Shown here in pieces: positions 1-64,000 of a stretch of DNA of 64,000 bases (the stretch's first letter is position 1; each line of letters opens with the position of its first letter). Made by a program: the position numbers and the translations under genes. The notes under the pieces were generated by a model. That model was not told where the DNA came from, did not search any database, and was given only the letters and a program-made list of their open reading frames with translations. Source of the DNA: a virus (taxonomy: Duplodnaviria; Caudoviricetes); the IMG/VR virus record IMGVR_UViG_3300032138_000680, positions 1 through 64,000 of that record; one strand, 5' to 3'.

Positions 1-539
1 ATGTATTCATCTTCTTGTGGTTTTAATCCAAGTCGTTGAGTCATTGCACTATACCAAAGACCAAGTGATTTTGGATATTTTAAACTATATCGTTTCTCAA
101 AATGACTTCCCCACGCATACCAAATACTACACGTCTCAAACTCACCTATTGCATCTATAACTACGATAGCTGATTCTTCATATGGACTCGTAAAGTAACC
201 TGCTGCAGCATGAGATTGATGATGTTGGACATATTCTATTTCTGCATTACCAACGAAATCCCTTAAATAATAAGATGGTAAATTCTTACGAGCAAATACT
301 TCTCCATATTGACCTGCTCTCAATTGTCTTAACTTTTTTAGATACGGTCTTTCAAAATAAACCACTTTATCTGGTTTACCGCCTTGTCTATAACAATCTG
401 CAAACAGTGCACTATTTAACTCAGAATCGTTCTTGATTCCACTATATCTCTCACTATGACCAGCAAACAAAATCTCACCATCTTCTATGAGTGTGATGGC
501 GGCGTCGTGGTTTAATGCGTTAATTCCTAATATTTTCAT
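1..539 (-). CDS. Carbamoyltransferase (NodU/CmcH family), N-terminal part, truncated by window edge
   Basis: Not in ORF track. Manual translation from ATG at 539: MKILGINALNHDAAITLIEDGEILFAGHSERYSGIKND...VQHHQSHAAAGYFTSPYEESAIVVIDAIGE...SLGLWYSAMTQRLG, with the HD, ER, HHxxH and SLG motifs of this family. Confidence 0.9.
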   Translation of the reverse strand, partial: MKILGINALNHDAAITLIEDGEILFAGHSERYSGIKNDSELNSALFADCYRQGGKPDKVVYFERPYLKKLRQLRAGQYGEVFARKNLPSYYLRDFVGNAEIEYVQHHQSHAAAGYFTSPYEESAIVVIDAIGEFETCSIWYAWGSHFEKRYSLKYPKSLGLWYSAMTQRLGLKPQEDEY

Positions 540-640
540 TTGTAAATAAACGGATCTCGTTTTCTTAACTCTTTAATTTTTCTTTTATATTTAATATGTA
601 ATTTTAACCTCAAATATAAATTTTTAATCCATTTTATCAT
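536..640 (-). CDS. Small basic 34-aa protein coupled to the carbamoyltransferase
   Basis: Manual translation MIKWIKNLYLRLKLHIKYKRKIKELRKRDPFIYK*. Its TGA overlaps the carbamoyltransferase ATG (ATGA) and it fills the gap between genes. Confidence 0.65.
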   Translation of the reverse strand: MIKWIKNLYLRLKLHIKYKRKIKELRKRDPFIYK

Positions 641-1442
641 ATTTAATCTCCTTTAAATATTCATATAAATACTCTGATATTTTTTTGTGTCCAAAATAAC
701 CTGGATGGTAATCATCGTATCCAGTTATATGTTCGAAATCTCCCCCTAAATGTAAATTATTATCGTTCCAGTACCATTTTACTATACAATCCCCACCATC
801 CCATTTAATTATTTTATCTTCTATATCTAAACTTTTAAAAATTTGTGGATAATATTCACTATACTCATCAGTAATTGATTGATTAATAATTAAAAAATTT
901 ATATTAATTGATTTCATATAACTAATCAATCCAACAAATGATAAAAATTCTTTTTTAAAATGTGTTTCTTGATCAACAAAATTTGTAAAATAACTTTGTA
1001 ATTCCTTAAATATTTTTTTATTGTCTCCTTTTGGTTCTGTTTGATCTCCAATATCTTGTACATTACCAAGTGTTATATTAAATAATCTATCATGTTTAAC
1101 TGAAAATAACTCATCTCTCCAACCAGACGGAAATTCTAAAATAAACAATGTATTATCTATATCATTCTTTTCTATGTATTCGTATGTCATTCTGATAACT
1201 CTATTTATCGAACCACCATGTCTACTTTCATCTACTAAATCCACACCTAAAAGATTAGATAATCTATACGGCCAATTAACTAACCTATTTACTTCAGATT
1301 CCATTACATCGTCTGAATCTCCTTCTGCCCACTTTTCTATTTTATAATGTTCATGATATAAATCAATTATACTTTTTCTATTTAATGGCCATCCCGATGT
1401 TATACTACTACCATTTATATAAAGTTTTTTTACATTTAACAT
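624..1442 (-). CDS. SGNH/GDSL-like protein (putative acyltransferase/esterase)
   Basis: LYINGSSITSG block I, GGS block II, C-terminal DYHPGYFGH (DxHP). Confidence 0.6.
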   Translation of the reverse strand: MLNVKKLYINGSSITSGWPLNRKSIIDLYHEHYKIEKWAEGDSDDVMESEVNRLVNWPYRLSNLLGVDLVDESRHGGSINRVIRMTYEYIEKNDIDNTLFILEFPSGWRDELFSVKHDRLFNITLGNVQDIGDQTEPKGDNKKIFKELQSYFTNFVDQETHFKKEFLSFVGLISYMKSININFLIINQSITDEYSEYYPQIFKSLDIEDKIIKWDGGDCIVKWYWNDNNLHLGGDFEHITGYDDYHPGYFGHKKISEYLYEYLKEIKYDKMD

Positions 1443-2683
1443 TACATTCCTATTTCTTCTGATACTTCCTCTAATGAATCAGGGGTTATACTAACAAAAT
1501 TATCCTCAAATAAAAACTCCGCTAACTCCTTCATTCGTATATCATTTTTTTCCATATATGTATTTATAAGATTTTGATTTTTTATTAACCTATCTATACT
1601 TTCTTGATAAATTTTATAAAAATCTAAAGTAGATAAACGTTTCAGTTCTTTTGCAATTATATTTGATTTTTTAGCTAAATTATCATAATCATTCAGTTCC
1701 GTTTTAACTAAATCATAAGAATGATCAATTATATCATCAAACATATCAAAACCATAATCCCTAAAATACTGAATAATTCCAGGATATCCAAAAATAAGTG
1801 GAAATTGTAAAGATAAAAATGATTTATGTGGTTTCTCTGTAATAAAAAAATTATCCGATCCATACTCAGATTCAGTTACTAAATCAATATAACATTGATC
1901 TGATATTCCTGGATGTAAGGAATATCTTATTCCATCACCCGTTGAACTATCACTATCAAGTACTGAATCTACATTATATTCTTTACATTTAATTTTTTTC
2001 TCATTTTCATCTTCTGTAATCCATTCTGCAGAATTACTTGAAACTAATCCAACATCTAATAAACCGTGTTCCTCAAGTGCAGTAACCATGAAAATTCTAT
2101 GTTCTCTCATTATATTATTTAAACATTGAAATAATTTTGGTTTAGGTTTATCTAATGGTAGTGTACCTGTAAGATTTACATCTCCTACTTTAGCCGTATT
2201 TCTCATATGTAACGGTCTATGAAATGTATTATTATGGTAAGATGTAAAAAATGTAGCTGGAAAATCGCTTTCGAAAACTTTATAATCTTTAATATCTACA
2301 TTCCATTTTCTATCCATCAAACTGCATATAATTTTATCTTCACATTCAATATTGTTTTCCTCAATATATCTATCATACTCTGGATGTTCCTCTATAGATA
2401 CCCACTCTCCCATCATATCTACAACAAACTTTTTACATCTTATCGTTTCTTTATTTTTATCATTTGATTGGCCATGCATATCATATCCATGTACCAAAAA
2501 TATATCAAATATCTCATCATATTTTTTATTATTCTCAAACTCTATAACTTCGTAATTATCAAGATTTAATCCAAGACCACCATTGGAATCCAAAATAATA
2601 GAGCACGCCTCAATATTAGGTGATATTATTTTTATCTTTTTATTTATATTAGTTCTATACATAAAATCCTTCCTTAAATTCAT
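1442..2683 (-). CDS. Putative glycosyltransferase, GT10-like 'TEK' family
   Basis: C-terminal IDLVTES...FITEKPHK...FPLIFG...GFDMFDDIIDHSYD, shared with five other ORFs here. Confidence 0.5.
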   Translation of the reverse strand: MNLRKDFMYRTNINKKIKIISPNIEACSIILDSNGGLGLNLDNYEVIEFENNKKYDEIFDIFLVHGYDMHGQSNDKNKETIRCKKFVVDMMGEWVSIEEHPEYDRYIEENNIECEDKIICSLMDRKWNVDIKDYKVFESDFPATFFTSYHNNTFHRPLHMRNTAKVGDVNLTGTLPLDKPKPKLFQCLNNIMREHRIFMVTALEEHGLLDVGLVSSNSAEWITEDENEKKIKCKEYNVDSVLDSDSSTGDGIRYSLHPGISDQCYIDLVTESEYGSDNFFITEKPHKSFLSLQFPLIFGYPGIIQYFRDYGFDMFDDIIDHSYDLVKTELNDYDNLAKKSNIIAKELKRLSTLDFYKIYQESIDRLIKNQNLINTYMEKNDIRMKELAEFLFEDNFVSITPDSLEEVSEEIGM

Positions 2684-3686
2684 TAAATATTATATTTTCT
2701 ATATCTTTATTTGTACTCACACTAAATACTAAACTATTATCATCTACCAAACCAACAACTATTTTTTTATCATACAAATTATTATAAGTCTTTTTAACCA
2801 ACTCTTTATCCCCTGAATATAATCTTAAAACATAACTCTTAGAATTATAAACTTTAAATTTTTTACTATTTAACAATTTTTTATACCATCTATTCTTAGT
2901 ATCTAAAATACTTTTCTTTAAATCACTAACATAATCTTGATGGTCAATAATAAACTCTATGAATTTGGCTGCAAAATAATCTATTTCATATGCTGGTCTT
3001 GTTGATTCAATTTTCTCTTTCAAGTCTTTATTGGTAACTAACCAACCAACTCTTAATGATGCAAATGCTATTTTAGAAAAACTCGAAGATACTATTAAAT
3101 TTTTATGTTTATGTAACTTAGGTAAATAACTATCAATGCCCCATCCAATATAAACTTCATCAAGAAAAACTTTAACTCCAAAAAAATTACAATATGTTAT
3201 AATAGTATCTAACTCTTGATGTGTAAAATGACTTGGTAAATGTGATTTTGGATTATCTAAAAATAATACTTTTATATTAGGAACTATTTCTTTAATTTGT
3301 TCTACTGTAATTTTATAATCTGGTTTTTTTCCTTTAACTTCTATAACATCAATACCATAAACTTCTGCATAAACATGATACATTGCACAGGTCGGTGTTA
3401 ATATCCCAACTGAATCACCTTTGTCTACTAATGTTTCAAATACTTGTTTAAATGCACCTTCTACTCCTCTTGTAATTAACAACTTATCTTGTGAAACTCT
3501 CAAAAAATTACTTAATACTTTATATGGTTTCCACATATCTGGATAAGAATGTAAATCATCTTTCTTAAAATACTCCAAAAGAGACTTATATATGTGTTCT
3601 GGATGTTCATCCATTATCATATTTCTATTAAAATAAATATAATCATCCTCAAACTTCAATCTTTTTCTTTCAATTATATTAACCAT
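2655..3686 (-). CDS. PLP-dependent aminotransferase class I/II (HisC-like)
   Basis: YPD, ITRGVEGA, LDNP, FLDEVY, SSFSKIAFASLRVGW motifs. Confidence 0.85.
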   Translation of the reverse strand: MVNIIERKRLKFEDDYIYFNRNMIMDEHPEHIYKSLLEYFKKDDLHSYPDMWKPYKVLSNFLRVSQDKLLITRGVEGAFKQVFETLVDKGDSVGILTPTCAMYHVYAEVYGIDVIEVKGKKPDYKITVEQIKEIVPNIKVLFLDNPKSHLPSHFTHQELDTIITYCNFFGVKVFLDEVYIGWGIDSYLPKLHKHKNLIVSSSFSKIAFASLRVGWLVTNKDLKEKIESTRPAYEIDYFAAKFIEFIIDHQDYVSDLKKSILDTKNRWYKKLLNSKKFKVYNSKSYVLRLYSGDKELVKKTYNNLYDKKIVVGLVDDNSLVFSVSTNKDIENIIFNEFKEGFYV

Positions 3687-4530
3687 ATTGCTTCCATTCT
3701 AAATAATGACTGTAGCCATGTATAATTCCACTCGCGTCACATTTATTGCAGGGTGATTTACTTCTATCACCACTACCTAACAATTTTCTATATTTATCCA
3801 TCTGTTTAGATTCCCACATATCCCACAATGATTTATCCTTTACATTTCCAAATGTCCGTGTTTTTCCATAAATGTCTTGAATACAAAATAACACATCTCC
3901 ATTCCAATCTATTTGCATAGAATAGTGCATATAAAAACATTCTTTTCCAACTCCCATTGTTTTATTCCAACTGAAAGTTCCTGCTCTATTAGTTAATATG
4001 AGACCATATTCTTCATCTTCTTTGTACCACCTATCTCTCAAAACATATTGAGATTTATCAATTTCACTATCATCGAAAAGTCTCGTAAAGTATTCAATTT
4101 GTTCTGGTCCATCATACATACTAACAACCATATAATCAAGATTAGATTCATATAATCTTTTAATTAAATCAATAGTTAAAAAATCTCCATTGGTTGTTAT
4201 TTCTACATGAATCTTATCACCTAAAGCACCAACCAAACCAACTATATCTTTATGTAATAGTGGTTCACCATTTCCACATATATTTATAGAACCATTCCAA
4301 TTTAATTTTTCAAGTTCTTCTCGTATCTTATTTACAATATCAATATCCATATGTAAATTTTTATTTGGATATATTTTAGGATCAAATCTTGGACAAAATT
4401 CACAAGTTCTATTACAAAGTTCGGTTGGATTTATATCAATAAAACTAAATAAAGGTTTACCATCATGTAACACTACATCATCAACAAAAGAACTCTTTCT
4501 TTGTATATTAAATTGTGTTGATTGATTCAT
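3679..4530 (-). CDS. Radical SAM protein with C-terminal SPASM/Twitch domain
   Basis: CNRTCEFC, GNGEPLLH, then C...IDWNGDVLFC...FGNV...PCNKC. Confidence 0.9.
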   Translation of the reverse strand: MNQSTQFNIQRKSSFVDDVVLHDGKPLFSFIDINPTELCNRTCEFCPRFDPKIYPNKNLHMDIDIVNKIREELEKLNWNGSINICGNGEPLLHKDIVGLVGALGDKIHVEITTNGDFLTIDLIKRLYESNLDYMVVSMYDGPEQIEYFTRLFDDSEIDKSQYVLRDRWYKEDEEYGLILTNRAGTFSWNKTMGVGKECFYMHYSMQIDWNGDVLFCIQDIYGKTRTFGNVKDKSLWDMWESKQMDKYRKLLGSGDRSKSPCNKCDASGIIHGYSHYLEWKQYG

Positions 4531-5452
4531 AATTTATCCATTTCCCAACACTTTTTCCATCTTTATAAGTTCCAAGTATCCATATTGCACCATCATAATA
4601 CCACCGTTTGTACTCCCCGTCCCTAATTCCATTTTTATAATTTATTTCTTCGAATTTCTGTCTATGCTCATAACTGTCATTTTCATTATACCAAATAGTC
4701 CATAATCCGTTTTTTTGATCATCTTTATATTCTCCTTTCATATATTCTCTCCCAAACCTATACCAAGAAGTCCATACTCCTTCTCGTTTTCCATCCTGAT
4801 AAAAACCCTCTGTCCTTTTTGCTTCAAAGTCATTAGGTATAATGTGACCATTCCATACTCTATCCCACCATTCGATCCACTTTCCAGTTCCATCTTTAAC
4901 CAATATATTACCAGACCTATTCCAACTATCAAATGTAACTCTCTTACCCATTTTATAAGTTTCTTTTAATTTCATCTGTCCGTTTTCATACCAATGAGTT
5001 TCTAATCCATGCCTTTTAGCTTCTATAAAATATTGTTCTACTCGTTTATTTCCATTTTCATACCAATAAGTATTTAATCCATCTTCTTCCCCATTCTTGT
5101 AATTCATCTCTCTGTGTTTTTTACCATCAGGATTCCACCGAGTCCATTTCCCATGTATCTTTCCATCTTTCCAACTAACTTGTCGTTTTAATTGACCAGA
5201 GGGAAACCAACCTTTTGATACTCCATCCTTTTTTCCATCTTTGTAATTCCATTCATATCTTGGACCATAACCTTCATCTTGAAAAGAAAGTCCATTATTT
5301 TTTGTCCAATATGCTTTAAATTGGCCATTCTCTGGATGATTTTCCTTTAACCATTCGAAAGCTTCTACAAAATTACCACTGGCAAGGTCCTCTGATGTAA
5401 TTTCAGAATCTTCTTTACATACGCTCACATCTCTTATATCTATAAATGACAA
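4508..5452 (-). CDS. MORN_2/YwqK-like repeat protein
   Basis: Tandem YKDGKKDGxxxxWYENG-type repeats; TTG start. Confidence 0.8.
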   Translation of the reverse strand: MSFIDIRDVSVCKEDSEITSEDLASGNFVEAFEWLKENHPENGQFKAYWTKNNGLSFQDEGYGPRYEWNYKDGKKDGVSKGWFPSGQLKRQVSWKDGKIHGKWTRWNPDGKKHREMNYKNGEEDGLNTYWYENGNKRVEQYFIEAKRHGLETHWYENGQMKLKETYKMGKRVTFDSWNRSGNILVKDGTGKWIEWWDRVWNGHIIPNDFEAKRTEGFYQDGKREGVWTSWYRFGREYMKGEYKDDQKNGLWTIWYNENDSYEHRQKFEEINYKNGIRDGEYKRWYYDGAIWILGTYKDGKSVGKWINYESINTI

Positions 5453-5455
5453 ATT

Positions 5456-6121
5456 TTATCTCCTATATTTATTGTATAGAAATTCTGCAAATTCAAAATC
5501 TAAATCTGTATCAATATCAATTGACTCAATTTCATCTATTTCATGAAATACTGGATTCTTCCCAACAACACTCCTAAACTTAACCATATTTTTCTTTGAA
5601 ATCATTGATATTCCAAATGTTAAATACACTATATCTGGTAAATTTTGAGTAACTGGTACATCTGATAAATCATAATTTAATGGTTTACCATCTAACCATA
5701 AATAATGTTTCACAAAATTAACAGTATTTAAGCTATCATGTTCATCTCTAATTAACATAAATCTATTAATAAAATCATAATAAGTTTTAATTGTAATTAA
5801 TGGTGCAGTACAAGGTGAATGTATAATATAATCAGACTCAGTAGTTTCTGCTAAATTAGTCCAATGTTCAGTATTAGTACACTCTGAACTCGCATAATAT
5901 GGTTCTCTAAGATACCAATTAACATCACATTCTTTGGCGATTTCTATAGCCAATTCTGAATCTGTATTAACTACTATATCATCTATTATATCTATCTGTT
6001 TTAAAGCTTCCAATTTTAATTTTAATAAATTACTATTTGCAAATAATTTAAAATTTTTATCTTTAACTCTTTGAGAACCTTTTCTAATTGGTACAACGGC
6101 AGTTATCTTTTCTCTATTCAT
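5456..6121 (-). CDS. neuA: Acylneuraminate cytidylyltransferase (CMP-Neu5Ac synthetase-like)
   Basis: AVVPIRKGSQRVKDKN, VVNTDS, TAPL, TQNLP, IDIDTDLDF. Confidence 0.8.
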   Translation of the reverse strand: MNREKITAVVPIRKGSQRVKDKNFKLFANSNLLKLKLEALKQIDIIDDIVVNTDSELAIEIAKECDVNWYLREPYYASSECTNTEHWTNLAETTESDYIIHSPCTAPLITIKTYYDFINRFMLIRDEHDSLNTVNFVKHYLWLDGKPLNYDLSDVPVTQNLPDIVYLTFGISMISKKNMVKFRSVVGKNPVFHEIDEIESIDIDTDLDFEFAEFLYNKYRR

Positions 6122-6122
6122 A

Positions 6123-6842
6123 TTATTTAAACAAATTTTTAAAATCTTTTAATACTACTTCAGGAGGTTCAATTTGCTCAAAAAGCATACTATTCACCAA
6201 TATTCCGTCCACTCCCACTTCAAGTGCCTGTTTAGCATCATCTAATGAACCAATTCCTCCGTCAATAATTACGGGTACACCAAGTTCACAAATTTTAGCA
6301 AGTGTTTTTATATCTTTAATTCCTTCACCCGTACCTATACCACTTCCCATTACTCTTAATAACTTACATCCGACATCAATTAACTTTTTGGCTGTTAATA
6401 AATCGTTCTCAAGTAAAGGATACACGTTTAATGAAGAATTCCACCTAATAATATCTCTGGCCGCGACAACGATTTCATTTTGATTTGAATGTTTATAATC
6501 TCCGCCCAAAACTTCTAACTTAATTAATCTTTCACCTGACATATCGTATGCCAATTTAGTTTTTTCATATGCCAATTTCGCAGATGTTTGTAAATTTATG
6601 TTTAACATTTTATGTAGTTTGGAAATATCAATTTTTTCTGTTAAACTATCCAAAGAAATTCCACCGTACCCAATTTCTAAATATTCTTTATGTCCCTCTT
6701 TAAGTCTATGAGTATTAATTGCCAAAACATTAGTTTCAGATTCCTTCAACATATTAATAATTGTCTCCAATGATGCCAAATGATGAACATTACCAAAACA
6801 ATGCCATAATTGAGTATACTTTAAGCCATCAACTTTTATCAT
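6123..6842 (-). CDS. thiG: Thiazole synthase ThiG/BexX-like TIM-barrel protein
   Basis: IKLEVLG (Schiff-base Lys), MGSGIGTGEGI, VPVIIDGGIG...AKQALEVGVDGILVNS. The family call is good; function in thiamine synthesis is uncertain. Confidence 0.7.
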   Translation of the reverse strand: MIKVDGLKYTQLWHCFGNVHHLASLETIINMLKESETNVLAINTHRLKEGHKEYLEIGYGGISLDSLTEKIDISKLHKMLNINLQTSAKLAYEKTKLAYDMSGERLIKLEVLGGDYKHSNQNEIVVAARDIIRWNSSLNVYPLLENDLLTAKKLIDVGCKLLRVMGSGIGTGEGIKDIKTLAKICELGVPVIIDGGIGSLDDAKQALEVGVDGILVNSMLFEQIEPPEVVLKDFKNLFK

Positions 6843-8205
6843 TAAACTGTTCTATTATTTTTGTTTTATAGTTATTCCAAAATTCATCTTCTTTTTCTCC
6901 ATAATCATTCATTAAATTATAATTATGTTTCAAAATAGGAATCATTTTTACATACATATTATGTAATTCATCCAATGACATTGAATTCAATTGTAAAAAG
7001 ATATTATATACCTTCTCAAATCTAATATTGTGATTTTTTTCTAAATCATAACTTTCATCCCAAAAATCACTAAAAGTTTTAAATCCTAATTCTTTTAATT
7101 TTTTAACAGTTCCATAACTTCCCATGATAACAAACGGATGAAAATGACAAAATGGCTTAAATGATTTTTCAGTTACATAAGCATAGGGATCAAAAAATGC
7201 ACTTTCACTCACAAAACTAACATAACTATTTTTATAAACTTCTGGATACTCAAATCCAAATCCATTTATTTCATCAAAATTTTCATGATCAATAACATTT
7301 TTTTCCCTCTTTAATAATTTTTTAAAAATTTTTATATAATTACTTTTATCTATAAATAAATCTTGGTCCCATTCGTCATACGGTTCAAACTCACTATCTT
7401 TAGAATGAAGTTGATGTCTCTCCTCATTAAATTTAAAATTAAATGATATTAAATTACCATCAAATAACTTATCTCGTTCTACTGATAATAAAAATAACAT
7501 CCTATGTGGTTTAGTTATTCTTCTATTATAACATAATATTTTATTTTCCCGTTTTACAGTTAAAAAATCATCACCACTATTACCATAAAAATTATACTCC
7601 ATCAATTCCTTTGCTTTTCTCATCAATGGAAAATCACAAAATGCAAATTTTATTTTCTTTTTAATCTTTCTCTTTTTACAAATTGATTTATACCATACAT
7701 TAACGTGTCTATTACTGTACATACCACAAATTACCTTTTCAGGATTAATATTTTTTTCCTTTAAATGTTTATGTAATACAACAAAATCATTTTTATCTAT
7801 TGAACATTCATAAGGATTAACTATAAACAAAACAAAATTATCTATTGTATTAAGTTTATTCATAATATCTTTTGATAAATTTTTTATTAAAGAAAATTTT
7901 TCATATTCTTCTTCATCATCGATATCATATACAAGTCCCCTCGACAGAGTACTATAATGTTCTAAAACATAACAATAAAGAAAATCTGGGTTAAAAGAAT
8001 TTTCCGAAAGATAATAATCATTAACTTCACTTACTAACTTACTTTCAAATTTTTCTGAGATACCAGTATGAAATACTTGTGTATGTCTTTCACAATCTGC
8101 TGGACAAGTACATTCAAATCTCAAAATCTCAAAACCTATATTATGTAAATTTGGTATGTCTTTTTCATCATATAATAAAATGATATCTTTAAACTTTTTA
8201 TCCAT
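6829..8205 (-). CDS. Putative glycosyltransferase, GT10-like 'TEK' family
   Basis: YNRR...HR; SFVSES...YVTEKSFKPF...HPFVIMG...GFKTFSDFWDESYD. Confidence 0.5.
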   Translation of the reverse strand: MDKKFKDIILLYDEKDIPNLHNIGFEILRFECTCPADCERHTQVFHTGISEKFESKLVSEVNDYYLSENSFNPDFLYCYVLEHYSTLSRGLVYDIDDEEEYEKFSLIKNLSKDIMNKLNTIDNFVLFIVNPYECSIDKNDFVVLHKHLKEKNINPEKVICGMYSNRHVNVWYKSICKKRKIKKKIKFAFCDFPLMRKAKELMEYNFYGNSGDDFLTVKRENKILCYNRRITKPHRMLFLLSVERDKLFDGNLISFNFKFNEERHQLHSKDSEFEPYDEWDQDLFIDKSNYIKIFKKLLKREKNVIDHENFDEINGFGFEYPEVYKNSYVSFVSESAFFDPYAYVTEKSFKPFCHFHPFVIMGSYGTVKKLKELGFKTFSDFWDESYDLEKNHNIRFEKVYNIFLQLNSMSLDELHNMYVKMIPILKHNYNLMNDYGEKEDEFWNNYKTKIIEQFNDKS

Positions 8206-8728
8206 AATATTTCTCTGGATATTCAGCCAATATTATTGGTTTTCTGTTTTTATACGCATTAACATATGTTTCATATATATTTTCATGTGTATGAAAATTA
8301 ACAACCTCTACGTTATCTAAAATTGTACGATATACCTCACTATAATCTGCTTTATGTTGTACTCCTGGATCTAACGGTATATCACTGCCCTTTCCCACTC
8401 GTATAATCACATGAGCATCTTGATTTGTCATACCTCTAAATTTATCAAGGTGTGTAATTAATTGATTACTGGCACACATTAGAAAATCCCATCGTGGATA
8501 AAAACTAACAACACACATTCCTGTTATAGAGAGTCCAGTTGACATTCCCAATTGTACTTCTTCAAATACAGGGGTTTCTATCATTTTTTCTTTTGGAACT
8601 TCCTCAATCGTTGTTGACATTGGATTACCTTTGAAAACTATTTGCTGTCCTACAAATATTGTATTATCTTTAGATGCCAAATAGTTCATTGACCTTATTA
8701 ATTCATCTTTATAAATTGTATTTTCCAT
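8198..8728 (-). CDS. Transketolase/PDH E1-beta-like pyrimidine-binding subunit (no C-terminal domain)
   Basis: IFVGQ, IETPVFEEVQLGMSTGL, DFLMCASNQL, PGVQH. Confidence 0.8.
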   Translation of the reverse strand: MENTIYKDELIRSMNYLASKDNTIFVGQQIVFKGNPMSTTIEEVPKEKMIETPVFEEVQLGMSTGLSITGMCVVSFYPRWDFLMCASNQLITHLDKFRGMTNQDAHVIIRVGKGSDIPLDPGVQHKADYSEVYRTILDNVEVVNFHTHENIYETYVNAYKNRKPIILAEYPEKYYG

Positions 8729-8729
8729 T

Positions 8730-9545
8730 TTATTTATTCCTAATATACTTTACTACTTTAGATGCAACCCATTTATGACCTTCAGAATTTGCATGATCAT
8801 CTTTCCAATTATATTTATAATCTCCATTAAATGCCTTACAGGTTTCGTAAATATGTAACTTACTTTCAGACAAATATTCCTCTACAGAATCATATCCTAA
8901 ATCAACAAATTCATCTTTTAACTTATCATGTAACAGTCCTTCGGGTTTATCAGCCACATCCATTGCTGTAAACCAAGGTAGTAACACAAAAGTTACATTT
9001 TTATATTTATTTTTCAATTCAAAATATTTTTTTATTGCGATAGATGAATATGTATAAAAATCCGTCTCGTCTAGCCATTCCAATGCTTTTATTCTATCCT
9101 GATAATCCTCATTAGAATTTTCAATAAAATTAACTACTTCCCTGATAGTATTTGGGTATTTTTTTTCATCTTTTCCATGTAATTCTTTATCCCACCATCG
9201 AATATATCCTTTAGATTCTAAAACAACATACTTTACATCCTGCAAATACTTACCTAATTCCTCATCTGAATGCAAAAAATATAAAGTTTCTATTCCATCT
9301 GCACCAATTGGGATATCTTCGTTATCATGAATATTAAACTCTATCATATTAAGTTCATCACAAACTAATTTTGGCCAGCGATATTTTTTCCAATATTTTT
9401 TATTTTTTGATGATCGTGGTAAAGGTAATATTATACCATTTTCTTTTAACCATTCATCATCATTGTATTTAGGCCTAAACTCTATTTCCAGCCCAAGTCC
9501 AAAAGTATGTGATGTACCACTAAATAATATTTTATTTCTTTTCAT
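8730..9545 (-). CDS. SGNH/GDSL-like protein
   Basis: ILFSGTSHTFG...RWPKLV...DDHANSEGHKWVA. Confidence 0.55.
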   Translation of the reverse strand: MKRNKILFSGTSHTFGLGLEIEFRPKYNDDEWLKENGIILPLPRSSKNKKYWKKYRWPKLVCDELNMIEFNIHDNEDIPIGADGIETLYFLHSDEELGKYLQDVKYVVLESKGYIRWWDKELHGKDEKKYPNTIREVVNFIENSNEDYQDRIKALEWLDETDFYTYSSIAIKKYFELKNKYKNVTFVLLPWFTAMDVADKPEGLLHDKLKDEFVDLGYDSVEEYLSESKLHIYETCKAFNGDYKYNWKDDHANSEGHKWVASKVVKYIRNK

Positions 9546-10864
9546 AACCCTGCAACCTTATCCGTAAAAGTACTATTAAAATGTTTTGATCCACCTACAT
9601 AAAAATTCTTTAATAAATGGTCTCTATTATAAATACATATATCTGAATACTTTCGATACAAATCTTTTATTTCTTCTGGAGATTTTAATAAAATTCTATC
9701 AATTTCACCAAAAATAAAACCCAATCTCTCCCATCTATCAATAATTTCATCATAACTTTCATCAAATAAACCATCGTATGTTTTAAATCCAAGTGATCTA
9801 AGTTCTCTCAAATATCCTCCTGAAGATATTACAATAAATGGATGTAAATTTATTAATGGTTTCATAATTTTTTCTGAAAAAAATATATTATCTAAATCTT
9901 CAAATTGAGTTTCAGTCACAATATCAAAATAATAACTTAATGATGTGTTCTTATCAAAAGTATCCTCTGTACCAAAATCACCCAAAAACTCTTCAGAATA
10001 TGTATCTAATTGTTTTACTTCTGGTAATATCACCATCTTTGGTACTATTTTTTTCAAATTTTCTATATTATCAAAATGTAATTTTTTAAATTTAGGAAAT
10101 CTTTCTGGAAAGTCTATTCTTGGGCTACTTAAAAAACTCCACAAGATTCTATTATCATTTTTCTCTATAAAATAACATCCAAGTACAGTTCTATGTATCT
10201 TATCATTACTTCTATTAAGAGACATAAAATAATATTCTCTATCTAACTTATTTTTAGCTTCACTATTAGTTGGTAATGTTGAGACATAATTTAAGTCGTT
10301 CTTCTCCACACCTTCCCCAGATAATAGATGTTTCGCGGTATTAGCACCATCATATATAAAATGTGGAACATAATACCAAATAATTTTTTTACATTTTTCT
10401 ATTTGTTTATTATTGTCTATAAAAATTAAAGAATCAAGTGGAATATTATTAATTTTACAAAAATATTGCACATCAATTTCAAATTTATTTAGATCTGGTG
10501 TTCCCTCTGATATACAGCCCGTTAATATCTTTACTTGTCCAGAACGTATTAACTCTTTAAATTCATTAGGAAAATCATTAAAAATTCCATCATTATATAT
10601 CCCTTTATCTCCCCATAAATCTCTAAGACTACTTTGACATTCTAATAAAAATATATTCTTACTATCTTTATTTATTTGATAATCAGTTGTAAAAGAAACT
10701 GAACCTAAATTATCTGGTCCCGTCCTGTACTCAGTACTGGACATTAACCAGTTAAATAAAGCAGATAGTTGGAATTCAGGTCTATCATGACCATTTACAC
10801 GATATCCATCTACAATATTTGATTTATTCTTTTCTGCAAAAACGAAATTTAAAATATTACCCAT
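9542..10864 (-). CDS. Putative glycosyltransferase, GT10-like 'TEK' family
   Basis: SLNR...HR; DIVTET...FFSEKIMKPL...HPFIVI...GFKTYDGLFDESYD. Confidence 0.5.
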   Translation of the reverse strand: MGNILNFVFAEKNKSNIVDGYRVNGHDRPEFQLSALFNWLMSSTEYRTGPDNLGSVSFTTDYQINKDSKNIFLLECQSSLRDLWGDKGIYNDGIFNDFPNEFKELIRSGQVKILTGCISEGTPDLNKFEIDVQYFCKINNIPLDSLIFIDNNKQIEKCKKIIWYYVPHFIYDGANTAKHLLSGEGVEKNDLNYVSTLPTNSEAKNKLDREYYFMSLNRSNDKIHRTVLGCYFIEKNDNRILWSFLSSPRIDFPERFPKFKKLHFDNIENLKKIVPKMVILPEVKQLDTYSEEFLGDFGTEDTFDKNTSLSYYFDIVTETQFEDLDNIFFSEKIMKPLINLHPFIVISSGGYLRELRSLGFKTYDGLFDESYDEIIDRWERLGFIFGEIDRILLKSPEEIKDLYRKYSDICIYNRDHLLKNFYVGGSKHFNSTFTDKVAGL

Positions 10865-11478
10865 TTGCCCGTCCCATAATGTGGATATTTAGATTTATAA
10901 TTATAATGAATTACATCATCTGGTATATCTCGTTTTTTGTTCCAAGTTGCTACTGTTGGTGTCTGTGTAGAAACATCATTATCTTCCACTATAAAATATA
11001 GTGGTAAATCAAAATTTCGTGCATATTTATGACACTCATAAAAAATACCTGTTTCAAAGGTCATATCACCTACGAAACACCAAACCTTTTGTTTGGATTT
11101 CTTTCTTTTTAAACTAATAGCAGTTCCAAGTGAAATAGAAATAATACCAGTAACAATAGCTGATGAATAAAAATTGTGGTCTAAATTACAAATAGTAATA
11201 GACCTACCCTCTAATATTTCATTTTTCAGCCAAACGGGAGATAAACCATGACATAATGCATGATAATGTGACCTCCAAGTTGAAAAAATATGATCATCAT
11301 AACTAATACGAGAAAATACTTCAATCACTTCTTCTTCATTTCCATTTGATAAATGAATAGGAGCTGTAATTTCTCCATTCTCCCAATGTTTAACTATATC
11401 ACTTTCGAAATCTATAAGATTATCTACGGTTAAATTAACATCTCTTACTTTTTCATATTTATCTAAATTTTTAATCAT
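10849..11478 (-). CDS. TPP-dependent dehydrogenase E1-alpha-like subunit (short)
   Basis: PIHLSNGNE, STWRSHYHAL, TPP motif VGDMTFETG...VEDN; upstream AAGGAG SD. Confidence 0.85.
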   Translation of the reverse strand: MIKNLDKYEKVRDVNLTVDNLIDFESDIVKHWENGEITAPIHLSNGNEEEVIEVFSRISYDDHIFSTWRSHYHALCHGLSPVWLKNEILEGRSITICNLDHNFYSSAIVTGIISISLGTAISLKRKKSKQKVWCFVGDMTFETGIFYECHKYARNFDLPLYFIVEDNDVSTQTPTVATWNKKRDIPDDVIHYNYKSKYPHYGTGKWVIF

Positions 11479-11502
11479 AACTAATAAACTCCTTAATATT
11501 TA

Positions 11503-12474
11503 TCAAGTTGACTTACCATAACTCATTGGAAATCCATTTCTAAAATGACTACTATCTTTATTTATTATTATTTGATATCCACTTATAAGTTCTTGGATAC
11601 CATCGTCTAATGAATACTTTGGTTTCCACCCTGTATTTTCTATTTTTTCATTTGATACAATATAATCTCTCTTATCTGGATCCTCATAATAATCAGACAA
11701 ATTAACAACAAAACCTGGTATATGTTTAATAATTCTATCAGTCAATTCTTTTTTACTAATATTAGTATCACTCAACCCAACATTAAATGCCTCACCAACA
11801 TTATCTTCATAATTATCTATCATAAATTGAAATACAGAAGCTACATCATAAATATGAATATAATTTCTAATTGCATTTGCTTGAAATAAAGTGATATATC
11901 TATCTGTTAATGCCTTATATACAAACTCATTTACAAGTAAATCTAATCTCATCCTTTCAGACATACCAAAAACAGTAGCCAATCGTAAAGTTATCGCTCT
12001 ACCACTATCCAAGAGAAGATTTTCAGAATTGCATTTGGTAACTCCATAATGACTTATTGGTGTTAATTTTTGATCCTCTGTACAGATTCCTTCAGTTTTA
12101 TGTCCATATCCACTATTAGTATTTGGATACAATATTCTTTGATCTTTAGAAGTATTTTTAAAAATATCTTTAATTTGATGATAATTAACTGCAGTTGCTA
12201 ATTGTTTATCTCTATCACATGCGGGAAACCCCACTATTGCTGCCAATGGTATAATAACATCTGACTTATCTATGTAATCACTTAACTTGCTATAATCCCT
12301 GACATCACCATAAACAAATTTAAAATTTTTATTTTTAAATAAATTTAACAATGACATTTGATTGTATAATAAATTATCATAAACTATTATTTCATGGCCA
12401 GCGTCTAATAATTTTGGAACTAAAACTGAACCAAGATAACCTGCTCCACCTGTAATTAAAATTTTCATCTTCAT
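11503..12474 (-). CDS. NAD-dependent epimerase/dehydratase (extended SDR)
   Basis: ITGGAGYLGS, LAAIVG, YGVTK (YxxxK), RLATVFG. Confidence 0.9.
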   Translation of the reverse strand: MKMKILITGGAGYLGSVLVPKLLDAGHEIIVYDNLLYNQMSLLNLFKNKNFKFVYGDVRDYSKLSDYIDKSDVIIPLAAIVGFPACDRDKQLATAVNYHQIKDIFKNTSKDQRILYPNTNSGYGHKTEGICTEDQKLTPISHYGVTKCNSENLLLDSGRAITLRLATVFGMSERMRLDLLVNEFVYKALTDRYITLFQANAIRNYIHIYDVASVFQFMIDNYEDNVGEAFNVGLSDTNISKKELTDRIIKHIPGFVVNLSDYYEDPDKRDYIVSNEKIENTGWKPKYSLDDGIQELISGYQIIINKDSSHFRNGFPMSYGKST

Positions 12475-13169
12475 AATGTTAATCCTCTATTGTTCATATC
12501 AATTTCTCGTGGTGTAAAATCACCTTCTCTAATTACATCAATTATAATATTTGCCAAATTTCTATTACTTTTTTCATTCAAATGGTTTACGGATACTGTC
12601 GGTGGGATAAACCTATCCAACGCCAAATTGCCATATAATGCATTTTGAATTTCATATCCTTCAAATGATTCTTCAAAATTTTTTAAAAAAATACATTTCT
12701 TTTTATGTTGTTTAATTACATCATCAATTTCTCTAAGTATTCCTCTATGTGCAACTTCATGGAATTCCAACGACATTAATGTTTCATAATATAAACATAT
12801 ACCTTCTTTAAATCTTTCAGCTGTTTTTCTTCCAAGATAATTCATCTCCGTTTTTTTTTCTTCCCCATCAGAAAGTAACAAACTATCTACCAAAATATTC
12901 ATATCACCATCACGTTGAAGGTTTTGAGCTCCAACTGAAATGTTATATCTATTTGCCAGTCTTGAAGAATCTGTAACACAAAATATAATATAATCTGCAT
13001 CTTCAATATTCTCCATCATTCTTTCATAAGAATAAAATAAGCATCCCCCATTCTGACCACTACATAATATTTTAGCATCAAATTCCTTTGCAATTAAATA
13101 CGGATAGGATGGAAATGGATCCTTTCCTATACTGGCACAAAAACTATCTCCACAAAATGCTATTTTCAT
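12471..13169 (-). CDS. SGNH-like protein
   Basis: KIAFCGDSFC; C-terminal VNHLNEKSNRNLA. Confidence 0.5.
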   Translation of the reverse strand: MKIAFCGDSFCASIGKDPFPSYPYLIAKEFDAKILCSGQNGGCLFYSYERMMENIEDADYIIFCVTDSSRLANRYNISVGAQNLQRDGDMNILVDSLLLSDGEEKKTEMNYLGRKTAERFKEGICLYYETLMSLEFHEVAHRGILREIDDVIKQHKKKCIFLKNFEESFEGYEIQNALYGNLALDRFIPPTVSVNHLNEKSNRNLANIIIDVIREGDFTPREIDMNNRGLTL

Positions 13170-14182
13170 TTTTTATTCTCTTTAAGTGACCTTTCCCACG
13201 CTGGATAACAACTATAACTGTAATCTTCTACATAATCATCATCATTCTCTTTATACCATTCAATTGTCTCTTGGATAGCATCCCTAAATGTATATTTGGG
13301 TTCAAATCCAAGTTCATTTTGTATTCTATCAATGTTAGATAATTTAAAAGGAATTGTGGTTGGTTTGGAATTATCCCATTCCACATCTGGAAATTTACCA
13401 CTCATTTCTTGAATCGTGTCCACAACGTCTCCAATAGTAAGTTTTAATCCCATACCTAAATTATATGGTCTCATAGATTCACCTTTTTCTAATACCAACA
13501 ATGCACCATTTACGACATCTTTAACATAAAGAAAATCCCTAACCACATCTGGACTTCCCCACACTACAAATGGATCTTCACCACTCAACAATCGTTTAAT
13601 AAGAGCAGGAACTACATGGCAAGTTTTTAAGTTAAAATTATCATATGGACCAAATATCGCAGTTCCTCTACAAATTGCAATTTTCATATCTGATAAATGT
13701 GAGGCATGTTCCATAACTTTTTCTCTATATCTTCTCATCCACCCATATCCATAATAAGAAATATATGGTTCATCATCCCAAAACTCATCTTCTGTAACTG
13801 GATAATCTCTAAGTGGATATCCTGTTGAACTATTTAAATCCAAAAATCCCTTAACATTTGATTTAACACACGCATCTAAAACATTAGTAATAACATCAAT
13901 TTGATTTAATGCTATTTGAAAATCCGTTGGGACTTCACTTGGGTGTGCTATTTTTCCGGCAGAATGAACAACGTAATCCGCACCATCTACAAGTTTCATA
14001 CAATCTTCAATTTTCAGTAAATCTATATTTTCTAATACTTCTATTCTATCATCATTTATTTTAAGTGGGGCCTCATGAACATAAGTTACTACATTTGCAC
14101 CTCTCGATAACAACTCTTGTAAATAATGAGTTCCAATAAACCCAGTACCACCAGTTACTACTACTTTTTTATCTTTAAACAT
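13166..14182 (-). CDS. fcl: GDP-L-fucose synthase-like epimerase/reductase
   Basis: TGGTGFIG, FGPYDNF...HVVPALIKR, VWGSPDVVRDFLYV. The catalytic YxxxK reads YGWMR. Confidence 0.7.
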   Translation of the reverse strand: MFKDKKVVVTGGTGFIGTHYLQELLSRGANVVTYVHEAPLKINDDRIEVLENIDLLKIEDCMKLVDGADYVVHSAGKIAHPSEVPTDFQIALNQIDVITNVLDACVKSNVKGFLDLNSSTGYPLRDYPVTEDEFWDDEPYISYYGYGWMRRYREKVMEHASHLSDMKIAICRGTAIFGPYDNFNLKTCHVVPALIKRLLSGEDPFVVWGSPDVVRDFLYVKDVVNGALLVLEKGESMRPYNLGMGLKLTIGDVVDTIQEMSGKFPDVEWDNSKPTTIPFKLSNIDRIQNELGFEPKYTFRDAIQETIEWYKENDDDYVEDYSYSCYPAWERSLKENKK

Positions 14183-14196
14183 TTTTTTCTCCTTTT

Positions 14197-14850
14197 TTAA
14201 TAGACTGCATAATCATCTCTATTCTCCCAAGTATCAGGTAGTTCCTGATCACTCTTAATACAAAATCCATTTATATTATTTCTATCTTCTTTTGCCCACA
14301 CATTTACTGGATTTACCCAATGAGGCATTCTTGTTGAATGGTTAATCAATATTAGTTTGTTTGGTGCTGGTAAAATAGTTTTAATTTCACCACCAGAAAC
14401 AACCTGTAACTGTCCACCCCAATCATATTTCCAAACAAGTTCTGTAAAAAATAATATATATCCTGTATATCCCATGTAATCATCATAATGACACCTCATA
14501 TGATTCTGGCCGTTATTTTTAATTTTTGTTGCTTGATGTCTAAATATTCCAATATCACTATGTAACTCTTCAAATAAAGGTCTAATATTTTTATAAAATA
14601 TTTCTTTATAATGATCATTATTTACTACACCATTACTTGACCAAAAATGATTTGTATAGATTTCATCTTCTGTTGGAAAATACTCATCTGCAAATTTCTT
14701 CCAACGACCATACCTTTGTTTTTTTCTGAAATTAACCTCTACAAATTTACTATTATGAAATGATTCAACAATCTTTCTGTAATTTTCTAATGGTAAAAAA
14801 TTATCAATTATTGTAAATCCATATTCTTTATATTCTCTTTTATAATCCAC
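14197..14850 (-). CDS. 2OG-Fe(II) oxygenase (prolyl-hydroxylase-like)
   Basis: HYD, WKYDWGGQL, PAPNKLIL, PHWV, distal Arg; GTG start. Confidence 0.75.
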   Translation of the reverse strand: MDYKREYKEYGFTIIDNFLPLENYRKIVESFHNSKFVEVNFRKKQRYGRWKKFADEYFPTEDEIYTNHFWSSNGVVNNDHYKEIFYKNIRPLFEELHSDIGIFRHQATKIKNNGQNHMRCHYDDYMGYTGYILFFTELVWKYDWGGQLQVVSGGEIKTILPAPNKLILINHSTRMPHWVNPVNVWAKEDRNNINGFCIKSDQELPDTWENRDDYAVY

Positions 14851-14865
14851 TTTTATCTACCTAAG

Positions 14866-15540
14866 TTATTCGACTTCATACCACCCAATACCTCTATTTT
14901 TTGAAGATGTTATTCTATTAACTTTATACTCTTTTCCATCTATACGACCAAGTTGTAAATCATGAACAAATTCTTTAACTCCATTAAAAGGATAATCTAA
15001 TAAAATATCATGAAACACTATTATACCACCAACCTTAACTTTTTTACTATAAACTAACCAGTCTGTAAGTACTGATCCATAAGTATGCATTGCATCTATA
15101 AATAAAACATCCACTTCTTCTTTCTCTGTCAATCTATATACATTTTCTATAGTATTTGGATCATTAGTTTTACCATGAACAAAAAAACTTTTACCGTCAT
15201 CCAAAACCCATGAATCATAATAATTCATTGTATATGTACCAAAATTTCTTATTTTCTCGTCATCTTTTTCTATTGTGATACTTTTATCAAATAGCATTCT
15301 CCATAAAAAATGTGTTGATCCATAATATCCCAAACCAAGTTCTAAAATAGTTTTATTAAATCCTCTATCTAAAATTAATTTAACAAATTCTTTAATTTCA
15401 GTTTTGTTTTGTTGAATACCAGGAATTGGCTCTGCATTTCTATGATATGGCGTATGTTCACCGTCCATATCATAACCAACATCTCCGTGTACTGACACCC
15501 ACTTGTCGAGTTCTTTCATAATTGATTCTAAGTTTATCAT
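14866..15540 (-). CDS. Class I SAM-dependent methyltransferase (Methyltransf_24-like)
   Basis: ILELGLGYYGS, DVLFIDAMHTY...GGIIVFHDI. Confidence 0.85.
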   Translation of the reverse strand: MINLESIMKELDKWVSVHGDVGYDMDGEHTPYHRNAEPIPGIQQNKTEIKEFVKLILDRGFNKTILELGLGYYGSTHFLWRMLFDKSITIEKDDEKIRNFGTYTMNYYDSWVLDDGKSFFVHGKTNDPNTIENVYRLTEKEEVDVLFIDAMHTYGSVLTDWLVYSKKVKVGGIIVFHDILLDYPFNGVKEFVHDLQLGRIDGKEYKVNRITSSKNRGIGWYEVE

Positions 15541-16043
15541 TATTTCTCCTTTAAAAAACCAGTCATAATTAAAGTTAATTTATCTTCATAAGACCCATTT
15601 GAAGTCATATGTAAATCTCTGCCATCCATTCTATACGCATCTCCTTTTTTCCAATTTGTAATAACTTCATCTCCCACCATAAAAACTTGTCCAAAACTCC
15701 AATCATTCATAAACACCAATATACGACCTGGTTCTTTAACTTCCCCAACGCCGTGTTCTTTTAAAAATAAATACTCATCTATATGCGGGGGCGACATATA
15801 TCCAGGTTTTTGAATTGCTAACCAAGATGATATTACTTCCATATCAAATTTTTTCAAATATTCTGTTAAATAATCAGGATAATCTTCTTTATAAGATTTA
15901 AAAAGACTTGTTGGCATTTTTAATTCTATTTGTTTTAAATCGAACTCATTATCTTTATTATCTTTGGCAGTATGTTCACTAAATTTAAAATCGTTATAAT
16001 TGATTTCGAAATCAAAGTTAAAATTACCTATAAATTTATTCAT
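15540..16043 (-). CDS. Small 2OG-Fe(II)/cupin hydroxylase
   Basis: QKPGYMSPPHID...DWSFGQ...WKKGD...H...TG. Confidence 0.65.
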   Translation of the reverse strand: MNKFIGNFNFDFEINYNDFKFSEHTAKDNKDNEFDLKQIELKMPTSLFKSYKEDYPDYLTEYLKKFDMEVISSWLAIQKPGYMSPPHIDEYLFLKEHGVGEVKEPGRILVFMNDWSFGQVFMVGDEVITNWKKGDAYRMDGRDLHMTSNGSYEDKLTLIMTGFLKEK

Positions 16044-17526
16044 TCTTATTACTCCCTTTACTTGCCCAAGTCAATATTTTAAAATTATCAACTCGTTGAA
16101 ACTCTATATTATCCCCGAATATCCATTTACCAAGTGACTCTGATCTATTATTTTCTTCATTTAATAGTTTAAAAACTCTTTCTTGGTTTGCTAAAAATCT
16201 ATCTTTATTTTCTAAATATAAACTTGGAATATCTAAGTCCCTTAATCTAATTAATTCTTTAACTATAAATTTAGATTTCTTATTTAACTTCGCAGTACAT
16301 AAATGTGCAGATACCGTATCTGCGTCATCATCTTTACCTCGTGGTGGTTCTGGAGAAAACGGAGGATCAAAGAATGGTCGTGCAAAATTACCAATTCTGG
16401 TTGATCCAGGTGAGATAAAAACATCATCATAATCATGATTTATAATATCATCAAACATATCAAATCCATAATCTCTATAATACTGAATTGTTCCCTCTGC
16501 CCCATAAAAAATAGGAAACTGTAATCCTGCAAATACTTCTTGTGCATAAAAACTGGGACTATTAAATGTATAACTTAATTCACTACTCACCCCAATATAT
16601 GCCCGGCTTGCAAAAAAGGGTTGAAAAGTAAATCTAATCTCGGGCCCTAACTCTTTTATTCGATGTAGCATTAAATTATGTTGAACAACATCAGAATATT
16701 CTATAATAGGCCGGAAATATCTAAAATCAGTAACATTAACTGTACCATCATCAATACCATCTCCGCACTTAACAATTAATGTCCCTTCCTCTTTTATATC
16801 CCTATTATCCACCCACTCATTTTTATTGCATACTACATATCCATCATCAAGTAAGTCAGATTTAACTAATTCACTAACCAAAGATGTCCTATGTGGTCTC
16901 ATATGGTTATTAACACAACTAAATAATTTACTTTTATATTCTGGTTGCCAAGAAATACCTTTTATTAAAATACCATCTTGATATGAAGGTTCATTATAAG
17001 TTGAATTATATCCCCCAATCCATCTTGCCCCATTAAATGGAAATCTAAATATATCCCACTCCTTACCAATATTTTTTTCTTGTTCTTCTTTAAACATTGA
17101 ATCTGTTGATGATATTATTCTTTTTCTCTTATAAACAAGATTCATTTTTTCTAATACGTCATCCCATACATTAACTCTCAAAGGATTTAAATTTTCTCCG
17201 GCATAATCTACTATAAAATCTTCACAAGTAAAATTAAAAGAATTAAACCAATCCAACATTTTTTCATTCACCGATCCCGGTGATAAATCTCTAAGCTCAT
17301 AACCATGAATTGATATAATATCAAAGTGAAAATTATCACAGGCGTGAACATCTTCTTTTGTATGACAATATCCTTCTCTATGATGTTTTAGGTTAAACTG
17401 CTCTATATTAAGTCCACCATTATGTGGACCTACCCAATCGGGCCCGCGTGAGTTATCATCGGATGTATCAAAATGAAATATCTTATAATCTTTTTTTAAT
17501 CGTGAATTTATAGCTAATGGTTTCAT
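16036..17526 (-). CDS. Putative glycosyltransferase, divergent 'TEK' family member
   Basis: FSCVNNHMRPHR and LQFPIFYG...YYRDYGFDMFDDIINHDYD, closely like 1442..2683; the TEK itself is degenerate. Confidence 0.45.
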   Translation of the reverse strand: MKPLAINSRLKKDYKIFHFDTSDDNSRGPDWVGPHNGGLNIEQFNLKHHREGYCHTKEDVHACDNFHFDIISIHGYELRDLSPGSVNEKMLDWFNSFNFTCEDFIVDYAGENLNPLRVNVWDDVLEKMNLVYKRKRIISSTDSMFKEEQEKNIGKEWDIFRFPFNGARWIGGYNSTYNEPSYQDGILIKGISWQPEYKSKLFSCVNNHMRPHRTSLVSELVKSDLLDDGYVVCNKNEWVDNRDIKEEGTLIVKCGDGIDDGTVNVTDFRYFRPIIEYSDVVQHNLMLHRIKELGPEIRFTFQPFFASRAYIGVSSELSYTFNSPSFYAQEVFAGLQFPIFYGAEGTIQYYRDYGFDMFDDIINHDYDDVFISPGSTRIGNFARPFFDPPFSPEPPRGKDDDADTVSAHLCTAKLNKKSKFIVKELIRLRDLDIPSLYLENKDRFLANQERVFKLLNEENNRSESLGKWIFGDNIEFQRVDNFKILTWASKGSNKNE

Positions 17527-17527
17527 A

Positions 17528-18457
17528 TTAAAGTTCCTTATAATATTCCATTACTTCCTTTATACCATCACGTAAACTTATATTTGGATAAAATCCATAA
17601 TTATTTGCCCTTGTAGTATCCATTAATCTAATAGGATCACCATTTGGTTTAGATATATCCCACTCAATTGGAACATCTTTTCCATAAACATCACTAATAG
17701 TTTCTACTAATTCTTTAATTGTAAATCCATTACCACTACCTAAATTAATTGGTTCTGTAATTTTCTTATCATAACACAATAATATACCATCGGCAATATC
17801 ACTTGCATGAATAAAATCTCTTGTTGGTGTACCATCACCCCAGCACACTAATGGATTCTCTCCATCACATATTCTTTTTATAATTGATGGAATTACCATA
17901 GAACCATCACCAAAATTATCTCCTTTTCCATAAATGTTAGCAGGTCTAACAATAGAAATGTTTTCTAAACCATAATGTACTTTATAACATTCTGCCTGTA
18001 ATTCTCCTATTCTTTTAGCCCAACCTGCAAATTTATCATTCTCTGATGGAAATGATTTCCACACATCATCTTCTCTCATTCTATCCGCTGGTGCATAAAC
18101 TCCATTTGTACTTGTATAAACATACCACTCAACCTCTTCTAACCTTGCGGCTTCCATCATATTAGTATTAAATTGTAAAAGTGGTGTAAAATAATCATTG
18201 GGTTGTTCCATAGCTCTTTTTGGTGAACCCTTTACTCCCGCCACATGAAATACTACATCTATATCCTTAACCACCTCTTTACATTTTTCAAAATTTCTTA
18301 AATCTGTTTTTACAAATTCAAATGTATCCTCAAAATATTTATCAAATATCTCATTATATCTCAAATCTGTAGCTCGGACATTATATCCTCTATACATACA
18401 TTTTTGTACCAAATAGTGTCCAACCATTCCTGATGCGCCTGTTATTAGAACCTTCAT
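17528..18457 (-). CDS. fcl: GDP-L-fucose synthase-like epimerase/reductase
   Basis: TGASGMVG, RPANIYGKGDNF, WGDGTPTRDFIH, KPNG; AGWAK in place of YxxxK. Confidence 0.7.
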   Translation of the reverse strand: MKVLITGASGMVGHYLVQKCMYRGYNVRATDLRYNEIFDKYFEDTFEFVKTDLRNFEKCKEVVKDIDVVFHVAGVKGSPKRAMEQPNDYFTPLLQFNTNMMEAARLEEVEWYVYTSTNGVYAPADRMREDDVWKSFPSENDKFAGWAKRIGELQAECYKVHYGLENISIVRPANIYGKGDNFGDGSMVIPSIIKRICDGENPLVCWGDGTPTRDFIHASDIADGILLCYDKKITEPINLGSGNGFTIKELVETISDVYGKDVPIEWDISKPNGDPIRLMDTTRANNYGFYPNISLRDGIKEVMEYYKEL

Positions 18458-19197
18458 TTCAAATTCTCCCTAAGTTTTTTCAAATTCTCGGTATGTTCCT
18501 CATCTTCCCAACCTTCCCAATTCAAATGTTCCTCTGTATGTGCCGGGTTCGGTCTATCCCAAGTTCTGTGAAATCCAAATGATGTTGGTGTTGGTACTCT
18601 ACTCCAAAATTGTTTCCAAGTTTCATCTTTACAATCCCAACCCTTTTTATCTGTAAGAATATCATTTGAAACTATATCCTCATTTATATAACCGTATTGT
18701 TCATACTGTTCTTTCAAATAATTAAGTGTTGCTTTCTCATATACCATCTTAGATGCTCTTTTACTTTTTAAAGTAAAACCACCAATCATATAAACACCAT
18801 CTGATTCTGAATTCTTAATCCCACTTGCCTGTCCCAATAAATCATAATCTAAAAAATCATCAGTCCATGCATCAAAATTTATTGGATATCCATCCCATTG
18901 AAAATTTATTACATGGGTAAATTCATATGGTAATAAATAAAGATATAAATCTCTAATCATAAAATATGAATAACAATAAAAGTGGTGAGTTCGATTTGAA
19001 TACGGAAAGGCAGAAAAGGCAGGTATTAATTCATCTGCATGATTTTCATCGGTTGCAAATCTAATTACCCTCAATCCATTTTCTTTATAAATTTTTGCAA
19101 CTTCATCAGTTATTCGTGCCCTTTTCTTTTGGGCACCTTCCCAATCACCATCTACTGTTACAAAAATTACATCATTTTTTAATCTCTCTGTTATCAT
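18454..19197 (-). CDS. DUF5672-like putative glycosyltransferase
   Basis: THVINFQWDG...WTDDFLDYD...GGFTLKSK...NED...FGFH. Confidence 0.6.
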   Translation of the reverse strand: MITERLKNDVIFVTVDGDWEGAQKKRARITDEVAKIYKENGLRVIRFATDENHADELIPAFSAFPYSNRTHHFYCYSYFMIRDLYLYLLPYEFTHVINFQWDGYPINFDAWTDDFLDYDLLGQASGIKNSESDGVYMIGGFTLKSKRASKMVYEKATLNYLKEQYEQYGYINEDIVSNDILTDKKGWDCKDETWKQFWSRVPTPTSFGFHRTWDRPNPAHTEEHLNWEGWEDEEHTENLKKLRENLK

Positions 19198-20075
19198 TTT
19201 TTTATCTCCATATCACCTATTAAATTAGATATACAAACTCTTCTCCGTCTTGTTCCTCTATCATAATCACCAAATCTTAAATGTGTTTCATCTGTTATCC
19301 CAAATATTACACAATTGGTTGGTTCTATAAACAAATCACTACATACTTGTATTTGCTTTTCATGATATTTATTTTGTAAATAATCTGTTTCAAAATTCTG
19401 AAATATCTTCAAGCCGATATCACAAGAAACATAACTTACCATTTCAAAACTATTAAAAACATCTACGGGATCATCTATATCTTCTCTCGTAAATCGTATC
19501 CCTATTCGTAAATGTTCTGCCCCATAAAAACCCTTACTCAAACTAAAAGAAATACCTTGAATACATTTCCTATCAAAATCAAATTCTATATTACGAGACA
19601 TGACCATATAAGCACAATCTATAAAAACAGGAACTCCTAACCCATCACACCTATCTAATACTTTATTTGTTTGTGGATGTAAATCCCCAAAATCTGAAAA
19701 TGGAACTGAAAATATTACAACATCATCTTTTTTAATTTCTTCATCATCAAGATATTTCCAATCATACCCACTTCTAAACATAATTTGATGATACATAAAA
19801 TCACCCTTAAATATTCTAAATCTTTTATTATGATTTACTAAATAGAAAAAATCAAATGATTGCGAAGTACCATGTACAAATTTTTTAGATTTAAATTTAT
19901 TAAGATTATGTAATTTATTTAATTTAGATTTTTGTATCCACTCGAAATATGAACTACAATAATCTTGAATCAGATTAGGCGTATACAAACAATTACCGTC
20001 TATATTATCTCTAATAAATTCATACGATTGTTTATCTGGTATAGGTCTGGCCCCTTTCATTATTACATCAGGCAT
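19194..20075 (-). CDS. Divergent fold-type-I PLP-dependent enzyme (paralog of 28054..28929)
   Basis: FVHGTSQSF, SVPFSD, IDCAY, SLSKGFYG...RIG. The likely start is ATG 20075 (MPDVI), overlapping the end of the upstream gene. Confidence 0.6.
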   Translation of the reverse strand: MPDVIMKGARPIPDKQSYEFIRDNIDGNCLYTPNLIQDYCSSYFEWIQKSKLNKLHNLNKFKSKKFVHGTSQSFDFFYLVNHNKRFRIFKGDFMYHQIMFRSGYDWKYLDDEEIKKDDVVIFSVPFSDFGDLHPQTNKVLDRCDGLGVPVFIDCAYMVMSRNIEFDFDRKCIQGISFSLSKGFYGAEHLRIGIRFTREDIDDPVDVFNSFEMVSYVSCDIGLKIFQNFETDYLQNKYHEKQIQVCSDLFIEPTNCVIFGITDETHLRFGDYDRGTRRRRVCISNLIGDMEIKK

Positions 20076-20736
20076 AATATTTCTCCAAAACTTTTTTAGT
20101 ATACCCAATCCCACCTATAGATAATCCTCGTAATAAATACGTTACATAATCATTATTATGATTAATTATAAACTTATCAGATTCTTTTACATATTTACTG
20201 ATTTTTGGCGTATTTTTTAAAATTTTACTTAACATAAATAATATATCTTCTATCCTTGTCAATTCTATATAATTAATATTAATCTCGCCACTATAATCAT
20301 CTAAAAGTAAATACTCCACTATTTTTCTCAGATCACTTACATCTAAAACAGAACGAAAGGTTTCGTGAATATTAACTGGAAGTGAATTTTTTATAGAATT
20401 TACAAAAAATGGAATTAAATTATTAGAATTTCCAGTTTTTCCAACAACCGTAGGTAATCTAGCTATAATATATTTTTTATTTAATGTTTTTATTTTATTC
20501 TCTACATTCCTTTTATGTTCTAAAAAAATTTTATTACTTAAATGTGAAAGTGAACTAAAATAAATTATCTTATCATATTCAAAATTACTTGTTATCCTAT
20601 CAAGCAAATCAACTTCTCGTTGAAATGATTCTTGTGATATTTCTATTGAATGTGAAACTCCAGAACAAAAAAATAAAATATCTTCAGTATTTATTTTTTT
20701 CATTTCAGTTCCAATTAATCCATTACCAATAACCAT
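20068..20736 (-). CDS. Short NAD-dependent epimerase/dehydratase-like protein
   Basis: IGNGLIG, SGVS, YFSS, HKRNVE, RLPTVVG. Confidence 0.7.
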   Translation of the reverse strand: MVIGNGLIGTEMKKINTEDILFFCSGVSHSIEISQESFQREVDLLDRITSNFEYDKIIYFSSLSHLSNKIFLEHKRNVENKIKTLNKKYIIARLPTVVGKTGNSNNLIPFFVNSIKNSLPVNIHETFRSVLDVSDLRKIVEYLLLDDYSGEININYIELTRIEDILFMLSKILKNTPKISKYVKESDKFIINHNNDYVTYLLRGLSIGGIGYTKKVLEKYYA

Positions 20737-21389
20737 TATTTATCTCTGTAAACTAAAAATTCATTTATCGTATGATATAATGATTCACTATCTTGCTTTT
20801 TACACCTTACCCAATCAAATTCTGAAACTAACTCTGATTTAACCCACCAATCTTCAAATGGCTGATTCATTCCTCTATCATCTACAAATGTTACATCATC
20901 ACATATCAACTCAAATCCTTTGTCTTGTAAAAATTTTATTTGTGGTGCCTTCTCAGCATCATACCAATCAAGTGTCATACCAAAATTCTGTATGATGCCA
21001 TCTTTTTCATCAGGTTCCTCTTTATACTGATTCCTATAAACATCATGTTCAATCGTAATAACTTTTATATCCCAATTCCAATTTAAATTTTTTAATGTTC
21101 TAAATCTATCACCACATTCATCGACATCAATACTTACATAATCAATATCCTTATCAATAAAAGACCAATCTGTTTTTGTAGAATCAACTTGATAAAAGTT
21201 TAACGTATCCCATCCATCAAAATACTCGATATCAATAAAATATCCATCACACCCCCGATTTAACAATGGAAAACATACAGAATGTTCGGGACTGGAACAA
21301 CCAATATCCAAAAAAGTAGGAGTTTCCAGTGAAATTAATGGGAACACTGCCTGTGTGTCGAGTTGGTTGGATAATTGAAAATGTTTCAT
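20736..21389 (-). CDS. Divergent FkbM-like methyltransferase
   Basis: FLDIGC, IDYVSIDVD, VITIEHD, FEDWWV. Confidence 0.6.
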   Translation of the reverse strand: MKHFQLSNQLDTQAVFPLISLETPTFLDIGCSSPEHSVCFPLLNRGCDGYFIDIEYFDGWDTLNFYQVDSTKTDWSFIDKDIDYVSIDVDECGDRFRTLKNLNWNWDIKVITIEHDVYRNQYKEEPDEKDGIIQNFGMTLDWYDAEKAPQIKFLQDKGFELICDDVTFVDDRGMNQPFEDWWVKSELVSEFDWVRCKKQDSESLYHTINEFLVYRDK

Positions 21390-21901
21390 TTATCTCTCCA
21401 ACTCAATATTGGATTATCAATTGGCCATTCGATTCCAATTTGACTGTCATTCCATTTAACTTCTTCTTGGTCAAACCAATCCACATATTCTTTTGGATAT
21501 GATTGTGTATAATGAAATAAACATTCATCACTTAAACACAAATGAGCATTTACAAACCCAGGGGGAACTAAAACACTTATATGATTTCTATCCGATATAA
21601 TATAACTTTCCCATTTATTATAATTTGGTGACTCTAGCCGATTATCTACTACTACCAAATAAACTTCTCCCCAAACACAAGTAATATGTTTCCAAGTAAC
21701 TTCATCACCGTGTAATCCTCGTAAAACATTTTTTCTTGAACGAGTAAATTTAGATATTTTCCATTCATGTCCTTCAGGTAAAATTTCATTCTCTTTTTCC
21801 CAAAAAGTCCACATCTCTCCTCTATAATCAAAGAAAGGATCGGGTTTCAATATCTTCACCTCAGGAAATACTTCTGATACCGTAACTTCAGATTCAAACA
21901 T
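21386..21901 (-). CDS. rmlC: dTDP-4-dehydrorhamnose 3,5-epimerase
   Basis: DYRG, SRKNVLRGLH, VVDNR, VPPGFVNAH, WND...WP...LSxRD. ATG 21901 has a GGGAGA SD, so it is preferred over the GTG at 21937. Confidence 0.9.
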   Translation of the reverse strand: MFESEVTVSEVFPEVKILKPDPFFDYRGEMWTFWEKENEILPEGHEWKISKFTRSRKNVLRGLHGDEVTWKHITCVWGEVYLVVVDNRLESPNYNKWESYIISDRNHISVLVPPGFVNAHLCLSDECLFHYTQSYPKEYVDWFDQEEVKWNDSQIGIEWPIDNPILSWRDK

Positions 21902-21944
21902 AAAAAAAAATCTCCCATAATATTTTATGAGAGACACTTCAATA

Positions 21945-21972
21945 AATACAAAACCCCCCGATAAACGGAGGG
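21945..21972 (-). terminator. Intrinsic terminator-like hairpin
   Basis: Minus strand CCCTCCG-TTTAT-CGGGGGG followed by TTTTGTATTT. Confidence 0.7.
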
Positions 21973-22080
21973 CACTCTTTATGTAGTGCCACCCATGTTT
22001 TATAGTCTGTAAGTAGAGGGTTTGGTCTTTCAGGACTTCAAGCTAAAGCTCTTCCCCGTGTTATCTCTACACGACTCACA
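21973..22080 (-). ncRNA. Candidate structured leader RNA or small RNA
   Basis: GC-rich non-coding island. Stems: AGTC/GACT plus GTAGAG/CTCTAC, CGTGT/ACACG, GTC/GAC, GGCACT/AGTGCC. It lies between a TATTTATA motif and the terminator. Confidence 0.45.
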
Positions 22081-22090
22081 TATAAATAGT
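22081..22090 (-). promoter_or_regulatory. TATTTAT promoter-like motif
   Basis: ACTATTTATA on the coding strand; the same core occurs in other intergenic gaps. Confidence 0.5.
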
Positions 22091-22105
22091 AACTTATATA
22101 AAAAA

Positions 22106-22960
22106 TCACTCTTTAAATTTTAAATACCGCTCATGATTATTTCTTATATAATATACCATTCTTTTATTATATTCATATATCTCACATATTAACATTATTT
22201 CTGGAAATTTTTTCGATAAGAGGCTGATATCCTTCTGTCCCTGAAAATGTCCATCCAGTATTTCTTCCACTAACCAAGGACTAAACAACATTTCATCTTT
22301 TAAAATTCTACCTTCACCATATTCTTTCCAAAATTGATCATGGCAAGCATAAAAAGAATGTAGTGTTTTATGTTTATACGGAATTTTTTTTACAGTTTTC
22401 CATTCTTCATCTTTTTCTTGTAACCACTGTAAAAACTTTGGATTACTTAAATCTTTTAACTCTAAAAAATATACATTTGGGTTTAATGATAACTCCCATA
22501 ACATATTTATAGCAGAATGAAAGCCCCAATTCCAAAATTTTGCATGACTTTTTATCTGCCACCGAAAATTACTTCTATTAATATCGTGTAAAAACGTCAT
22601 CATTTCAAATACTAATTTTGTTTTATGTTTACCGTTATAAAAGTCTTGTTGAATCAAGTTAAAAGGTGATTTATCTGTATGGTATTTAGGATGATTTATC
22701 CAATCATCTGGTAGAAAATTAATTATTTCTTCAAGATATCCACTTTTCCATCTGTCTATCACATCTCTTATTAATATAATATAAATTTTATCTTTCTCCA
22801 CACCATCAGAATATTCTGAAATTTTATTATTTCTATCCTTCTCCAAATGAAATAATGACTGTGTTCCCATTTTTAAAAACTTGGATATTTTTAAATATTC
22901 TGTACCCGTGTAGGGGCCCGTACCTTTAATCTTTGAATACATTTTCCATCCTATTGTCAT
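22106..22960 (-). CDS. Putative sulfotransferase (Sulfotransfer_2-like)
   Basis: KMGTQSL (5'-PSB-like) and ILIRDVIDRWKSG (3'-PB-like). The start may be ATG 22942. Confidence 0.5.
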   Translation of the reverse strand: MTIGWKMYSKIKGTGPYTGTEYLKISKFLKMGTQSLFHLEKDRNNKISEYSDGVEKDKIYIILIRDVIDRWKSGYLEEIINFLPDDWINHPKYHTDKSPFNLIQQDFYNGKHKTKLVFEMMTFLHDINRSNFRWQIKSHAKFWNWGFHSAINMLWELSLNPNVYFLELKDLSNPKFLQWLQEKDEEWKTVKKIPYKHKTLHSFYACHDQFWKEYGEGRILKDEMLFSPWLVEEILDGHFQGQKDISLLSKKFPEIMLICEIYEYNKRMVYYIRNNHERYLKFKE

Positions 22961-24029
22961 GCAACTCTATAAAAGAATGTAAATTTTCATAATTATGTTC
23001 CCATATATCCTCTTTTTCTATAAAAAAATCCAATATATCTTTTGTACTTGTATTACAAACTCGTTCAACCATATCAAAGTGTTCTGTTTCATAACTTCCA
23101 TTAACCTGTTTAACTTTAGTTCCATCATAACCAAAGAGTTTAGGAAATTTAAATCCATACTGTTTTAAATATGGATAAGATTCGGGCTGTGCAAATAAAA
23201 ATACGGGCCTCCTAAACATAAATCCCTTTAAAGTTTTTTCACTATTTGTAACCAATCGTTTACCATCTTCAAATGTAGAAAATCTTGTTTCAACTATAAT
23301 TTCAGATGCAGATTGAAAATCTTCCATTGGTAATGACCAATCCCTAAAACTACCACTGGCCTTTTCCTCTGATGGGAATTTTGTCGGAGAAATATCTACA
23401 TCTGGTGAATCAAATAAATAACTTTCAGATGAATTTATACTATAAATAATATTTTTAAATTCTTTAATTTTATTATAAACAAATATTTTTTCCTCGCTCG
23501 GATTACCGAACTTAGATATAACATTATATTTAATATTTTTATAATTTTCCCTTAAAGATTTAAATTTATATTTATATAAATAATGTCTTGCTATCTCTCC
23601 TAAACCCCCAATACTTGTAATATAATTTATATTTTTCAAATCAAATGGATTATCACAAAAAAAGTTAAATATAATTGTTATCTTTTCACTATCATCAATT
23701 TTGTCGATTTTATCTTGTAAAATTTTTGAATCATTAAAACTGTCCCAAAATAACTCATTGCAATAAATAATAATTTTGTCAAATTTAGATGTTAATTTTT
23801 GTTTATAAATTAAATCCATACACGGGAGAATATAAGACTCATTTATAATCAAACAAACATTAAGTTTAGTACCTTTATATTTTTCCAAATATCTGTGTAT
23901 ATTATTATGCCTTCTATCTCTATTCTTGTTAGAATAAGATTTAAACTGATTTCTGGGTTGGATTTCATCATAAACTTGAATCTGTATCATATCATCAACC
24001 AATCCGCATTGACCGGTTTGCACGACCAT
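22926..24029 (-). CDS. Putative glycosyltransferase, 'TEK' family
   Basis: EIIVET...NSEKTLKGF...PVFLFA...LKQYGF...HN. The start is probably near 23990. Confidence 0.45.
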   Translation of the reverse strand: MVVQTGQCGLVDDMIQIQVYDEIQPRNQFKSYSNKNRDRRHNNIHRYLEKYKGTKLNVCLIINESYILPCMDLIYKQKLTSKFDKIIIYCNELFWDSFNDSKILQDKIDKIDDSEKITIIFNFFCDNPFDLKNINYITSIGGLGEIARHYLYKYKFKSLRENYKNIKYNVISKFGNPSEEKIFVYNKIKEFKNIIYSINSSESYLFDSPDVDISPTKFPSEEKASGSFRDWSLPMEDFQSASEIIVETRFSTFEDGKRLVTNSEKTLKGFMFRRPVFLFAQPESYPYLKQYGFKFPKLFGYDGTKVKQVNGSYETEHFDMVERVCNTSTKDILDFFIEKEDIWEHNYENLHSFIELHDNRMENVFKD

Positions 24030-24849
24030 TCCAGCTGGTATTTCCTTCTCCTTTATTTAGTCCTAACTGCTTAGATAAAGTACCAGTTTCACTACGATCC
24101 AAAATATAAATATTTTCTGGACTAATTTTATTTGCGGGTATAAATTTTAAAAAGAAATCTATTTGTGCATCTGTTAATTCATATGAATCTATGCCCAAAA
24201 CCCGGGAATCATTATTTTTATCATAAACAATTCTACTTGTCCTTGTAATATACATAAAATTACCCAATATATTATGTCCTCTACTAAATTTTTTTTGATC
24301 TGATATTATATCAAATACTTCATCCATAGAAAGTTCACTAAATAGTTTCGGACTGTTAACTAGATCTTCAAAGTTTGTACTAACACAACAACTACAATTA
24401 TATCCATGTGCCTCTTTAAATAAAAACAAATTCTTTATCTTTTCTTCATCAGCATCTGAATTATCTATTAGATACTTCCACAACGTCAAAAGAATGATGC
24501 CTGTATGTTCCATTGCAACTTTATACCGTTCAGAGTGCTTCATATTACATAATGTAGTTATAACAGTTCCATTTGGACTTAGAAACATAAAGGTACTTGG
24601 AACTGTGATTAAATCTAATATTTCTTTTGAAATCTTACTTCGACTGTAGGGATAACCCCCAAATTGTTCGGCCAGTTCATCCAAAATTTTTTTGCCACTT
24701 AGTTGAACATTATCCCATCGGGCGGTATCATGAAATAACGATATCATAGTAGATTCTAATTTTGATATTTCTAAAGTTGATGGTGCAAATGACCTTGACC
24801 ACAAGGATCTTGCTAATTTTTCAAGGTTCTTTTTTCTTATATCAGACAC
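23995..24849 (-). CDS. Hypothetical protein
   Basis: 284-aa ORF coupled to both neighbours; no motif recognised. Confidence 0.6.
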   Translation of the reverse strand: MSDIRKKNLEKLARSLWSRSFAPSTLEISKLESTMISLFHDTARWDNVQLSGKKILDELAEQFGGYPYSRSKISKEILDLITVPSTFMFLSPNGTVITTLCNMKHSERYKVAMEHTGIILLTLWKYLIDNSDADEEKIKNLFLFKEAHGYNCSCCVSTNFEDLVNSPKLFSELSMDEVFDIISDQKKFSRGHNILGNFMYITRTSRIVYDKNNDSRVLGIDSYELTDAQIDFFLKFIPANKISPENIYILDRSETGTLSKQLGLNKGEGNTSWNGRANRSMRIG

Positions 24850-26878
24850 TCTTTGGCACCCTATATAACATTTTCATATTCTGATTATACAACATTGGTG
24901 CTGCCGTTGGATGATTGGGATGAAGTGCTATTGCATTTTTAATTCTATCCTTTTGATCCTTATTATGAATAAATTTAAATGAAAGATTTTCTTTATATCG
25001 TTTTATCTTACGAGGATCAATTTCAAAGTTTAATTTACCAATATCCGTCCAATGATAATTAAATTCCCAATCATATTCTAAATCTGTATCAACAATATTA
25101 CCCTTTGCACATATAATATAATATCCTAATTGTTCAAAGTAATCTATTGTCTTTCTTGACAAAACTCCATATTTCTCCATAAACTTTTTTGAAACTTCAA
25201 CCATCATCTTTACAAGATCACCCATTTCATTGTATAACAATCCCTTATGTTCTACTAATTCACGAGAACCTATTTCTCCAGATAAATGTTTCTCGTAACG
25301 ACCAGGACGAATTGAATGTGTCTTTGCCTGTTCATAAGTTTCATACAAACCATATTCTGTAGATTTAACATAACTTAACATAATTTCTTCTATCTTAGTA
25401 GTATAAATCTCATCATGATTCAAAATATAAACCAAACATTCCCATTCTGGAATACCAAGTTTTTCTAATGCCAAGAAAAATTCTTCAAAAAGTGCATTAT
25501 TATGAAATGTTTCAATAATTAATAACATTTTACGACAAGATACATAATCATCAAATGACATATCTTTTGAACCTACTATAATTTCTTCTATTTCTGTTAT
25601 AGGAACTTCAACATCTCCAAATTTATACTTCCCTACTGCTCCAGTCATTATTCTATGTTTAGTTAATAACTTAAATTCATCTCTGGTCTGTGGGTTAGCC
25701 ATTTCTGTACCACTGAGTAATATTGCTTGGAATTGTCTAATTGTATTAACTTTATTTTCAATTACAGTTTTCAATGATTGAAAATGAGTTTTTTTAGAAT
25801 CCCCTGGCAATCCCAAAATGAGTTCACTAAAAGTTTTAGATTTTTTATCTGTTTCATTCATAAACATCATTACTTTCCTATAAGATTCAACAGATATATT
25901 ACTACGTTTAATATTTTTTAAAACAGTTTCATCAGTAGACTGTAATGCCGCTCCCATTGGAAAAGTTCCTTTTAATAAACCTAACATATCCATGATTCTA
26001 TCATGTCTGTTTTTTCCTAACGATCCTCTAACAAGTTTTGGCCATCCATAATTACTTTGTAATTCTGCTATATATCCCGCAGTTTCTTTATCTTCCCTAT
26101 ACATACCAAAATTAAGATCACTAATTCTAAGTTCATCCATCTTAAAACCATTCTTTTTTACATTTTCATAAATATAATGAAGTTCTTCTCTTACTCGTGA
26201 TGTATCATAACTATAAACTTTATTTTTATATTTTAAACCATCTGCACAAAAAGTACAAGAAAATGGACATCCTCTGTTAGTTTCAATCATCGGAATAAGT
26301 GGTAATTTAAAAAATTCATCCATACTACCATTTAAATAAGGTGAAGGTAACATATTTACATCTGTAATCCTTTGGATGGTTGGTTCAATTAAACAATTTT
26401 CATCGAGATAAGTACAATTTATAATTTTTTCTTGGGACCTTTTTAAATCTTTACCATTAAAATCATACTCTTTAAGTTTTTGTAACAAATCTACAAAACC
26501 AATTTCTCCCTCACTTTCAATATAAAAATCTACCATTGACCTAAATTTTAAAAAAGCTACTTTTTCAGAAGATTCAGTTGGGAAATTTGGACCACCAAAA
26601 ACTGTAATTAAATTGGGATTTAAATCTTTGGCCCATTCTATTACTTTATACCCCAATTCTATATTCCAACTATAATTAGATAATGCTAAAACAAGTGGAG
26701 ATTCTTTTGAAATTGCCTTAATTAAATTCTCTGGTAATTTAAATAATTTAAAATCAAACTCGTTACTCAAAACTTTATTTGAATATCCAGCTACATAACT
26801 CGTCCCCAATGGAAAAGTTAATGCCATCAACCCCGATCCAGTATGTGTTAAATCCGCGAGAAATATTTTATTATTCAT
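24842..26878 (-). CDS. Cobalamin-dependent radical SAM enzyme
   Basis: N-terminal B12-binding-like region (FPLG...SNYSWN...FGGPN...EGEIG), then ETNRGCPFSCTFC, DLNFG, ELILGLPG. Confidence 0.88.
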   Translation of the reverse strand: MNNKIFLADLTHTGSGLMALTFPLGTSYVAGYSNKVLSNEFDFKLFKLPENLIKAISKESPLVLALSNYSWNIELGYKVIEWAKDLNPNLITVFGGPNFPTESSEKVAFLKFRSMVDFYIESEGEIGFVDLLQKLKEYDFNGKDLKRSQEKIINCTYLDENCLIEPTIQRITDVNMLPSPYLNGSMDEFFKLPLIPMIETNRGCPFSCTFCADGLKYKNKVYSYDTSRVREELHYIYENVKKNGFKMDELRISDLNFGMYREDKETAGYIAELQSNYGWPKLVRGSLGKNRHDRIMDMLGLLKGTFPMGAALQSTDETVLKNIKRSNISVESYRKVMMFMNETDKKSKTFSELILGLPGDSKKTHFQSLKTVIENKVNTIRQFQAILLSGTEMANPQTRDEFKLLTKHRIMTGAVGKYKFGDVEVPITEIEEIIVGSKDMSFDDYVSCRKMLLIIETFHNNALFEEFFLALEKLGIPEWECLVYILNHDEIYTTKIEEIMLSYVKSTEYGLYETYEQAKTHSIRPGRYEKHLSGEIGSRELVEHKGLLYNEMGDLVKMMVEVSKKFMEKYGVLSRKTIDYFEQLGYYIICAKGNIVDTDLEYDWEFNYHWTDIGKLNFEIDPRKIKRYKENLSFKFIHNKDQKDRIKNAIALHPNHPTAAPMLYNQNMKMLYRVPKSV

Positions 26879-28064
26879 GTTTACAAACTCCAGTTATATA
26901 ATAAATATCATCTATTTCTAACTCTGGATAATTAGGTAAGAAAAATCCTCGTGAATGTATTTTATCAGCAACTTCACCATGAAATTCACCATATCTATTT
27001 ACCCAAAATGGATGTAATCCAAGATTACCTGCACTAAATATACGAGTTTCTATACCATTTTCTACCAATCTATTAACAACCTCTTTTCTATGTTCTTTAC
27101 TTTCTGCTAAAGCTCCAAATGAAATACTACACGGATTATCATTTCCCCAATCTTGAAATTCAAAATGGCCATCTAATTGTTTTGCATATTCAATATGATT
27201 TTCTGTCCTCATTTCTGATATCCAATCTGCCTTTTCTAACTGTCTAAGTCCAATAAATGCTTGTAAATCAGTAGACCTCAAATTAAAACCAGGCATTAAG
27301 AATGTAAAAGGTTCATGAAATGGATCAATATCATTTTTTTCCATTAATTGTTTGTATAAATCATTTGGTAAATCCTTTCCCCAACCATGACTTCGTAACA
27401 CTAATAACATATGATATAAATCTTCATCATTTGTATTTATCATACCACCTTCTATGGTTGAAAATTGATGACCGAAGTAAAATGAAAATGTAGACATATC
27501 TCCAACTTGACCAACCATCGTTCCATCTTCATAACTTGAACCAAGTGCTGCACATCCATCCTCTAATAGTGGAACATTATATTTTTTCGATAAATTTAAT
27601 AATTCTTCCTTATAATGTGGAACACCTAACACCTGAACAAACATTATTGCAGAAATATCTTCAGTTTTTAAAAGAAATTCTGTTTGTTCTAAATCAATAC
27701 CAAATGTTTTTTTATCAGCATCGACCATAATAGGTTCTATTCCAAATTGTATAAGTGGTGATATTGTAGTAATCCAACCAACTGATGGAACAATTACCTT
27801 TCCTTTTAACTTACCCATTTCCTTTAATGCATACACCATCAGAAGATTTGCAGAAGAACCAGAATTAACAAAAACAGAATATTTTGTTCCTATATATTCA
27901 GCCCACTTTTGTTCAAATTCTTGTGTTAATTCATCCTTTGTCAATCGTGGTTCAGTTTTTAACCAGTCTATAAGATAATTAATATCTTCAGTATTTATAG
28001 TTTCTTTAGCAAGTGGATATTTCACACCGGCCCGTGAATGTATTATATGTAAATCATTTTTCAT
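26871..28064 (-). CDS. colD: GDP-4-keto-6-deoxymannose 3-dehydratase-like (ColD type, DegT fold)
   Basis: VNSGSSANL; SFYFGHQFSTIEGG has His at the PLP-Lys position; RSHGW lacks the RfbH Fe-S cysteine motif. Confidence 0.7.
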   Translation of the reverse strand: MKNDLHIIHSRAGVKYPLAKETINTEDINYLIDWLKTEPRLTKDELTQEFEQKWAEYIGTKYSVFVNSGSSANLLMVYALKEMGKLKGKVIVPSVGWITTISPLIQFGIEPIMVDADKKTFGIDLEQTEFLLKTEDISAIMFVQVLGVPHYKEELLNLSKKYNVPLLEDGCAALGSSYEDGTMVGQVGDMSTFSFYFGHQFSTIEGGMINTNDEDLYHMLLVLRSHGWGKDLPNDLYKQLMEKNDIDPFHEPFTFLMPGFNLRSTDLQAFIGLRQLEKADWISEMRTENHIEYAKQLDGHFEFQDWGNDNPCSISFGALAESKEHRKEVVNRLVENGIETRIFSAGNLGLHPFWVNRYGEFHGEVADKIHSRGFFLPNYPELEIDDIYYITGVCKHE

Positions 28065-28929
28065 CTATTCTATCTCCAATCTGATCTGAAATACACAATC
28101 TATTTACTCCCGTTTCTCGTTTTAATTGTTCATACTTATCACTTCCAAAGGCAAAAATAACACAATCACTTGGTACTAAATTATTATCCTTACAAAATTT
28201 TAATTGTTTATCTCTAAACTTAGTTATAGCATAATCTGGTGGAAAATTAGTTACAATTTTATTTCCTACATAAGCAGATAAATAACTAACTGCGTCATAT
28301 TGATTCATTATATCAACATAATCATCATAAAATAATTTAGAATATCTTATACCCGCTCTTAATTTATCTGCACGATAAAATCCCTTACTTAAACTAAATG
28401 TAATATCAGTAATACAATTATATTCCGAAAAATTAAAATTTATATCTTTAGTAATCAAATAATATGCACAATCTATTAAAACTGGAACTTTCAATTTTTC
28501 ACATTCATCTAACACTTCCCTCATCTTTGAATGTTCTGTACAATAATCAGAAAATGGTAGACTTATAACAACTGCATCATTAAAAGAAACACCTTTATCA
28601 TCAATATAATCCCACCTATGAAATTTTTTCCAATTTGCTTGGTGGTAAAAGAACTCACCCTTGAAACATTTAAATCTTCTGTTGTGATGTCTCATCCAAA
28701 AAGCTTCAAAAGATAAACAAGTACCATGTACAAAAGTTTTATGTTTAAACTCATCCAATCCAAAAAGTTTATTCTCTTTTGACGACATTATATATTTGTC
28801 AAAATTATAGATAAATTCGATAGCTGGGTTTTTATCAATTAACACATTTGAATAGTCTATATTTTTATAAAATGAAATCACCTCGTTATCTGGAATTGCC
28901 CATCCACCTCTAAATTTCTCAATATTCAT
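28054..28929 (-). CDS. Divergent fold-type-I PLP-dependent enzyme (paralog of 19194..20075)
   Basis: FVHGT, SLPFSD, IDCAY, SLSKGFY...RAG. Confidence 0.6.
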   Translation of the reverse strand: MNIEKFRGGWAIPDNEVISFYKNIDYSNVLIDKNPAIEFIYNFDKYIMSSKENKLFGLDEFKHKTFVHGTCLSFEAFWMRHHNRRFKCFKGEFFYHQANWKKFHRWDYIDDKGVSFNDAVVISLPFSDYCTEHSKMREVLDECEKLKVPVLIDCAYYLITKDINFNFSEYNCITDITFSLSKGFYRADKLRAGIRYSKLFYDDYVDIMNQYDAVSYLSAYVGNKIVTNFPPDYAITKFRDKQLKFCKDNNLVPSDCVIFAFGSDKYEQLKRETGVNRLCISDQIGDRIDEK

Positions 28930-29794
28930 ATAACAATTTACTCACTCCTTCTTGTAATGTTATAAAATTATGATTTATAAGACTCTCTAATTTTGAAAAA
29001 TCGACTGTATAGCTTCTTATATCATCATCATTAACATAATTCACATATCTTGAAATGTCCGATCCAATTACTTTTGATATCCCACTAAGTATATTCTGTT
29101 TTGATAAATTTAATCCATCAAACCCAACATTTACTATTCCTTCAAAATCTTTATCTAATAACCCTAAAAAAATATCAGCACAATCTGATACATATAAATT
29201 TGCTCTCCAAGTATTTTTACCATAAACATCAAAATTATTTTTATTCTTAATAGAATTAATAAAATCATTTATTAACGAATCATATCTCATCAAGTTACTA
29301 ACTCCAAATAATGTTGCTGGTCGTGCTATAATTGTACTTATTTCATTAAAATCAGATAATAGAACTTCAGATTTATATTTTAATTCGGCATATAAACTCG
29401 TTAAGTTAACGTCATCTTTTTCACTAACTTTCTTTTCCCTATATCCATATACACTACAACTGCTTGGAAATACAAACTTTTTAACATTATTTTTTACAGA
29501 AATATCATATAATATTTTTAAATCCTCGAAATAACCAAGTACTTCAGTCTTTGTAATATTTAATAATCTCTGTCCAGCCAAATGAAAAACTACATCCACA
29601 TCTTTAATATATTTTTCATACTTTTTTATATTTTTTACTTCATCTTCAATTATTTCGGTGTTGTATAATTCCTTACAACCATTAGTCCCATACATAAAAT
29701 TATCAATAATTATAACTTCATCATTTCTATCTAATAATTTTTTAGAAATAATATTACCTAAATATCCCACTCCTCCTGTTATTAATATTTTCAT
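28919..29794 (-). CDS. NAD-dependent epimerase/dehydratase
   Basis: ITGGVGYLG, SSCSVYG, YAELK, RPATLFG. Confidence 0.88.
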   Translation of the reverse strand: MKILITGGVGYLGNIISKKLLDRNDEVIIIDNFMYGTNGCKELYNTEIIEDEVKNIKKYEKYIKDVDVVFHLAGQRLLNITKTEVLGYFEDLKILYDISVKNNVKKFVFPSSCSVYGYREKKVSEKDDVNLTSLYAELKYKSEVLLSDFNEISTIIARPATLFGVSNLMRYDSLINDFINSIKNKNNFDVYGKNTWRANLYVSDCADIFLGLLDKDFEGIVNVGFDGLNLSKQNILSGISKVIGSDISRYVNYVNDDDIRSYTVDFSKLESLINHNFITLQEGVSKLLYEY

Positions 29795-30489
29795 AATAAC
29801 TCCATCTCATCACATATTTCAATCAAATATTCCATAAACATTTTACATTCATTTTCATTTGGATGTCTATTTAAATCATCTGAATCTATAAAATTAGAAA
29901 ATGGTTTTTCTATAATATAATCAAAATTCAACCTCTTAATTAACGAAGTAAAATCAGTTTCTTTACTATGTTCCCAATTATATGGTTTTACTTTTATATT
30001 AAATTTATTTTTATATTTTAAATAAAAGTCTAAAAAATCATCGTTTGCAAAAGAAAACAAATATTTTTTATTATATAATTTAAATAACTCCTGTAAAGAA
30101 ATCATATACACAAAAGTATTTAAAAAACTTGATTTGTCTGTCACTAAATTACTAAATATAAATTTATTAATATCATTCTTAATCTTATCCTTTTTACTAT
30201 TGTCTGGATGTGGTATTATATTAACCCACCTTTCAGACAAATCATAATTTAATATTCTTTCAAATCGCCTATCTATTCCACGAGACCACATAATAAAATA
30301 AAAATCACATGATTTATCTGTAATTAAATTGTTTAATGCCCTTAAATATATCAACTTATTAGAAGATTCAACCTGAGAATCATCTAAAAAATTATCTCCA
30401 AATCTTTGGCCAAATAAACTCGGTAAAGAATCTTTACGTTCTAAACCATGCCCATATAAAAAACTATCCCCTCCAAAATATATTTTCAT
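29791..30489 (-). CDS. SGNH-like protein
   Basis: IYFGGDSFLYG, SSN, C-terminal RHPNE. Confidence 0.55.
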   Translation of the reverse strand: MKIYFGGDSFLYGHGLERKDSLPSLFGQRFGDNFLDDSQVESSNKLIYLRALNNLITDKSCDFYFIMWSRGIDRRFERILNYDLSERWVNIIPHPDNSKKDKIKNDINKFIFSNLVTDKSSFLNTFVYMISLQELFKLYNKKYLFSFANDDFLDFYLKYKNKFNIKVKPYNWEHSKETDFTSLIKRLNFDYIIEKPFSNFIDSDDLNRHPNENECKMFMEYLIEICDEMELL

Positions 30490-30490
30490 G

Positions 30491-31609
30491 TTAATTCTTA
30501 TCTAATATCCAATTTATGGCTTCCATCTTAAAATCTTGATCTTTATAAAATAAATCCTCCATAATTTTTTGATTTTTTACCAATCGATGTCTATTATTGT
30601 TTATCTCATCCATAAATAATTTAGGATTTTTTTCATGTTGCTCAAAAATATCTATTAAATGATCTTCTGCCCTGTTTCCATAATCTTTAGAATAATCACA
30701 AAAATGTGAATTCAATGTCCAAAATCCAAATTTTTCAAGTAATTTTATTTTAGAAGGATGAGTCGCTAAAATAATTGGTACACCACTTATTAGTGCTCTA
30801 AAAGTTTTTTCAGTAAAAACTACATTTTCTCTATCCTCTAAACTAGCGGTTTCTGGAACAAATACTGTATGTCCAGTTTGAAAATCCCAATACCATCCCA
30901 TATTCACAGTATCCATCATTGTTCTATTACAAGTAATAAAATCTTTTGATTTATTTTTAGGTTGAATTTTGCTATTTGGAAATTTTTTATTAATTTTATT
31001 TATTAACTCCTCTCTCCATTTTCGTTTATTACCATCACCATCACTACCACTAAATCCTTTAAAGTATGAAAAACAAAATGATTTATCTCCTTTATATTCT
31101 ATATTAAAATCTGTAAAAGATGGGTTATGATAAAATCCAAAATAATAAAAATAACGAGTAAATTGTAATAAAGGTTGTTGTAATATTTTATACTTACCAG
31201 CCTTTAAAGATTTAAGTTTAGTTGATAAAACAATCGACTTTATCCTATCTAAATCAAAATTAGATTTTAACATATCAATATTAACTATCTCACCAAAATT
31301 TAAATAAATATGAACATCTACTTTATCTGGTACTCCTATCGTATCTAATCCTAAACGTGGTAATATTAATTTTATCTTATCATATTTTTCATCAGAACAA
31401 ATATTGGCCACATTAGATTCTATATTACCATCTGTAAAAGTAATAATATCCCAATCTGGTAATCCCCTCTTTTTAAACTTTATTATCCTTCCTTCTTGGC
31501 CGGGTCTATCTTCGCCTATCAGTTCAAATGGATAAAATAAAGAAAACAATATTGACATATCCAACTTTATTAACTCGTTATCAAAGGATGGTATAATAAT
31601 AGCATTCAT
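30491..31609 (-). CDS. Putative glycosyltransferase, 'TEK' family
   Basis: VFVPET...VFTEKTFRAL...PIIL...LEKFGF. The likely start is ATG 31609 (TAATG overlap). Confidence 0.45.
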   Translation of the reverse strand: MNAIIIPSFDNELIKLDMSILFSLFYPFELIGEDRPGQEGRIIKFKKRGLPDWDIITFTDGNIESNVANICSDEKYDKIKLILPRLGLDTIGVPDKVDVHIYLNFGEIVNIDMLKSNFDLDRIKSIVLSTKLKSLKAGKYKILQQPLLQFTRYFYYFGFYHNPSFTDFNIEYKGDKSFCFSYFKGFSGSDGDGNKRKWREELINKINKKFPNSKIQPKNKSKDFITCNRTMMDTVNMGWYWDFQTGHTVFVPETASLEDRENVVFTEKTFRALISGVPIILATHPSKIKLLEKFGFWTLNSHFCDYSKDYGNRAEDHLIDIFEQHEKNPKLFMDEINNNRHRLVKNQKIMEDLFYKDQDFKMEAINWILDKN

Positions 31610-32361
31610 TAGAACAAATCTCCCCATTCAGGTTTATATATATTCACATTATTACTATTTCCACTCTCATCTCTAAATTTATAAGGTGTTCTCGTTTTAA
31701 AATCTACATATGTAATTACTTTTTTTTCTTTCCAAAAGGCTTTGTTATGACTTTCTGGTTCTCTAAAATATTCTATAAAATCACTATCACTGAAAGGTTT
31801 ACGAAATATTCCAACAAAATCAATATCACCGTGATACCATCCCGCGTCCTGATCACTTACACCATCTAATCCATTACAACATCCTATCCATAACCAAGCA
31901 GTACTATAATCTACGAGTTTTCCCTCGTACCTTATTTCTTCAACATATGGTCTATCCCAACCGGGTAAACCAAGCATAATAGTTATTTGTTTTCTATCAT
32001 GACTGTGGTGAAAAACTACATCATAAGTTTTTCTTTCTGCTTCCTTAGACCACAAATAAACCTCTGATGGTATTTTATCGACTGCAATATATGTCATTTC
32101 AGGACCAACAGTACCATCTTCTTTTTCTACCCAAACTATACCTTTTATAAATCCATATCCCCTTTCATGAGAAACTTGAATTCCAGCATGTTGACCATTC
32201 TTTATAACAACACCAGAGTCATAACTTTCAGTAATTTTAACCCAATCTGGATTAAATCTACACGCTATAGTTATATCTTTCTCCATCATATTCCAAATAG
32301 GAGACTTACTTAAATTAAATTTGTGTTTTGATGGTACAAATAATGGATCTGCTATTTTCAT
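31609..32361 (-). CDS. Stand-alone LamG/concanavalin-A-like domain protein
   Basis: Aligns by eye with the LamG inserts of the GT7 trio (GQHAGI, YEGKLVDY, LWIGC, YHGDI, DESGNSN). Confidence 0.6.
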   Translation of the reverse strand: MKIADPLFVPSKHKFNLSKSPIWNMMEKDITIACRFNPDWVKITESYDSGVVIKNGQHAGIQVSHERGYGFIKGIVWVEKEDGTVGPEMTYIAVDKIPSEVYLWSKEAERKTYDVVFHHSHDRKQITIMLGLPGWDRPYVEEIRYEGKLVDYSTAWLWIGCCNGLDGVSDQDAGWYHGDIDFVGIFRKPFSDSDFIEYFREPESHNKAFWKEKKVITYVDFKTRTPYKFRDESGNSNNVNIYKPEWGDLF

Positions 32362-33806
32362 AATTTAATCTCCAAACATTTTCTATAAAAACTTTCATAT
32401 TCTGGAAAAACTTCTACAAAATTTGTTCCTCGCCTTTTATCGTGTTCTTGAAAAAACCTACCAAAATCACTTCTGTTTATATTAAATGATTCCTTATCCC
32501 TATCAACAGAAATCATCCAGTCATAAATTCTTTTTATTTTTTGAACTTCAATATCAGAATACCCGATGTACATACTTTCAAATATCGGCAAAGCAAGAAA
32601 ATCCAATTGTTGAGCCTGTTTAAAAATCTCATCAGACCATATTTTAGGTAAAACTTGAACAGTTTGATGCTGTGGATATCTTAAATAACTTGTATCTAAA
32701 AAAGTTGCAGAATTCCAATATCTATCTGAAGAACCATATTGTTCTTTTAATTTATAGATACCATCAATTAATTTACCATAATTAGGAACTGATAAGGCAT
32801 TGTAAGTACTCATATAAGTTAAATTCACCCTCTTCAATACTTCTAATACCCTATGACAATTATCCCAAAAATAATTAAAGTCTAATCCATGTCTAATATA
32901 TTCTGCCTGTTTCCCCCAAGTATCCACAGATGTAAAAATAATAATTTCCTTAACTTTATCCTCTTGTTCAAGTACTTTCATTTTTTCTAAAAACTTATCT
33001 ATTATTTCTTTGGGTACACCTAAGTTTGAATTTATAGCTAAACTTAAATTTTTATTTGGATTTGGATGTTCTATAATATAATCTAATACTTTAAAGGTAT
33101 CTTTTGTTAATAATGGTTCTCCACCTGTTATTCTAAATGTATGTAAATCTTCATACAAATCTGGCCACCATTTCCAAAATGCTTCTACATATGGATTGTA
33201 TTCTCTATGTGGAATTGGCATTTTATCTTCATTTGTTAAACCAGCAAGATTATTAAATCCTCCACCACCATCAGTTGTTGTTGGATAACCACCATGTTTA
33301 TCTATTTCTTCCATCCAGGTAGATGAAAAAGCAGGCCCACAATAACTACATTTAAAATTACAGGCATTTGAAAACGCAACCTCTACATATCTTGGATTAA
33401 AATCATCTCTCCAACTGGAATTTTTTATCTCATCATAATGTGGTAATGACCAAGATTCACCTGATTTAAATGTTCTATCCGAATATCTATCGGAATTGTC
33501 CTCTACGTTCCAACAATATGTACATTCATCTGGTCGTTTGTTATCTACCAACATTTCTTTTCTTCTCATTTTCTTATATCGAGTATTATGTAATGCAGAA
33601 GGATTTCTTTTTATTTCAGTTAAAGAAACTTTATGTGTTTTTGGATGATGGCAAGAATGGGTATGTCCATTCTGTAAATGAACTGTGACTTGTGTCCATT
33701 TTGCTAAACACATTCCACACCCAATCTCATCTAATTTACTCTTAGTACTTACAAGGTATGGCGATTCTTTTTCAATGTATTTTCTTGCTTTTTGTGGATC
33801 GGCCAT
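32358..33806 (-). CDS. Radical SAM protein with N-terminal Twitch-like Cys domain
   Basis: CLAKW...SCHH...CTYCW, then CNFKCSYC and ITGGEPLL. Confidence 0.85.
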   Translation of the reverse strand: MADPQKARKYIEKESPYLVSTKSKLDEIGCGMCLAKWTQVTVHLQNGHTHSCHHPKTHKVSLTEIKRNPSALHNTRYKKMRRKEMLVDNKRPDECTYCWNVEDNSDRYSDRTFKSGESWSLPHYDEIKNSSWRDDFNPRYVEVAFSNACNFKCSYCGPAFSSTWMEEIDKHGGYPTTTDGGGGFNNLAGLTNEDKMPIPHREYNPYVEAFWKWWPDLYEDLHTFRITGGEPLLTKDTFKVLDYIIEHPNPNKNLSLAINSNLGVPKEIIDKFLEKMKVLEQEDKVKEIIIFTSVDTWGKQAEYIRHGLDFNYFWDNCHRVLEVLKRVNLTYMSTYNALSVPNYGKLIDGIYKLKEQYGSSDRYWNSATFLDTSYLRYPQHQTVQVLPKIWSDEIFKQAQQLDFLALPIFESMYIGYSDIEVQKIKRIYDWMISVDRDKESFNINRSDFGRFFQEHDKRRGTNFVEVFPEYESFYRKCLEIKL

Positions 33807-34004
33807 TTATTTTTCTTCTTCTACTGGAGGTGTATCATCTACATATTTTTTATAAAATTCTGCAAGATAATATTGTACTCTATTACTCCATTCATCTTTA
33901 TCTACTTCTTCAAACCAAATAGTTAAAGAATCAAGTATTGTAACTATTTTTTCAAGAGCTACTACTTTTCGTTCTTCTAATATTCTTTGATCTTTTTCGC
34001 TCAC
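33807..34004 (-). CDS. Small hypothetical protein
   Basis: 65 aa, GTG start with AAGGAG SD, abuts the next gene. Confidence 0.7.
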   Translation of the reverse strand: MSEKDQRILEERKVVALEKIVTILDSLTIWFEEVDKDEWSNRVQYYLAEFYKKYVDDTPPVEEEK

Positions 34005-34019
34005 TTTAAAACTCCTTTT

Positions 34020-35519
34020 TTAAAATTCAACATGACTTGGGATATCTTGTCCACAACGAAAATCTATTATTTCGTGATCCGTTCCAAATAGTTTTTCTCG
34101 TTTCACTACACTATAATTTAAATTTGTAAGTCCATCATCATCTGTATTTATTATACCACCTTGAACATCTTCTACAAATCGTTTTTCGTTTACACTTGTA
34201 TCCTTCTGGTGAACAAACTTACCACCTACGATATCATTTCGTGGATGTAATAGAGAAGTAAATTTACCAGGTCGACTTCTATACGGTAAAATAGTATTTG
34301 GTATTTTATCAACAGATTCTATTCCTACTGAACATCCATTTAATACTCCATGATTTCCATTTCCACTCAAATCATAAACTATATTCTTTTTTACTTTAGA
34401 AAAGTCATAATAAAGTGAAGAACCAGTGGGGATTGGATAATCAGTTTTATAGTAGTTCTTCACTTCATCTTTACTTAATACCTTATCTAAAAGATAAACC
34501 TGTGCAACATCACCGGCAAAGAAATTAGATTCTTCTTTGTTAGGATCACCAACACCAATATAAAATGGATTTCCACCATATCTCTTTAATGGCGGCTGAA
34601 ACTTTAATGGCGATTCTGAACCGTGTCCGAATCTTGAATCTGATTCCCTACCATTTAAATAAAATCTCATTTCATTCTTATCAACATTTATTGTAACCAT
34701 CAAATGTGTCCAAACATCAGGATGTCTTTTTATCCACATATAAGAATGATTGTTCTTTCGGTTAAACAATCCAAATGAATATGCATCTGAATTATCCCAG
34801 CCTAATCCCATTTGGAAACTTGGTCGTCCAAAAATATATTGATGAATAAATTTTCTATTTTCAACATCACCAATTAAATATTTTGGAATATCAAATCTAT
34901 CTTCTGCCCGAACCAATAACGCCATTGTAAAATTACCACTTGTAATTTCTCGTATAGAATCATTTGGACTTATTTTTACATAATCACTTAAACCATTAAA
35001 TCTTAAAAAACTTCGTGGTTTATTTGATTCGTGAATCATAGATGTTTCATCTGCTAATCCCTTTTTCTTAGTTCTGTAAAATAAATCATCATCTTCCATT
35101 CCCCAATTAAAATAACCATTAGAATAACCATTTATTTTTTCGTAGTGTTCTTTAGTAAATAGAATAGCCCCACCAAAATATTCTTGATATTTCAATCCAT
35201 ATTCGAATTGTTGTACCATAACTGCTAAATGTTCTACTTTATCTGGATAAGAATAATCACAAGTAACATCTTCAGGAACCATATCTATATCGTGAAAACA
35301 GAAATAGTCATAACCCTCTTTTTGTGCAATATCAAATGCTACATTTTTAGCTGTTCCTCTATTGAATCCACTTACACTATCTGGATAAACTTGATTGGCA
35401 ACAAATATCTTATATTCTATATCCTTATCCTTAAAAAATTTATCCATATGTGGAACAAACTTTTTAAGATGTTCTTCCCTTTTATAATGTGGAACACATA
35501 TTGCTAATTTTTTATTCAT
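34020..35519 (-). CDS. GT7 (beta-1,4-galactosyltransferase-like) with inserted LamG domain
   Basis: FNRG, CFHDID, YFGG, NGYSN, WGMEDDD; LamG; then H...DGLTNLNY. Confidence 0.85.
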   Translation of the reverse strand: MNKKLAICVPHYKREEHLKKFVPHMDKFFKDKDIEYKIFVANQVYPDSVSGFNRGTAKNVAFDIAQKEGYDYFCFHDIDMVPEDVTCDYSYPDKVEHLAVMVQQFEYGLKYQEYFGGAILFTKEHYEKINGYSNGYFNWGMEDDDLFYRTKKKGLADETSMIHESNKPRSFLRFNGLSDYVKISPNDSIREITSGNFTMALLVRAEDRFDIPKYLIGDVENRKFIHQYIFGRPSFQMGLGWDNSDAYSFGLFNRKNNHSYMWIKRHPDVWTHLMVTINVDKNEMRFYLNGRESDSRFGHGSESPLKFQPPLKRYGGNPFYIGVGDPNKEESNFFAGDVAQVYLLDKVLSKDEVKNYYKTDYPIPTGSSLYYDFSKVKKNIVYDLSGNGNHGVLNGCSVGIESVDKIPNTILPYRSRPGKFTSLLHPRNDIVGGKFVHQKDTSVNEKRFVEDVQGGIINTDDDGLTNLNYSVVKREKLFGTDHEIIDFRCGQDIPSHVEF

Positions 35520-36994
35520 GTTACTGATATAAACTCGTGTTTATTTAAAAATTGTTCTTGATGTAAAATCTCATATTTAAGAGAACTTAAACCATCTTCT
35601 TTAATGTCTGTTAATCCTTGTCTAACCTTATTAAAAAACCGTAATTGGTTTTCTCGTGTTTCCCAATGAGTAAACTTAGTCTGTCCCCACCCATTTTCTT
35701 CATGTTCTAAACAAGTGTATTTTCCATCTCGTCTGTTTGGTATTGTTGCGATACTACCAATTCTCAACTCTTTTTCTTTTTGAATTGCCCTGTATATTTT
35801 TGCATGATTATCATTTCCACTTTTATCAATAACCATGTTATCTACAATATTATCAAAATTCCAATAACCAACTACATTTTTTGCCGATTTATAAATTTCT
35901 TGTCCAGACTTCCACCCGTCAAATTGTTTACTGGCCGTCACATTTCGGGGATACCCATTATTATATAAATATAATGCCTCTTCGGGATCTAAACAATTAG
36001 ACCAAAGAGTTACCTGTGCCACAGTTCCTTTAAAATAACCCTCATCACCGCTTCTCGCATTTGGATTTGCACATCCAATGTAATATGGAACATTGGTTGA
36101 CTCTCTAATCTTCCCTAAAAAATCTGTTGGTGATTCGTTTGTTTCTACTCCATTTACAAACATCCTCAGTCGTTTTAAAATGTGGTCTACTGTATAAACA
36201 ATATGAACCCATTCATCAGTTCGTCTGTCTGAAACTACCATAGATTGTTCATTGTCTGTATTCCAAATACCACCTTTATATTGCATCCCACTTGTATAGG
36301 CAATCCCTACATGATGTCCTGGTCGAGTAAAGACATGAAACTCATCGTATTCTTTATTTTCGTCAAGAACTATATCATCAGATGGTTCTACCCAAGCCTC
36401 AACTGAAAATGATGAATTTACCACTCTATTTAATAAAAGTGTATTCTTTATTTCAAGATAATCTCTACCATTAAATTCCATAGTACTTATGTATCGTGGT
36501 ACTTTATCTTTCGATGAACCAGTCCATTGTTCTTGTAATGGAACTCCTCGTTTTTTACAACGATAAAGTAAATCATCATCCTCAAATCCCCATCCCCAAT
36601 ACTTGTTAGAATATCCATTTATCCACTCAAAATGTTCTTTGTTGAATAATGTAACTCCACTAAAGTATTCAGGATAGACTAAACGATAATTGAATTTACT
36701 TAATCTTGCTGCAAGATGTGTTGGTTTATCTACCCAAGAATAATCACACGTTTTATCTTCAGGTAACATATCCACATCGTGGAAACAAAAATAATCAAAT
36801 CCTTGTTGTGATGATACATCGTATCCTACATTTATTAACCATCCACGATTAAAGGGCCTATCGTTCCCTTGTTCCACTACAAAGATTTTGAAATCTATCT
36901 CTTTATCAGATAGAAATTTCTCCATATGTGGAACAAATTTAGCGAGATGTTCTTCTCTATCCCGATACGGAACTATTATCGCCAATTTAGTCAT
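35516..36994 (-). CDS. GT7 with inserted LamG domain
   Basis: IVPYRDREEHL, PFNRG, CFHDVD, NGYSNKYWGWGFEDDD; LamG; DGLSSLKY. Confidence 0.88.
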   Translation of the reverse strand: MTKLAIIVPYRDREEHLAKFVPHMEKFLSDKEIDFKIFVVEQGNDRPFNRGWLINVGYDVSSQQGFDYFCFHDVDMLPEDKTCDYSWVDKPTHLAARLSKFNYRLVYPEYFSGVTLFNKEHFEWINGYSNKYWGWGFEDDDLLYRCKKRGVPLQEQWTGSSKDKVPRYISTMEFNGRDYLEIKNTLLLNRVVNSSFSVEAWVEPSDDIVLDENKEYDEFHVFTRPGHHVGIAYTSGMQYKGGIWNTDNEQSMVVSDRRTDEWVHIVYTVDHILKRLRMFVNGVETNESPTDFLGKIRESTNVPYYIGCANPNARSGDEGYFKGTVAQVTLWSNCLDPEEALYLYNNGYPRNVTASKQFDGWKSGQEIYKSAKNVVGYWNFDNIVDNMVIDKSGNDNHAKIYRAIQKEKELRIGSIATIPNRRDGKYTCLEHEENGWGQTKFTHWETRENQLRFFNKVRQGLTDIKEDGLSSLKYEILHQEQFLNKHEFISVT

Positions 36995-37386
36995 TATTTA
37001 CCGAATAATTTACCGACCACCGACTTCTTTTCTTTAGGTTCTTCGCCCAAAGTCTTTGCAATTTCACTTGCAATGTCTGCTGCAGATGCTTGTGGTTGTG
37101 CAACTGGTGGGGCTGATACTCCTTCTGGATTACTCTCTACATAGTTCTTAACTATATTATAGATTTCCCATAGTTTCCAATCAATTGCCTCAACCTTTTC
37201 TTCTATGTTAGTCAATGACTTAACTGCTATTGCAGTAAGTTCACTACCTTCATTAGAATCAAGGGCGTCTTTTGCGTCTGCCTTTTCCTCTTTTTCTGGG
37301 TTGTTCCAAGGTTGATCCTCTGCTTTAGTTCCAGTTTCTTTAGTTTCAACTGGTTTTGTTTCAGTTTCTTTTTTAGTTGCCATCAC
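36994..37386 (-). CDS. Hypothetical acidic/low-complexity protein
   Basis: 130 aa with AGGAG SD; central helical segment EKVEAIDWKLWEIY. Confidence 0.7.
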   Translation of the reverse strand: MMATKKETETKPVETKETGTKAEDQPWNNPEKEEKADAKDALDSNEGSELTAIAVKSLTNIEEKVEAIDWKLWEIYNIVKNYVESNPEGVSAPPVAQPQASAADIASEIAKTLGEEPKEKKSVVGKLFGK

Positions 37387-37394
37387 TTTTCTCC

Positions 37395-38885
37395 TTATAT
37401 TAAAACTTCTATTATTTCATGTTTTTCTTGATAGTCCTGTCTATTAACTATCCTAAATCTTGTTGATGTTAGTCCATCTATATCTACATCCCGCATATTT
37501 GCTCCAACCTTTTTATTAAAAGTCTTACGATTTGTCATTATTTCGGGGCCATCCCCATTCCTGTCGTGTTTAGTTCTTGTTAAATTTTCGAGATTTAAAT
37601 AATCATCGTGAGATGATAAATAACCATAAGCACCATTTCTTCTATAAGGTAAATATCTTTCTGTATTACTTTTTAAAGATTTATTTGCAAATTTGACATT
37701 GTAAAACTTTGCATGGTTTCCATTTCCACTCATATCAAAAGTGATATCATCATAACCGCTCTTAAAATTCCAAACTCCTACTGGTAATTTAGAAGTTACA
37801 TATTCACCTTTATTGTTAACTATTCCTTTATTAAAAATTAATTCCATTTCATAATCGTTTAACGTATCTGACCACAACCCTACTTCTGCTATTTGTCCTT
37901 TATAAAAATTTCTCCAATGTGTTGTAGTTGGATTACCAACTCCAATATAATATGGCTTATTCAAATACTCAACAAGTTGTCCTTCATAACTCTTTTTACC
38001 TGCTTCTTTACCATTCACATAAAGAGTTAATGTTTGTTCTTTATCATCTACAACCATACCAATGTGTGACCATACAGTTGTACGTTGAAATGGAACTTTT
38101 ATTAATACTGGTTCTCTTTCATTACTTCCCTCTTTTCTAATCCAAATTACACCCTTTAAAAACCTACCGTGTATATATGAAAGTCCTGTGTGATAACCAG
38201 GTCGCATAAAAATACTATATTCACATCTATTACTATCTACATCTGCACCATAAGGTGGTTCTCCATTGGGACAAAACCAAGTAGATATTGAAAAACTTTT
38301 ATTGGTTGCGTTTTTAATCTTTGTATTTTCAGCTGGTATTTCTATGTAAGAATTCATTCCATTAAAATTTCCATAAGTTTTTGATACGTTTTTTCCCAGT
38401 TCTATTCTAACTGACAATCCTCTAACAACACATCTAAATAATAAATCATAATCTTCATATCCACTGCCCCAATATTCATTTGAATATCCATTTATTTGTT
38501 CATAATGTTCTTTTGAAAATAAAACTGCCCCACCAAAATATTCATCATATGGTAAACTATAATCATCAAAATTTTGAACTTTTTCTTGATCACCAAACTC
38601 TATCTTGTTTCTCATACCAACTAATGAAATCGGTTTTTCTTCATAAGAATAATCACATTCATAAGAAATAGGTATTAAATCTGAATCGTGGAAGCAAAAA
38701 TAATCAAACTTATCCTTATGTAACATATATCCAATATTAAACAACTTACCTTTATTTAATGGTCTATTTGATTTTTGTTTCATAAAAACTAATTTATAAT
38801 CACCATCTACTGTAGCATCAAAATGATTTACAAAATTTTCTATATGTTCTTCATTATATGGAAGTATAATCGCTAATCTTTTCAT
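37395..38885 (-). CDS. GT7 with inserted LamG domain
   Basis: PLNKGKLFN, CFHDSD, NGYSNEYWGSGYEDYD; LamG; DGLTSTRF. Confidence 0.85.
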   Translation of the reverse strand: MKRLAIILPYNEEHIENFVNHFDATVDGDYKLVFMKQKSNRPLNKGKLFNIGYMLHKDKFDYFCFHDSDLIPISYECDYSYEEKPISLVGMRNKIEFGDQEKVQNFDDYSLPYDEYFGGAVLFSKEHYEQINGYSNEYWGSGYEDYDLLFRCVVRGLSVRIELGKNVSKTYGNFNGMNSYIEIPAENTKIKNATNKSFSISTWFCPNGEPPYGADVDSNRCEYSIFMRPGYHTGLSYIHGRFLKGVIWIRKEGSNEREPVLIKVPFQRTTVWSHIGMVVDDKEQTLTLYVNGKEAGKKSYEGQLVEYLNKPYYIGVGNPTTTHWRNFYKGQIAEVGLWSDTLNDYEMELIFNKGIVNNKGEYVTSKLPVGVWNFKSGYDDITFDMSGNGNHAKFYNVKFANKSLKSNTERYLPYRRNGAYGYLSSHDDYLNLENLTRTKHDRNGDGPEIMTNRKTFNKKVGANMRDVDIDGLTSTRFRIVNRQDYQEKHEIIEVLI

Positions 38886-39742
38886 ACTCTATACTCTAAT
38901 GCTTGTGTTCTTACTGTATCCCAATGTGGATAATCCTCATAATTTTTACTACCCTTTTCTATCATAAACCTTTCATCTTCTATATCTATTCTACCATAAT
39001 TATCAATGATATAATCAAACATATCTCTATACTCTTTGTGAAAAGTATAGTCCTTTTTAATACGAGAAACTTCTCGTAATCTACCCATTACAGATATGTC
39101 CCATTTAAAATGATGAACTTGAATAAAACACTTATCAACAGGATATCGTAATGAATGATTCCATCTATTTCCATAAGTATCTTCACCATCTATCATTGCA
39201 TAATGTTGTCCATTAGTAATTTGAATATCACCTTTAACCACAACTGTCTTATTTGGACAAGCATTTGAAACTGGTAATCTAAATGAACCTGCCAATGGAA
39301 ACTCTTTCCAAACATCACTATCATCATTTATCTTTGGAAATCTACCACCTTCACCAATTCTATCTAAAAATGCTCCTGTAATAAATTTATAACTATTCTC
39401 CTCACAATCTTCTATGAGTTCGTTAATTGGTTTTGGATAAACATGAAATTCATCATCGTCTGATACAATCCACCAATCATCTGGTTTTAATAATTTTGTT
39501 TCGTTGTATAATTCTGTAACTCTTTCCCAATTAAATGGTTCTTCAAAAGTTTTTCTATGAATATCAATATTTAAATCACGAGTGATTTCTTTAACTTCTG
39601 ATAAAACCTTATCTTTGTCTGAAGATAAATATACCACTACAAATATATCATCTACCATATCTTTATAATGATTCAACATATGTCTTAACATTGTGGTATT
39701 ATGACCGCAAACTGTAACTAAATTAATATTCATGGAGATCAA
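38882..39742 (-). CDS. GT2-like (GT-A fold) glycosyltransferase
   Basis: HMLNHY, WWIVSDDDEF (DxD), GQH, VHHFKW. Confidence 0.65.
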   Translation of the reverse strand: MISMNINLVTVCGHNTTMLRHMLNHYKDMVDDIFVVVYLSSDKDKVLSEVKEITRDLNIDIHRKTFEEPFNWERVTELYNETKLLKPDDWWIVSDDDEFHVYPKPINELIEDCEENSYKFITGAFLDRIGEGGRFPKINDDSDVWKEFPLAGSFRLPVSNACPNKTVVVKGDIQITNGQHYAMIDGEDTYGNRWNHSLRYPVDKCFIQVHHFKWDISVMGRLREVSRIKKDYTFHKEYRDMFDYIIDNYGRIDIEDERFMIEKGSKNYEDYPHWDTVRTQALEYRV

Positions 39743-41214
39743 TCAGTATCCTCGTGATAGACGGGGGCATTTCTTAAATGGTGTGTTAAATTCTCAGGTG
39801 TAATTAACTTTTTACATTTATGATAAAAATCTTCCATTTCAGGAAAAGTTTTTAAGAAGTTTTTTCCTCTACGTTTATCATACTCATCAATAAACAAAAC
39901 AAAATCTATTCGTTGCTTTTCCAACCAATGTTCATTCTGTGTAAACATATCTGTCATTCTTCTAACTTTTTCCTGCTCAAAATCAAAAAAACCTACTTCG
40001 TAATATCCATCAACGTGCTCATATTTATGCATTCCTAAATCTTCCATAAAACGAGATAATTCATTTATTTTTTCTAACCAATCTGCTGTTAAAATTCTAA
40101 AATCTAAAAATTCTGGATGTCTTATGTATGATGTATCCAAAATAATTGAATAATCTCTATATCTTTTAGTACTACCATATATTTTTTTCAATCTGTAAAC
40201 CTTCTGAATTACTTTATGGTATGAAGAAATACTTAAAGCATTAAATGCCGCCATAATAGTAACTTCAGGTCTCTCACATTTTGTAAGAAATTCATCTACT
40301 CTATTCCACAACACTCCTGAATCCAACCCATCTCTAATATACTCTGCTTGTTTACCATCTGCCTCTATACTTGTAAATAATACAAAGTTCCATACTAAAT
40401 CATTATCAGTAATATATTTAACCTTATCTAAAAATTCTTCCCATAGTCCATCAGGAACAGATAAATTAGAATTTACACACAATTCTATTTTTGGATTGAC
40501 TGTTGGATTATCTATAATATAATCTAAAACTTTAAAGGTGTCTTTATGTAAAAGTGGTTCACCGCCGGTTATTCTAAATGTATGGAGTCTTGGAAATAAA
40601 TCTGGCCACCATTTCCAAAATGCATCTCTGTATGGGTTTGGTTTAGTATGTGGTATAGGAACAATTCCATCTCGTTCCATCCATTCTATATTATTATAAT
40701 ATCCACTCGTTGGATAAGCACCAAGCGTTGATATCTCGTGTTGCCAATTAGAACTACTTTTCACATCACAATAAGCACAGGCCATATTACATTGATTACT
40801 AAACGAGATTTCTACATATGGCGGAAATACATCTTCATTTCCTGTCAAGTTTTTTATATTTTCAAAATGTGGAAGTGCCCATGCTTCACCACTTTTTAGT
40901 ACTCTATCACTAAACGATTCTTCATTTGAATCCTCTACATTCCAACAATAATCACATTCTTTTGGACGACCACCATGTAACATTGTTTTTCTTTGAAGTT
41001 TTTTAAACTTTGTATTATGGAGTGCAGATGGATTTTCTTTAATTTCCTCTAATGGAATTTTATGTGGAATAGGATGGTGACAAGAATGAGTTTGACCAGT
41101 CTGTAAAAGAATACTAACTTGATTCCACTTTGCTAAACAAAAACCTTTACCGACTTTATTTAAGCCTTCTCTTACCATTTCAAAATTTTTTAATCCACTA
41201 ACACCCTTTGCCAT
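39739..41214 (-). CDS. Radical SAM protein with N-terminal Twitch-like Cys domain (paralog of 32358..33806)
   Basis: CLAKW...SCHH...CDYCW; CNMACAYC; ITGGEPLL. Confidence 0.85.
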   Translation of the reverse strand: MAKGVSGLKNFEMVREGLNKVGKGFCLAKWNQVSILLQTGQTHSCHHPIPHKIPLEEIKENPSALHNTKFKKLQRKTMLHGGRPKECDYCWNVEDSNEESFSDRVLKSGEAWALPHFENIKNLTGNEDVFPPYVEISFSNQCNMACAYCDVKSSSNWQHEISTLGAYPTSGYYNNIEWMERDGIVPIPHTKPNPYRDAFWKWWPDLFPRLHTFRITGGEPLLHKDTFKVLDYIIDNPTVNPKIELCVNSNLSVPDGLWEEFLDKVKYITDNDLVWNFVLFTSIEADGKQAEYIRDGLDSGVLWNRVDEFLTKCERPEVTIMAAFNALSISSYHKVIQKVYRLKKIYGSTKRYRDYSIILDTSYIRHPEFLDFRILTADWLEKINELSRFMEDLGMHKYEHVDGYYEVGFFDFEQEKVRRMTDMFTQNEHWLEKQRIDFVLFIDEYDKRRGKNFLKTFPEMEDFYHKCKKLITPENLTHHLRNAPVYHEDTD

Positions 41215-41215
41215 A

Positions 41216-41917
41216 CTAAATCCTTCTCAAAATAGTAAGTCCAGAAGAAGATAACTTTTCAGATTTCTCCTTGTGGTCAAACAAATTAAATGTTTCCCAT
41301 TCATCACTAACTTCTTTTACAACTTCACTTGGGCCTGTACATGCATCATGTGGTTCACCTTTATATGTATTGAAACTTTCCCAATATTTCTCATCTGTAT
41401 CATGTATTGATATAATTCCATTTTCATTCATTATAGTAGAGTATAAATCAAAATCAAGTTTACAACCTTCATAAGTATGATCTGCATCTATGTGTAAATA
41501 ATCTATTTTAATATCTCGTTTAACAAAAAAATTATAAAATGCTTCTTCGGTAGTAGAATTTATAAATCGTGGATTAAATTGTGTTCTCAAAAAACTATCA
41601 TCATCAGACCAATCTACTTCACCATTTACACTATTGGTTGCATCAACGACATAAACCTCACCATATTTACCTTCACCATACATTTGAGTTTCGTTTAACT
41701 CATAAACACAATCAACCATCAATCTTGGCACATATCCACCACCACTACCAAGACAAACATTAACTCTTGCCTTTAAAAAATATGGAATGGCATAGTAAAA
41801 TATTCCAGCGCCAATATACTCATCGTTTGCACCATGAGTCCATCTATATGATACTGAACCTGAATCTTGATTTCTTGTTATTGAATCGTATATCCAACCA
41901 CGATTTAGTATTGACAT
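41216..41917 (-). CDS. Class I SAM-dependent methyltransferase (Methyltransf_24-like)
   Basis: CLGSGGG, IDYLHIDADHTYEG, GIISIHDT. Confidence 0.85.
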   Translation of the reverse strand: MSILNRGWIYDSITRNQDSGSVSYRWTHGANDEYIGAGIFYYAIPYFLKARVNVCLGSGGGYVPRLMVDCVYELNETQMYGEGKYGEVYVVDATNSVNGEVDWSDDDSFLRTQFNPRFINSTTEEAFYNFFVKRDIKIDYLHIDADHTYEGCKLDFDLYSTIMNENGIISIHDTDEKYWESFNTYKGEPHDACTGPSEVVKEVSDEWETFNLFDHKEKSEKLSSSGLTILRRI

Positions 41918-41940
41918 ATAAAACCTATAATTATCCTTAA

Positions 41941-41950
41941 ATAAATAGTT
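41941..41950 (-). promoter_or_regulatory. TATTTAT promoter-like motif
   Basis: AACTATTTAT about 25 nt upstream of the 41917 start. Confidence 0.5.
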
Positions 41951-41975
41951 AAAAAAACTTTCAAATCATATTTTA

Positions 41976-43469
41976 TTATGATCCTGGATCCGATGATGTT
42001 CCTTTATTATGAACTAATACGCCTCCTGCAAAATAAATATCTAATGGTTCTACATCAAAGTTAATAACTTCAACGTCTTCTTCTACATATTCAATAGATG
42101 ATATCGGTATTAAATTTCCCTCAAAATCTAATAATTTATTTCCAACTGAAAGTTGTTTTGGTGTATACCATCTCCATCTTTCACCATTATAAACCCAAAA
42201 ATCATGTTCTGCTGTAACTTTTATCATTCCATTATTTATATTCCAATAACCAACCATATAATCATAAAAAATATGTTCAACTTTAGCATTTGATACTTCT
42301 AAATTGGACATGATATCAGTTGAAGTAAAAGTTTTCCATTCATTATATCCTAAATCTTCATCAGGTAGGTCTGGTATAACTACTGATAAAACTTCATCAC
42401 CGACATTTATATCTTCAATATCCTTTTCAGTTCCATCTGACATTTGTATCATAGTTCCTGGTAAGAAACAGGCTATTGCTTGACCTGCATAAGTATCTTG
42501 TATCTCAACAGTTTTACTTATAGCAGTATTATATCTTGTTGCGTGGTCATTAAAACCTGCGTCATCACCAGTTGAATCATTATACTTTCCTGATATTGAT
42601 ACACTTGTATCAGTCATATCTGCACCTTCCCATCTTTGGAAAGTTACGGTATCCAATGATGGATATACACTTGTTGTTCCAGCATTAGGAGCTGTAAATT
42701 TTATTTTTAATGTTTGGTTCACATTTGCAGAACCACTTGTAAAAAAATCTTCTCTAAATCCTCTCCAACTACTACCCGCATTAGCCATACCAGTCCATCT
42801 AACGCCTGATGTTTGAGATTTTGAACCACTAATATAAGCGTTTATGTTACTCGTTCCAGGATTTGATGTATATACAGATGCTGAAAGTTGATAAACAGAA
42901 TTTCCCTTAACTGTAAATGATTGTTCAACATATGCACCGTCTGTTTTAAATTTTACAGCATTACCAGATTGACCACTTGTGTTCTTTTCTATCGTACCAC
43001 TTTCTGTCCAATCATCAAGTGCCGTTGTACCAGTCCAATTGGCAAATCCTCCGTCTGTAACTAAAGTACTTTCCATCGAATCTGGTGTAGATGCATCTGC
43101 TATTGCACTTCCAGTCAGAAGTGCAGTAACCCCTTGGTATTTAGTTGCTGGTATGTTAAATAATGATGAATTACTTGTAGTCCAACTGAAATTTGCTACA
43201 TTTGATGCTATACGTGATGTAAATAATGAATTTTCATCAGTAAAAGTTACTTCATAAGTTTCATTAGTTTGTTCATCCACATATGTATATCCAGTTAAAG
43301 TATTATCAACTGCACCTATATAAAAATTACTCAAATTAGTTGCGGCTGTCCCACTATCACGTGCACAGTCATTCAAACTCGTTGCAGATGTATAATCATT
43401 ATTATCTACAGGAGTTGCTCTTCCTAATTTTCCTAATGATAGTGCTGTTCCATTTGGTGGTGTTGCCAA
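41976..43469 (-). CDS. Putative virion protein with CBM-like domain and C-terminal Hint domain
   Basis: Ser/Thr-rich beta region, LVTDGGFANW CBM-like start, Hint CFLPGT...TAEH...VLVHN (42006-42470); TTG start with GGAG SD. Confidence 0.75.
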   Translation of the reverse strand: MATPPNGTALSLGKLGRATPVDNNDYTSATSLNDCARDSGTAATNLSNFYIGAVDNTLTGYTYVDEQTNETYEVTFTDENSLFTSRIASNVANFSWTTSNSSLFNIPATKYQGVTALLTGSAIADASTPDSMESTLVTDGGFANWTGTTALDDWTESGTIEKNTSGQSGNAVKFKTDGAYVEQSFTVKGNSVYQLSASVYTSNPGTSNINAYISGSKSQTSGVRWTGMANAGSSWRGFREDFFTSGSANVNQTLKIKFTAPNAGTTSVYPSLDTVTFQRWEGADMTDTSVSISGKYNDSTGDDAGFNDHATRYNTAISKTVEIQDTYAGQAIACFLPGTMIQMSDGTEKDIEDINVGDEVLSVVIPDLPDEDLGYNEWKTFTSTDIMSNLEVSNAKVEHIFYDYMVGYWNINNGMIKVTAEHDFWVYNGERWRWYTPKQLSVGNKLLDFEGNLIPISSIEYVEEDVEVINFDVEPLDIYFAGGVLVHNKGTSSDPGS

Positions 43470-43539
43470 AAAAGTTCTCCAAAAAAATACGCGTGAAAAA
43501 AACGACTTGTCTTAAATACGCGTCCCGTTGTAATTTACT

Positions 43540-43893
43540 CTATTCTTCTTCCGAATCAACTTCTACTGCAAGTTCAACTGAACCTGGTGCCCACTCGGCA
43601 ATTTTAGAATGTAATTTCTCAAAACCATTATTCGATGCACCACTGGATTTAATCCATTCCGGCAAGTCTATTTCTGATATTGATTCTGCTGCCATATAGT
43701 CATCTATAGCTTTTTCTTTTGCTTGATTTTCTGCATTATCATGGTCACAATATCCAAATAAACCCCCTAAGGCTCCTATAGCATCACCACAAAATGTGAT
43801 ATTCAAACAATCATCACCACAGTGTGGATCTCCTGCAGGTAGGGTTTCTTCTACTATTACTTCTTCTACTACTAATTGATCTTCATCGGCCAT
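43540..43893 (-). CDS. Hypothetical acidic protein
   Basis: 117 aa, AGGAG SD, four Cys in the N-terminal half. Confidence 0.7.
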   Translation of the reverse strand: MADEDQLVVEEVIVEETLPAGDPHCGDDCLNITFCGDAIGALGGLFGYCDHDNAENQAKEKAIDDYMAAESISEIDLPEWIKSSGASNNGFEKLHSKIAEWAPGSVELAVEVDSEEE

Positions 43894-43928
43894 TTTATTT
43901 CTCCTGATTAAAATTATAATCTACCATC

Positions 43929-43936
43929 TATAAATA
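43929..43936 (-). promoter_or_regulatory. TATTTATA promoter-like motif
   Basis: Directly after the upstream stop codon and about 35 nt before the 43893 start. Confidence 0.5.
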
Positions 43937-44962
43937 TCAATTATTATAAATTTCCAGATATCTATTCACCCATTCTTCCTTATTATCATATTGTCTACAA
44001 TAATCCCTCAGTCCATCCAAATAATCTTGTCTTTCTCTCTCTGATAATTCTGATATATTATCTATTTGTTCATCAAATTGTTGTTTATTTAAAGCTCTGA
44101 ATGGATATTCGTAGTTTGACAGCCAATCTTGTTGTAATATAGGTAATTTTCCATAATCTAATGATTGGAATATAGAGTAACCGAATGGTTCATTTAAAAA
44201 ACACGAATGTGATATTCCCCAGTCCTCTCTATTAAAGAATCTATGTAAATTATTATAATTAAATTGATATACTTTTGTTTTTTCGAACTTTAAATTAAGA
44301 TTTTTCTTCCACCACTTAAAGTCATTTACATCCGTAAATGCCATTGAATCTATTCCATCTAAAAAATGTGGTGATTTACGAGTTTCACAACGAGAAGCGA
44401 ATCCCACTCTATTACTCATACACACTTTTTTATTTTGTGTAAACTCGTAATAATTTGGTATATCTATTATATCAAATTTATTATGTAATGGCATTTTATC
44501 CGTACCAATCCAAACTACCTTCTTTGCCCATTGAGTCACTTTCTTTTCCCACTCAGGAACTGCAGAAAAATGTAAATAATTTTTTAATCCTAAATCAAAC
44601 CCAGCCTTTAACGATAAATCTAATGATACATGAATACATAAAGATTCTATTTTATCTTTATTATACTCTATTACTTTATGTGGTGTATAATATCCGTGTA
44701 AGATATGAATCTTTCTTGCATTTTTTATTGTTTCTTCAAATCCACGAGGATCATATCCTTGCCAAACAATATCTATTGGACTATCATATTTAATTTTAAT
44801 ATTTTCAGGTCTACGGCGATGAATCAATAATTTAGATGGATGATTCAGTTTAGGGGCTACTTCTCGTAACCAATTATTAACCCAAACATCACTTCCACCA
44901 TATACCATAGAACCACCACCCGTTGAATAATAAACATCATACATTCCTTTAGTCCCTTTCAT
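43937..44962 (-). CDS. Putative GT-B (GT4-like) glycosyltransferase
   Basis: N-terminal YGGSDVWV, GFASR...RK, NEPFGYSIFQSLDYGKLPI. Confidence 0.65.
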   Translation of the reverse strand: MKGTKGMYDVYYSTGGGSMVYGGSDVWVNNWLREVAPKLNHPSKLLIHRRRPENIKIKYDSPIDIVWQGYDPRGFEETIKNARKIHILHGYYTPHKVIEYNKDKIESLCIHVSLDLSLKAGFDLGLKNYLHFSAVPEWEKKVTQWAKKVVWIGTDKMPLHNKFDIIDIPNYYEFTQNKKVCMSNRVGFASRCETRKSPHFLDGIDSMAFTDVNDFKWWKKNLNLKFEKTKVYQFNYNNLHRFFNREDWGISHSCFLNEPFGYSIFQSLDYGKLPILQQDWLSNYEYPFRALNKQQFDEQIDNISELSERERQDYLDGLRDYCRQYDNKEEWVNRYLEIYNN

Positions 44963-45897
44963 GATAATTCTTTTACTTTATCTATTATATACTCTAATTC
45001 TAAAAATGAAAGGGTTTCGTTCATTGGTAAGCTTACGGTTCTCTTTTGTATTTTTTCAGATTTTGGACAATCAAAATGTATATTTTCATATCCACAATTA
45101 TTATTTGTATAAATTGGATTAGAATGAAGAGCTGAATAATGTATACCACATAATATTCCAACATTTTTCATATTTCTAATAAACTTTTCATTATTTACAA
45201 CCTCTATTCTATATAAATGTTGACTGGTATTATTATACCCAAATTCTTCATTATAAGTATTTACTAATTTTTTAAGTACTCTCATCTTTTTATTAAAGAA
45301 TTTAAAATTATTTAAAAGTATTTTAGCTTGAATAGAATTCATATACATTTTATAACCAGGAAAAGATATATCTCTGCCCCAACTGTCATCAGAATATGTA
45401 GTTCCATTCAAAACAGCTTCCTTAAACCATTTATACTTTTCATAATCATCTGTTACAATCATTCCACCATCAGAACCACCCAATGGTTTAGTTGGATAAA
45501 AACTAAATATCATTAAATCTTGTGGGTTACATTCTTTTTTAAATTGGTTCTTCTTTAATTTCTGTGCAGAATCTATAATTTTATAATCACTAAATTCATG
45601 TAAAACATAAGAATTCCCTACCCAATTAACATCATCTATGAATTCTATATCATTACCACTTGTCAATATTGCATTCGCCACGACAGGTGGTATTATACTT
45701 GGAAGATTAACTGTAACATCCTTATTAAGTAATGACAAATATATGGCGTTCGTAGCACTATTAACAGAACATGCATATTTAGCCCCAACGTATTCGGCAA
45801 TATTTTTCTCAAACTCAATGACAACTTCATCATGTAACAAATGAGAAAATTCAGATGTATCTATTATATGAGTATTTATATTAAATAATTGTATCAT
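44959..45897 (-). CDS. DegT/DnrJ/EryC1/StrS sugar aminotransferase (FdtB/QdtB-like)
   Basis: VNSAT, IDSAQ, SFYPTKPLGGSDGG, GIHY, SLPM. Confidence 0.85.
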   Translation of the reverse strand: MIQLFNINTHIIDTSEFSHLLHDEVVIEFEKNIAEYVGAKYACSVNSATNAIYLSLLNKDVTVNLPSIIPPVVANAILTSGNDIEFIDDVNWVGNSYVLHEFSDYKIIDSAQKLKKNQFKKECNPQDLMIFSFYPTKPLGGSDGGMIVTDDYEKYKWFKEAVLNGTTYSDDSWGRDISFPGYKMYMNSIQAKILLNNFKFFNKKMRVLKKLVNTYNEEFGYNNTSQHLYRIEVVNNEKFIRNMKNVGILCGIHYSALHSNPIYTNNNCGYENIHFDCPKSEKIQKRTVSLPMNETLSFLELEYIIDKVKELS

Positions 45898-46559
45898 TAA
45901 AATCTCAGATCATTATTAAACTCAGACTTGATTTGTTTTCCTTTATCACCTTTAGACCAATACATTACACCTAAAGTTTTTCTATCTAATCCTTCTGTTA
46001 TTGTATTTACACCGTGCCAAGACTCCCAATCTGTTGTTGTCCCAGTTGAAGTTTTAAATGCCCATAAACTATTAAATTTGTATGGTATTCTGGCATGACT
46101 ATCTTTTCCATCGTGTAAAATCAAATCAAAAGATTCATCATATTCTTCTGATAAACCAAGTATCACACTATACTCTCTCTTCCAATCTTTATGTATTCCG
46201 TGATGAGTTGCATCAATATGCATTCCTAAATAGCCACCTTCACCATTTTTGTTAGGTGTAATCATCATCCCACCACCATAGTAAGATAAATCTGGAAATG
46301 CATTATCGGTTAAACCAAACACCTCATTAGGATTAAAATGAGTAACTATATAATCCATAACAATTAATGCTGGTGCTGAAATATTCTCGTGACCTACTTT
46401 ATTACACCACTGAACTTGGTTTGAATCTTCCCCTCCATATTTTACCCAATCATTTATATCATCATAACTTTCAGCGGCTGCCCTTAATAAAGATGTATTA
46501 GGAAAAAAATTATCTATATAAATTGCTGGATATGGAACGTTTATTCTATTTACTTTCAT
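45897..46559 (-). CDS. 2OG-Fe(II) oxygenase
   Basis: GGG...LGMHID...PYKFN...SWHG...RKTL. Confidence 0.75.
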   Translation of the reverse strand: MKVNRINVPYPAIYIDNFFPNTSLLRAAAESYDDINDWVKYGGEDSNQVQWCNKVGHENISAPALIVMDYIVTHFNPNEVFGLTDNAFPDLSYYGGGMMITPNKNGEGGYLGMHIDATHHGIHKDWKREYSVILGLSEEYDESFDLILHDGKDSHARIPYKFNSLWAFKTSTGTTTDWESWHGVNTITEGLDRKTLGVMYWSKGDKGKQIKSEFNNDLRF

Positions 46560-46965
46560 TTTTTAATATCCTAAATTTTTCATAATCTGATATATAATCA
46601 GATGGATCATACAATGTATTTGCAAATACCAATAAAATAGAATCTACTGTTAAATATGTTTGCTCATCCCAAATCAAATTTGGTATATAAAGTCCCTCAT
46701 TTGGTTTATCTAATATCCACTCTTTTTTATCTGTTCCATCATCACATAAAACCTTTACCTGTCCATTTAAACATATTAAAACTTGTTCAGTAGTATGATG
46801 GCCATGTTCTCCTCTGTCCTCTTGATCATGAACTCCATAAATATAAAAAACCCGTTCTATTTTAAATGGCACATCTATTGCAGACTCAACTGAAACTAAC
46901 GATCCCTCCGAATCTATATATGGAGCCAAATCAAATACTTTTACATCATTTATTGTCGTCACCAA
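46546..46965 (-). CDS. fdtA: dTDP-sugar 3,4-ketoisomerase (FdtA/QdtA cupin)
   Basis: GSL, VPFKIERVFYIY, RGEHGH, EQVLICLNG, LLVFAN..YDPSDYI. Confidence 0.85.
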   Translation of the reverse strand: MVTTINDVKVFDLAPYIDSEGSLVSVESAIDVPFKIERVFYIYGVHDQEDRGEHGHHTTEQVLICLNGQVKVLCDDGTDKKEWILDKPNEGLYIPNLIWDEQTYLTVDSILLVFANTLYDPSDYISDYEKFRILKNESK

Positions 46966-46994
46966 ATGGTCCCAATACTTTTAAAGGATTTTTT

Positions 46995-48086
46995 CTAATT
47001 TTCATTTTCTATTCCATCATATTTTAAATCAACCAACATTTGATAATGTTCTTCTTTTGTTTTTATTAATAATCCACACCATTCCATTATTTCATTAAAA
47101 TAATCAACATCCTTATTCATTTTATCAAAATCATATTTTCTATTATTACATTTTAAATCATTTCCTATTTCAGTAAATAATTTGTAATTATGCTGTTCCA
47201 TTTTTTCGAATCTTTCACCCTCAATACTTCTATTTTTCAGTTTTTCTGATTTCTTTTTATCCACAATTAATACCTTAGAATTTGGAAACATTGATATAAA
47301 ATATTTTATCCATATCATATTAAAAGGTTTTTTAAATCCCCATTTTAAATCTAATTTATTATCTCCCCAAAATAAAGGTAACAGATTTAAAAATTGTTTT
47401 TTAAATAATTCTAATTTCTCCGAATCTATTTTTCCATCCTTGCCAGACATTAACCATTTCTGGGCACTATCAGAATCGAGTAAATTATATAAATCCATTA
47501 AATCATCATAAGATTTATCTCCAATAAGTTGTCTTACAAAATAATATTGTAACATTGATATAGATGTAGATTCAAAAGTTTTTCTATCCTCGAATCTACA
47601 AGTATCGTCCCCAATAAAAAGACCACAATATTGTAACATTTTTGCCGTATAGGAAGTTCCACCACCAGGAGATCCACAAATTAATACTGGAGAATCAGTT
47701 ATACTTTTATAAATTGTTTCGCCATTAAATTTAAACTTATCTTCTGAAAATCTATTTTGTAATTCAGAAATATGTGGTGTCTTATAAGTTATTTTTTTTA
47801 TTAATTTATCATTTTTTAATATGTAAATATCCACATCACTAAACTTATCTTCATCTTCTAATTCTGGTCTATCTAAGTTTGCACGGGTCCAACAATTTGA
47901 TGATATAGAATCAGAAAAATGAAAATATCTTCTCAATTTATTAACAAATGATATTCTATAAAGTGCATCTTCTTGATTTAAAATCTGAACTTTAATATAA
48001 AGTCTTTCTGAATCTTCTTCCCAAGAATCTATTATTGTTAGACTCTCATATTCACCTAATTTATATTCTTTTTCTGAAATTATCAT
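46995..48086 (-). CDS. Sulfotransferase-like protein with extra N-terminal domain
   Basis: PVLICGSPGGGTS (5'-PSB), GLFIG, WGFKKP, FPNSK. Confidence 0.6.
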   Translation of the reverse strand: MIISEKEYKLGEYESLTIIDSWEEDSERLYIKVQILNQEDALYRISFVNKLRRYFHFSDSISSNCWTRANLDRPELEDEDKFSDVDIYILKNDKLIKKITYKTPHISELQNRFSEDKFKFNGETIYKSITDSPVLICGSPGGGTSYTAKMLQYCGLFIGDDTCRFEDRKTFESTSISMLQYYFVRQLIGDKSYDDLMDLYNLLDSDSAQKWLMSGKDGKIDSEKLELFKKQFLNLLPLFWGDNKLDLKWGFKKPFNMIWIKYFISMFPNSKVLIVDKKKSEKLKNRSIEGERFEKMEQHNYKLFTEIGNDLKCNNRKYDFDKMNKDVDYFNEIMEWCGLLIKTKEEHYQMLVDLKYDGIENEN

Positions 48087-49291
48087 ACTATTATTTGTCG
48101 TCCTTTCGCACCTTCTGCTGCAACTTCTTCATTTTCGGGAAAATCATAAAGTCCTTCTGTTCGCATATACTCAACATCATCTAAAGTATATTTTCTTTCT
48201 AAAAACATATCCCAGGATCTACTATATTCATTGTACAATTCTACCTTAACTCTATACTCATTTCCACTCTCTATTATGGGAAGTTTTTGATACCACGAAC
48301 CACTTTCTATATTTAAATTTATCTCATTTAATAATATAACTCTATTATTTTTAATATAAGATATCTTAAAATTATTATCTTTATTTCTAAAAACATCATT
48401 TTCATTTAAATAATCTCGACTTCTCTCTGGCCAATAGTTAATAAGAATCACTAATGGATTTAACTTAGCTGTTTTATCTTCAGGCAATAATACTCCTCCT
48501 AATAAATGATAATTTTTAATATCTGGATTTACATATTTAGAAGTTGATAACATCCTTCCGTGATTTTGATTTATAACAGAATTAGGAAACATTTTTTGAT
48601 ATATATGTCTTACATCCTCCCCATTAACCACCTCTAATAAATATTGATCCTTAACGGGAAGTAAACAATTATATATGTGAGATTCTATACCATACTTGCC
48701 CCAATTAGTTTTATGAGAATCTATATAAGTCAAATAAAAATCTACTTCAGAAAAGAAAAAATTTCCATCTATGGCAACTATCTTATCTCCTGTATAAATA
48801 TATGGTGCAAACCAGGCACGTTTATCATTTTTTAAAGTTTTCTCATAAACATCATAAAAACTATGTAAATCTTCTGGGTCAATTATCGTATCACTCTCAG
48901 TATAAAAAACATATTTTTTATTAAGTGCTTTAGCCAAAGAAAACCCATTTAATTGAAGAGTTAAAACTGCAGAATGATGTGAATAATATCTTTCTGAATA
49001 TTTAAATAATGCCTGTATTGGATAATAATTCCAATAAAAATCTTCATTCTTTATTTCAGGAGTAGATTCATTATATTTATCATACACATAATAACTAACC
49101 AAACTTTGAATTGTAGATGATACTGGATAATGAGATACTAAACATATATCAACATCCAATAAACTTAAACTACTTATACAATTAATAAGTAATTTATGTT
49201 CTTCTATACTCTTAGTCCATGTCCCTATTACTATAATACATTCTTCTTTAAATTTAATATTCACGTCCTTAATCCTGTTTTCTTTTCCCAA
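48083..49291 (-). CDS. Hypothetical protein, possible GT-A glycosyltransferase
   Basis: ICLVSHYP...YYVYDKYN...VFYTESDT. Confidence 0.5.
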   Translation of the reverse strand: MGKENRIKDVNIKFKEECIIVIGTWTKSIEEHKLLINCISSLSLLDVDICLVSHYPVSSTIQSLVSYYVYDKYNESTPEIKNEDFYWNYYPIQALFKYSERYYSHHSAVLTLQLNGFSLAKALNKKYVFYTESDTIIDPEDLHSFYDVYEKTLKNDKRAWFAPYIYTGDKIVAIDGNFFFSEVDFYLTYIDSHKTNWGKYGIESHIYNCLLPVKDQYLLEVVNGEDVRHIYQKMFPNSVINQNHGRMLSTSKYVNPDIKNYHLLGGVLLPEDKTAKLNPLVILINYWPERSRDYLNENDVFRNKDNNFKISYIKNNRVILLNEINLNIESGSWYQKLPIIESGNEYRVKVELYNEYSRSWDMFLERKYTLDDVEYMRTEGLYDFPENEEVAAEGAKGRQIIV

Positions 49292-50211
49292 AATTCTATA
49301 AAATTATCAACACTTTTATCATCTTCCTTTTCCATTTCTTTTAAATGATCTGGTACAAGATCAATTGTATTATTTGCCCATTCTATGTCCCTAAATCCAT
49401 AAGCACAACCATACTTTCTATGTGGATGTTTTAATCTATATTCTTCTGGAGTCATATTTTTCCACTCAATATGTTCATCCGCATTATACAAAATAGTTTT
49501 ACATCCACACAAACCAGGTAAATAAGTCATTGCCGTATGTTTATCAAAGGTTATTAAATATTCGTATTCATTCAACTTTTCTCGTAAATATGAAATTCCA
49601 CCTCGTTCTATCCAATCTGATATATCTTCTGAATTAAATGGTTTTAATATAGATTCATAATCTTCTGGAGTATTCTTATGTAATATATGACAAAATCCCT
49701 TTCTCCTACCATTATTTGTTTTATAAAGATTTTCAAAATTATAATGTACAGCCTTTAAATGTTGAGTAGATCTATCTGTTTTCCATGTACTAAAATTAAA
49801 ATATGCATCATTTGGATTATCTCTCCATGTAGAATAATTGTTATCATCGGACAAAAACCATCTTGTAATATACTTTGTATTAAATGGTTGAGCTGGTTGT
49901 ATCTCTGGATATACTGCTATCGTTTCCTTTTTTGGATATTGTAATATCTCAGGTAAATTCCAATCTGCTCCACCATGTTCTGGATTATTAGCATCTACCT
50001 TAAAAGACTCCAATACTGATATATTTTTATGTGGAAACAGTGGTGGTGTAAAAATTACAACTCTTTGGCCTCGTTCTGCTAACTTATATGCAAGTTTATG
50101 TATAACCAAATCTCCCCCACGCCAAGATTCTTTTCCTTTTGAAAGGTCTAATGGTGGTGTAACGTGAACTTCTACCAAAAAAGTAAGTCTATCTTCACTT
50201 TTTAATATCAT
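49261..50211 (-). CDS. WavQ-like putative glycosyltransferase
   Basis: GG...HKLA, AVYPEI, RWFL, NEYEYLITFD...LCGCK. Confidence 0.5.
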   Translation of the reverse strand: MILKSEDRLTFLVEVHVTPPLDLSKGKESWRGGDLVIHKLAYKLAERGQRVVIFTPPLFPHKNISVLESFKVDANNPEHGGADWNLPEILQYPKKETIAVYPEIQPAQPFNTKYITRWFLSDDNNYSTWRDNPNDAYFNFSTWKTDRSTQHLKAVHYNFENLYKTNNGRRKGFCHILHKNTPEDYESILKPFNSEDISDWIERGGISYLREKLNEYEYLITFDKHTAMTYLPGLCGCKTILYNADEHIEWKNMTPEEYRLKHPHRKYGCAYGFRDIEWANNTIDLVPDHLKEMEKEDDKSVDNFIEFWEKKTGLRT

Positions 50212-50224
50212 AAATTATATCTCA

Positions 50225-51106
50225 TCAACTTTTATTTCCCTTTATTGCCAAGGCTGATACTTTACTATATTCTACAACATAACCTTTATTAGATAAAAAA
50301 TTTTTCAAATTTTTCTTTTCTATGTCGGGAATTGGAATAGTAGATGCCCACTCAAATATAATTAATTTTGGTAATTTATATAGCTTATCATCCATAGACA
50401 TTAATAATTTAGCATCAAGTCCTTCAACATCCAAATGTAACCAATCTATTTCACCATTCATTTCATCAACAATAAAATTATTTAAAGAAATTGATGGTGA
50501 AATTCTACTATGTATTTCTTCTATCTCTTGACCTCTAATAATATCTTCAACAACAGAATTAGTATATCCCTGACCACCTTCAAAAAATTCAGTATCTTTA
50601 CCATCAGCAGTGATTAATTTTTCATATAACTTTACATTTGAAAAATTATTATAATTTTTACATAACTCATTAAATTGTTTATTGGAGGCTTCAATTAAAA
50701 AAGTGTTAGATATTTTTTCCCTTACAACTGGCACCCATTCTCCAAATGTACCATTATGAGTTCCTACTACCAACCCTCTCGGTACACGTCCATTTTCAAA
50801 TAAATTTTTACAATATAAATATAATGATTTATAAAGATATGAACCGTCAATAAATACATTCCATTTTCTATGTAATAAAATATGACCCTTATCACTTTTT
50901 ATTATAACATCATTCATTTCACTAATTGAAAATGATCCCCAAGTAAAATCATTTAACTCACAAGTAAATATTTCTTCACCTGTAACCGAAGAAACAATCA
51001 ACATAGTTATTGGGCAATTAATAGTTTCTGAAATTTTTTTAACATCTACTTTAATTTCTTTATTTTGTCCTTTAAAATTTGGCTGGTTATATTCTATATT
51101 AATCAT
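50225..51106 (-). CDS. FkbM-family methyltransferase with N-terminal extra domain
   Basis: VVGTHNG, LIEA, IDWLHLDVEGLD, IIFE. Confidence 0.75.
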   Translation of the reverse strand: MINIEYNQPNFKGQNKEIKVDVKKISETINCPITMLIVSSVTGEEIFTCELNDFTWGSFSISEMNDVIIKSDKGHILLHRKWNVFIDGSYLYKSLYLYCKNLFENGRVPRGLVVGTHNGTFGEWVPVVREKISNTFLIEASNKQFNELCKNYNNFSNVKLYEKLITADGKDTEFFEGGQGYTNSVVEDIIRGQEIEEIHSRISPSISLNNFIVDEMNGEIDWLHLDVEGLDAKLLMSMDDKLYKLPKLIIFEWASTIPIPDIEKKNLKNFLSNKGYVVEYSKVSALAIKGNKS

Positions 51107-51484
51107 TTACTTATAATCCTCATAAGATTTTTCTTCGATTAATTTAGATCCAGTATTAATATTAATTTCTTTTTTAATTGTAGACCTTAAATCGTTTGTA
51201 TAATAAACTTGTCGTGCCAATTCAATAAATTCACCATTAAATTTTTTCTGTGATTCTAACTTTCTTAATCTATCTTCGATGTCCCACAACTTTAAATTCA
51301 TCTTTTTTAATTTTTTAAAAAGTACATCTTTTATATTAATACCAATCTTATCAAGATTTGGTAGCAATAAATTTAATTCCTTTTCTATATTATTTATCTT
51401 TTTTTCATCTTTAATTTTTTCTAATTTTATAATAAGAATAGAAACTTTATCTACTAACTCTCCATCTGATATCTCAATTTTCAT
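51107..51484 (-). CDS. DUF6165-like protein
   Basis: EISDGELVDKVSIL.IK...LWDIED...ELARQVYYTND.R...EEKSY. Confidence 0.75.
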   Translation of the reverse strand: MKIEISDGELVDKVSILIIKLEKIKDEKKINNIEKELNLLLPNLDKIGINIKDVLFKKLKKMNLKLWDIEDRLRKLESQKKFNGEFIELARQVYYTNDLRSTIKKEININTGSKLIEEKSYEDYK

Positions 51485-51485
51485 C

Positions 51486-52487
51486 TTAATGTCCTGTTTT
51501 TTCTTTCCAAAATCTAATAAAATTATCTACTGTTTTATCATCTTCTTTTTCCATTTCCTTCAAGTGGTCGGGAACTAAATCAATAGTTCTATTTGCCCAT
51601 TCTATATCTTCAATACCAAAAGCACAACCATATTTTCTATGTGGATGTTTTAATCTATATTCTTCTGGAGTCAGTTTTTTCCACTCGTCATCATCAACTG
51701 GCCAAGAATCATCATCGGTGTTTAAAATAATCGTTTTACACCCACAAAGGCCAGGTAAATAAGTCATAGCTGTATGTTTATCAAAGGTTATTAAATATTC
51801 GTATTCATTTAATATTTCTCGTAAATAATCAATACCACCAGACCACTTCCAATCATATATGTTATCTGAATCAAACGATTTTATTATAGAATCATAATTT
51901 TCAGGAGTATACTTGTGTGGAAAATGACAAAAACCTTTTCTTCTACCATTATTTGTTTTATATAACTCATCAAAAGAATAATGTATTGCCTTTAAAGGTA
52001 TTGTTTCCTTCTTTGTTTTCCAAGTACTATAAGAAAAGAAAACATCTTCCGTTTTAGTATTCTTCCAATTAGAATGATCATAGTCATCAGTTAACATCCA
52101 AATTGCATTATAATCTGTATTAAAATGATTATTTGGCTGATTATTACTATAAACTGATACAGTAGAATCAAGTGGAAACTGCATCATCTCTGGTAGAAAC
52201 CAAGTCATTCCTTTACCATCCCCAGAATTCATATGTAACATTGATTTAAATGATATTATATTCTCATGATACCACATAGGTTCACAAAACATAACAACTC
52301 TATGATTTCTTTCTGCCAGTTTATATGCTAACTTATGCATTGCAATATCACCACCACCATGTCTATACATTTTTGCAAAAGTTTCTTCCTTTAAAGTTTT
52401 CATCCAAGGTTCATATCTAAACTTTCTGGTAGGAACTCTATGTTGATCTATCAAAAAAGTAAGTCTATCTTCTTTATGTAATATCAT
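51486..52487 (-). CDS. WavQ-like putative glycosyltransferase (paralog of 49261..50211)
   Basis: C-terminal half nearly identical to that of 49261..50211. Confidence 0.5.
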   Translation of the reverse strand: MILHKEDRLTFLIDQHRVPTRKFRYEPWMKTLKEETFAKMYRHGGGDIAMHKLAYKLAERNHRVVMFCEPMWYHENIISFKSMLHMNSGDGKGMTWFLPEMMQFPLDSTVSVYSNNQPNNHFNTDYNAIWMLTDDYDHSNWKNTKTEDVFFSYSTWKTKKETIPLKAIHYSFDELYKTNNGRRKGFCHFPHKYTPENYDSIIKSFDSDNIYDWKWSGGIDYLREILNEYEYLITFDKHTAMTYLPGLCGCKTIILNTDDDSWPVDDDEWKKLTPEEYRLKHPHRKYGCAFGIEDIEWANRTIDLVPDHLKEMEKEDDKTVDNFIRFWKEKTGH

Positions 52488-54807
52488 TTTGTATTATCCT
52501 ATTAAGTCCACCAATAACTTGTTCATATGTTATTGGTTCAAAATCATACCAATCTTCCATAGTTTTACATTCTTTATATGGATTCCAATTCCAATTTCCA
52601 GTATCTAATCTAACTTCTATATCATTGAACGAACCAGACCAATCACTATCATCGGCATGCACCCTAACACAATTTGATTGAAATTCAGCAAATGATTTTG
52701 ACCATGAAGAAACTAAAAGAACTGGAGTACCAACACTCCATGATATCCACGATAATCCAGAACTCACTCCAATATGAAAATCTGCATAACTTAATAAATT
52801 TATTGCCTCTTCTATTGAACAAGAAGTCTTATCAATTACACCATTTGGAATAGTATTCCAACATTCCCCATTACCAAATGTTTTATGCATATCAATACAA
52901 ACAACTTTATAACCTTTCTCATTTAAATAATCAACTGTCTTTTGCCAGCCATCTTTACAGTTCCAATATTTAATTTGTGTTGTGGCCTGTATTGCTATAC
53001 AAACATATTTTTGATTATCTAATTCAGAAACTATATCACGAGAATACCCATATCCTAATTTAATTTTCGGTCTAATTTCTTTATAGTCTAATCCAAGAAT
53101 ATCTGAAGCTGCTTGTTGTAATGGTACTGTTCTGACATCATTTGGATTTTGTGATCCTTCATAAAACCACCCAATTTTATATGAAGAAATTCCACTCGAA
53201 ATAGTAAATTTAGAACCAGGTTCTATAAATTCAATATCAGGATATTGTTCCTTAAATAACTTATTCCAAAATGTAGTACAAACAACTTCACAATTATGTT
53301 TCTTTCTAAATTCTTCAACATAGGGTATCCATGCCAATGTATCACCTAAAGCTTTACTATCAAACTGAATATAAACTTTTTTATCTTTCAAATCTAATCT
53401 ATACTCATAAACTACTTCACCACCAGCTGAAACTTTAACTATCCAATTTACATAATAGTTAATGAAACACTTTGTCCAATGACCAGATTCTATAGTATTT
53501 GAATATAAAAGTTTGTTGGTATCTCCGTCAATAAAATCAACTTTATAATCTACATCTCGGCCGTGAATAGTCACCTTTACTCCATCACTAAAATCAACAA
53601 AAAAAGAATCTTCTCTTTCTCTAATATATTCTACTTTTTCAATTTCCTTTAAAATTTCATATCCCTTTTCTGCTGCATTTTCCCAATTAAAATTTCTTCT
53701 TATTACTTCAGATTCTATTAAAGAATTTATTCTATAATCTTTATAATTTTCATAAACGTCCCCCATAACTTTAGATAAATCATTATAATCAGGTTCACAA
53801 TAATTTCCATCATAATAACCTTCACCATCATTAAAAGTAACTCCTTCGCCCAAACTATAAGGTCTTTCTTCAATCACCTTTACAGGATGACCTAATCCAT
53901 TTGCAAATTCTAATTGACCGCCCCAATCTGAATAAATAGATGGAATCCCACATGCCATTGCTTCTATCAAAGGTAAATTCCAACCTTCACTTCTTGCACA
54001 AGATAAAAAGACATGACCAGTTTTCATATATTTAATATAATCTTCCCTTGAAACAAAACTCTTTATTTTAATTCTATCATCTTCAAAACCATAATGTTTT
54101 AATCTTTCATCTGTACTACCCATCCCATCTACTGAAAAAGGATTATCAATAGATGCAATTAAATCAACTGGTTCATCCTTATCAAATGTTTTTAAAAATG
54201 TTTCAATAATTTCAGTTGTAGATTTTCTATAATCCCACCTACCAAACAACAGAAATTTAAATCTACCATCATTATAGTCATCTAATAAATCCACCTTTTC
54301 AGGATAAAATATATCTTTATGAACTCCTTCTGGTACAACTTTAACTCTTTCAGATGGATATCCTTGTTCTATAACACATTCTTTTTGCCAAGTAGAAGGC
54401 ACCCACAACTGGTCAAAGGTTAATAAATTGTTAAATTGGTCAGCTGGAAACCTTGTACTTTCCCAAACCACATATGCTATTTTATATCCATTATATTGAT
54501 GATACATATAATAATGATTGGACTCAACCAAAACAATATTAACATCTGGAATAAAATTTTCATCATATGAATATATTGGAAAATCTTTTAATTCTTCATT
54601 TTCCCATAAACTTTGCTCTACCAACATATTTTTATGTTGTTCAGTCAGGTATGGTTCTTTATCATGATTCTGACCATCCCAATTTTCACCAGTAGTAAAA
54701 TTTCTTACCTTTATTGGAATTAATTTATCTAAATGAGTAAAAAAGTTTCTTGAATGACTATTATAACCAGTATTTCCTATTAAGCTTGTGTGTGCTTTTA
54801 TTTTCAT
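52474..54807 (-). CDS. GT4 fused to autotransporter O-heptosyltransferase (TibC/Aah)-like domain
   Basis: GRWDYRKS...RSEGWNLPLIEAMACG (GT4); then DFSDGVKV...SKALGDTLAW...PLQQAASDILGL...KYWN...IGVSSGLSW. Confidence 0.85.
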   Translation of the reverse strand: MKIKAHTSLIGNTGYNSHSRNFFTHLDKLIPIKVRNFTTGENWDGQNHDKEPYLTEQHKNMLVEQSLWENEELKDFPIYSYDENFIPDVNIVLVESNHYYMYHQYNGYKIAYVVWESTRFPADQFNNLLTFDQLWVPSTWQKECVIEQGYPSERVKVVPEGVHKDIFYPEKVDLLDDYNDGRFKFLLFGRWDYRKSTTEIIETFLKTFDKDEPVDLIASIDNPFSVDGMGSTDERLKHYGFEDDRIKIKSFVSREDYIKYMKTGHVFLSCARSEGWNLPLIEAMACGIPSIYSDWGGQLEFANGLGHPVKVIEERPYSLGEGVTFNDGEGYYDGNYCEPDYNDLSKVMGDVYENYKDYRINSLIESEVIRRNFNWENAAEKGYEILKEIEKVEYIREREDSFFVDFSDGVKVTIHGRDVDYKVDFIDGDTNKLLYSNTIESGHWTKCFINYYVNWIVKVSAGGEVVYEYRLDLKDKKVYIQFDSKALGDTLAWIPYVEEFRKKHNCEVVCTTFWNKLFKEQYPDIEFIEPGSKFTISSGISSYKIGWFYEGSQNPNDVRTVPLQQAASDILGLDYKEIRPKIKLGYGYSRDIVSELDNQKYVCIAIQATTQIKYWNCKDGWQKTVDYLNEKGYKVVCIDMHKTFGNGECWNTIPNGVIDKTSCSIEEAINLLSYADFHIGVSSGLSWISWSVGTPVLLVSSWSKSFAEFQSNCVRVHADDSDWSGSFNDIEVRLDTGNWNWNPYKECKTMEDWYDFEPITYEQVIGGLNRIIQNDIT

Positions 54808-54830
54808 TTATAACTTATATTTCTCCTTTA

Positions 54831-54840
54831 ATAAATAGAT
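54831..54840 (-). promoter_or_regulatory. TATTTAT promoter-like motif
   Basis: ATCTATTTAT followed by TAAAGGAG upstream of the 54807 start. Confidence 0.5.
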
Positions 54841-54870
54841 ATTGTTTTTTCTAAAAGTTAATAAAAATTG

Positions 54871-55719
54871 TTACTTTCCATTCACAGAATAATAATTATC
54901 TGATACTGTATTAGGTCGTTGATCTATTATCGTATTTTTTACTGCAAAAACATTCATATTCTCAAATTGATAATTTACCCACAAATCAATTGGCCCGTAT
55001 GCTGGTAACTTTTCTAACAATTTTTTTGCACCTTCATAAGTTAAAACATATCCAGAAAGCCACCATAAACCCATCTTCACAGACAATAAATCCTTAGAGT
55101 ATTCTTCATATTGAAAATCTGGAAAATCTTCTTGTATTTTAAACCAACTATCAAACATTTCCCTGTCATTTGGAAGATAAGATAAATACAACATATCAAA
55201 ATCATGTGGAAGTTGGTGAAAAGTTTCTGATATTTTTTTTAAAAAATCAAAATTAAAATATACATCATCCTCTAATATTAATGTAGTCTGTATTTTATTA
55301 TCAACAATATGTTTCCATACATTTATATGAGATAACGCAATTCCATGTTCTTCATCAGATGAGCGTATGGTATCATCTATTAAATAATTATATTCATATA
55401 TATGATTATCTTCTGAAGAATTGTGTACATTCTTACCATCTACCGCATCCATAAATTTAGTTTTTGCCCATAATGTTTTTCTATTTAAACGTAAACGACT
55501 AAGCTCTCTTTTTATTTGTCTAAATCTATCATATCGATGTCGCATATGAATCACAATAACTGAATTTATTAAATTTTCAAATCGTATCACAAATTTTCTT
55601 TCAAATAATCTGGAAAATTTTGTAAGAAAAAATCTACCCCACACTTTTAATATAAACCTAATGTCTTTCACATTGATGGTCCATTTGTGTGGAATATAAT
55701 CAATAAAAAATGGATGCAT
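54871..55719 (-). CDS. GT25-family glycosyltransferase
   Basis: DAVDG, GIALSHINVW, LILEDD, DMLYL, GYVLTYEGAKKLL, PID. The likely start is ATG 55719. Confidence 0.85.
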   Translation of the reverse strand: MHPFFIDYIPHKWTINVKDIRFILKVWGRFFLTKFSRLFERKFVIRFENLINSVIVIHMRHRYDRFRQIKRELSRLRLNRKTLWAKTKFMDAVDGKNVHNSSEDNHIYEYNYLIDDTIRSSDEEHGIALSHINVWKHIVDNKIQTTLILEDDVYFNFDFLKKISETFHQLPHDFDMLYLSYLPNDREMFDSWFKIQEDFPDFQYEEYSKDLLSVKMGLWWLSGYVLTYEGAKKLLEKLPAYGPIDLWVNYQFENMNVFAVKNTIIDQRPNTVSDNYYSVNGK

Positions 55720-55720
55720 A

Positions 55721-56413
55721 TTATTCTCCCAACCAACTATCTTTAGTCCAATTACTGGCAATAGTATGATAACAAAAACCACCTTCAGTATGAACTAAGC
55801 TAAGATTCTCATCTAACAAATATAAATGTTTAAATTTTTCTGGATGTGCCAAATAATAATCCGTTAATGCCCAAACACTCCAAGAATCAAGAGTAATAAG
55901 ATTTGTTCTATTTTCAGATATGATCCAGTCCACAAAACTCAAACATAACTCATGTCCCTTTTCAATATAGAAAAAACAATCTTCAATTAAAAAATCATAT
56001 TTTTTAATCCGTGGCCACATTCTTTTTCCCCTTCCTTCTAAATAATGATTTCTATATATTGTATGACTTGGAAACATTAATTTTTTTCGAATAAAAACGT
56101 CAACTGGTCTCAAACAAACCAAATCTCTATCAATATTAAATCCACCATGTTCGTGAAAAACAAAATGTTTTGAAAAATCCATTAACTTACAATACTTGTG
56201 AAGCTCACCAGTATCTTCTTGGTTTATTGATTCCCAATATTTAAAATATTTTGGATACCCTCTCATCAATTGTTCTAAAGAATCAAAATCCCAATAAAAA
56301 TACTCGAAATCTGGATGTTTTTCTATCCAATTAAATTGATTTTCATATAATTTTGGATAGGTTTTCTTTAAATGCTCCTCGCCCTGTAACCACATAAAAT
56401 GTAACTTCTTCAT
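55721..56413 (-). CDS. GT32/OCH1-like DxD glycosyltransferase
   Basis: LHFMWLQG, HPDFEYFYW, HGGFNIDRD, H...W. Confidence 0.75.
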   Translation of the reverse strand: MKKLHFMWLQGEEHLKKTYPKLYENQFNWIEKHPDFEYFYWDFDSLEQLMRGYPKYFKYWESINQEDTGELHKYCKLMDFSKHFVFHEHGGFNIDRDLVCLRPVDVFIRKKLMFPSHTIYRNHYLEGRGKRMWPRIKKYDFLIEDCFFYIEKGHELCLSFVDWIISENRTNLITLDSWSVWALTDYYLAHPEKFKHLYLLDENLSLVHTEGGFCYHTIASNWTKDSWLGE

Positions 56414-57933
56414 TAAAACTCCAATACTGCTAAACCTCTACAATTAAAAAAATAATGGTCATGATAATAATCCACTCCATCTAATAAAATTTTATATCCA
56501 GTAAAACTACCACTATCAATAGAAAAACTTCCATTTTCCATATCACAAGATATAAGATGAGAACTGCCCGTAATATCTGGTAAATAGGCAGACAAGGACG
56601 AAGTAAGTTCATATCCCTGATGAAATCTCCATCCATCTTCACTTTCTAATTTTGAAAATATATACTTATCAAACGTTGTACCAACCTTTCCATTTAAAAT
56701 TTGTTTATTAGAAAAAGTACTTGGAATTATATTCTTAACTGTTTGTATTGATTCAGAAAAAGACAAATCTGTTATAACATCATTTTGTTCATAAAAAAGA
56801 CTCGATGAACTCGGCTTATCTCTATCATCATAAATAATATCTGTAACATTTAATCTGTCATAATTTCCGAGTTGATATGTCTTTATTTTATCTCCTGGTA
56901 CTAAACTTTCAACGTTCTTATCTGTATCATCGCTTAAAATAATTTTTGTACCAGACATTAATCCACTGTGAATTGGTTCTTTAAAACTCTGTTCTAAAAT
57001 ATAAGAATAATTAATTATCTCGTCCCTAACTAATTTACTACCAACTTCATAAGTAACTGAAGAGCTAATAGGAACAGAACTCTGTTTAGCAATCGGCTGA
57101 TGCCGTTGGAAATTATTTTCATCCAAATAATTCGTAATATCATAAAAATGATCTGTTCCCCATATTGCGTGAGATGTCATATTTACATTACAACTGTTAT
57201 AAATATCAGATGGTACATATCTCTCAGCATAATAAGAACTTGGTGTATGCATACTACCAGTTATTTCATCTAAATCAAAAAAATACATATCTAACGTATT
57301 ATCAAGTATAGGATTCTTAATAACAACGTCAGGTACTCCAATAGCATTTGTAGTTAATTCATCAAATGATTTAATTTTTGCTGGAAATAATGCCATACTA
57401 CAAGATTGAAAAATATATTTAAATGTTTCTTTATTATGACAAATTGATTCTACTATATTCTTATTGCGATTCTTTACCCCAAAAGATAATAAATATTCTT
57501 TATCTGAAGTAGTTTCATAATAATTTTTCGTATTCCAAGTTCTATATTCAACTGACATACTTATATTATTATTGGATAGACTGGAAGATATTGAATAAAT
57601 TATAGACTCATAATTGTTTGATTCATCCCATGTAAGTAATTTTACTGTATTATAACTTCCACTTATACCATTAGAAAATTTATTAAAGTCTAAATAAGGA
57701 GTTAGATCAGAACATACTCCTGGTGGACAATTTCCTTCTAAAAGATATAAACTTCCACTCTGTGGAATAAAATCAAATCTGACAAGGGCTCCAAAATTAG
57801 ATGGAGAGTCTACCACTGTCCTAACTATATAATCATCAATCAATTCTCGGGCTGTTGATCCTGTCAAATAAGAACATATTGATGTTGTTGTAGTTTCTAA
57901 ACTTGATGTGTAATTAGAATATACAAACTCCAT
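56413..57933 (-). CDS. Ser-rich protein: possible permuted ATP-grasp-like region plus degenerate Hint domain
   Basis: RFDF...LLEGN precedes VVIKNP and YAERYV. The C-terminal GLMSGTKIILSDDTDKNVESLVPGDKI resembles Hint block A. Confidence 0.5.
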   Translation of the reverse strand: MEFVYSNYTSSLETTTTSICSYLTGSTARELIDDYIVRTVVDSPSNFGALVRFDFIPQSGSLYLLEGNCPPGVCSDLTPYLDFNKFSNGISGSYNTVKLLTWDESNNYESIIYSISSSLSNNNISMSVEYRTWNTKNYYETTSDKEYLLSFGVKNRNKNIVESICHNKETFKYIFQSCSMALFPAKIKSFDELTTNAIGVPDVVIKNPILDNTLDMYFFDLDEITGSMHTPSSYYAERYVPSDIYNSCNVNMTSHAIWGTDHFYDITNYLDENNFQRHQPIAKQSSVPISSSVTYEVGSKLVRDEIINYSYILEQSFKEPIHSGLMSGTKIILSDDTDKNVESLVPGDKIKTYQLGNYDRLNVTDIIYDDRDKPSSSSLFYEQNDVITDLSFSESIQTVKNIIPSTFSNKQILNGKVGTTFDKYIFSKLESEDGWRFHQGYELTSSLSAYLPDITGSSHLISCDMENGSFSIDSGSFTGYKILLDGVDYYHDHYFFNCRGLAVLEF

Positions 57934-57935
57934 TT

Positions 57936-58724
57936 TTAACCGCCTCCACCACCTTCGTCATCGTCATATTCATACCACTCATTAAATGCATGTGGTTCAT
58001 CAGTATCAGGCCCATCAGTTGAATTTGTATTAAAAGCGGGTACAGTATGTCCTGATCCACCAGCGAGGCCTCCATCAATATTATCTAACATTGTATATGG
58101 GCCCGAATAACTGGTCGCGGAGGGAGCTTCTTCTACTTGCGCCCCATCCCAGTAAATTATTTCATCATCAGCTGATGGTGGCCCTCCAAATCTTACTTGA
58201 AAATTTTCAGTATCTACATGATTTGCCTTTCTTGTTGCCTCAAATCTTTGCCAAGATGTAGTTACAGAAATATAATCCACTCCATAGTTACCAGATAAAA
58301 TTGTACCATCTGATTCTGCAAAAAATGTCCATAAGGTACAGGTACAGGCTTTACTTGCCTTTGCCCAAGTACTAAAAGTCCATGTTTCACCATTGTTTGC
58401 ATCCCAGTTAAAACTCCCAGCGCTTGTATTATATGTATATGTATATGCATCATTACCACCTGAACCAGCGTCCAATCTCATTTCTAATGGAGTACCTACT
58501 GAATCTTCTGGAAAAGTAACAGGAGAAGTCAAGGTAGTATTTTGAGATAATGTACATCTTGCACCATTTGTATTTCCTCCGGCAGTAAGCCAGGCCCATA
58601 AATTATAAGGATGTGAAAGTTGATTTACATCTCTTGGTACTAAATAGGCTGTGTCATAATCATCGAAGGCCCTTTCTTTAGTAATTCCTATTAAATGTAC
58701 TGTTCCGCTACTTGGAACTGCCAT
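57936..58724 (-). CDS. Putative tail/virion accessory protein with carbohydrate-binding-like domain
   Basis: Directly follows the tail fibre; GETWTFSTWAK...VTTSWQRF...WDGAQVEE...TSY; AGGAG SD. Confidence 0.65.
   Translation of the reverse strand: MAVPSSGTVHLIGITKERAFDDYDTAYLVPRDVNQLSHPYNLWAWLTAGGNTNGARCTLSQNTTLTSPVTFPEDSVGTPLEMRLDAGSGGNDAYTYTYNTSAGSFNWDANNGETWTFSTWAKASKACTCTLWTFFAESDGTILSGNYGVDYISVTTSWQRFEATRKANHVDTENFQVRFGGPPSADDEIIYWDGAQVEEAPSATSYSGPYTMLDNIDGGLAGGSGHTVPAFNTNSTDGPDTDEPHAFNEWYEYDDDEGGGGG

Positions 58725-64000: not shown

What the first reader, a model, noticed from the sequence alone, without database searches (positions are those of the whole stretch)
21945..22090. Structured leader RNA with overlapping terminator ahead of a >21-kb sugar operon
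Seen: the largest non-coding gap in the window is GC-rich. On the minus strand it reads: TATTTATA motif; long interrupted stem (22004-22018 with 22065-22076) enclosing small hairpins, with an alternative CGTGT/ACACG pairing; GGCACT/AGTGCC hairpin (21971-21990) overlapping the base of an intrinsic terminator (21954-21972); second TATTTAT (21942-21948); then rmlC. Inference: a riboswitch/attenuator or antitermination element, or a stand-alone ~130-nt sRNA. Known analogues sit near sugar genes (manA and wcaG motifs, EAR element), but I cannot match it to any.
Basis: partly seen in the sequence, partly recalled or inferred. Interest (0 to 1): 0.7.

Follow-up and report, generated by a model that had tools for sequence, protein, structure and literature searches.

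The report
New phage sugar-operon leader RNA
The GC-rich gap ahead of the rmlC-like gene encodes a conserved, pseudoknotted ~107-nt leader RNA, found only in uncultured marine phages and in no Rfam family, whose last stem competes with a terminator and ribosome-site-hiding hairpin, so it is a strong candidate for a new riboswitch-like control element for phage sugar-nucleotide genes.

Summary
On the minus strand, 22077-21971 folds into P0-P1-P2-pseudoknot-P3. A strong terminator (T1) follows, then a hairpin that buries the Shine-Dalgarno site next to a U-run that abuts the ATG.

I collected 42 distinct homologues, all from marine metagenomes or uncultured viral contigs. There is usually one per phage genome. 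Across them, 13 of 24 base pairs show double (compensatory) changes, including two of the three pseudoknot pairs. Junction nucleotides are near-invariant, while P2 and P3 vary in length.

The element sits directly before seven different gene families: RmlC-like, Gmd-like, Fcl-like, another SDR, 2OG-Fe(II) oxygenase, transketolase-like and DUF6071. In 40 of 40 leaders analysed, the hairpin after P3 reuses the last 2-7 nt of P3 and fully pairs the SD.

No Rfam 15 family matches, and the published wcaG alignment shows an unrelated sequence. No copy was found in isolate phages or in bacterial genomes.

Best reading: a new riboswitch-like ON switch with an unknown ligand (about 0.5). A protein-bound leader is the main rival. 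Nothing was tested biochemically, and the transcript evidence is weak.

The parts
22079..22088 (-). Promoter-like box TATTTATATG (family consensus TAYTTATATA), ending 2 nt before the G that precedes P0. The transcription start near P0 is inferred.
   Evidence: The box is present in about three quarters of homologues, 0-5 nt before AAGUC. In the complete relative G001 it occurs 8 times in sense-strand intergenic DNA against 0.5 expected, and 0 times antisense. It is not enriched in the window itself: 5 against 5.1.
21971..22077 (-). Conserved structured core ('aptamer'): P0, P1, P2, pseudoknot, P3.
   Evidence: It scores 96.7 bits with model R1 and 92.5 bits with R2. The MFE of this stretch alone equals the consensus fold. 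Covariation is shown.
22073..22076 (-). P0 5' arm AGUC, pairing with GACU at 22007-22004.
   Evidence: Four invariant pairs. The fifth pair covaries in relatives (UA, AU, GU, CG, GC). RNAalifold recovers P0 on the unfitted alignment.
22066..22070 (-). P1 5' arm GUAGA, pairing with UCUAC at 22017-22013.
   Evidence: Four of five pairs show double changes across homologues, for example GUGGU/ACCAC, GUAGU/ACUAC and AUAGU/ACUAU.
22031..22058 (-). P2 hairpin (CGGGG/UCCUG) with an optional inner hairpin at 22053-22036.
   Evidence: Relatives replace it with CAAG/CUUG, GGGU/ACCC, CUC-UUCG-GAG or GGU/ACC, and its length varies.
22018..22030 (-). Junction J2/1 AAAGACCAAA, nearly invariant, followed by CCC, the 5' strand of the pseudoknot.
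   Evidence: Columns are invariant or nearly so in A2 to A4. CCC pairs with GGG at 21994-21992.
21992..22007 (-). P0 3' arm GACU, conserved linker AUAAAACAU, and pseudoknot 3' strand GGG.
   Evidence: GACUAUAAA is in all copies. The pseudoknot pairs covary: CUC/GAG in L017, and CCG/CGG in L117, L118, L124, L127 and L160. The pseudoknot was not part of the model that made the alignment.
21971..21990 (-). P3 hairpin GGCACU/AGUGCC. Its last 3 nt (GCC) are also the first 3 nt of T1.
   Evidence: P3 forms in all copies with different sequences and loop lengths. P3 alone is -8.1 kcal/mol.
21953..21973 (-). Intrinsic terminator T1: an 8-bp GC-rich stem followed by a U-rich tail.
   Evidence: Found by the terminator scan. 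It is -13.8 kcal/mol in full and -5.2 without the GCC shared with P3. It is present in the 'long' subset of homologues.
21902..21935 (-). Second hairpin (T2) that pairs the Shine-Dalgarno GGGAGA (21916-21911), followed by U9 running up to the start codon.
   Evidence: The SD is fully paired in 40 of 40 leaders. SD plus U-run plus start codon is rare elsewhere: 4 sites in 216 kb and 2 in 94.7 kb.
21386..21901 (-). First regulated gene: RmlC-like cupin epimerase (ATG at 21901). Behind it lies a co-directional array of sugar-modification genes running to the window start.
   Evidence: Pfam PF00908, E = 6.8e-32. Downstream genes include SDR epimerases, an O-methyltransferase, split TPP enzyme parts, ThiG-like and aminotransferases.

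Best explanation
This is a cis-acting, riboswitch-like leader RNA of a family specific to a lineage of uncultured marine myophages.

Transcription probably starts at a phage promoter box just upstream (inferred). The first ~107 nt fold into a long stem (P0/P1) that encloses hairpin P2. A conserved junction in that stem has a CCC that pairs with a GGG downstream, forming a pseudoknot. Hairpin P3 follows immediately.

The 3' end of P3 is also the 5' end of the next hairpin. In the window that hairpin is the strong terminator T1, and a second hairpin then hides the ribosome-binding site in front of a U-run and the ATG. In most relatives a single hairpin does both jobs.

When the core is fully folded, P3 keeps its closing pairs. 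I infer that a small molecule stabilises the pseudoknot and P3 stack. The terminator or sequestering stem is then crippled, and the sugar-nucleotide genes are transcribed and translated. When the core is not folded, the terminator/sequestor forms and expression stops.

Shown here: the conservation, the helices, the pseudoknot, the conserved overlap and the gene associations. Inferred: the promoter, the direction of the switch (ON) and the existence of a ligand. The ligand's identity is a guess; a GDP-sugar or a related nucleotide fits the pathway.
For: (1) Homologues. There are 42 distinct copies in marine metagenomes and viral contigs, and the window scores 96.7 bits.
(2) Structure. 95% of cells pair, against about 40% when partners are slid. 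13 of 24 pairs have changes on both sides. No shuffle of 500 reaches the observed values. RNAalifold on an unfitted MAFFT alignment recovers P0, P1 and P3. P2 is replaced by unrelated hairpins, including a UUCG tetraloop form.
(3) Pseudoknot. Two of its three pairs covary, although the pseudoknot was not in the covariance model.
(4) Riboswitch hallmarks. Junctions are invariant (UAAC, AAAGNCC, GACUAUAAA) beside stems of variable length.
(5) Expression platform. In 40 of 40 leaders the next hairpin uses the last 2-7 nt of P3 and pairs the whole SD. In the window, T1 falls from -13.8 to -5.2 kcal/mol if P3 keeps its GCC. Two platform types occur: terminator plus sequestor, or sequestor alone.
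(6) Gene context. The element sits directly before seven unrelated enzyme families of sugar-nucleotide pathways. This argues against autoregulation by the downstream product. One contig carries two copies 2.1 kb apart, each before its own gene.
(7) Strand. G-U pairs, for example 26 of 41 at one P2 pair, fix the RNA strand as the gene-sense strand.
Against: No ligand is known and none was tested. The overlap between P3 and the next hairpin is only 3 nt in 33 of 40 leaders, shorter than in many characterised riboswitches. All copies come from one phage lineage, and the effective sequence number of the model is only 1.7, so part of the sequence invariance may be shared ancestry. Folding of the single window sequence is not better than shuffles. 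Evidence for a transcript is weak: only contigs from RNA libraries, which may contain DNA. A trans-acting phage protein would explain the same anatomy. Upstream genes are co-directional and end 11-46 nt away, so the element may also act on read-through transcripts. The promoter assignment is inference.
Confidence: 0.5

Rival explanations
1. The leader is the binding site of a trans-acting phage or host protein. Binding, rather than a metabolite, stabilises or disrupts the P3 base and so sets termination and SD access. This would time expression of the glycan genes during infection.
For: The anatomy is the same as for the best explanation. The element occurs only in one phage lineage and once per genome, as expected for a lineage-specific regulator and operator pair. 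The analogous wcaG motif was itself suspected of binding a dimeric protein.
Against: There is no repeated or palindromic protein-site-like sequence in the core. The pseudoknotted core with long invariant junctions and variable peripheral stems is more typical of metabolite aptamers. No candidate regulator gene was identified.
Confidence: 0.25
2. It is a cis-acting processive antitermination RNA, like HK022 put or Bacillus EAR. The RNA modifies the RNA polymerase that made it, so that the polymerase reads through T1, T2 and later terminators across the >21-kb gene array.
For: The layout is promoter-like box, structured RNA, terminators, then a long operon.
Against: Processive antitermination needs no shared nucleotides between the RNA and the terminator, yet the overlap is conserved in 40 of 40 leaders, and the SD is sequestered as well. 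One contig has two copies 2.1 kb apart, which would be redundant for a processive element. No match to epsC/EAR in Rfam.
Confidence: 0.08
3. It is a stand-alone small RNA of about 125-135 nt, running from the promoter box to T1 (or to the SD hairpin), that acts in trans. Its position before sugar genes would be incidental or secondary.
For: It has its own promoter-like box and a strong terminator. Terminated riboswitch leaders can act as sRNAs (established knowledge).
Against: The element always lies 40-100 nt before a start codon on the same strand, with the SD paired to sequence shared with P3. No target complementarity was sought or seen.
Confidence: 0.05
4. It is a constitutive structural element with no sensing role. 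For example, it could be a 5' stabiliser or processing site that defines the 5' end of the downstream mRNA within a polycistronic transcript, or a self-cleaving ribozyme.
For: It is intercistronic, with co-directional upstream genes 11-46 nt away and an A/U-rich box just before P0.
Against: This does not explain the conserved competition between P3 and the terminator/sequestor, nor the pseudoknot abutting P3. No known ribozyme family matches.
Confidence: 0.07

Closest known systems
wcaG RNA motif (Rfam RF01761; Weinberg et al. 2010, PMC2864571)
   Same: It is an orphan riboswitch candidate known almost only from marine metagenomes and phages. It lies in 5' UTRs of exopolysaccharide and sugar-nucleotide genes such as wcaG, and its ligand is unknown.
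   Different: There is no sequence or model similarity. RF01761 gives no match at E<=10 in this genome. The published alignment, with its twin UGGYG boxes, is unrelated. The carriers also differ: T4-like cyanophages for wcaG, and here AT-rich phages whose baseplate protein is closest to Microcystis phage Mel-JY01 and Flavobacterium 'immuto' phages.
manA RNA motif (Rfam RF01745)
   Same: It shares the marine/phage niche, lies in 5' UTRs of mannose-related genes, and has a possible pseudoknot.
   Different: No match in cmscan, even with E<=10 and permissive filters.
EAR / epsC motif (RF01735) and HK022 put RNAs
   Same: They are structured RNAs at the head of a long polysaccharide or phage operon that overcome terminators.
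   Different: Those act processively on RNA polymerase and do not share nucleotides with a terminator or an SD. Here the overlap with the adjacent hairpin is the conserved feature. There is no Rfam match.
Pseudoknotted ON riboswitches with terminator or SD platforms (for example fluoride/crcB and ZTP/pfl)
   Same: The working principle is the same: a compact pseudoknotted aptamer whose 3' helix competes with a terminator or SD-sequestering stem. For crcB, folding of the aptamer is expected to prevent the terminator.
   Different: The sequences and helices are unrelated, no Rfam hit was found, and the ligand is unknown.

Membership tests
wcaG motif (RF01761) | Scores at or above the Rfam gathering threshold (42 bits) with the family covariance model. 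| tested here: not met
   No match at E<=10 in the whole 94.7-kb record, and none in the 701-nt permissive scan.
wcaG motif (RF01761) | Two conserved UGGYG boxes and the P1-P3 arrangement of the published alignment. | tested here: not met
   The published wcaG.sto rows and note were read. The present core has a different sequence and helices.
wcaG motif (RF01761) | 5' UTR of exopolysaccharide or sugar-nucleotide genes in marine phage or metagenome DNA. | tested here: met
   This is context only and does not establish membership.
manA motif (RF01745), epsC/EAR (RF01735), JUMPstart (RF01707) | Match to the family covariance model. | tested here: not met
   The cmscan of all 4227 families found nothing at gathering score in the window or in 12 related loci. 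Only three chance-level hits (PyrR, anti-hemB, snR75) appeared at E<=10.
Riboswitch (generic kind) | A conserved structured aptamer supported by covariation, with invariant junction nucleotides. | tested here: met
Riboswitch (generic kind) | An expression platform (terminator and/or SD sequestor) mutually exclusive with part of the aptamer. | tested here: met
   The overlap is 2-7 nt in 40 of 40 leaders and the SD is paired in 40 of 40.
Riboswitch (generic kind) | Association with several different genes of one pathway. | tested here: met
   Seven downstream gene families.
Riboswitch (generic kind) | Direct, selective binding of a small molecule that changes the RNA fold and gene expression. 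| not testable with these tools
   This needs in-line probing, ITC, transcription assays or reporters.
Intrinsic terminator | A GC-rich hairpin followed by a U-run on the transcribed strand. | tested here: met
   T1 is 21973-21953 and T2 is 21935-21910. The scan found 4 sites against 0.6 expected. Termination itself was not measured.

The most novel reading that the evidence does not exclude
This is the aptamer of a new riboswitch class that senses a nucleotide sugar or pathway intermediate, such as GDP-mannose or a GDP-6-deoxyhexose. It is carried by phages to switch on their own glycan-building genes only when the host supplies the precursor. As far as I know, that would be the first nucleotide-sugar riboswitch, and one apparently confined to phages.
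Probability: 0.2. Interest if true: 0.85.

Novelty: new variant of a known kind. Interest (0 to 1): 0.66.

Why it matters
Orphan riboswitch candidates with this much comparative support are uncommon. This one appears confined to phages, in the collections searched and at the sensitivity used. It controls entry into a very large phage-encoded sugar-modification pathway.

If a ligand is found, it would show how a phage senses host metabolism to time glycan synthesis. It could also add a new ligand class to riboswitch biology and provide a compact (~100 nt) ON switch for engineering.

If the partner is a protein instead, the element defines a new phage regulatory circuit.

Either way, the 42-sequence alignment and the covariance model allow the element to be annotated in marine viromes, where it is currently unannotated.

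Tried and rejected
- **Rfam.** The scan at gathering score on the window and on 12 related loci found nothing. The permissive scan of 21700-22400 gave only chance-level hits.
- **wcaG.** The wcaG model found nothing in this genome, and nothing in cyanophage P-SSM2, so I compared against the published alignment instead.
- **Isolate phages.** blastn of the leader against 50,697 phage records gave no match. Model R2 gave no match in Mel-JY01, an 'immuto' phage or LR756508.
- **Exact P3 word in viral contigs.** No match.
- **Upstream-gene protein as a probe.** No relatives found.
- **Bacterial and archaeal genomes.** The strict pattern gave 7 hits, all chance by inspection. More diverged cellular copies are not excluded.
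- **Loose pattern scans.** These returned mostly chance matches, which the model filtered out.
- **RNA libraries.** Only assembled contigs were available. One contig covers 21565-21900 and stops at the U-run. Another is a relative's element that includes 20 nt upstream of P0. Contigs cannot show starts, ends or strand, and DNA may be present, so I draw no conclusion about the transcript.
- **tRNA/tmRNA.** None in the window.
- **Repeat or mobile remnant.** Rejected, because there is a single copy per genome.
- **Leader peptide.** Rejected. A 22-codon ORF overlaps the L008-type copy, but it has no start codon in most copies, and P2 length differences break the frame (read from the sequences).
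- **CGTGT/ACACG alternative pairing and the second TATTTAT.** Neither is conserved.
- **Antiterminator pairing of AUGGG with the T1 5' arm.** It is possible in some long-type copies but not in the window, so I dropped it.

Full report
**Setting.** The window is the first 64 kb of a 94.7-kb IMG/VR virus record that CheckV rates 31% complete. Nearly all genes lie on the minus strand and are tightly packed. The rest of the record encodes an SbcC-like nuclease, a primase and a baseplate wedge protein. That wedge protein is closest, at 39-44% identity, to those of Microcystis phage Mel-JY01 and the Flavobacterium 'immuto' phages. This is therefore a large, AT-rich, uncultured marine myophage.

The finding lies between an unknown 284-aa gene (stop at 22106) and an RmlC-like gene (ATG at 21901; PF00908, E = 6.8e-32). 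Downstream, a co-directional array encodes SDR epimerases, an O-methyltransferase, split TPP-enzyme parts, a ThiG-like protein and aminotransferases.

**The observation.** The stretch is GC-rich relative to its surroundings. Two terminator-like hairpins are detected, against 0.6 sites expected by chance. Folding the single sequence is not better than shuffled controls (z about -1.2). The MFE of the 107-nt core alone does, however, equal the fold later derived from comparison.

**Homologues.**
- RmlC-based loci from viral contigs showed the same element upstream of rmlC in several phages.
- A pattern built only from unpaired conserved stretches found about 30 distinct copies in marine metagenomes. 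It found none that survive inspection in 185,579 bacterial and archaeal genomes.
- A covariance model (R1) then found diverged copies 1.7-2.6 kb upstream of rmlC in the remaining loci.
- Further pattern scans added more subgroups.

In total there are 42 distinct sequences. A complete 216-kb relative has exactly one copy, and one metagenome contig has two copies 2.1 kb apart. Isolate phages lack the element.

**Structure.** On the 41-sequence model-fitted alignment, 95% of cells form standard pairs, against about 40% when partners are slid by 1-3 columns. Thirteen of 24 pairs carry changes on both sides, and no shuffle of 500 reaches the observed values.
- P1 changes from GUAGA/UCUAC to GUGGU/ACCAC, GUAGU/ACUAC, AUAGU/ACUAU and UAUGAU/AUCAUA.
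- P2 is replaced by unrelated hairpins, including CUC-UUCG-GAG, and carries an optional inner hairpin, which the window has.
- P3 keeps a GGCA base but varies in its upper stem and loop (8-25 nt).
- A 3-bp pseudoknot joins the end of junction J2/1 to the GGG just before P3. It was not part of the model, yet two of its three pairs covary: CUC/GAG in one lineage and CCG/CGG in another.
- RNAalifold on an unfitted MAFFT alignment independently returns P0, P1 and P3.
- Frequent G-U pairs fix the transcribed strand as the gene-sense strand.
- The junctions (UAAC, AAAGNCC..CC, GACUAUAAA) are invariant or nearly so.

One caveat applies to all of this. Every copy comes from one phage lineage, and the model's effective sequence number is 1.7.

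**Expression platform.** In all 40 leaders with a clear start codon, the hairpin after P3 begins with the last 2-7 nt of the P3 3' arm. The Shine-Dalgarno sequence is fully paired in a hairpin followed by a U-run that reaches the start codon. That SD/U-run/start arrangement is otherwise rare in these genomes.

Two platform types occur. In the short type, one hairpin acts as both terminator and sequestor. The long type, which the window has, inserts a strong terminator T1 and then the sequestor. In the window, T1 is worth -13.8 kcal/mol. It falls to -5.2 if P3 (-8.1) keeps the shared GCC. Because the pseudoknot strand lies one nucleotide from the P3 base, a folded core should favour P3 and disfavour the terminator. 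That predicts an ON switch. The direction is inference.

**Promoter.** A box TAYTTATATA lies 0-5 nt before P0 in about three quarters of copies. Another subgroup has TATAAATA there instead. In the complete relative, the box occurs 8 times in sense-strand intergenic DNA against 0.5 expected, and never antisense. It is probably a phage promoter, which would place the 5' end at P0. Upstream genes are co-directional and end 11-46 nt away without a terminator, so read-through transcripts may also carry the element.

**Gene association.** The element directly precedes seven families: RmlC-like, Gmd-like and Fcl-like enzymes, another SDR, a 2OG-Fe(II) oxygenase, a transketolase-like subunit and DUF6071. 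This pattern argues against autoregulation by the downstream product. It fits a metabolite signal or a dedicated trans-factor.

**Comparison with known families.** No Rfam 15 family matches. The wcaG motif is the closest analogue by niche: marine phages, exopolysaccharide genes, unknown ligand (PMC2864571). It fails both the model test and direct inspection of its published alignment. The manA and epsC/EAR motifs also fail the model test. Literature searches found no description of this element. Earlier notes of this scan hold nothing on it beyond the neighbouring sugar genes.

**Verdict.** This is a real, conserved, pseudoknotted cis-regulatory leader RNA of a previously undescribed family. 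I put the probability that it is a genuine structured cis-regulator at about 0.9. Within that, a metabolite-sensing ON riboswitch is the best-supported mechanism (about 0.5), and a protein-bound leader is the main rival (0.25). Transcript evidence from public RNA libraries was inconclusive.

Noticed in passing
G001 (loci L141-L151), e.g. 56804, 60577, 86265, 112881, 120019, 200871; window 22079-22088: The motif TAYTTATATA is strand-specific and enriched in intergenic DNA of the complete 216-kb relative: 8 occurrences against 0.5 expected, none antisense, each 19-216 nt before a gene start. It is probably a phage promoter class of this lineage.
   Followed up: partly
L087:185-313 and L087:2311-2459 (minus strand): One metagenome contig carries two copies of the leader 2.1 kb apart. 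One precedes an Fcl-like gene and the other a Gmd-like gene.
   Followed up: partly
window 33808-34004 (minus strand): The only intergenic gap longer than the one studied is not empty. It holds a GTG-initiated ORF of about 65 codons with a GGAG ribosome site, between a radical SAM gene and a GT7-type glycosyltransferase gene.
   Followed up: no
window 58708-63828 (minus strand): A 1706-aa protein has collagen triple-helix repeats and a C-terminal Peptidase_S74 (endosialidase chaperone) domain. It is likely a tail fibre, sitting at the head of the glycan gene array.
   Followed up: no
L114:8689-10698 (G000 90689-92698): The baseplate wedge protein is closest to Microcystis phage Mel-JY01 (44%), an uncultured 484-kb phage (40%) and Flavobacterium 'immuto' phages (39%). 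The host of this lineage remains unknown. Strong GGAGG ribosome sites and intrinsic terminators suggest a host that uses both.
   Followed up: partly
P2 insert, window 22036-22053, and the same position in about 15 relatives: The optional P2 extension has purine-rich internal-loop strands (AAG opposite UGAAG) flanking a short UUCG- or UUUA-capped stem. It looks like a sheared G-A or kink-turn-like module.
   Followed up: no
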